Source: an uncultured Methanosarcinales archaeon (GTDB lineage: Archaea; Nanobdellota; Nanobdellia; Woesearchaeales; DSVV01). From it: a DNA stretch of 34,335 nt. Position 1 is the stretch's first letter. Each line of letters starts with the position of its first letter. The notes beneath the pieces are model-generated. The model did no database searches. It was not told the DNA's origin and saw nothing but the letters and a program-made list of their open reading frames with translations. Position numbers and translations under genes: made by a program. The stretch is taken from positions 1-34,335 of the forward strand of contig CAZQHZ010000014.1 of the NCBI GenBank assembly GCA_964593285.1, read 5' to 3'. Shown here in pieces: positions 1 through 34,335 of this stretch.

Positions 1-47
1 ATGGGACTGTGGATCCCATAGTTCGAGTTCAAATCTCGGCAGTCGCC
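1..47 (+). tRNA. tRNA-His(GTG), 3' part (5' end lies outside the window)
   Basis: Anticodon arm TGGGA-CTGTGGA-TCCCA, T arm TCGAG-TTCAAAT-CTCGG, acceptor 3' strand CAGTCGC plus C discriminator, followed by a T run. Confidence 0.9.
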
Positions 48-59
48 CTTTTTTAAAAA

Positions 60-1664
60 TTAATAACTATATACCTTCCATGAAATAGCATCTTCTGACA
101 TTTGTGACCTATAATTTTTTTGAAGATGAACTAATGCTGAATAATTTTCTGGTAAAAAATGTTTAATTGCATGTGTTAATCCATTCATTTCTCTTGAACA
201 ATTTTTATTATGAGAAGTTACATCTACTTGATATGGATCACCCATAATTACTGCTTTTGAACCAAGTCCTACCCTCTCAATAATAGTTTTAAGCTCATAC
301 GGTGTAAAATTTTGTGCTTCATCTACTAATACCAAAGTATCTTTAAAAGACCTCCCACGCATAACGCCTGAATAAGTCATTTCAAAAGCTTCAGAATTGC
401 CAGGTAAATGAGCGTGCTTATTTATTTTTCCAACCTCATTTCTTTTCTTAAAATATTGATTATCCCACCTTGGATGAGCTAGTAATTCTTCAAATCTAAA
501 TTGTTCATATAAATTAGACTCTTTATGTGCATCAATATAGGGTTCTAAATGTGGTTTTAATTTTTCAAACATATCACCTGGTAAAAAACCAATATCCCGA
601 TTATTCAGTAAATTATTTGGTTTTAATAAAACAATATTATTAAATTTACTTTTTTTTTGATTATTTTTTAAATCTAAACCATATCCTTTTTCTTTAGCAA
701 TGTTACTATCATACCATAAAACTTGATCAATAGCTGCAACATAACTTAATAATGTTTTTCCAGAACCTTGTGAACCTGTAAGAAAAAAAGTTGTAACATC
801 TTCATCAAACAACCCATATTGAAGAGCTAAATATTGTTCCATGTCCAATGGTTTAATTCCCAAAATGTCTTCATAAACAATATTTCCCATTTTTATTTTT
901 TTATTATACTCTGAATTTTTAAGAAGCTTGACTTTTGGATTTTTATAATCAACTATTTTTCCAAGTGAAGAGCGAACCACTTCTCCAACTACTTTTGCAT
1001 AATTGTCTTGCTCCCCCCTAATACATATAAATTGATTTGGATATAATTTCCCATCTTCTGGATTTAATAAATCAATTGCTTGATTTAATGACATTTCACC
1101 ATTTTTTGAAGAATAAATTTTTTCTGCAAATTTATTAGATCCAACAAGTATTCCTTTTTTGACAATATTTGCATCAACAAGCAAAAAATTAGGTTTATCC
1201 ACAATTAAACCATCATATTCTAAAAGTAATCTTTCTTCTACCACATTAGATATAAACTTAGGTCTACCCATAGATGAATCTTTATCAACAGAAGTCCAAA
1301 AAGAATTAATTTTAGATTCTAAATTTTTAAAAGAGTTTTTATTAAAATCTGAATTTTTCATTACTGCAACATCTAATTTATTTAAAATATTATAATTTAT
1401 ATAATCTTCATTTGATTCATTATAATTTATTTTATTTTTGTTTTCATCTAAATAATCCAAAAATTCTTTAGCACCAAGAGAATTATTTCTTCTCAATTCA
1501 CCTAATTCAGAAATTATACCAGGATATAAAACAAGAAGATTTTTATAATTAGAAGATGATTTTGCTTCAAAATTTTTAAATAATTCAGTAGGACCTGCTA
1601 AATGAATTGTATCTTTTTGAGGAACAAATATATTATTATATTTTTTAAGTTTATTTTTAGTCAA
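60..1664 (-). CDS. PhoH-family ATPase with N-terminal degenerate PIN-like region (PhoH2-like)
   Basis: Walker A GSQGSGKT, IGFLPGD, MRGRSF, LVDEAQN, MGDPYQVD and NYRS motifs of PhoH; TTG start with AGGTGA SD. Confidence 0.88.
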   Translation of the reverse strand: MTKNKLKKYNNIFVPQKDTIHLAGPTELFKNFEAKSSSNYKNLLVLYPGIISELGELRRNNSLGAKEFLDYLDENKNKINYNESNEDYINYNILNKLDVAVMKNSDFNKNSFKNLESKINSFWTSVDKDSSMGRPKFISNVVEERLLLEYDGLIVDKPNFLLVDANIVKKGILVGSNKFAEKIYSSKNGEMSLNQAIDLLNPEDGKLYPNQFICIRGEQDNYAKVVGEVVRSSLGKIVDYKNPKVKLLKNSEYNKKIKMGNIVYEDILGIKPLDMEQYLALQYGLFDEDVTTFFLTGSQGSGKTLLSYVAAIDQVLWYDSNIAKEKGYGLDLKNNQKKSKFNNIVLLKPNNLLNNRDIGFLPGDMFEKLKPHLEPYIDAHKESNLYEQFRFEELLAHPRWDNQYFKKRNEVGKINKHAHLPGNSEAFEMTYSGVMRGRSFKDTLVLVDEAQNFTPYELKTIIERVGLGSKAVIMGDPYQVDVTSHNKNCSREMNGLTHAIKHFLPENYSALVHLQKNYRSQMSEDAISWKVYSY

Positions 1665-1683
1665 TTAAGTCACCTTTAATTTA

Positions 1684-2187
1684 TTATTTAAAAGATTGTA
1701 ATAAAGTATCATAATCATTTAACAAAATATTTTTATTACCTTTAAATGCCCCTTTATCAAAAACATTTCGATAAATTTTATCTGCTTTTGATTCAATATA
1801 TGCGCTAAAATTTTTTTCTGCTCTTTTAAATGAATTGTAATTCATTACTTTTTCAAGTAAAATACTTTTAGGTTTTGTTGAATTTCCAACATAAGATAAC
1901 AACGTACTTTCCAAATCCATTAAATTATTTGAAACTTTCCAAGGATCTTTTAGAGTACATTCTTTTATATTTTTTTCCAATGTCTTATAAATATGCTTTG
2001 TTTCATGAAATTTTAATTCTTCATCTGATAAATTTTTATTTGAAGAATCATATGAAATTAATGCTTCAAAAAAACTATAACCAACTATTCTATTAAAATC
2101 AGATTCATTATCTGTACATTTTTTAAGTGAACTAAGCAATGAAAATAATTGTTTATCTTCTAAATTTGTTTGTTTTTTTTTTACCAT
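1684..2187 (-). CDS. hypothetical protein
   Basis: 167-aa ORF co-oriented just upstream of the PhoH gene; no recognised motif. Confidence 0.6.
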   Translation of the reverse strand: MVKKKQTNLEDKQLFSLLSSLKKCTDNESDFNRIVGYSFFEALISYDSSNKNLSDEELKFHETKHIYKTLEKNIKECTLKDPWKVSNNLMDLESTLLSYVGNSTKPKSILLEKVMNYNSFKRAEKNFSAYIESKADKIYRNVFDKGAFKGNKNILLNDYDTLLQSFK

Positions 2188-2284
2188 TTTTAAATATAAC
2201 TTATCGAAAAAATAAATTATGTAAAAAACAACTTTTATTTAAACATTATTATTTTCTAGTAGTCACAAATATGAACGACACCAC

Positions 2285-2298
2285 AAAATTTATAAATA
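2285..2298 (+). promoter_or_regulatory. candidate TATA box of the uS13 operon
   Basis: AAAATTTATAAATA about 25 nt upstream of the leader hairpin at 2322. Confidence 0.45.
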
Positions 2299-2321
2299 AC
2301 TTGTTGGTTCTAAATAAAAAA

Positions 2322-2382
2322 ACAAGAGCCCGAGTTCAACTTTGAGCGCTTAATAGGGTTATCAAAAGAATTCTGCTCTTGT
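2322..2382 (+). promoter_or_regulatory. structured 5' leader hairpin upstream of rps13
   Basis: Nested pairings ACAAGAGC/GCTCTTGT, GAGTTC/GAATTC and TTTGA/TCAAA; GC-richer than its flanks. Confidence 0.5.
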
Positions 2383-2413
2383 AAAATTTAAAAATAAATA
2401 ATTAAAAAAAATT

Positions 2414-2893
2414 ATGTATTATAAAATGGCTGAAAAAAAACAAACCGATGATTTTAGATATTTAGTTAGAATTCAAAATACAGATCTTGAAGGTAAAAAG
2501 AATATAATCTATGGATTAAAAAAAATAAAAGGTGTTGGATTAATTTATGCAAATATGATAGTTAATTTATCAAAAATTGACAAAACTAAAAAAGTAGGTT
2601 ATTTAACAGATGAAGATGTAAAAAAATTAGAAGATGTTATTTTAAATCCAAAAAAATACAATATTCCAGCATGGATGTTTAATAGAAGAAAAGATTATGA
2701 AACAGGAGAAGATAAACATATATTAAATGCAGATCTTGAATTTACCCAAAATAATGATAAACGAAGAATGCAAAAAATTAAATCATACAGAGGTCTTAGA
2801 CTAAGTTGGAATTTAACAGTTAGAGGACAAAGCACAAAAGCTAATTTTAGAAGATCAAAAGGAAAAGGCCTTGGAGTAAAAAAGAAAAAGTAA
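2414..2893 (+). CDS. rps13: 30S ribosomal protein S13 (uS13); start may be the second Met (2426)
   Basis: LKKIKGVG, IPAWMFNRRKD, YRGLR..NLTVRGQSTK motifs; first gene of the conserved S13-S4-S11-rpoD cluster. Confidence 0.97.
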   Translation: MYYKMAEKKQTDDFRYLVRIQNTDLEGKKNIIYGLKKIKGVGLIYANMIVNLSKIDKTKKVGYLTDEDVKKLEDVILNPKKYNIPAWMFNRRKDYETGEDKHILNADLEFTQNNDKRRMQKIKSYRGLRLSWNLTVRGQSTKANFRRSKGKGLGVKKKK

Positions 2894-2899
2894 TTTAAA

Positions 2900-3457
2900 A
2901 TGGGAGATCCAAAAAAACCAAAAAAAAAATATGAAACGCCAAGACATCCTTGGATAAAAGAAGATATTGAAATAGAAAAAAAAATTCTTAATGAATATGG
3001 TTTAAAAAATAAAAGAGAAGTTTGGAAAAATAAATCTAAATTAAGAAAATTTAAAGAATTAAGTAAAAAATATACAGGCATTGATACAAATAAAGCAAAA
3101 GAAGACACTAATGATTTTTTAGACAAATTAAAAAGAGAAGGTATTTTAAAACAAAATCAAGGAATTGATGAAGTATTAGGCCTTGAATTAAAAGATATAT
3201 TAGATAGAAGACTTCAAACATTAGTATATAAAAAAAAATTAGCGTCTTCAATGAAACAAGCAAGACAATTTATTGTGCATAATCACATTAATGTTAATGG
3301 GAAAAAAGTTAATATTCCAGGATATCTTGTTCAAAAAGATGAAGAAGATACAATTGGTTTTAATTTAAAATCTAATCTTCACAGTGATGAAAACTTAGAA
3401 AGAATTAATATTGCAAATAAAAAAGTTAAAAAGATAAAAAATGATCAAAAAAAATAA
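2900..3457 (+). CDS. rps4: 30S ribosomal protein S4 (uS4)
   Basis: [45 protein letters not shown]. Confidence 0.97.
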
Positions 3458-3869
3458 TCAAAAGGACATATCACATAAAGATGGACTAAAATGGGGAGTT
3501 GCACACATTTATTCATCTTATAATAATACAATCATTCATATTACTGATTTAACAGGTACAGAAACAATAGCTAGAGTTTCTGGTGGAATGGTTGTTAAAG
3601 CAGATCGTTTAGAATCTTCACCAACAGCTGCAATGATTGCTGCAAAACAAGCTGCAGAAACTGCTAAAGAAAAAGGAATTACTGGTGTTCATGTAAAAAT
3701 AAAAGGAAAAGGTGGCCATAATGGTCCAACAAATCCTGGACAAGGAGCACAAGCAGGAGTTAGAGCTTTAGCTAGAATGGGCCTAAGAATTGGAGTTATT
3801 CAAGATTGTACACCTATACCTCATGATGGATGTAGAAAAAAAGGTGGAAAGCGAGGTAGAAGAGTTTAA
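3441..3869 (+). CDS. rps11: 30S ribosomal protein S11 (uS11)
   Basis: [51 protein letters not shown]. Confidence 0.98.
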
Positions 3870-3870
3870 A

Positions 3871-4647
3871 ATGGAAATTAGGCTTTTAGAAGAAAAAAAC
3901 AATAAATTAACTTTTATGCTAAATAAAACAAGTGTTGCATATACAAACACAATAAGGAGATTAATTGTAAATCGTGTTTCAACACTTGCAATTGAAAATG
4001 TTGAAATTAAAAAAAATAACTCAGCATTATATGATGAAATTTTAGCACATAGACTAGGTTTAATTCCATTAAAAACTGATTTAAAAAGTTATATTAATAA
4101 AAAAGATTGTAAATGTAAAGATGAGGGCTGTGCTCAATGTGAAGTGAAATTAACACTAAAAGCAAAAGGACCTGGAATTATTAAAGCATCTAGCATAAAA
4201 TCACAAGATCCAAAAATTGTTCCTGTTTTTAAAGAAATGCCTATTGTTAAATTAGAAAAAGAACAAGAAATTGAATTAATTGCAACAGCTATAATAAATA
4301 ATGGAAAAGAACATTCAAAATGGTCACCAGGTCATGTATGGTATACTTACAAACCAAACATTACAATTAATAATAAATCTTCAAAATTAGAAGAATTTAA
4401 AGACAAATATCCAAAAAAAATATTTAATAATGGAATAATTGATAAGAATTTAATAAATACACCTGCATTAATAGATGCATGCGAGGGTGTTTGTGATGAT
4501 ATTATAAAAATTGAATATGAAAAAGAATCATTTATTTTTCATATTGAATCATTTGGACAATTAAAGCCAAAAGAAATGGTTTTAACAGCTATTGAAAAAT
4601 TTGATAGTTTAATAGATGAATTTAATAAAAAATTAAGTAAAATTTAA
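3871..4647 (+). CDS. rpoD: DNA-directed RNA polymerase subunit D (Rpo3)
   Basis: NTIRR, NSALYDEILAHRLGLIPL, GKEHSKWSP, FHIESFGQL; start moved from 3790 to the ATG at 3871, right after the rps11 stop. Confidence 0.96.
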   Translation: MEIRLLEEKNNKLTFMLNKTSVAYTNTIRRLIVNRVSTLAIENVEIKKNNSALYDEILAHRLGLIPLKTDLKSYINKKDCKCKDEGCAQCEVKLTLKAKGPGIIKASSIKSQDPKIVPVFKEMPIVKLEKEQEIELIATAIINNGKEHSKWSPGHVWYTYKPNITINNKSSKLEEFKDKYPKKIFNNGIIDKNLINTPALIDACEGVCDDIIKIEYEKESFIFHIESFGQLKPKEMVLTAIEKFDSLIDEFNKKLSKI

Positions 4648-4662
4648 ACCCTTAGCTTTTAA

Positions 4663-4746
4663 GCGGGGGTGCCGGAGTGGTCAAACGGGCTAGGTTGAGG
4701 GCCTAGTGACTTAGTGTCTGCGCGAGTTCAAACCTCGTCTCCCGCA
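4663..4746 (+). tRNA. tRNA-Leu(GAG)
   Basis: Acceptor GCGGGGG/TCTCCCGC region plus A discriminator, anticodon arm CTAGG-TTGAGGG-CCTAG, long variable arm, T loop TTCAAAC; conserved position between rpoD and eL18. Confidence 0.95.
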
Positions 4747-4780
4747 TTTAATGTTAATTGAAAAAAAATAAAGAAACAAA

Positions 4781-5131
4781 ATGAAAACAAACACATACTT
4801 AAAAGAACTCATAATAAACTTAGATAAGATATCTAAAGATAACAATATCAAATTATGGGCTAAAATTGCAAAAGATTTAAAAAAATCTACTAGAAATAGT
4901 AAAATTATAAATCTAAATAAAATAAATCATTTAACTAAAGAGAATGATGTTGTTGTTGTACCTGGTAAAATTTTAGGTAATGGAGAATTAGAACATAAAT
5001 TAACCATTATTGGACTTAAAATATCATCTCAAGCAAAAGATAAATTAAAACAATCAAAAAGTGAATTTTATTTATTAGATGAAATTATTCAAAAAAATCC
5101 AAAAATAAAAAATGTGAGGATATTAGTATAA
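4781..5131 (+). CDS. rpl18e: 50S ribosomal protein L18e
   Basis: KTN..L..LI, W..IA, INLNKI, VVVPGKILGNG; synteny. Confidence 0.93.
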   Translation: MKTNTYLKELIINLDKISKDNNIKLWAKIAKDLKKSTRNSKIINLNKINHLTKENDVVVVPGKILGNGELEHKLTIIGLKISSQAKDKLKQSKSEFYLLDEIIQKNPKIKNVRILV

Positions 5132-5547
5132 TGATAATCATCAATGCAGAAAATCAAATAATTGGAAGACTTGCTTCATATATAGCTAAAAAAGCATTAC
5201 TTGGAGAAAAAATTGCTGTTGTAAATAGTGAAAAAGCAGTAATTAGTGGAAATAAACAAGAAATATTAGAAAAATATAAAAGAAAAATTAATATTGGAAT
5301 TCCATTAAAAGGACCTTATTTTCCAAAAAAACCAGAATTTATATTAAAAAGAACAATTAGAGGTATGCTTCCATATAAACAAGAAAAAGGACGAAATGCT
5401 CTTGAAAACATAAAATGTTTTTATGGGGTTCCTGAAAAATTTCAAAATAAAAAATATGAAGATTTAAATTTTCATATATCAAAAATTACTAAAACAAAAT
5501 ATTTATCAATTTATGAAATATCAAAAGAATTGGGTGCTAAATTATGA
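5131..5547 (+). CDS. rpl13: 50S ribosomal protein L13 (uL13)
   Basis: GRLASYIAK..LLGE, VNSEKAVISG, KRTIRGMLPYK. Confidence 0.96.
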   Translation: MIIINAENQIIGRLASYIAKKALLGEKIAVVNSEKAVISGNKQEILEKYKRKINIGIPLKGPYFPKKPEFILKRTIRGMLPYKQEKGRNALENIKCFYGVPEKFQNKKYEDLNFHISKITKTKYLSIYEISKELGAKL

Positions 5548-5945
5548 ATAAAATAGTCCATATAAGCGGAACTAGAAAAACAGCTGTTGCAAGAGCTACA
5601 ATAAAACAAGGTAATGGAATAGTTAAAATAGACAAATGTTTATTAGATAATTATAAACCTGAACTTGCAAAAATAAGAATTCAAGAACCATTAATTCTTG
5701 CAGAAAAATTAATAGATAAAATAGACATTAATATTTCTGTCAAAGGTGGAGGATTTATGGCACAAGCTAATGCTATTAGAACTGCAATTGCAAGAGCATT
5801 AGTAGAATATACAAAAAGTGATGCTTTGAAAAAAACATATCTTGACTATGATAGACAATTGTTAGTAGCTGATGTTAGACGTAAAGAAATGAGAAAACCA
5901 AATGATTCAAAAGCACGGGCAAAACGTCAAAAATCATACAGGTGA
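5544..5945 (+). CDS. rps9: 30S ribosomal protein S9 (uS9)
   Basis: GTRKTAVARA, VKGGGFMAQA, YDRQLLVADVRR, ARAKRQKSYR. Confidence 0.97.
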   Translation: MNKIVHISGTRKTAVARATIKQGNGIVKIDKCLLDNYKPELAKIRIQEPLILAEKLIDKIDINISVKGGGFMAQANAIRTAIARALVEYTKSDALKKTYLDYDRQLLVADVRRKEMRKPNDSKARAKRQKSYR

Positions 5946-5952
5946 TTAAAAA

Positions 5953-6150
5953 ATGATACCAATTAGATGCTTTAGTTGTGGAAAACCGATAGGACATTTG
6001 TATGAAGAATACAAAGAAAAAACTAAAAATAATCCAGAAAATAAAGCTAAAGTATTAGATGATTTAGAAATTGATAGATTTTGTTGTAGACAAGTTTTTT
6101 TAACACATGTAGAATTAATTAATTTATCTAGTAAATTTAAAAAAAATTAA
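5953..6150 (+). CDS. rpoN: DNA-directed RNA polymerase subunit N (Rpo10)
   Basis: IPIRCFSCGK and VLDDL..RFCCR zinc motifs. Confidence 0.97.
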   Translation: MIPIRCFSCGKPIGHLYEEYKEKTKNNPENKAKVLDDLEIDRFCCRQVFLTHVELINLSSKFKKN

Positions 6151-6153
6151 TTT

Positions 6154-6567
6154 TTAAAATTCTATTTTTTTATTTAATTGTTTTAAAGAAAATTCTGGTT
6201 TAATCCAATTATACCTATGTTTTTCAAAAGTATAGTTATCATTTGGTTTAAATAAAACACTATTATTTAGATAATCTGTATCTTTCTTATAAAAACATAA
6301 TGAATTATCATTTAATAACAAAATAAAATCATTTTCTGCTTTTAAAATTTCTGTTGAATCTTTATCTTTTTTTTTATTTAATTTTAAAATTTTTTTCTCA
6401 ATCCCACCAAAATTATCATCAATAAATAAAATAGAATTTCTATAATGAGTACAATATATCCCTGCAGCATTATAATTTGGGATAAAAATTGAGAAATAAT
6501 TATCTTTTGGAATAATTATACCAAAAGAATCATGTTTTTTTGAACTTAATGGTTTAATATAGGTCAT
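6154..6567 (-). CDS. hypothetical protein
   Basis: 137-aa ORF convergent on rpoN and downstream of the SRP RNA; no recognised motif. Confidence 0.5.
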   Translation of the reverse strand: MTYIKPLSSKKHDSFGIIIPKDNYFSIFIPNYNAAGIYCTHYRNSILFIDDNFGGIEKKILKLNKKKDKDSTEILKAENDFILLLNDNSLCFYKKDTDYLNNSVLFKPNDNYTFEKHRYNWIKPEFSLKQLNKKIEF

Positions 6568-6606
6568 TTTATATATGTTATTAAAATATTTTATAAAATA
6601 TTAAAA

Positions 6607-6881
6607 ATGACAGGAACGCTTGTATATCGACAATATTATATCAAGTAGCTACCTTAAATCTTTCTCTGTTTTGCTACCCTACAAGCGCCAGCTTAATTAA
6701 TTAAGGCTGCTCCGATCAAGGCCTGACCTGGTTCTTAATTAATCCGACCCTGTAGGACAAAACATCATTGTCCAATTTAAGACTACTTTAATATAATAAA
6801 GCCTTTATACAAGCTTCGGCTCTGCCATATAGACCGTTTGCAGTAATAAGAGAGGTCTAACCTCCCAGCCTATCCTGTCAT
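6607..6881 (-). ncRNA. ffs: signal recognition particle (7S) RNA
   Basis: Minus strand: terminal helix ATGACAGGA/TCCTGTCAT; Alu domain with complementary loops TAGACC/GGTCTA; long helix 5 (GCTTGTATA/TATACAAGC etc.); helix 8 motif CCAGGTCAGGCC..GGAGCAGCC (plus coordinates 6705-6731). Confidence 0.9.
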
Positions 6882-6976
6882 TTCTTATGAAATAATTTAG
6901 GTTTTAAAAAGATTTTGTAAAAATTTCTAAAATCAAAGAAAAATTTATATAGTAGTATAACTAAAATATAACTAAA

Positions 6977-7324
6977 ATGAAAATATTAATAGTTGATGAT
7001 TCTAATTTTATGCGAGTTACTATAAAAAGAATACTTTTAGATATTTCACAAAATGAAATTTATGAAGCTATTAATGAAGATGATGCAATAGAAAAATTTA
7101 ATGAAATTAATCCAGAAATTGTTTTTTTAGATATTATGATGAAAAAAGGTGATGGTGGTATCACCGCCTTAAAAAAAATGAAAGAAATAAATCCAAATGT
7201 AAAAATTGTGATTGTCACTGCTCTAAATAAAGATAATGTTTTAGTTACTAAAGCTTTGAGTGAAGGTGCAAATGGTGTAATAAAAAAACCATTTTCTAAA
7301 GAAGATTTATTATTATATTTATAA
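6977..7324 (+). CDS. stand-alone response regulator receiver domain (CheY-like)
   Basis: KILIVDD, FLDIMM (phospho-acceptor Asp), IVTA, KKPF. Confidence 0.92.
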   Translation: MKILIVDDSNFMRVTIKRILLDISQNEIYEAINEDDAIEKFNEINPEIVFLDIMMKKGDGGITALKKMKEINPNVKIVIVTALNKDNVLVTKALSEGANGVIKKPFSKEDLLLYL

Positions 7325-7380
7325 ATATAAAAATTTATTTTAAAAAAATTATTTCTTAAATTTATTAGAATGATTAAAAA

Positions 7381-7453
7381 AGCACGGGATGGGACTCGAA
7401 CCCATGAATAATCGGGTTGCAGCCGATCGCCTTAGCCGCTTGGCTACCCGTGC
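7381..7453 (-). tRNA. tRNA-Cys(GCA)
   Basis: Reverse complement GCACGGG..CCCGTGC-T; anticodon arm ATCGG-CTGCAAC-CCGAT; T loop TTCGAGT. Confidence 0.95.
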
Positions 7454-7458
7454 ATAAA

Positions 7459-7533
7459 CGGATCTGAAGGGATTCGAACCCTTGATCTACGGCTTAGAAG
7501 GCCGTCGCATTATCCAGACTATGCTACAGATCC
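7459..7533 (-). tRNA. tRNA-Arg(TCT)
   Basis: Reverse complement GGATCTG..CAGATCC-G; anticodon arm ACGGC-CTTCTAA-GCCGT; T loop TTCGAAT; 5 nt upstream of tRNA-Cys. Confidence 0.95.
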
Positions 7534-7697
7534 AATAAAATTAGGAATTATAAGCTTTTTTTAAATGTTTTTATTTGTACAAGTATTAAAATAATTAGAC
7601 TTAATTTTATTATAATTTAATTAAGACCAGTGGACATTCTTGTGTGAAATATATAAATCAAATACACCTATTATATTTTATAACTGAGGTGATAAAT

Positions 7698-7823
7698 ATG
7701 ATAAACATAAATGTTGATTATAACAAAGAATTGTATTGTGATTTATTATTTAACCAAATAAAAAAATTAACTCTCAAAAATACAAAAAATAAAATAAGAG
7801 GTGGTAATAATGGATATTTTTGA
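7698..7823 (+). CDS. small hypothetical protein, 41 aa (MININVDYNKELYCDLLFNQIKKLTLKNTKNKIRGGNNGYF)
   Basis: Strong SD GAGGTGA just upstream of the ATG; below the ORF-track size cutoff. Confidence 0.5.
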   Translation: MININVDYNKELYCDLLFNQIKKLTLKNTKNKIRGGNNGYF

Positions 7824-7929
7824 AGAAATTGAAAAAGAATTAATGGAACAAATAAAGCTAGAAAAAATTAATTATGATTTTAAAAATCAAAATAATTTAA
7901 ATCCAGCAAAAGAAAGTTTAATTATTTAA
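7810..7929 (+). CDS. small hypothetical protein, 39 aa (MDIFEEIEKELMEQIKLEKINYDFKNQNNLNPAKESLII)
   Basis: SD GAGGTGG upstream of the ATG; overlaps the end of the previous sORF. Confidence 0.5.
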   Translation: MDIFEEIEKELMEQIKLEKINYDFKNQNNLNPAKESLII

Positions 7930-7940
7930 TTTTATTTTTT

Positions 7941-10193
<2,253 letters not shown>

Positions 10194-10198
10194 TCTAT

Positions 10199-12499
10199 TT
10201 ATTCTTTTATTCTATTTTTCTTTAATGTTTTATTTAACCAAATTTCCCATTCTTCTTTGATTAATTTTGGATCCATAATTCCTGTTTCATTTTTTACTTT
10301 TTCAGAAATTAAATGAAACATATCATTACATTTAATTACAAATGGTGCTTCAAGTAAATCATCATTTCCAAGTTTTATAGAAACATCAACCAATTTTTGT
10401 TTTAATTCTCCTCGTAGCATAATATTGTTCCAAACACTATCCCAATCACCTGCAAATTCTTTAACGTTTGCTGCAATACTTTTTAAAATATCCGAGTCAC
10501 CATTCATTATTTCTGAAGTTACAACTAATTCATCTTTTTTAGAATCATATTTCATTAAATCTACAAAACCATTTTCAAGCAAAGGATCAGTTTCCCAGTG
10601 TTTTCTAATTTCAGTAATTTGTGTAATCCTCCTATTTCTATGCATTCCATCTGCACTTTTAACTGGATTTGCAACAATTACTAAATCTGTTGCTTTAAAT
10701 GAGGTTTTTGGAACACCAATATCATTTACAACCCTATCATAAACACCATAAGGACTATCACCATGAATAGTACCTGCAACAACATTAGCAGCAGCACCAA
10801 CCCTCATAGCTTCATATAATGCAACGGCTTCTTTGCTTCTAACTTCTCCAACAATTAATGCAGAATCTCCCATCCTAAGTGTACTTCTAATACCATCAGA
10901 TGCATCCATTTCAGAAGATTTTCTTGCAAGTGCAGATGCAACCTTCATTGATTGTATATTAAATCCTAATTTTCTAAGTGGTGGAACAGGTAATTCTAAA
11001 GTATCTTCAACAGTCATTATTCTATATCTTCTCATTATTTCAACAATTAAACTAGATAACATACTACTTTTACCAGCACCTCTTGTACCTGCAACAAGCA
11101 TCGTCCTTGTACCATCAATTAAAAAACTTAATAATCCTGCCGCAGTTGCATTAATCATTTTATATTTTATAAATAAAGGAAGAGTCCATGGTTTATCTCT
11201 ATGTCGTCTAAAAGAATAAGCAAGACCTGTTGGATTTAATGGTTTTGTAATTACTGAAACTCTAGTATTTGCACCTGGTAATTCAAGTTCTGTATCTAAT
11301 ATTGGATCTGCTTCATCTAAAGGTCTACCTGAAATCATCCTTAATTTTGATGCCCAAGATTCAGCTTCCTTTCGTGATGGTACAATATTTGTAACACAAT
11401 CATTATATTTATTATGAACCAAAAATATAGGTACTTGACCCATCGGACTGTTAATTGATATATCTTGTATAAATTCATCTTGTAATAAAATTTCAATTAA
11501 CCCAAATCCAACAGTATATCTTACAAGTATTTGTGATAATTTTTTTGTTTCAGCTGAACTTAAGGTAATATTTTTGTTAGATGCAAGTTCAGATATTAAA
11601 TCATAACCAATATTAAAAAATACTTCCCTCATTCTTTCAGGATTTGTAAATTCCTCTTCACGGGGTTTGTGTTCAGCTAAAATTTTTCGTGCAACATCTA
11701 ATAATTCATATTTTTCCTCGTCTAATTTAAATTCAGGTGGAACTACATGATATAAATATTGAACAGAATCTGGAAATTTAAAAATTGTAACTTCACTTGA
11801 ATCTTCAAGAGAATAACTATCCAATTCTTCTCCATTTGAAGGATAATTTGCCATTAATTTTGTAAACATAAAATCAGGTTTTATTATTGGATGAAAAATT
11901 TCACGGTAAACTGATCTATCACCTACCCTATAACCTGCAAGATAACTTTTTGCAAGCTTAATTAACTTAGTATTTTCAAGAGATTTTAAAATAAAATTTA
12001 AAATTGAGATATATTTATGAATACACTTTGGACAATTATCATTTGATGCTTTATCCATTTTTATTCGCTCTCTTCGCATTATTCTTCGTGTTAAAACAAA
12101 AGCACCAATTGGATCTGATTTAAATAATCTAAAAATTTCATTTTGTATTTCATTATATCGTTTATCCAAACAATTTTTGCAAATTTCTTGATTTCCTAAA
12201 GAAAAATAACCAAAAACATTTTTTTGTCGTGATAAACTTTTATAAGCATTAGCAATTTCCATTAAAATTGAAGTTTGAGAATTATCATATTCAACATCTC
12301 TTTTTTGAGAACAAATAATTTTTGTTGATGATGGATTTTCAATTAACATGTCTATTATATTTGCCATACAAATTGAATTATCTTCAATAGAAGGAGAATA
12401 TGGACAATTTGTACAATTAACAAAAATAGTAGTTTCGTCGCCATCTCTTATTACATCGTGTTCACAAACTTTTTTAACATTATTTTTTGAAGTTGTCAT
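10199..12499 (-). CDS. type II/IV secretion or pilus assembly ATPase (ArlI/TadA/VirB11 family) with Cys-rich N-terminus
   Basis: Walker A GTRGAGKSS, Asp box TVEDTLEL, Walker B LIVGEVR, His box GTIHG. Confidence 0.93.
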   Translation of the reverse strand: MTTSKNNVKKVCEHDVIRDGDETTIFVNCTNCPYSPSIEDNSICMANIIDMLIENPSSTKIICSQKRDVEYDNSQTSILMEIANAYKSLSRQKNVFGYFSLGNQEICKNCLDKRYNEIQNEIFRLFKSDPIGAFVLTRRIMRRERIKMDKASNDNCPKCIHKYISILNFILKSLENTKLIKLAKSYLAGYRVGDRSVYREIFHPIIKPDFMFTKLMANYPSNGEELDSYSLEDSSEVTIFKFPDSVQYLYHVVPPEFKLDEEKYELLDVARKILAEHKPREEEFTNPERMREVFFNIGYDLISELASNKNITLSSAETKKLSQILVRYTVGFGLIEILLQDEFIQDISINSPMGQVPIFLVHNKYNDCVTNIVPSRKEAESWASKLRMISGRPLDEADPILDTELELPGANTRVSVITKPLNPTGLAYSFRRHRDKPWTLPLFIKYKMINATAAGLLSFLIDGTRTMLVAGTRGAGKSSMLSSLIVEIMRRYRIMTVEDTLELPVPPLRKLGFNIQSMKVASALARKSSEMDASDGIRSTLRMGDSALIVGEVRSKEAVALYEAMRVGAAANVVAGTIHGDSPYGVYDRVVNDIGVPKTSFKATDLVIVANPVKSADGMHRNRRITQITEIRKHWETDPLLENGFVDLMKYDSKKDELVVTSEIMNGDSDILKSIAANVKEFAGDWDSVWNNIMLRGELKQKLVDVSIKLGNDDLLEAPFVIKCNDMFHLISEKVKNETGIMDPKLIKEEWEIWLNKTLKKNRIKE

Positions 12500-12689
12500 T
12501 AAAATCCCTTTTTAAAAATAAAAATTTAAATTAAGCAAAAATCTAAATATTACTTATTATTTATTTAATTAATATATTAAATATAAAAATAAATACCACC
12601 ACTTAAATATAACAACATAACATTATTATATATTTAAGTAATATTTTATAATGTTTATGAAAATTTATAAAAATTAACAAAATAATAAA

Positions 12690-13091
12690 ATGGAACAAAA
12701 CAATCAAATGAATACAGATGAAACTTTAAATATGGTTAAAGATTCTATGAGAAGATTAAGGTTACTCGAAGAAAAATATAATAATTTAAGAAAAACAATT
12801 GTTGTTAATGAACAAAATATGCTAAGTCAAAATAAAAAAATAAACCATGATGTTAAATCATTTGAAAATGACATTTTAGAATTAAAAAAACATATACGAA
12901 GTATGAGTGAAGAAATTAAATTAATAATAAAAGAAGTACAAAATACTGTTAAAAAAAATGAAGTTAAAGTACTTGAAAAATATATTAGTTTTTGGGATCC
13001 TTTAAGTTATGTTACAAAAAGTGAAGTTAATAGTTTAATAAAAAAACACATAGAATATGAATTTAAAAAAAAAGATGCTGAAGAAAAATAA
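12690..13091 (+). CDS. hypothetical coiled-coil protein
   Basis: Heptad-rich 133-aa ORF divergent from the ATPase; RRLRLLEE and LEKYISFWDPL segments. Confidence 0.75.
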   Translation: MEQNNQMNTDETLNMVKDSMRRLRLLEEKYNNLRKTIVVNEQNMLSQNKKINHDVKSFENDILELKKHIRSMSEEIKLIIKEVQNTVKKNEVKVLEKYISFWDPLSYVTKSEVNSLIKKHIEYEFKKKDAEEK

Positions 13092-13155
13092 TTTTAAAAA
13101 TTAAAAAACGAAACCTTTAAAAAACAATTAAATAATATAAATAAAAAGAGAAAAA

Positions 13156-13869
13156 ATGAGTATTTTTGGAAAAAAAGAAGAAAATAATGAACAAAAAAAT
13201 GAATCTGATTTAAATATACCACCAATTGATAAAATATTAACAATGCGACAGCAAGGTTTAACAAATAATCAGATTATACAATCACTTCAAAAAAATGGAT
13301 ATGATTCTAACGTAATTCTTGAAGCTATGAATCAATCAGATATAAAACAAGGAATTGAAGAGCAAGCACCACAAAATTATGAAAATCCAGAAAATATTTC
13401 AAATCAAATGCAATTTCAACAACAAGATGATAATATGGAACAACAAAATAATTTAAATCAACAAATGTCAAATATTGCACAAAATATTGATACACCACAA
13501 AATCTTCCAGATTTTAATGTAAATAGCGTTGAAAAAATAAGTATTGAAAGAATTGAAGAAATTGCTGAAGCTATAATTGATGAAAAATGGAATGAAATTG
13601 TTAGAAGTATTAACAAAATTATTGATTGGAAAGAGAGAACTGAAGAAAAAATTAATAGAATAGATCAAAAATTTATTGAATTAAGAAAAGATTTTGAAGG
13701 CTTAAACCATGGAGTCTTAGGAAAAATAGATGATTATGATAAAAATATAGGAGATTTAGGAGTTGAAATAAAAGCGATGGAAAAAGTTTTTCAAAAAATA
13801 ATTCCTTCTTTAACAGAAAATGTTCATTCTTTAGAAAAAATTACAAATAAAATGAAAAAACAAGAATAA
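13156..13869 (+). CDS. hypothetical protein: small N-terminal helical domain, Q/N linker, C-terminal coiled coil
   Basis: 237-aa ORF; IEEIAEAIIDEKW followed by heptads; upstream CGAAACCTTTAAA promoter-like motif. Confidence 0.75.
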   Translation: MSIFGKKEENNEQKNESDLNIPPIDKILTMRQQGLTNNQIIQSLQKNGYDSNVILEAMNQSDIKQGIEEQAPQNYENPENISNQMQFQQQDDNMEQQNNLNQQMSNIAQNIDTPQNLPDFNVNSVEKISIERIEEIAEAIIDEKWNEIVRSINKIIDWKERTEEKINRIDQKFIELRKDFEGLNHGVLGKIDDYDKNIGDLGVEIKAMEKVFQKIIPSLTENVHSLEKITNKMKKQE

Positions 13870-13872
13870 TTC

Positions 13873-14466
13873 TTATTTTAATGGCGGACTACTAAGCATT
13901 TTTGTACCAATAGCTGCAATTAATAATAAAAAAAGCATTCCTAATACTTGTGGGTTATAAAATGTTGCCCCAACGTTTGTTGAAAAATCTGTTGTTCCAC
14001 TATCAGTTGAACCAGAATCTCCAGGTTTTACATATGTTGATGTTTCATTTTGCTCAACACCTGAATATTTTTCAAGTGACTCTTGACCAAAAACATGGCT
14101 TAAACCACCAAGTAAAATAACCAAGCATACAATTAAAATACTCCAGTAAACTCCAGGTTCTTTTATGATTGTATGTAAATTTGAATCAGTTACACCAAAC
14201 ATCTTTATAACCATTATAATAAAAACTGCAAAAATCATTAAAAAAACAAACCATGGTATTATGTAAATAATTATTTCTCTAACTGTAGTAGAAAAAACAG
14301 TAGCCATAAATGCAATAACTAATGCCATCATTGCATGTAATGACTTTACATCTCCAAATAATTTAGACCATTGTAAAAATGCAAAGAACATTGCAAATAC
14401 AAATAAGAATACAAATACAGGTGAAAAATGTTGCAATAATTCAATGTTCATTGTTGGAGTTGCCAT
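13873..14466 (-). CDS. multi-pass membrane protein (paralog 3 of 3)
   Basis: About 5 hydrophobic segments; PVFVFLFVFAMFFAFLQWSKLFG resembles the N-termini of its two neighbours. Confidence 0.8.
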   Translation of the reverse strand: MATPTMNIELLQHFSPVFVFLFVFAMFFAFLQWSKLFGDVKSLHAMMALVIAFMATVFSTTVREIIIYIIPWFVFLMIFAVFIIMVIKMFGVTDSNLHTIIKEPGVYWSILIVCLVILLGGLSHVFGQESLEKYSGVEQNETSTYVKPGDSGSTDSGTTDFSTNVGATFYNPQVLGMLFLLLIAAIGTKMLSSPPLK

Positions 14467-14480
14467 TTTTATTAATTTTA

Positions 14481-15029
14481 TTATTGATTACCTTTTGGTG
14501 GATTTCTAGTTTCATCATCATCATCATCACCATTTGCTTCAACTATATAATAAAACACTAAACCAAATACTATTAAAATTAAAACAACAGCCATGGTTTG
14601 ATTATTTAAGTAAGCACCAAAAATATTAGTCCACCAATTTGCAGCTGCTCCAAAAATATAAACAACAACAGCTAAAGATACCCAAACCGGCCATTTATTA
14701 CCAAATGTTGAGTTTTTACTATCAGATGTAATATTTAATAGTACTAATGCTAATACAACTGCAATTAATACTGCAATAAAATTTGGAAGTGCTGTATTTA
14801 TTATTACAACAATGTCTTTGCCTGCAGGATATTTACCCATAATATGTGGAATTACAACAAGCATACCTGCAACTCCTGCAAAAACCGCATTTATTTTTTT
14901 ATTTTCTAAAACTTGTGTTTTTTCTAAAACTGCAAACATTATTGCAAAAACTAATATAAATGGTAAAAATGCATCAACCATGCCCATTGATTCAAGCCAT
15001 CTGAAAAATTCAACAAAATTTAAATTCAT
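14481..15029 (-). CDS. multi-pass membrane protein (paralog 2 of 3)
   Basis: G.VDAFLPFILVFAIMFAVLEKT, INA, IINTALPN shared with 15068-15637. Confidence 0.82.
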   Translation of the reverse strand: MNLNFVEFFRWLESMGMVDAFLPFILVFAIMFAVLEKTQVLENKKINAVFAGVAGMLVVIPHIMGKYPAGKDIVVIINTALPNFIAVLIAVVLALVLLNITSDSKNSTFGNKWPVWVSLAVVVYIFGAAANWWTNIFGAYLNNQTMAVVLILIVFGLVFYYIVEANGDDDDDETRNPPKGNQ

Positions 15030-15067
15030 TTTAAACCTCCAAAATTATAAATTTATTTTATAAATAT

Positions 15068-15637
15068 TTATTTTCCACTACTATCTTTACTTTTGACTGG
15101 ATTTGTAATCCAAAACATCATTAAAATAATAAAACCAACTAAAACAATTGCACTAACTGCAGTTGAATCATAATTTGTAACTAAATAATCCCATGCAAAT
15201 TCAAGCCATGGCTCACCTTTATATGGGATTGCATGTGCAAAAACTAAAAAAACACCAATACCCATTATTGCAATCATTAAATTTTTCCATGTATTATTTA
15301 ATTTAAGTTCTTCTTGATTTCCATAAAAAAAATATGCAAGCATTAAAAAGCTAACTGATATTACAAGTAAAAGTACTATATTTGGTAATGCAGTATTTAT
15401 AATTGCAACCATCCTTGCAGATGCAACAACTAAAAAACCAACAACAAATGCAACCATTGCATTAATATTTTTTTTTGAAACTTCTTTTCCATCAACTAAA
15501 TCAAAACCAAAAACTTTTGTTTTTTCTAAAATTGCAAAAAAGATAGTGAATGTTAATAAAAATGGTAATACTACATCATAAATTCCTAATTTATGAAAAA
15601 ATTCAATTACACCTCTAAATACAGAATGCTCTTCCAT
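15068..15637 (-). CDS. multi-pass membrane protein (paralog 1 of 3)
   Basis: GIYDVVLPFLLTFTIFFAILEKTKVFG, INAMVA, IINTALPN. Confidence 0.82.
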   Translation of the reverse strand: MEEHSVFRGVIEFFHKLGIYDVVLPFLLTFTIFFAILEKTKVFGFDLVDGKEVSKKNINAMVAFVVGFLVVASARMVAIINTALPNIVLLLVISVSFLMLAYFFYGNQEELKLNNTWKNLMIAIMGIGVFLVFAHAIPYKGEPWLEFAWDYLVTNYDSTAVSAIVLVGFIILMMFWITNPVKSKDSSGK

Positions 15638-15660
15638 AATTAAATCTTTTTATAAAATAA

Positions 15661-15676
15661 GTATATAAAGTTTTCG
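15661..15676 (-). promoter_or_regulatory. BRE/TATA promoter for the membrane-protein triplet
   Basis: Reverse complement CGAAAACTTTATATAC, about 25 nt upstream of the ATG at 15637 (leaderless geometry). Confidence 0.6.
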
Positions 15677-15808
15677 ATTAAATATTAAAAAAATACTAAA
15701 AATAGTAATAATTAATATATAAAATAATTTATTTAAAAACAAAAAGATTTATAATAATTAAAAATTTGAAATTTTTTATATTTAAAAAATAAAAGGTGGT
15801 GATCTGAT

Positions 15809-17143
15809 TTGATTAATGAAAAAATATTCAAAGCATATGATATTAGAGGAATTTATCCAACACAATTAAACGAAGAAACTGCATTTTTAATCGGAAAAGC
15901 AATTGTTGAATACTTAAAATGTAAAACTATTGTTATTGGAATGGATATGAGAGATTCATCAATTAGTTTAAAAAAATCTTTAATTAATGGAATTACTTTT
16001 ATGGGATGCAATGTAATTGATATTGATTTATGCACAACACCTATGAATTATTTTGCAAATGGTTTTTTTAATGCAGATGCATCTGTTGTAATTACAGCAT
16101 CACATAATCCAAAAGAATATAATGGATTTAAAATTTGTAAAAATAATGCAATCCCACTAACAGGTGATGTTGATTTAGTAAAAATAAAAGAATTATGTAT
16201 TAAAAATGAATTTGTTAAATCAAAAGAAGAAGGAATTGTTAAAAAAGAAAATATAATAAATGAATATTGTAATTTTATTTCAAATTATTATCACAATAAA
16301 GAAAATAAGAAAATAAAAATTGTAATTGATAGTGCTAATGGAATGGGTGCTTATGAATTAAAAGCTTTAAAATTAGAAAATATTGAAATTATTTCTATGT
16401 ATGAAGAATTAGATGGTAATTTTCCAAATCATGAAGCAAATCCACTAAAATATGAAACATTAAAAGATTTACAAAAAAAAGTAATAAAAGAAAATGCAGA
16501 TTTTGGTATTGCTTTTGATGGAGATGCTGATAGATGTGGTTTTATTGATGAAAATGGAGAAATTATTAGAAACGATTTTATAACTGCATTAATTGCAAAA
16601 GATATTTTATTAGAAAAAAGTAATCAAAAAATATTTTATGATTTACGAAGCTCTAAAATTGTAAAAGAAATAATTGAAAATAATAATGGAATACCATTAA
16701 TGTCTAGAGTTGGACATTCTTTTATTAAAAAACAAATGAGAGAAGAAAATGCAGTTTTTGCAGGAGAATTATCAGGTCATTTTTATTTTAAAGAAAATTA
16801 TAATACTGAATCTAGTGCACTTGCCGTAATTAGAATAATTAATATTTTATTAAAATCTAATAAAAAATTATCGCAATTAATTTTAGAAATGCAAAAATTT
16901 TTTCAAAGTGGTGAAATTAATAAAAAAGTTTCAGATTCAAAAATAATAATTGAAAAAATTAAAGAAAAATATAATGATGCAAAAATATTTTTTCTTGATG
17001 GTATAAGTGTTGAGTATGATAATTGGTGGTTTAACATTAGGTCATCAAATACAGAGCCTTTACTTAGATTAAATTTAGAAGCAAATACAAAAGATTTAAT
17101 GAAAGAAAAAACAAAAGAAGTCCTTAACTTATATGAAATATAA
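15809..17143 (+). CDS. phosphomannomutase/phosphoglucomutase (alpha-D-phosphohexomutase)
   Basis: FKAYDIRG, catalytic TASHNP, metal loop FDGDADR, sugar loop GELSGH, RSSNTEP; TTG start with GGTGGTGA SD. Confidence 0.96.
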   Translation: MINEKIFKAYDIRGIYPTQLNEETAFLIGKAIVEYLKCKTIVIGMDMRDSSISLKKSLINGITFMGCNVIDIDLCTTPMNYFANGFFNADASVVITASHNPKEYNGFKICKNNAIPLTGDVDLVKIKELCIKNEFVKSKEEGIVKKENIINEYCNFISNYYHNKENKKIKIVIDSANGMGAYELKALKLENIEIISMYEELDGNFPNHEANPLKYETLKDLQKKVIKENADFGIAFDGDADRCGFIDENGEIIRNDFITALIAKDILLEKSNQKIFYDLRSSKIVKEIIENNNGIPLMSRVGHSFIKKQMREENAVFAGELSGHFYFKENYNTESSALAVIRIINILLKSNKKLSQLILEMQKFFQSGEINKKVSDSKIIIEKIKEKYNDAKIFFLDGISVEYDNWWFNIRSSNTEPLLRLNLEANTKDLMKEKTKEVLNLYEI

Positions 17144-18800
17144 AATGCAAAAAAAGAAAAAAAAGCAAGTTTCTTTTAAAGATAAATTAAAAGAAATACT
17201 AAATGATGAAGAATTAAAAAAAATAAAGACTGCGTTTGATTTAATTGGCGATATTGCTATTTTAGAAATAGATGAGGAACTTCGCAGTAAAGAAAAAAAA
17301 ATTGCACAAATTCTTTTAGATTGTCATAAAAACATAAATACAGTTGTTAGAAAAGATAGTGAACATAAAGGAAAATACAGAAAACAAAATATGAAATACT
17401 TAGCTGGTGAAAATAAAAAAGAAACACTTCATAAAGAAAACAATACATTGCTTTATGTTAATATAGAAGATGTTTATTATTCTCCGCGACTTTCAAATGA
17501 AAGAAAAAGAATAGTAAATCAAGTTAAAAAAGATGAAAATGTTTTAGTTATGTTTTCAGGCCTTGGACCATATACTACACAAATTGCAAAAAACACAAAT
17601 GCTTTACGAATTGTTGGAATTGAAATAAATCCAAAAGGTCATAAATTATCTTTATTAAACAACAAAAAAAATAAATTAAAAAATGTTGAATTATTTAATG
17701 GTGATGTAAAAAAAATATTACCAAATTTAATTAATGAACCAATAATTGGATTAAAAGCACATTATGAAAAAAAACATTTAGATGCAAAATTAAAAAATAA
17801 TAAAGTTAAATTAATGGAAATTTTTCTAAAAGAAGGAGATTTAGAAAATAATTATAATATATTTTATAAAAATGTCAAAGAATTAAAAAAAAAAGTTGAT
17901 AAAATAATTATTCATTCACCTTATTTTTATAAAGGAAATGAAGTATCGCCTAGTACAAATATTTTAGAAATTAAAAAAACAACAAAGGAATGTTTTAATA
18001 TACTTGAAAATACTTGTAAAGAATTAAAACTTGAAGGATTTATTGCACATCCATATACAACCCCAATAAATAAAAAATATAGAAAATTTGATGGTAAAAT
18101 ATACAAATATAGAAAAATTAATTTTGAAGAATTTTTTGAAAAAAATAAATACAAATATTTAATGATTGAAAATTTAATTTTACATTTTTTTGCAAAAGCA
18201 AATACAATAATTAGCTTAGTAAAAAAATTAAATTTAAAATTTTGTCTTGATTTAGCACATTTATATGGTTCATGTAAAAATGAAGAAGAGTTTTATAAAA
18301 ATTTTCATAGATTATCTAAATTAACTAATTATTACCATATTGCTGATGCAAAACATTTAAATTTAAATCGTGAATTAATAAAAAAAGAACACTCATTTGA
18401 AGTAGGAAAAGGTAATCTTGATTTTACTAAAATTTTACCTTTTATCAATATAGGAATATGTGAAGTAAAAAATGAAGATGAATTAAATCCAAAGGAAATG
18501 ATTAACTCATGGAAAAAATTAAACAAATTAAAACAAAAATTAAGTAAATTTGACAGAATTTTAATGCCACTTCCAAAATCAGCAGAAAATTTTTTAGATT
18601 TAGCATTAGATGCTTCAAAAAAAAACACAATAATTCATTTTTATGACTTTTTACATGAAGATGAATTTTATTTAGCAGAAGACAAAATAAAAAAAGCTTG
18701 CAAAAATAAAAACATTAAATATAAGATATTAGATTTAGTAAAATGTGGACAGCATTCACCTAGAACATATAGAATTTGTGTTGATTTTAAAATTTTATAA
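17133..18800 (+). CDS. trm5: tRNA (guanine37-N1)-methyltransferase Trm5/Taw22-like with an inserted AP-endonuclease-2/xylose-isomerase-like TIM-barrel domain
   Basis: AFDLIGDIAIL, YYSPRLSNERKRI, VLVMFSGLGPY, EINP, GDV then a ~270-aa insert, then FDRILMPLP, IIHFYDF, RICVDF. Confidence 0.85.
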   Translation: MKYKMQKKKKKQVSFKDKLKEILNDEELKKIKTAFDLIGDIAILEIDEELRSKEKKIAQILLDCHKNINTVVRKDSEHKGKYRKQNMKYLAGENKKETLHKENNTLLYVNIEDVYYSPRLSNERKRIVNQVKKDENVLVMFSGLGPYTTQIAKNTNALRIVGIEINPKGHKLSLLNNKKNKLKNVELFNGDVKKILPNLINEPIIGLKAHYEKKHLDAKLKNNKVKLMEIFLKEGDLENNYNIFYKNVKELKKKVDKIIIHSPYFYKGNEVSPSTNILEIKKTTKECFNILENTCKELKLEGFIAHPYTTPINKKYRKFDGKIYKYRKINFEEFFEKNKYKYLMIENLILHFFAKANTIISLVKKLNLKFCLDLAHLYGSCKNEEEFYKNFHRLSKLTNYYHIADAKHLNLNRELIKKEHSFEVGKGNLDFTKILPFINIGICEVKNEDELNPKEMINSWKKLNKLKQKLSKFDRILMPLPKSAENFLDLALDASKKNTIIHFYDFLHEDEFYLAEDKIKKACKNKNIKYKILDLVKCGQHSPRTYRICVDFKIL

Positions 18801-18873
18801 AAATAATAAAAACATTTAAAATTAAATCAATTAATCTAACTAATAAAGTTATTTTAATTAATAATTTTGAGAA

Positions 18874-18952
18874 ATGCAATAGCACAATGACCCTAGTGAA
18901 CACCAACTGAGCTAAAGCTGTGATGAACGGAAGTAACTTGGCAGTGCTGCAT
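18874..18952 (+). ncRNA. candidate box C/D-like (K-turn) small RNA
   Basis: GC-richer island between convergent genes; terminal stem ATGC..AGCAC/GTGCT-GCAT; internal CTGA-GC-TAAA-GC-T-GTGATGA (D'/C' K-turn); terminal boxes degenerate. Confidence 0.5.
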
Positions 18953-19059
18953 AGATTCTTTATATATTAATAAATAAATTTATAAAAAAATTATCTTCTC
19001 AATACATTATTTTTCTATTTTTAGAATATAAATTAAAAATAAAATTGTAAAATAAAAAA

Positions 19060-20229
19060 TTAACCAAACATATTTATGAAAGAATTATCGTTTTCATCTA
19101 TTGTCTTAATTTTAGTAATAGCTTTTATGAAATCTTCTTGTATTATTTTTTCTCGTTTTTCTCTAATTGCAAAATAACCAGCTTCAGTTGCAACTGCAAA
19201 AATTTCAGCACCAGATAGACCCTCTAGTTTATCACAAATTAAATCAATATCAACTTTTTTATCAAAATTCATATTTTTTGTATGTATTTTAAAAATTTCT
19301 TTAATTCCATCTTTTTTTGGTAATGGAACTTCTATTAATCTATCAAATCTACCTGGCCTTAATATTGCTGGATCTAGTGTATCAATACGATTAGTACAAC
19401 CAATTATTTTTACATTTCCAAGTGGTTTAAAACCATCAATTTCTGCAAGTAATTGCATAAATGTTCTTTGAACTTCTCGCTCGCCAGATGTTCCAAGTTC
19501 GATACGCTTTGATGCAATAGCATCAATTTCATCAATAAAAATAACAGAAGGTGATTTTTCTCTAGCTAACTGAAATACTTCTTTAACTAATTTTGATCCT
19601 TCACCTATAAATTTTTGAACTAATTCTGAACCTACTATTTCAATAAAAGTTGAATTTGTAGATGCTGCAACTGCTTTTGCAAGTAAAGTTTTACCAGTTC
19701 CAGGCGGACCATTTAATAAAACTCCTTTTGGAGGAGTAATTCCAACTTTTTTGAACAATTTTGGATTTGTTAATGGAAGCTCAACAACTTCTTTTATTTC
19801 TTCAATTTTATCTTTAAGACCACCAATAGAATTCCAATTAATTTTTGGTTTTTCAACAATTACAAAACTTTCAACATTAAATTGTTTACTTACATCAACT
19901 TTTTCAACAATTGTTAAATTTTTTTGTTCACACAAAACTGTATTTCCAGCACCAATATCTGTACAATCAGAAGAAATACCTACAAAAAATTTATTACCAT
20001 TTGGTGTTTTAATAATTGCTTTGTCTTTAATAACTTCACAAATATCACAAACCATTAATGCAGGTTGCCGATATTTATTAATTTCAGTTTGTAAATGGTT
20101 TATAGTTTCTCTTAATATTTTATTTTCCCATTCTAATTTTGCTTCAAAAGCTTCTTTTTCAGAACCACTTGCTGAAGGATTATTTGAAGACATTCTATTT
20201 TCAAGAAGCCTATTAAACTCGCTATCCAT
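19060..20229 (-). CDS. pan: proteasome-activating nucleotidase (AAA+ ATPase)
   Basis: N-terminal coiled coil and OB region, GPPGTGKT, ELVQKFIGEG pore loop, IFIDEID, REVQRT, DPAILRPGRFDR; C-terminal MFG (HbYX-like). Confidence 0.95.
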   Translation of the reverse strand: MDSEFNRLLENRMSSNNPSASGSEKEAFEAKLEWENKILRETINHLQTEINKYRQPALMVCDICEVIKDKAIIKTPNGNKFFVGISSDCTDIGAGNTVLCEQKNLTIVEKVDVSKQFNVESFVIVEKPKINWNSIGGLKDKIEEIKEVVELPLTNPKLFKKVGITPPKGVLLNGPPGTGKTLLAKAVAASTNSTFIEIVGSELVQKFIGEGSKLVKEVFQLAREKSPSVIFIDEIDAIASKRIELGTSGEREVQRTFMQLLAEIDGFKPLGNVKIIGCTNRIDTLDPAILRPGRFDRLIEVPLPKKDGIKEIFKIHTKNMNFDKKVDIDLICDKLEGLSGAEIFAVATEAGYFAIREKREKIIQEDFIKAITKIKTIDENDNSFINMFG

Positions 20230-20370
20230 ATAAAACAGAAAGAAATAATGTTTTATAAATATTTCGTATAAATAAAAAAAATAAAATTTTTAATTATTTA
20301 TTTAATTTAAATTTAATTTTTTAAAATCGGAGTCATTTAAAATTAATAATACAATTAAGAAACTAAAAAA

Positions 20371-20400
20371 TAAATAAATAAATAAATAAATAAATAAATA
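20371..20400. repeat. (TAAA)n tetranucleotide microsatellite
   Basis: About 7.5 perfect TAAA units in the intergenic region. Confidence 0.9.
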
Positions 20401-20413
20401 TTAATATATTTTT

Positions 20414-21439
20414 TTAATCTTTCCAATCATTTCTAATAAATTTTTTTACATGCTCTTTTACAACATCATCATTTCCTAAAGCTGCATGTAAACTCATATC
20501 TGGCGAATATTTTGATGCAATAACTTTTCTTCCTAAAGCTTCTGCCATTGACCTAATATGATGCGGCGCACCACCACAGCAAAGTCCAATAAAATTAATA
20601 CCTAAATTTTTAGCTTCAATTGCAAATTCGGCACATTCTTCTCTAGTCATAAGATATGGTTCTAGAAAAATTGGAAAAGCGTTTTTTCCATCTTTTTTTT
20701 TTAATTTTTGAAAAGTTGGATATTCATTAGTAGTATTATATGGTACTGGAAGTGCTGCAACTGGACATTTTACTTTTTCTCTAATTCGCTTTAGTATAGG
20801 AAGCATTGTTTTTGGTCCCATGCCACAATTTAAACCAACAACATCAGCACCTTCTTCTTCTAATTGCTTACATGCATCTTCAAAAGAATGACCTTCTATT
20901 GTCTTTTCAGTAAATGGTGCAAAATTAATAACTGCAGGTAAATTAAATGATTTTATAACTTTTAATGCAATTCTTGCTTCTTCTAAATAAGAAATTGTTT
21001 CTGCAATAATTAAATCAGCCCCTTTCTCTTTTGCCCACCTAACTTGTTCTTCATACATAGCTTCAACAATTGGTGCAGTTTCATCATGATTTGTATGATC
21101 ATACACCCAAGTATTACAAATGTTACCAGCCATTAAAACATTACCCTTAACTGCAACTTCTTTTGCAATTTTTAATGCATTTCTATTCATTGCTTCTAAA
21201 TCATGTTCTCTACCAATTGTTTTTAGTTTATCACGATGAGCATAATAAGTAAAAGCAACAATTATATCAGAACCACAATTTAAAAATTCTTTATGTAATT
21301 CAGTTACTGCATTTGGATAATCTAAAACCACTTCTGGAACAAATGCCCCAGCTTTTAAATATCCACGTCTTTCTAATTCAAATAAATATCCTTCAGCACA
21401 AAGGATAAAATCACTTTTAAGTTTATTAAAAAAATCCAT
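20414..21439 (-). CDS. homocysteine S-methyltransferase family protein (BHMT-like)
   Basis: GYLFELERRGYLKAG, AFTYYAH, LIIAET, Zn ligands GLNC and GLCCG. Confidence 0.92.
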   Translation of the reverse strand: MDFFNKLKSDFILCAEGYLFELERRGYLKAGAFVPEVVLDYPNAVTELHKEFLNCGSDIIVAFTYYAHRDKLKTIGREHDLEAMNRNALKIAKEVAVKGNVLMAGNICNTWVYDHTNHDETAPIVEAMYEEQVRWAKEKGADLIIAETISYLEEARIALKVIKSFNLPAVINFAPFTEKTIEGHSFEDACKQLEEEGADVVGLNCGMGPKTMLPILKRIREKVKCPVAALPVPYNTTNEYPTFQKLKKKDGKNAFPIFLEPYLMTREECAEFAIEAKNLGINFIGLCCGGAPHHIRSMAEALGRKVIASKYSPDMSLHAALGNDDVVKEHVKKFIRNDWKD

Positions 21440-21551
21440 AAATTAAATTAAGTGATAATTTATATAAAAACGTTTCTATTTTAGTTTAAATAAATATAAT
21501 TTATTTAAAAAATACGAAAAGTTTAAATCTTAGATAGTAAATAACTAATTT

Positions 21552-21770
21552 ATGGGATTATTCCATCTTATAGGTGTTTTAATTGGTGCAATAATAGTAT
21601 TTGCAACAAAAATTTTTTGGATAACTACATGTTATATAACTTCAGAATATTTTGAAACATTAAATGTAGAAATTTGTCATAATTTTGAAAACATAATATT
21701 TTGGTTTGGAATAATTATAATTAGTTTTTCAGTATTAGGATTTATTTTAAAAATGTTTAAAAGTAAATAA
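21552..21770 (+). CDS. small two-TM membrane protein
   Basis: Two hydrophobic segments, Cys pair in the loop; CGAAAAGTTTAAAT promoter about 24 nt upstream. Confidence 0.65.
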   Translation: MGLFHLIGVLIGAIIVFATKIFWITTCYITSEYFETLNVEICHNFENIIFWFGIIIISFSVLGFILKMFKSK

Positions 21771-21829
21771 ATTTAATCTTAATAAAATAGAAAAAATAAA
21801 ATATTAAAAATGATTATGTTTTATAATAT

Positions 21830-22480
21830 TCATTCAACGTATTTTATTCCAATAAATTTTTCATTTTTTCTATAAGGACTTACTTGATATATTTTATAAT
21901 GTGCTTTTTTAACTTCACTTGTATTTTTTTTTATTGAATTTAATACATCTAAATTAGGTATCTGACCAAGTGAGATTCCATAAATTTGAGTAATACCTGA
22001 AAATAAATCAAATGCATAATCAAGTGGATCATCAGATAATTTCTCAGTAACTTTGTATTTTGCTTCAACATAATCATGCCTTCTATAAGTGAATTTTTTT
22101 AAACTATTATTGATATCTTTAGAACATTTATCAGTTTTTCTATTTGTTGAATTAATAATATGTAAAACATTATTGTGAGCCTGACTATAATTTTTATTTT
22201 TTATATAGTTATTAATCCTATTAATTTTAGATTCATATTTGTTTAAGCATAATTTTGCATCCATTTGTTCTTCTTGTCTTTTTAAATTAGATACTAATTC
22301 ATCTAAACTTGAAGGTTTTTTATTTATTTTTTGAACATTTTTTTGTATTACCATATTAGATTTTGCATAATCTTTTGATTTAAGTCTATCACCTCCAGTA
22401 TAATATGTTTCTTGTGTAATACAACCAGATAAACTTAATGCAACTAATCCACAAGCAATTACATTTTTAATATAATTCAT
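21830..22480 (-). CDS. putative lipoprotein or secreted protein
   Basis: Start moved to the ATG at 22480 after SD AGGTGA; signal peptide with lipobox LSGC. Confidence 0.7.
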   Translation of the reverse strand: MNYIKNVIACGLVALSLSGCITQETYYTGGDRLKSKDYAKSNMVIQKNVQKINKKPSSLDELVSNLKRQEEQMDAKLCLNKYESKINRINNYIKNKNYSQAHNNVLHIINSTNRKTDKCSKDINNSLKKFTYRRHDYVEAKYKVTEKLSDDPLDYAFDLFSGITQIYGISLGQIPNLDVLNSIKKNTSEVKKAHYKIYQVSPYRKNEKFIGIKYVE

Positions 22481-22492
22481 TTTTATCACCTA

Positions 22493-23959
22493 TTATCTTA
22501 AATAAATATTTGAAAACAACCCCTTATTTTTTTCATACTGAATTTTTTGTTCAAGATCTTTTTGCATATCTAATGCTCGTTTTAATTGATTATTATCTCC
22601 TGTTGTTGCTATTTTATTAATTTTTAAAAATTCATCAGCATATTGCTCTCTTTTTGCATTTGCATATCTTGAAATAAGTTTTTGAAATCGTTTTTCATAA
22701 TCTATTGCTTGATTTATAATGTTATTTTTTTCTGGAAAATTTTCATTTCTTAGTTTTTCAATAATTTTTTTATTATCTTTATGACTTTCTATCATTTTAT
22801 ATGGATTATTACTTCTCAATGAATTTTCATAAGAATTTAATTCATTTTTATATGATTGAATTAATTCAGAATATGGATTTTTCTTTTCTTCGATTTTTTT
22901 GGAACTTTTAATTGAATTTTTTTTTGGTTGTGAATGATTATAAGATTTAGAAACAACATCGCTAATTTCAACAGTTTTAGTATATGATTGATTAGCGTCA
23001 ATATTTTTATTTTTATCAAAACAGCCATTAATTGAATATATTAAAAAAGAAGTTACAATAATTCCTGCAACAATTCCTCTCTTTATTTTTGTTGGAATTA
23101 ATTTAATTATTTGTGAAAATTCAGATTCATCATCAAAAGAATAATTAGGAGTTTCTTGATTAATATTTCTGAAATTATCAATAGGATTAGTATAATTTTC
23201 ATCAATATTATTATAATCTACTTTAGGTTTATCCTCTTTTTGTATTTTTCTTTTTTTAAAATTTATTTTTTTATTGTCTTTTGAAGATAATCCTGATTTT
23301 TTTGTTTGTTTTTTTTGATTAACTTTCTTTTTAATACAAAAATTTTGTTGATTTTTTGTAGTTTCATTAATTTTGTTTGATTTTAAATATTCTAAAATAA
23401 CTTTATTTTTTTTATTAGTTGGTAAAATATTTAATGTATCATATAAAAATTTTAAAGGCTTTTTTTTAGAATTATTAAAAGAGAATAATTTTTTATCATC
23501 AAGTTTTTTATATAAATCATTAACCAAAATTAAAGATTCAATATCGTATACATCATTACAATTATTAATCAACCAACAAATATTTTTTTGATTTAATTCG
23601 TTTTCAATAATATGTGATAATATTTTTATTTCATTAAAGTCTTTATTATTTTTTTGATTTTGTCTTTTATTTTTTTTTGCATTTAGATTTTTATCTAATA
23701 TAAGATAATTTATTTCTTCAATTGACAATAATTTATCTTCATTAAATTTTGGAATTAAATATCTAATTAAATCATTTCCTACAATACTTGCAAATGAAGA
23801 ATCTTTTTCAACAATTTTTTTTAGATGATTTTTATTTAAATTATCTGTAAAATATTTTACAATATAATTTTTATCTAAAAAATCTAAATCAAAAACATCT
23901 TTTCTTTTTTTTGTTTTTAAAATTATATCTTCTAAAATTATTCTTTCATTTATTTTCAT
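22493..23959 (-). CDS. single-pass membrane protein, hypothetical
   Basis: 488 aa; K/N-rich N-terminal region, TM GIVAGIIVTSFLIYSI, C-terminal helical region. Confidence 0.7.
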   Translation of the reverse strand: MKINERIILEDIILKTKKRKDVFDLDFLDKNYIVKYFTDNLNKNHLKKIVEKDSSFASIVGNDLIRYLIPKFNEDKLLSIEEINYLILDKNLNAKKNKRQNQKNNKDFNEIKILSHIIENELNQKNICWLINNCNDVYDIESLILVNDLYKKLDDKKLFSFNNSKKKPLKFLYDTLNILPTNKKNKVILEYLKSNKINETTKNQQNFCIKKKVNQKKQTKKSGLSSKDNKKINFKKRKIQKEDKPKVDYNNIDENYTNPIDNFRNINQETPNYSFDDESEFSQIIKLIPTKIKRGIVAGIIVTSFLIYSINGCFDKNKNIDANQSYTKTVEISDVVSKSYNHSQPKKNSIKSSKKIEEKKNPYSELIQSYKNELNSYENSLRSNNPYKMIESHKDNKKIIEKLRNENFPEKNNIINQAIDYEKRFQKLISRYANAKREQYADEFLKINKIATTGDNNQLKRALDMQKDLEQKIQYEKNKGLFSNIYLR

Positions 23960-24003
23960 AACTTTAATTAAGTTATTTTTATTAATTAAGTTTTAGCAAA
24001 AAA

Positions 24004-24044
24004 AATTGAAAATTTTTCGGATTTTTTTTATAAAAGTTTATTAA
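24004..24044 (+). promoter_or_regulatory. operator plus BRE/TATA promoter, copy 1
   Basis: AATTGAAAATTTTTCGG-N12-AAAGTTTATTAA, same arrangement as 28532-28572. Confidence 0.7.
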
Positions 24045-24104
24045 GAACATTTGACTAACAAAACGTAAGGTAAATAATACAAAATATACTCATGGGTGAT
24101 AATC

Positions 24105-25226
24105 ATGCAAGATTATGAAGATAATATTAAAAAAGAAAACAAAAGGCCAAAAAAACTTTTTTTAAATGAAGATGAAAAACCAAAATACATTCCAAAAAAA
24201 TTATTTAATAAAGAATATAAAAATTACTCTAATGATACACAAGATACTATATCTAATAATTTTGATGAAATAATAAAGCAAGAAAATATTAATGAACCAG
24301 AAATTGAAAAACTTTATAATTTTAACAATCAAAACTATCCAATATCAACTATTTCAATCGATGAACTTGATAATTGTGTTAAAAATGTAGGAATAGGACA
24401 AAAAAAACTTGAGACAATTATATTAAAAAATAATTCTAAAATTTATAAATATTCTAATTTAGCATATAATGAAATAAAAAAATTAATGGGATTTAAAAAA
24501 CCACAAGAAGAGACAATATTAGATATTTTCATGGAACAACAAGATAATGTGTCATATATGAATTCTGTTTTAGTTAATCTTATTAGGAAACATGAGCCTG
24601 AAATTTTAAAATATAATCAAGAACTTGAAAATGCAATAAATCAGGCTGTTTATTACAATAAAAGTAAAGAATTTTATAGACAAAAATCTCCAAAAGCAAT
24701 TCAAACATTTAATGAAGCACAAAATACATTATCAAAAATTGAAAGGAAAAAAGATCCAGAAAAATATTATAATGTTTTAAAAAATAAAGAAAAAGCAAAA
24801 TACAATTTAATAGAAATGAGAACAAATTGCTTTTTATCAGATATGTTTTCTACGCACTATGAAAAAGCAATTGATAAAATGGTATACATACATGAAATAA
24901 GCAGTAATTTAATGTCAAGTGTTAAAGGAATTGCAACAAAAACTAAATTATATCAAGAAATGTTATATAATACTGTTAAAGATTGGCAAAGAATTACTGA
25001 TCTTAGTATGTCAGTAAAAGCTGTAAGCAAAGGAGTATTAAGCTTATCTAATTATCATAAACAAATGGAAGAAATGTATATAAAATCAGTTAAATCAATA
25101 ATTGAATGCCAAAATCAAAATATTGAAGGAAAAATGATTGATAAATCTTTAAAAAATCTTTCATCCTTATCATCTGAAGTGGATAAAAGTATGTATAATA
25201 CTACAAAAATATATTTAGATAAATAA
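24105..25226 (+). CDS. hypothetical alpha-helical/coiled-coil protein
   Basis: Start moved to ATG 24105 after SD GGGTGA; long amphipathic helices; first gene of the Ubl-JAB unit. Confidence 0.75.
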   Translation: MQDYEDNIKKENKRPKKLFLNEDEKPKYIPKKLFNKEYKNYSNDTQDTISNNFDEIIKQENINEPEIEKLYNFNNQNYPISTISIDELDNCVKNVGIGQKKLETIILKNNSKIYKYSNLAYNEIKKLMGFKKPQEETILDIFMEQQDNVSYMNSVLVNLIRKHEPEILKYNQELENAINQAVYYNKSKEFYRQKSPKAIQTFNEAQNTLSKIERKKDPEKYYNVLKNKEKAKYNLIEMRTNCFLSDMFSTHYEKAIDKMVYIHEISSNLMSSVKGIATKTKLYQEMLYNTVKDWQRITDLSMSVKAVSKGVLSLSNYHKQMEEMYIKSVKSIIECQNQNIEGKMIDKSLKNLSSLSSEVDKSMYNTTKIYLDK

Positions 25227-25255
25227 AATAAATAAAACAAATGGGGGAGATAAAA

Positions 25256-25702
25256 ATGAGTTTAGATTTATTATTGGGGGTTTTATACCCAAATGACAAA
25301 AAAAAAAATGAAAGTATTAAAAGGGTTTTGCCAGAGGAATATTATGGAATAGAAGTTTCAAATTTTGTAGAAAGAATGCTTGATTCAGAACCTGATTTTT
25401 ATAATCCAACAAAATATACCGAAGATGAAGAAGAATTATGTGACAAAGCAATAGAAAATATTAATTTTTACCAGAATCGAAATGATACTCAAATGATAAT
25501 AAAAGCCAATACAAATGAAAATTCAGAATATTATCCTGAAAAAATAAATCTTAACATAAAAGATGAATTATGTGAATATACTGGTGATATTGTACAACAA
25601 AAAACGATGAAGCTTCCAAATGGAGAAGAAAAATATGTAAGTGTAATTGAAATGTATATAAATTTTGATGCAACAGGTGGAGCAAAAAAAAATTATAAAT
25701 AA
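25256..25702 (+). CDS. candidate ubiquitin-like modifier precursor (GG plus AKKNYK tail)
   Basis: C-terminus VIEMYINFDATGG-AKKNYK; lies directly upstream of a JAB protease; start likely ATG 25256 after SD GGGGAG. The ORF is solid, the Ubl call is inference. Confidence 0.5.
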   Translation: MSLDLLLGVLYPNDKKKNESIKRVLPEEYYGIEVSNFVERMLDSEPDFYNPTKYTEDEEELCDKAIENINFYQNRNDTQMIIKANTNENSEYYPEKINLNIKDELCEYTGDIVQQKTMKLPNGEEKYVSVIEMYINFDATGGAKKNYK

Positions 25703-25738
25703 ATTTTTTATTTTTTTATATTTTTTAAGGTGTTATAA

Positions 25739-27988
25739 ATGGATGAAGCAGTTGAATTTGCCAAAGAAATTCTTAAAAAAAATAATAGAATTAATGAATA
25801 TGATTTTAATAAAGGAATTGATAAATTTGATACATCTACAATAGATTATAAAGAAAAAATAACACTTGATTCTCTTCTTGAAACTGATTATAGATCGTAT
25901 CAAGATTATGTTAATCCAAGAAATCCACTAATGCCACTTGAATTTTATAGATTAGCAATTGAAAATGCAAAAAATTTATCTAAATATGAAAAAAATGGTG
26001 AATTTGATTCTTTAGCATATGAAAATAGTAAAGAAAAAGAGATTAGTGATAAACTTTTAAAAGAATATAAAAATAGGCAAATTGCAAGAAACATAAACAA
26101 AAAAATAAACAAACATGTTTTTAATGAAATATCAAATGTTATGATTGATACATATGCAGTTGAAAAAATATATACCTTAATAGATCAAGTTTATGAACTA
26201 TCAAGAGAAAAACTAAATGATAGTATTGAATGTGAATTCTATTTATTATCAAAGCAAGATGAAAACGGACACAATATCATAAAAGATATATTTTTTGAAG
26301 CACCACAATATAATATACAAACAAGATGCGAAGGACTTTTAAAAGATGAAACAAGAAAAATTTTAGATAAGAAAAAAATTGATTATGATATTTTAGGTTG
26401 GAGTCATTCACATGGTAATTTAGGATTATTTTTTTCACTATCAGATGATGTAGTAATAAATATAAGTAAACACATGTCACTATTAAACCCAAAAATTAAC
26501 TATGAAAATGAAACATTTACAATAGAAAATAAAGTTCCAATATCTATTGTATTTAATAGATCAAAAAAAAATCCCCCTTATAGAGCAACAATAGATAAAC
26601 CAAGAGTAGTGTATAATAATAATAATAATAATAATGAAATATTAAGAATAAAAGAAGATAAAATAGATATCGCAAACACCTATGAAAATAATTTTTCAAA
26701 TAAATGTATATCATTAAATGTTATAAAAGATCCTGAAAATAAAAAAGTTGATGTTAATTATATTAGGGATATGGTTGACAAATATATTATTTCTTATTAT
26801 AAAAACCCTGTAAAATTTGCTTTAGATACAGGAAGAAGTCCTATTAGAGATAAAGTTTATATTGGTAATAAATACAAAAACATAAAACGAGAATATGAAA
26901 TTAATCCAAACACTATTTTTGTAGATCCTGTTAAAAAAGTAAGATTTGATCCAAAAAAATTCATTGAAGATTATGAAAAAAATATACAAAAAGAAGAAAA
27001 AGAAGAAGAAAATAAAAATAAACCAGAAAATAAAACAATTGATGTTGATTTTGAAATTATAGACGAGAAAAAACAAGAAGTAAAAAATCAAAAAAAATTA
27101 GAAGATAAACTAAAAGATAAAACAATTAATAATAATAATAATAATAATAAACAAAACGAAATAAATAATGAAAATTATAAAATTAATGATAAAAATATAA
27201 ATAGTAATTTGTTATCAAGAATAGTTTCATATACTAAAAATTTTTTTAAAAAACAAAAATCAGAAATTAAATCAAAACAAAATTATCAAAAACAAAATTA
27301 TGAAAATTTAAAATATAATAAAAAAAATAAAACAAAAAACAATTTTTATAATATTTTTCAAAAATCAAAAATTAAAAAACCAAAAAAATTATTTAATACA
27401 AATAATAATAATTTAGAAAAAAAAAATAAATCATCCGGAAATCTTTCAGATTTAGTGAAAAAATTTAGCAAAAAAATATTTTCCCTTGAAGAAAATAATT
27501 ATAAATTAAATCAAGAATGTCTTTTTCTTCAAGAAAGTTATATAAAACTTTTAGATGAATACCAAAGTCTTGAAAACAAAATAAAAAATAATAAAATTTA
27601 CTATAATAATAATAATAATAATAATAATATAAAAAATAACAATTACAAACAAAATTATAGAACTGCAATAAAAGACTATCATTATAAATATTCAAATCAT
27701 GATTCAAATCTTGGATTAATTTCTAAAATGCTTTCAGGAGACTATAGAGGATCAATTGATAATATAAAAAGAGGAGAATTAACTGAAAAACCAAAAGAAA
27801 AAAGATTATGGAAATGGACTGAAAGATTTGAAGCTTTAGCTGAAATGCACAAAAAAGACAAAAATTATTTTAAAAATATGGATACGAATGCAAAAAATGA
27901 ATTATTAAATATTATAAAAAATAACACTTACTTAACAAGAAAACACAAAAACATTAAAAAAAAAATCTTACAAATGATTGAAACATAA
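25739..27988 (+). CDS. JAB/MPN+ metalloprotease domain protein with long low-complexity C-terminal extension
   Basis: IECEFYLL followed by ILGWSHSHGNLGLFFSLSDD, matching the JAMM motif E..HxH-x7-S-x2-D; PISIVFN strand. Confidence 0.85.
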   Translation: MDEAVEFAKEILKKNNRINEYDFNKGIDKFDTSTIDYKEKITLDSLLETDYRSYQDYVNPRNPLMPLEFYRLAIENAKNLSKYEKNGEFDSLAYENSKEKEISDKLLKEYKNRQIARNINKKINKHVFNEISNVMIDTYAVEKIYTLIDQVYELSREKLNDSIECEFYLLSKQDENGHNIIKDIFFEAPQYNIQTRCEGLLKDETRKILDKKKIDYDILGWSHSHGNLGLFFSLSDDVVINISKHMSLLNPKINYENETFTIENKVPISIVFNRSKKNPPYRATIDKPRVVYNNNNNNNEILRIKEDKIDIANTYENNFSNKCISLNVIKDPENKKVDVNYIRDMVDKYIISYYKNPVKFALDTGRSPIRDKVYIGNKYKNIKREYEINPNTIFVDPVKKVRFDPKKFIEDYEKNIQKEEKEEENKNKPENKTIDVDFEIIDEKKQEVKNQKKLEDKLKDKTINNNNNNNKQNEINNENYKINDKNINSNLLSRIVSYTKNFFKKQKSEIKSKQNYQKQNYENLKYNKKNKTKNNFYNIFQKSKIKKPKKLFNTNNNNLEKKNKSSGNLSDLVKKFSKKIFSLEENNYKLNQECLFLQESYIKLLDEYQSLENKIKNNKIYYNNNNNNNNIKNNNYKQNYRTAIKDYHYKYSNHDSNLGLISKMLSGDYRGSIDNIKRGELTEKPKEKRLWKWTERFEALAEMHKKDKNYFKNMDTNAKNELLNIIKNNTYLTRKHKNIKKKILQMIET

Positions 27989-28061
27989 ATAATTTTTAAT
28001 AAAAAAATAAATATTATGTTTTTTATTTTATTTACAAGGTAATATAAATGAAGGAAAAAAT

Positions 28062-28377
28062 ATGATTGTTGATGTAGATTATGAAATATTAGATAATAAT
28101 ATTAAAAAACCAAAGATCAAAAAATATGAAAAAAATAATAATCAAGATGTGAGGGAAAATAATCAAACCAAAAATATTTCTGATTTAGTAACAAAATTAA
28201 ATAAAAAAATATCTGTTTATGAAAAAATAATTATGAATTAAATCAAGAATGTCTTTTTCTTCAAGAAATTTATATAAAGTTTTTAGATGAATACAAAAGT
28301 CTTGAAAATAAAATAAACAATAATAATAATAATATAATAATGATGCAAATTATAACTAAAATTAAACATTATAAATA
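28062..28377 (+). pseudogene. degenerate, frameshifted partial duplicate of the JAB gene C-terminal region
   Basis: MIVDVDYEILD resembles TIDVDFEIID; NISDLVTKLNKKI resembles NLSDLVKKFSKKI; after a 1-nt deletion near 28221-28228 the other frame reads NNYELNQECLFLQEIYIKFLDEYKSLENKI, nearly identical to 27494-27584. Confidence 0.75.
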
Positions 28378-28413
28378 ATTGAAAATTTTTCGGTTTTTTC
28401 CTCTGAAAGTTTA

Positions 28414-28513
28414 NNNNNNNNNNNNNNNNNNNNNNNNNNNNNNNNNNNNNNNNNNNNNNNNNNNNNNNNNNNNNNNNNNNNNNNNNNNNNNNNNNNNNNN
28501 NNNNNNNNNNNNN
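28414..28513. other. scaffold gap (100 N) flanked by an identical 55-bp overlap
   Basis: 28359-28413 is identical to 28514-28568. Confidence 0.95.
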
Positions 28514-28531
28514 AAATTAAACATTATAAAT

Positions 28532-28572
28532 AATTGAAAATTTTTCGGTTTTTTCCTCTGAAAGTTTATTAA
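28532..28572 (+). promoter_or_regulatory. operator plus BRE/TATA promoter, copy 2
   Basis: AATTGAAAATTTTTCGG-N12-AAAGTTTATTAA; TATA about 23 nt upstream of ATG 28595. Confidence 0.7.
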
Positions 28573-28594
28573 TAATTATTGCTAATATTATTTT

Positions 28595-29857
28595 ATGAAA
28601 TATCTAGAAGATAATTTTTTAAATCATTTAAATAATACAAATGAAACATTTACAATAATAAATGATAGACTTTATACATTTTCAAAAATAGATTCAAATT
28701 TAAAAAATAATTATCTATATCATAATAATCTTAAAATTAAGCTTGAAGAAAGTGAAAAAATATCTAATCTTGAAGAAAAATTATTTCAAATAAATAAAGA
28801 ATTAATCAAAAAAGATCTTGTTTATAATATTAAAAAAGAAATAGATTGTAATTATAATGAGATAATAAATTTTAAAAAAACAATTGATTCATATAATGAT
28901 GATAATTTTATGAAAAATTTTATAGTTAATTATTTATTTAAAAATTATTGTTCAACAGATAAAATTCCTTTAGATTCATTAAAAATAGAAAAATTTGATA
29001 ATAAAAAAATACAAAATAAAAATTTATCATATCTAAATATTAATACATCATATTTTAGTAAAAATTATGATTTAGGTTTATTAACAATCGATTCTAAATG
29101 TTATATTTTAAAAACAAAAAATAATAATTCAAAAAATAATCAATACTTAATGCTTAATAATAAAAAATTATATCTAACAAAATCATTCCATATAAAAGAA
29201 TTAACTGAAAATTATAATAATGCAATAAAAAATTATCTATTATATTTATTTAAAAAAAAATCTCCAGAAATAAAAAAATATATCAAATTTTTAGATGAAA
29301 ATAACAAAAAGATAATGAAAATAAAAAATAATTCAAATGAATTATCAATAGGTAAATTATCATGCAAAAAAATAAATGAAAATAAATATAAGATAAATAA
29401 AAAAATTCCTGCTTTTATTTTTGGGTTTAAAAGTAAATATTATCATTTTCCTGAAACTGAAATGTATATTGATTTGATAAAAAATAAAAATTCTATTGAA
29501 TTTTTAAATAAACCTTCTATTTCAAATAAAAACTTACCATATAATCATCCCTTTGTCTACATTGATGGAAGAATATGTTTAGGCAATGATTCAATAAATA
29601 ATCTTGAAAATTTCAATTTTTTTACAGATAAAAATTATGATCTAAAAAATCTTAATTTAATTGCAAAAGCAATTACAAATTCATTTGAAAAAACACAGTC
29701 TGTTCTTGAAAAAGGATTTTTTTTATCAAATATAGTTCCAGCAGATGGCTTGTGGAAAAATAATGCAAAAATAATTGCAAGTAATATTAGTGATGCAAAA
29801 AAATTTGCAAAAAAAAATAATATATCTAACAGAATTTTTGAACAAAACGCAAAATGA
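28595..29857 (+). CDS. E2/UBC-like protein (prokaryotic E2 family) with N-terminal extension
   Basis: PYNHPFVYIDGRICLG matches the E2 active-site signature HPN(V/I)..(D/N)G.ICL; candidate catalytic Cys328 (29576-29578); adjacent to an E1. Confidence 0.68.
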   Translation: MKYLEDNFLNHLNNTNETFTIINDRLYTFSKIDSNLKNNYLYHNNLKIKLEESEKISNLEEKLFQINKELIKKDLVYNIKKEIDCNYNEIINFKKTIDSYNDDNFMKNFIVNYLFKNYCSTDKIPLDSLKIEKFDNKKIQNKNLSYLNINTSYFSKNYDLGLLTIDSKCYILKTKNNNSKNNQYLMLNNKKLYLTKSFHIKELTENYNNAIKNYLLYLFKKKSPEIKKYIKFLDENNKKIMKIKNNSNELSIGKLSCKKINENKYKINKKIPAFIFGFKSKYYHFPETEMYIDLIKNKNSIEFLNKPSISNKNLPYNHPFVYIDGRICLGNDSINNLENFNFFTDKNYDLKNLNLIAKAITNSFEKTQSVLEKGFFLSNIVPADGLWKNNAKIIASNISDAKKFAKKNNISNRIFEQNAK

Positions 29858-29864
29858 TTTTAAA

Positions 29865-31379
29865 ATGACTAGTTCGATATATAAAAATATTATTACATGG
29901 GGAAAAGAAAATCAAAAAAAGATTTCAAATTACCATGTTTGTATATTAGGTTCAGACATATTATCTCAAATGCTATTATCATGCCTTGCAGGAATTGGTA
30001 TTGGACAGATAAGTATATTAGACAATGAAAGAATTTATAGAAAAAATAAAAATTTTTTAATAGAAAATGTTGACAATAATTTAGGTCTAGAAAAAGTATA
30101 TTTTATCAAATATGTATTAAATCTTATAAATGAAGATATTAAAATAAATCCTATATTTTCAAAATTAAATGAAGCATTAATGTATTCTTTAAAACCAAAT
30201 ATAATAATTGATGCAACAAATGATATTTACAATAAAGAATTATCCACATTTTATGCATATAAAAATAAACTTCCATATATCTCATTATTTTCTGATAATA
30301 GTGGATGTAGCTTAACAACATATTATCCAAATAAAAAAAATTCTAAAAAAAACTTTCATAATAGCCTTGAAAATATAATTAATAATTGTAAAGATAATAA
30401 TTCACAAGATATATCAACAAGTGGAATTATATCAGGAATTGCATGCGAAGAAATTAGAAAAATATTGTTTAAATATGATGAAAAAGATTTAATTTTAGAT
30501 TCTAATGAATCAATAACTTATGATACAAATAGTAATAATAGTAATAATAATAGAAAAAATATATTAACTAAAAAAAATAATTATCTAAAAAAAAAGTTAA
30601 AACTATTGATTGCGGGCAGTGGTGCAATTGGAAATATTGTTGCATTAAATTGTGCATTTCAAAATGTTGATAGAATAGATATAATTGATTATGATAAAAT
30701 AGAAAAACATAATCTTAATCGACAGATATTACTTTATGATGAAATTAATGAATACAAATCAAAAATTATTGCAAAAAGAATAAAAAACATAAATCCAGAA
30801 ATTAATATTGGTTATTGTATTGGAAAAATTGGTGAATTAACAAAAAAAGAAGATATTGAATTTTTAAAAAATATCTATAAAAATGATAAAAAAGATTGGT
30901 TATCTAGAAATAATAATCAAAATTTTATCAGTTTTAAAGAATATCAAAATAAATTTTTCAAAACAAATGATAAAACAATTTCTTTAATTGATGAAGATTT
31001 ACTTAAAGAAAAAAAATATGACATAATATTTGGATGTCTTGATAATAAATATCCAAGAATTTGGCTTGATATAATGTCAAAAAGATATAATATACCATAT
31101 GTAGATGGAGGCACAAATTCATACATGGGACAAGCTGATTTTTATTATCCAAATAAAACTAATACAATTTCCAATCAAAAAGGTTTATTATCATATAAAT
31201 TTCCAGATGAATTTATTTCTTGTATAGACCAACCTGAAGGTAGCGTTGTTATGTCAAATATGATTATTGGAAGTTTAATGGTAAAAGAAGGTTTAAATTA
31301 TCTTAATAAAGATAAAAAAAATATAAAAACACCAATAAAATACAATTGCAGAACAAAAGAAAAGCTTTCATATGGCTAA
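29865..31379 (+). CDS. E1/ThiF-family activating enzyme with tandem inactive and active adenylation domains
   Basis: Domain 1 WGKENQKKI..VCILGSDILS (degenerate Gly loop); domain 2 IAGSGAIG, IIDYDKIEKHNLNRQ, GCLDN..R, YVDGGT; candidate catalytic Cys in FISCIDQP (31221-31223); start moved to ATG 29865. Confidence 0.88.
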   Translation: MTSSIYKNIITWGKENQKKISNYHVCILGSDILSQMLLSCLAGIGIGQISILDNERIYRKNKNFLIENVDNNLGLEKVYFIKYVLNLINEDIKINPIFSKLNEALMYSLKPNIIIDATNDIYNKELSTFYAYKNKLPYISLFSDNSGCSLTTYYPNKKNSKKNFHNSLENIINNCKDNNSQDISTSGIISGIACEEIRKILFKYDEKDLILDSNESITYDTNSNNSNNNRKNILTKKNNYLKKKLKLLIAGSGAIGNIVALNCAFQNVDRIDIIDYDKIEKHNLNRQILLYDEINEYKSKIIAKRIKNINPEINIGYCIGKIGELTKKEDIEFLKNIYKNDKKDWLSRNNNQNFISFKEYQNKFFKTNDKTISLIDEDLLKEKKYDIIFGCLDNKYPRIWLDIMSKRYNIPYVDGGTNSYMGQADFYYPNKTNTISNQKGLLSYKFPDEFISCIDQPEGSVVMSNMIIGSLMVKEGLNYLNKDKKNIKTPIKYNCRTKEKLSYG

Positions 31380-31411
31380 AAAATTATTAACTAAAAAAAT
31401 TAACTAACTAG

Positions 31412-33217
31412 CTAATCAAATTTTACTAATTCTCCTTTTTGCATTATATAATGTTTTTGATTGTTTGAATCAATTCCATAAATATCTAATTTTTGTGCTT
31501 TTGCATCAATTACAATATCACTATGATATTCTGTTGCCCTATCTTCTTCAAATCCAGAACCAATAGCCACATGAATCATCCCTGCAATTTTTTCATTTAC
31601 AATTAAATAATCACACAATTTTGCTTTTGGATTTGTATTAACTGCAAATTCACCAATTAAGTTAAAATTTTTCTTTTTAATATCAATTATTTTTTTTGGA
31701 AGTGATTTAAACTTTTCTTGTTTTTTAATTAAATTCCAAGCTTGTTTTTTTTTAGTGTTAATTTTTTCAATAATTTTTTTTGGTCCATCTATTATTTTAT
31801 ATTTTTTTTTAGTTGAAGAAATAACTAAAGGTTTTTTTTTATTTAATGGATAACTCTCATCAATATTAATTACAACATCACCAACAATTAAACCAGTAAC
31901 AAATTCAGGAGTTAAAAACATCTCACCACCAGGTAAATTTGCCATAGTTCCTGCTTTAATTTTCGTTTTTTTAAAAAAATTTTTATTAATTAAATTTCTA
32001 ATTTCAACATCTGACCCTTTAACTTCTCTTCTTTTACCATCCTTTTTAATTAAACCAACTTCAAAATTTGTTAAATATTTTTTGTTAGATTTAACTTTAG
32101 ATTCAACAATTATTTTTTCACATTTAATTGCAATTTTTTTTAAAAAAACATTTTTAGCTTTAATTTCATCCCAATTTACATTACAAGTTTCAATAAAAAT
32201 TTCTATTGGAAGTGTTTCAGTAAAACCAACTCTTGCTTTTGGAGGTCTTGTTTCAAATTTAGTTTGAGGGGCATAACTTGGTTTATAAATAATTCCTGCA
32301 GGATTTTGCCATCGTGATTTTTTATTAGGCGTTGGATACCCTATTTTTTGACCAAAACTATGACTACCAGGATAGCCCTTTCCAGAAATAAAAAAATTAG
32401 CAGAACTAAATTTAATTTTAGATGTTTTAATAAATTTAGATAATTCTTTAAATTTTTTAAATATATCTTCATTAATATTTTTTGACAGCTCACATCCAAT
32501 AAGTAAAGATTTAAAATCGTTAATTTTTTCCATTTTATCAAGCATAGATTTTTTTTGACTAAAACCTTGCATTGAAATATTATTTGTAATATTTAATGCA
32601 GAATTAGCCATTTTGTAACAAATAAAATAAGAATCTAAATAATCAAATAATTTATTACCTAATATTTTTTTATTTGGAATAAGTAAAAATCCAATTGAAA
32701 TATTTTCATTTTTTTTCAAATTATAAACATTATTCCAAATATTATCTGCAGTATTAAGTAATAATTTTGGTTTTCTTTTTTTAATCCAATTAATTTTATA
32801 CTCTAAATTAAAACTACCATAAAAGCCATCTTTATTACATCTTAAAATGTAATCTGGTGCTTTAAATAAATGCTCAATTTCTTTTGTTTTTAATTTTTTC
32901 TCAACAGATTTTAAAAAATTACTTAAAGCTAAAACACTTTTATTTTTTGATTTATTTTTAAATTGTTTATATATTTTCCAAGAATTAATCATACTTTCTA
33001 AAATAAATGAATCATTATTAAAACACATAACATGTAAATTAGCACCTAATTCATCTAATGCCATTGAAAGTGCTGCTGTTGAAAAGAATGCTTTTTCATT
33101 TTCTAAATCAAATATTAATAAAAAATTCTTTGACTTAACAATTCCTAACTTTTTTTTATAATAATTAACACAATCTAAAAATTTTTTCTCATCATATTTT
33201 TTTATTTTTAAAACCAT
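31412..33217 (-). CDS. M29-family (thermophilic metalloprotease/aminopeptidase T-like) peptidase
   Basis: NLPGGEMF, GEFAVNTN, NEKIAGMIHVAIG, HSD motifs; start likely ATG 33217 after GAGG. Confidence 0.75.
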   Translation of the reverse strand: MVLKIKKYDEKKFLDCVNYYKKKLGIVKSKNFLLIFDLENEKAFFSTAALSMALDELGANLHVMCFNNDSFILESMINSWKIYKQFKNKSKNKSVLALSNFLKSVEKKLKTKEIEHLFKAPDYILRCNKDGFYGSFNLEYKINWIKKRKPKLLLNTADNIWNNVYNLKKNENISIGFLLIPNKKILGNKLFDYLDSYFICYKMANSALNITNNISMQGFSQKKSMLDKMEKINDFKSLLIGCELSKNINEDIFKKFKELSKFIKTSKIKFSSANFFISGKGYPGSHSFGQKIGYPTPNKKSRWQNPAGIIYKPSYAPQTKFETRPPKARVGFTETLPIEIFIETCNVNWDEIKAKNVFLKKIAIKCEKIIVESKVKSNKKYLTNFEVGLIKKDGKRREVKGSDVEIRNLINKNFFKKTKIKAGTMANLPGGEMFLTPEFVTGLIVGDVVINIDESYPLNKKKPLVISSTKKKYKIIDGPKKIIEKINTKKKQAWNLIKKQEKFKSLPKKIIDIKKKNFNLIGEFAVNTNPKAKLCDYLIVNEKIAGMIHVAIGSGFEEDRATEYHSDIVIDAKAQKLDIYGIDSNNQKHYIMQKGELVKFD

Positions 33218-33233
33218 CTTTACAAAACCTCTT

Positions 33234-34304
33234 TTATTTGTCAATAATAATTAATTCTTTTTTTGTTTTAGTTAAAACAATACATTTATTTTTTTTAACT
33301 AAAATAGTATCTTCAATTCTAACCCCAAATTTATTTTCAAAATAAATCCCAGGTTCAATTGCAATAGTCATATTTTCATATAAAATATCTTTTGAACTTG
33401 AATTAATACTAGGACATTCATGAATATTAACACCAACACCATGACCTAATGCATGAATAAAATTTTTACTATATTTTCCTAAACTTTTTCTTGTAAAATT
33501 ATCAATATCACTTGATTTTATATTATCTTTAATCATTTTTATTGAATTAATTTGTGTATTTAAAACTAAATTATACATTTCTAATTCAAATTTATTTGGC
33601 TTTCCAATATAAAAAGTTCTTGAAATATCTGATTTATAACCTAAATAATCAACACCAAAATCAATTAACAAAAAACCATTTTTTATTTTTGAATTTAATT
33701 TTGAATAATGAGGAAAGCTAGAATTAATAGATGATGCAATAATTATATCAAATGATGGCTTACAATTATTATCATATATTTTTTTTAATAAAAATGCTTT
33801 TGCACATTTTTCTGTTTTAAAATTTTTAATATTATTAATAAAATCATTTAAGATTAAATCAGTAATTTTACATGCTTTTTTTATTTTTGTAATTTCATCA
33901 TTATCTTTTATTGATAAAATCAAATTAACTTCATTAGGAAAATCTAAAAATTTTGTTTTTTTAAAATATTTTTTTAATTTATTTAATTCAAATAAACTAA
34001 TTTTTTTAAAATCAATCATTATTTTAGTTAATTTTTTATTTTTTAATAAATTAAAAATTTCTAAAAATAAATTTTGATTAAAACAAAGTAATTTTGAATT
34101 TTTGATGTTTTTTTTCGCAAAAGAATACTCCATTTTTGAAACAAAACAATTTAAGTTTCCTTTTTTTGGTATAATTAAGAAACTATAATCTACATTTAAA
34201 TTTACAAGAGAATAAATTCTTTTATCTTTATTAAAAATATTTGAAAAAAATATACAGTCAATATCATTTTTTGACAAATATTTTTGTAATTTATTTATTT
34301 TCAT
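33234..34304 (-). CDS. Xaa-Pro aminopeptidase/prolidase (M24B)
   Basis: FPH, IDFG..YKSDISRT, HALGHGVG..IHE, IEPGIY, GVRIED. Confidence 0.93.
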   Translation of the reverse strand: MKINKLQKYLSKNDIDCIFFSNIFNKDKRIYSLVNLNVDYSFLIIPKKGNLNCFVSKMEYSFAKKNIKNSKLLCFNQNLFLEIFNLLKNKKLTKIMIDFKKISLFELNKLKKYFKKTKFLDFPNEVNLILSIKDNDEITKIKKACKITDLILNDFINNIKNFKTEKCAKAFLLKKIYDNNCKPSFDIIIASSINSSFPHYSKLNSKIKNGFLLIDFGVDYLGYKSDISRTFYIGKPNKFELEMYNLVLNTQINSIKMIKDNIKSSDIDNFTRKSLGKYSKNFIHALGHGVGVNIHECPSINSSSKDILYENMTIAIEPGIYFENKFGVRIEDTILVKKNKCIVLTKTKKELIIIDK

Positions 34305-34335
34305 TTTAAAATTAGTTAGATAGATATTATATAAA

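Follow-up and report, generated by a model that had tools for sequence, protein, structure and literature searches.

Gene content and layout of the locus

The window (the whole stretch of 34,335 nucleotides that was analyzed) contains five co-oriented ORFs, as the earlier note had described; these were confirmed, their catalytic residues were checked, and a Pfam scan was run. The cluster comprises the following features:

24006–24046, + strand: upstream motif copy 1 (15-nt element and TATA-like tract), candidate promoter or operator of the CC–Ubl–JAB unit
24105–25226, + strand: CC ORF, 373 amino acids
25256–25702, + strand: Ubl ORF, 148 amino acids
25739–27988, + strand: JAB ORF, 749 amino acids
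28040–28330, + strand: decayed partial copy of the middle part of the JAB gene, with no intact ORF (93% over 103 nt; tblastn)
28415–28514, no strand: scaffold gap of 100 N between JAB and E2, with identical 55-nt flanks
28534–28574, + strand: upstream motif copy 2, candidate promoter of the E2–E1 unit
28595–29857, + strand: E2 ORF, 420 amino acids
29865–31379, + strand: E1 ORF with an ATG start, 504 amino acids

The full upstream motif, in which the 15 nt are followed by the TATA-like AT-rich tract, has just two occurrences in the genome, one ahead of CC and one ahead of E2, so the cluster probably consists of two co-regulated units; judged from its sequence, the motif may act as a promoter. 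The Ubl, JAB, E2, and E1 ORFs are intact, retain their catalytic residues, and are each present in a single copy in the genome. Their order in the window, Ubl–JAB–E2–E1, is one of the rarer types (4 of 72 complete loci), the commonest being Ubl–E2–JAB–E1 (39 of 72). No contig bridging the 100-N gap was found among those listed from three public runs. This gap, the decayed JAB duplicate, the rare gene order, and the loss of a Zn site from E1 would all fit a window copy that is decaying or mis-scaffolded, with the family functional elsewhere. We consider this quite improbable, in view of the four intact single-copy ORFs with their catalytic residues, the same motif ahead of both halves, and close E1 homologs with 77% and 54% identity.

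Predicted folds and catalytic residues

The Ubl and E2 proteins could not be matched by sequence to any Pfam family, and neither yielded a Foldseek match with E < 0.001. Across Pfam, NCBIfam, and PADLOC, E1 alone was named among the five window proteins, besides the sole PADLOC match on Ubl, which was weak (E = 0.009). The Ubl is predicted to adopt a beta-grasp fold with an inserted helix at residues 56–73 (AF2 pLDDT 89), and the top 50 VIA rows of its fold search were ubiquitin-like folds, including chain B of the Bil complex entry 8tyz. The top matches were eukaryote-type Ubls and the Bil Ubl, and ThiS/MoaD were absent from these 50. The beta-grasp fold, the lack of which the earlier note had set in advance as a refutation, is thus borne out by the predicted structure and the fold matches. 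Its identification of the protein as a pro-Ubl also fits the C-terminus, where Gly141-Gly142 follows the last strand and precedes a tail of six residues; the termini were also compared across the family. The JAB protein contains a JAMM domain at about residues 121–353 with the residues E164, H223, H225, S233, and D236, followed by a low-complexity linker and a conserved C-terminal domain at about 641–749. One JAB family member exceeded the Pfam Prok-JAB cut-off. The earlier note had ascribed a large extension to every component, which holds only in part: E1 has the usual length of a two-domain E1, and the additions to the Ubl are insertions within it.

The predicted structure of the E2 protein is UBC-like, in agreement with the earlier note, but is divergent and interrupted after helix 1, as follows:

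E2 residues about 15–99: module 1
E2 residues 102–119: UBC helix 1
E2 residues about 158–245: module 2
E2 residues 249–420: UBC sheet and helices

The two modules are copies of a beta-hairpin/long-helix unit that we call novel; because they were modeled only within the whole E2, we do not claim an unknown fold for them. Within the UBC part, His318-Pro319 lies ahead of the candidate catalytic Cys328, which is near-invariant in the family (81 of 82 sequences). The column of the canonical HPN Asn is occupied by Phe in 78% of the family, and no His column after Cys328 is conserved at ≥55%. This E2 differs from canonical UBC-fold E2s in lacking both the HPN Asn and a continuous domain. The family comprises 900 sequence clusters at 50% identity, with lengths of 300–600 amino acids. 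A search of PDB sequences with the E2 profile returned nothing significant, and a short E2 query had no match in annotated phages.

The E1 protein consists of an inactive adenylation domain followed by an active one in a single chain, and Pfam assigned two ThiF matches, as anticipated. ATP motifs are kept only in the second domain (G251/G253/G256, D275, N283, R286, K298, and D393), and the candidate catalytic Cys453, near-invariant in the family (74 of 76 sequences), lies in a short crossover loop. In 84 E1s, a median of 18 residues (range 6–55) separated the catalytic Cys from the second Zn-Cys position, and 7 came after the catalytic Cys. The Zn cysteines are lost in the window E1 and present in most relatives. 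The E1 consensus ends shortly after the active adenylation domain (AAD), and Pfam gave only ThiF and Rossmann families in 85 E1s. In a model of the complex, module 1 of E2 docks on E1's inactive adenylation domain (IAD) with a score of 0.74, against 0.09 for the best control.

When the E1 profile was compared with the PDB, the best sequence matches were SAE2, UBA1, and UBA3, and no Bil entry occurred among the best 60 of 83 matches. A special kinship with eukaryotic E1s was nevertheless rejected: in a quick tree (FastTree only), UBA1-type E1s grouped with a cyanobacterial plasmid E1, apart from this family, so that sisterhood is not supported. The best NCBIfam matches of E1 were ThiF/MoeB models, all below cut-off (UbaA model, 59 bits; cut-off, 450). 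Together with a crossover loop as short as that of MoeB and a cysteine desulfurase near the operon at four loci of one subfamily, this could indicate a sulfur-carrier or small-molecule pathway resembling ThiS, MoaD, or SAMP, in which the Ubl is thiocarboxylated or ligated to something other than a protein, the "E2" then serving a different function. Such a pathway is very improbable given that a UBC-fold protein with a near-invariant Cys is almost always linked to it, the Ubl fold matches described above, and the absence of a rhodanese domain from all 85 E1s. The earlier note had seen no sulfur-transfer genes nearby, and across the genome there was likewise no match to ThiS/MoaD or MoaE.

Distribution and genomic context in related archaea

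Of 401 genomes sampled from the order, 79 carried the E2 family, the relatives being labeled Nanobdellota or Woesearchaeota; overall, 15–20% of the sampled genomes carry the system, and about four fifths of the sampled relatives lack it. Among 100 loci fetched around E2 matches, E1 was present in 90 and all four genes in 63, a co-occurrence far above chance. Ubl, JAB, E2, and E1 are a conserved four-gene module, and the synteny that the earlier note had proposed to look for in relatives exists. A regex detected RING in 0 of 2317 ORFs of the loci and nowhere in the genome, in line with the E3-less reading of that note; this absence rests on the regex, the Pfam RING search having been run without a positive control. 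Word-based searches, which reach close relatives only, found no E1 relatives in viral or metagenome contigs; in genome contigs they turned up a single distant locus, from a bacterium. On plasmids and phages, tblastn with E1s returned mostly MoeB/ThiF.

The CC protein, for which no Pfam or NCBIfam family was found, is probably helical by sequence. It was rejected as a core component, as which it had been counted, on both locus counts and genome co-occurrence: CC is present at 13 of 111 loci, a further 20 CC loci lack E2, E1, and JAB, and E2 occurs in 13 of 49 CC-bearing non-seed genomes versus 66 of 388 overall (hand count). We regard it as an accessory protein. The CC gene often adjoins a transglutaminase-like gene. 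A likeness of CC to TelA (score 0.88; 10% of members) is a weak lead.

A defence-island context was rejected, as near neighbors were no richer in PADLOC matches than far ones (4 of 148 versus 5 of 150), and the near matches comprised kinases of a generic kind along with cysteine desulfurases. There is thus no direct support for a role against viruses or in host interaction, as raised in the earlier note. No member of the BubE family was present among 73 neighbors scanned. A co-oriented AAA+ ATPase lies within four genes at 11 of 111 loci, the best scores of the tested examples, under the cut-offs, being with models of ClpX or of the Pup-type proteasome ATPase, and Ser/Thr kinases accompany 10 loci. 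The genome encodes proteasome alpha and beta subunits, and a PAN gene lies 4 kb upstream. With the lack of defence islands, these neighbors suggest that the same chemistry might tag proteins of the cell itself to be unfolded or broken down by the proteasome, as in ubiquitin- or Pup-like quality control or regulation. We find this doubtful, since 100 of the 111 loci, including that in the window, have no such ATPase, most sampled relatives lack the system, and its extreme divergence and tree incongruence are unusual for a housekeeping function.

The family has diverged rapidly and includes paralogs and large accessory proteins of obscure nature. DPANN archaea are generally host-dependent, and these traits would also suit a presumed symbiont that exports the tag or the enzymes to modify host proteins. 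This is rather improbable: a crude hydropathy count predicted transmembrane segments in only 1 of 93 Ubl, 2 of 125 E2, and 2 of 108 JAB proteins, and no secretion genes recurred among the neighbors.

A proposed conjugation cascade and its relation to known systems

The genes, residue conservation, and synteny, together with the predicted folds and the modeled E1:E2 contact, point, with a probability of roughly 0.8, to a ubiquitin-like cascade that conjugates proteins without an E3 and belongs to a family encountered to date in Nanoarchaeia-type archaea. Predicted folds and synteny likewise fit the core of the earlier note, namely, a complete Ubl/JAB/E2/E1 set in a DPANN-type archaeon that does not serve sulfur transfer. 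We infer all four steps from Bil and eukaryotic chemistry. The JAB protease would remove the tail and expose Gly142; the active domain of E1 would adenylate the Ubl and load it as a thioester on Cys453; the N-terminal module of E2 would tether to the inactive domain of E1, and the UBC part, on a long helical arm, would take the Ubl on Cys328; and E2 would pass it to target lysines without an E3, a link that JAB could reverse. More speculatively, this swinging arm may stand in for the mobile Cys domain and UFD missing from E1.

In SAMP/UbaA/JAMM1 and ThiS-MoaD/ThiF-MoeB systems, the E1 is homodimeric and single-domain, and to our knowledge they have no E2. The present system shares with them a ThiF-family adenylation domain, a JAMM protease, and a Gly-Gly beta-grasp protein, but differs in its two-domain single-chain E1, its E2, and the lack of a ThiS-family Ubl match. 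With eukaryotic UBA1, SAE2, and UBA3 and their E2s, it has in common the IAD+AAD pseudo-dimer in one chain, the UBC-like fold, and the HP...C spacing; FCCH, SCCH, and UFD are missing. Language-model neighbors of E2 carry Prok-E2_D, PF14460 (score 0.92; 85% and 33% of members), which is a lead only. Prok-E2_D proteins are linked to PRTRC cassettes. A scan of 151 genomes from the class, three of them carrying this E2, gave no match to PF14460.

As far as the accessible part of the description goes, Bil Types I and II (BilABCD) likewise consist of four genes, for Ubl, E2, JAB, and E1 (bioRxiv 10.1101/2023.09.26.559546), and share the order that is commonest here, a single-chain IAD+AAD E1 without UFD, the Zn site of most relatives, a pro-Ubl tail after a conserved Gly, and the absence of an E3. 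By the same partial description, BilD has a helical CYS domain of about 80 amino acids in the crossover loop, which is lacking here (Pfam PF14459, 0 of 85 E1s); in BilB a conserved His (CEHH type) follows the Cys, whereas here no His is conserved after the Cys and HP precedes it; and BilB contacts the AAD close to the C-terminal Zn, whereas our E2 is modeled on the IAD. The length and duplicated module of the E2, the archaeal hosts, and the neighborhood also differ. BilB and BilD were set apart from this family by published description, and by description the system is a new archaeal variant that would work like bacterial Bil yet lacks BilB and BilD features. The Caldiarchaeum/Asgard operons, in the available portion of their account (PMC5654768), are similarly archaeal, with a pro-ubiquitin trimmed by a JAMM protease and a cysteine cascade through E1 and E2, but have a small RING E3 and a C-terminal UBL domain on E1, neither of which was found here, where the Ubl and E2 also went unmatched in Pfam. 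Bub, as partly described (PMC11601596), uses oxyesters on Tyr (E1) and Ser (E2), fused genes, and the BubE protease, in contrast to Cys at both positions and separate genes here. None of the papers listed in the literature searches dealt with such a system in Woesearchaeota, Pacearchaeota, or Nanobdellota.

For the purpose of the cascade, we think biological conflict likeliest, at a little under even odds, with the tag serving, as in Bil, to disable proteins of viral or other foreign origin. We also tentatively propose an independent archaeal lineage of Ubl conjugation, widespread in Nanoarchaeia and diversified there into subfamilies, in which an inserted, duplicated module anchors E2 with its coiled-coil arm on the dead E1 domain, a build unseen in solved structures. 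The movement needed for thioester transfer might come from E2 rather than E1, and E2 might perhaps choose the targets as well, in place of an E3. Subfamilies might each link the tag with unfoldases, kinases, or large accessory proteins of their own. In the sources as far as accessible, the groups with described complete E1–E2–Ubl–JAB cascades are eukaryotes and Aigarchaeota/Asgard archaea, along with bacteria that have them in scattered operons. The present family would add a large branch, carried by a reduced archaeal lineage, whose Ubl and E2 were missed by Pfam and NCBIfam. Its minimal single-chain E1, with neither Cys domain nor UFD, bears on the origin of canonical E1s and of E1–E2 recruitment, and, as all four proteins look soluble, the chemistry could be tested directly in E. 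coli.

Genomic setting of the cluster

The genome of the window (1.18 Mb, 95.9% complete) carries genes for proteasome subunits as well as archaeal ribosomal and RNA polymerase genes. The source labels of the E1 and E2 homologues were Nanobdellota, Nanoarchaeia, or Woesearchaeota, and the host probably belongs to the order Woesearchaeales. The five ORFs and motifs described in the earlier note were all found in the window sequence, and their residues were checked:

24105–25226, forward strand: CC, a 373-aa accessory protein
25256–25702, forward strand: Ubl, a pro-Ubl
25739–27988, forward strand: JAB, a JAMM protease
28595–29857, forward strand: E2
29865–31379, forward strand: E1

The E1 start codon (ATG 29865) follows the E2 stop codon after 7 nt. 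The interval between JAB and E2 holds a decayed, partial duplication of JAB together with a scaffold gap of 100 N flanked by identical 55-nt sequences; none of the listed contigs from three public runs bridged this gap, though both sides were covered. Upstream of both CC and E2 is a 15-nt motif followed by a TATA-like tract, an arrangement that ties the two halves of the cluster together and suggests that they may be two co-regulated units. The exact 15-mer occurred at one more genomic site, without the tract, and shuffles gave 0–2 one-mismatch sites.

Among the neighbors, PAN is encoded 4 kb upstream of the cluster (19060–20229), and an M24 peptidase is encoded directly downstream on the opposite strand, as is a protein of 610 aa (31412–34304); the latter shows aminopeptidase-like motifs by eye and matched no family. 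The nearness of these three genes to the cluster is probably coincidental. Two divergently transcribed genes at 21830–23959, encoding proteins of 219 aa (lipoprotein-like N-terminus) and 488 aa (one predicted membrane segment), also matched no family. Genes for tRNA-Leu, tRNA-Cys, and tRNA-Arg (4663–4746 and 7381–7534) adjoin the ribosomal protein cluster.

Protein features and the modeled E1:E2 complex

E2 matched no Pfam family. Its structural model (146 alignment rows, pLDDT 89) aligned to E2s of the UBC fold over most of their length in 19 of the 50 rows of a wide structure search, and all 50 rows of a re-ranked Foldseek list were UBC E2s. Z was below 8 and the Foldseek E-values were non-significant, so that consistency, coverage, and the motif are the basis for calling the fold; on this basis the model supports the UBC-like fold proposed earlier for 28595–29857. 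The aligned range begins near residue 102, with UBC helix 1 predicted at residues 102–119 and the remainder at 249–420, separated by an insertion. Residues 15–99 are homologous to residues 158–245 (HH probability 97.8, E = 1e-12; control pairs ≤1%), and each of these two modules consists of four strands and a long helix. Cys328 was invariant in 146 E2 sequences; of the 82 locus E2s, 81 had it. The HP...C spacing is the same as in an E2 annotated on a cyanobacterial plasmid, to which the score was weak.

E1 contains two ThiF domains, of which only the second retains the ATP site. Cys453 was present in 74 of 76 sequences, the two misses being gaps, and lies in a short loop (median 18 + 7 residues). 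The Zn cysteines, found in 62/76 and 58/76 relatives, are lost in the window's E1. Although the closest PDB sequence matches were eukaryotic E1s, a FastTree of 110 active domains placed the family apart from both the UBA1-type and MoeB/ThiF rows (support 92), with one long-branched member straying. A plasmid of Crinalium (NC_019754; locus L162, 5923–9400) carries an E1, two small Ubl-like genes, a canonical-type E2, and a JAB; in a quick tree, its E1 grouped with UBA1-type eukaryotic E1s (support 95).

The modeled E1:E2 complex scored 0.74, compared with 0.09 for the best control. Of 157 solved complexes, 116 attained the score mark, as did 2 of 215 mismatched pairs; these figures are only roughly valid with the alignments used. 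The runs shared at least 97% of contacts, with partner pLDDT of at least 75. In the model, residues 54, 97–108, 122, and 126 of the inactive E1 domain would contact residues 6–66 of E2 (module 1); the UBC domain made no confident contacts, and the interface residues were not notably conserved. In contrast, BilB, the E2 of the bacterial Bil system, docks on the active domain close to the Zn site according to the Chambers et al. preprint, which makes it less likely that the score reflects memory of solved E1:E2 complexes. The model supports a putative binding of E1 and E2 to each other.

The JAMM site of JAB comprises Glu164, His223, His225, Ser233, and Asp236. The strict pattern occurred in 76 of 92 JAB domains, and most of the others had HxH with longer spacing. 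The long JAB tail is of low complexity up to its C-terminal domain, a conserved stretch of 100 residues that 15 proteins share, 13 of them JABs. In a strain-variant contig from three public runs, 12/146 nt differed at window 25412–25478 (Ubl residues 53–75); the figures for E2 and E1 contigs were 4/864 nt and 13/1952 nt, and a second cluster of differences fell at E2 residues 262–280. Six of the nine codon changes listed were non-synonymous, several reversing charge on the inserted helix. As a lead only, these listed changes hint at local diversification.

Distribution and gene content in relatives

The E2 profile matched 79/401 genomes of the order and 60/401 genomes of a phylum sample, 15 of the 60 belonging to the class but to different orders; unpublished genomes (G144 and G324; G232) are counted in these tallies and contributed to no other result. 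A full HMM search with E2 yielded 900 clusters at 50% identity. Around 100 E2 matches, drawn from the match tables as a subset of all matches, E1 was found in 90 loci, JAB in 83, Ubl in 72, and all four within five co-oriented genes in 63, so that the expected synteny in relatives was borne out; these counts, like the others for loci, are descriptions rather than tests, as kin are not independent. Several loci with missing genes were at contig ends, and in 9 of the 26 examined without a Ubl match, the gene before E2 matched the Ubl profile weakly. Adding loci first picked by E1 gave 111 loci, 72 of them complete, with the orders Ubl-E2-JAB-E1 (39, seven with a second JAB), Ubl-E2-E1-JAB (26), Ubl-JAB-E2-E1 (four, including the window), and others (three). 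E1 and E2 distances were correlated (rho 0.65, 94 loci), as expected for genes inherited together. The operon is real and well conserved.

CC was found in 13/111 loci and a transglutaminase-like gene in 11/111; 20 other CC loci lacked the enzymes, seven of them with a transglutaminase-like gene nearby. CC (24105–25226 in the window) and this Cys-His-Asp gene recur as a pair, whether the Ubl operon is there or not (L122–L141), and in the window's genome they lie on different contigs. One genome (G036) carries four E1 loci of different subfamilies (L028, L030, L031, and L032). One subfamily (L026, L042, L043, L045, L047, L048, L050, L051, and L054) has a fixed downstream module of a 270-aa unknown protein, a Ser/Thr kinase, and a 200-aa gene, with NAD-metabolism genes near several loci. 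In another (L027, L029, L033, L044, L046, L052, L055, and L056), the Ubl terminus is Pro-Gly, unknown proteins of 870–1240 aa follow E1, some adjoining a radical SAM paralogue, and a cysteine desulfurase lies upstream in four loci.

Known systems and possible purpose

The system resembles Bil, as far as the preprint passages describe it, in gene set, gene order, E1 layout, pro-Ubl, and the absence of an E3. It differs in that BilD (E1) has a CYS domain of approximately 80 residues where a short Cys453 loop occurs here, and in that E2 lacks the His feature described for BilB. The Caldiarchaeum/Asgard type has, in the parts of Hennell James et al. consulted, a RING protein and an E1 UBL domain, neither of which occurs here, and the system is not of the SAMP type nor, judging from Ye et al., of the Bub type. 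The suspected lack of a RING/E3 held, as no RING pattern was found in the loci or the genome. The genome also had no further ThiF match and, in line with the earlier report of no sulfur-transfer genes nearby, no match to ThiS or MoaE (controls were detected in 11–12 of 14 genomes). Literature searches found no description of this archaeal system, although the Bil and Bub supplementary operon tables and subscription papers could contain archaeal members. DPANN, Woesearchaeota, and Pacearchaeota were absent from the portion of the Hennell James et al. supplement searched, as was "archaea" from passages of the Gong preprint; term searches of PMC11354881 and of the first 300,000 characters of PMC7203096 had no matches.

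Among subfamily additions, the kinase module occurred in 10 loci, large unknown proteins in 20, and AAA+ ATPases in 11, the ATPases tested being Mpa-like or ClpX-like. Mpa/ARC-like and ClpX-like ATPases were seen in or beside the operon at L070 (10159–11649), L142, L062 (2476–3627), L107, L150, and L156. Such ATPases point to degradation, and degradation or regulation as the purpose is a minority reading that we consider rather unlikely. The antiviral context raised in the earlier note gained nothing from PADLOC, which showed no enrichment in near neighbors (4/148, sampled from 467) over far neighbors (5/150, from 504), a weak control from the same loci with PADLOC coverage of DPANN defenses judged poor. 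One host family was scattered over the E1 tree (six changes; 172/500 shuffles as low). Patchiness, paralogues, deep divergence, and this scatter point to biological conflict, a purpose that we favor tentatively, at slightly below even odds. Compared with Bil by description, the system is a new form of ubiquitin-like conjugation whose E2 is distinctive, and we put the probability that its chemistry is ubiquitin-like conjugation at roughly 0.8.
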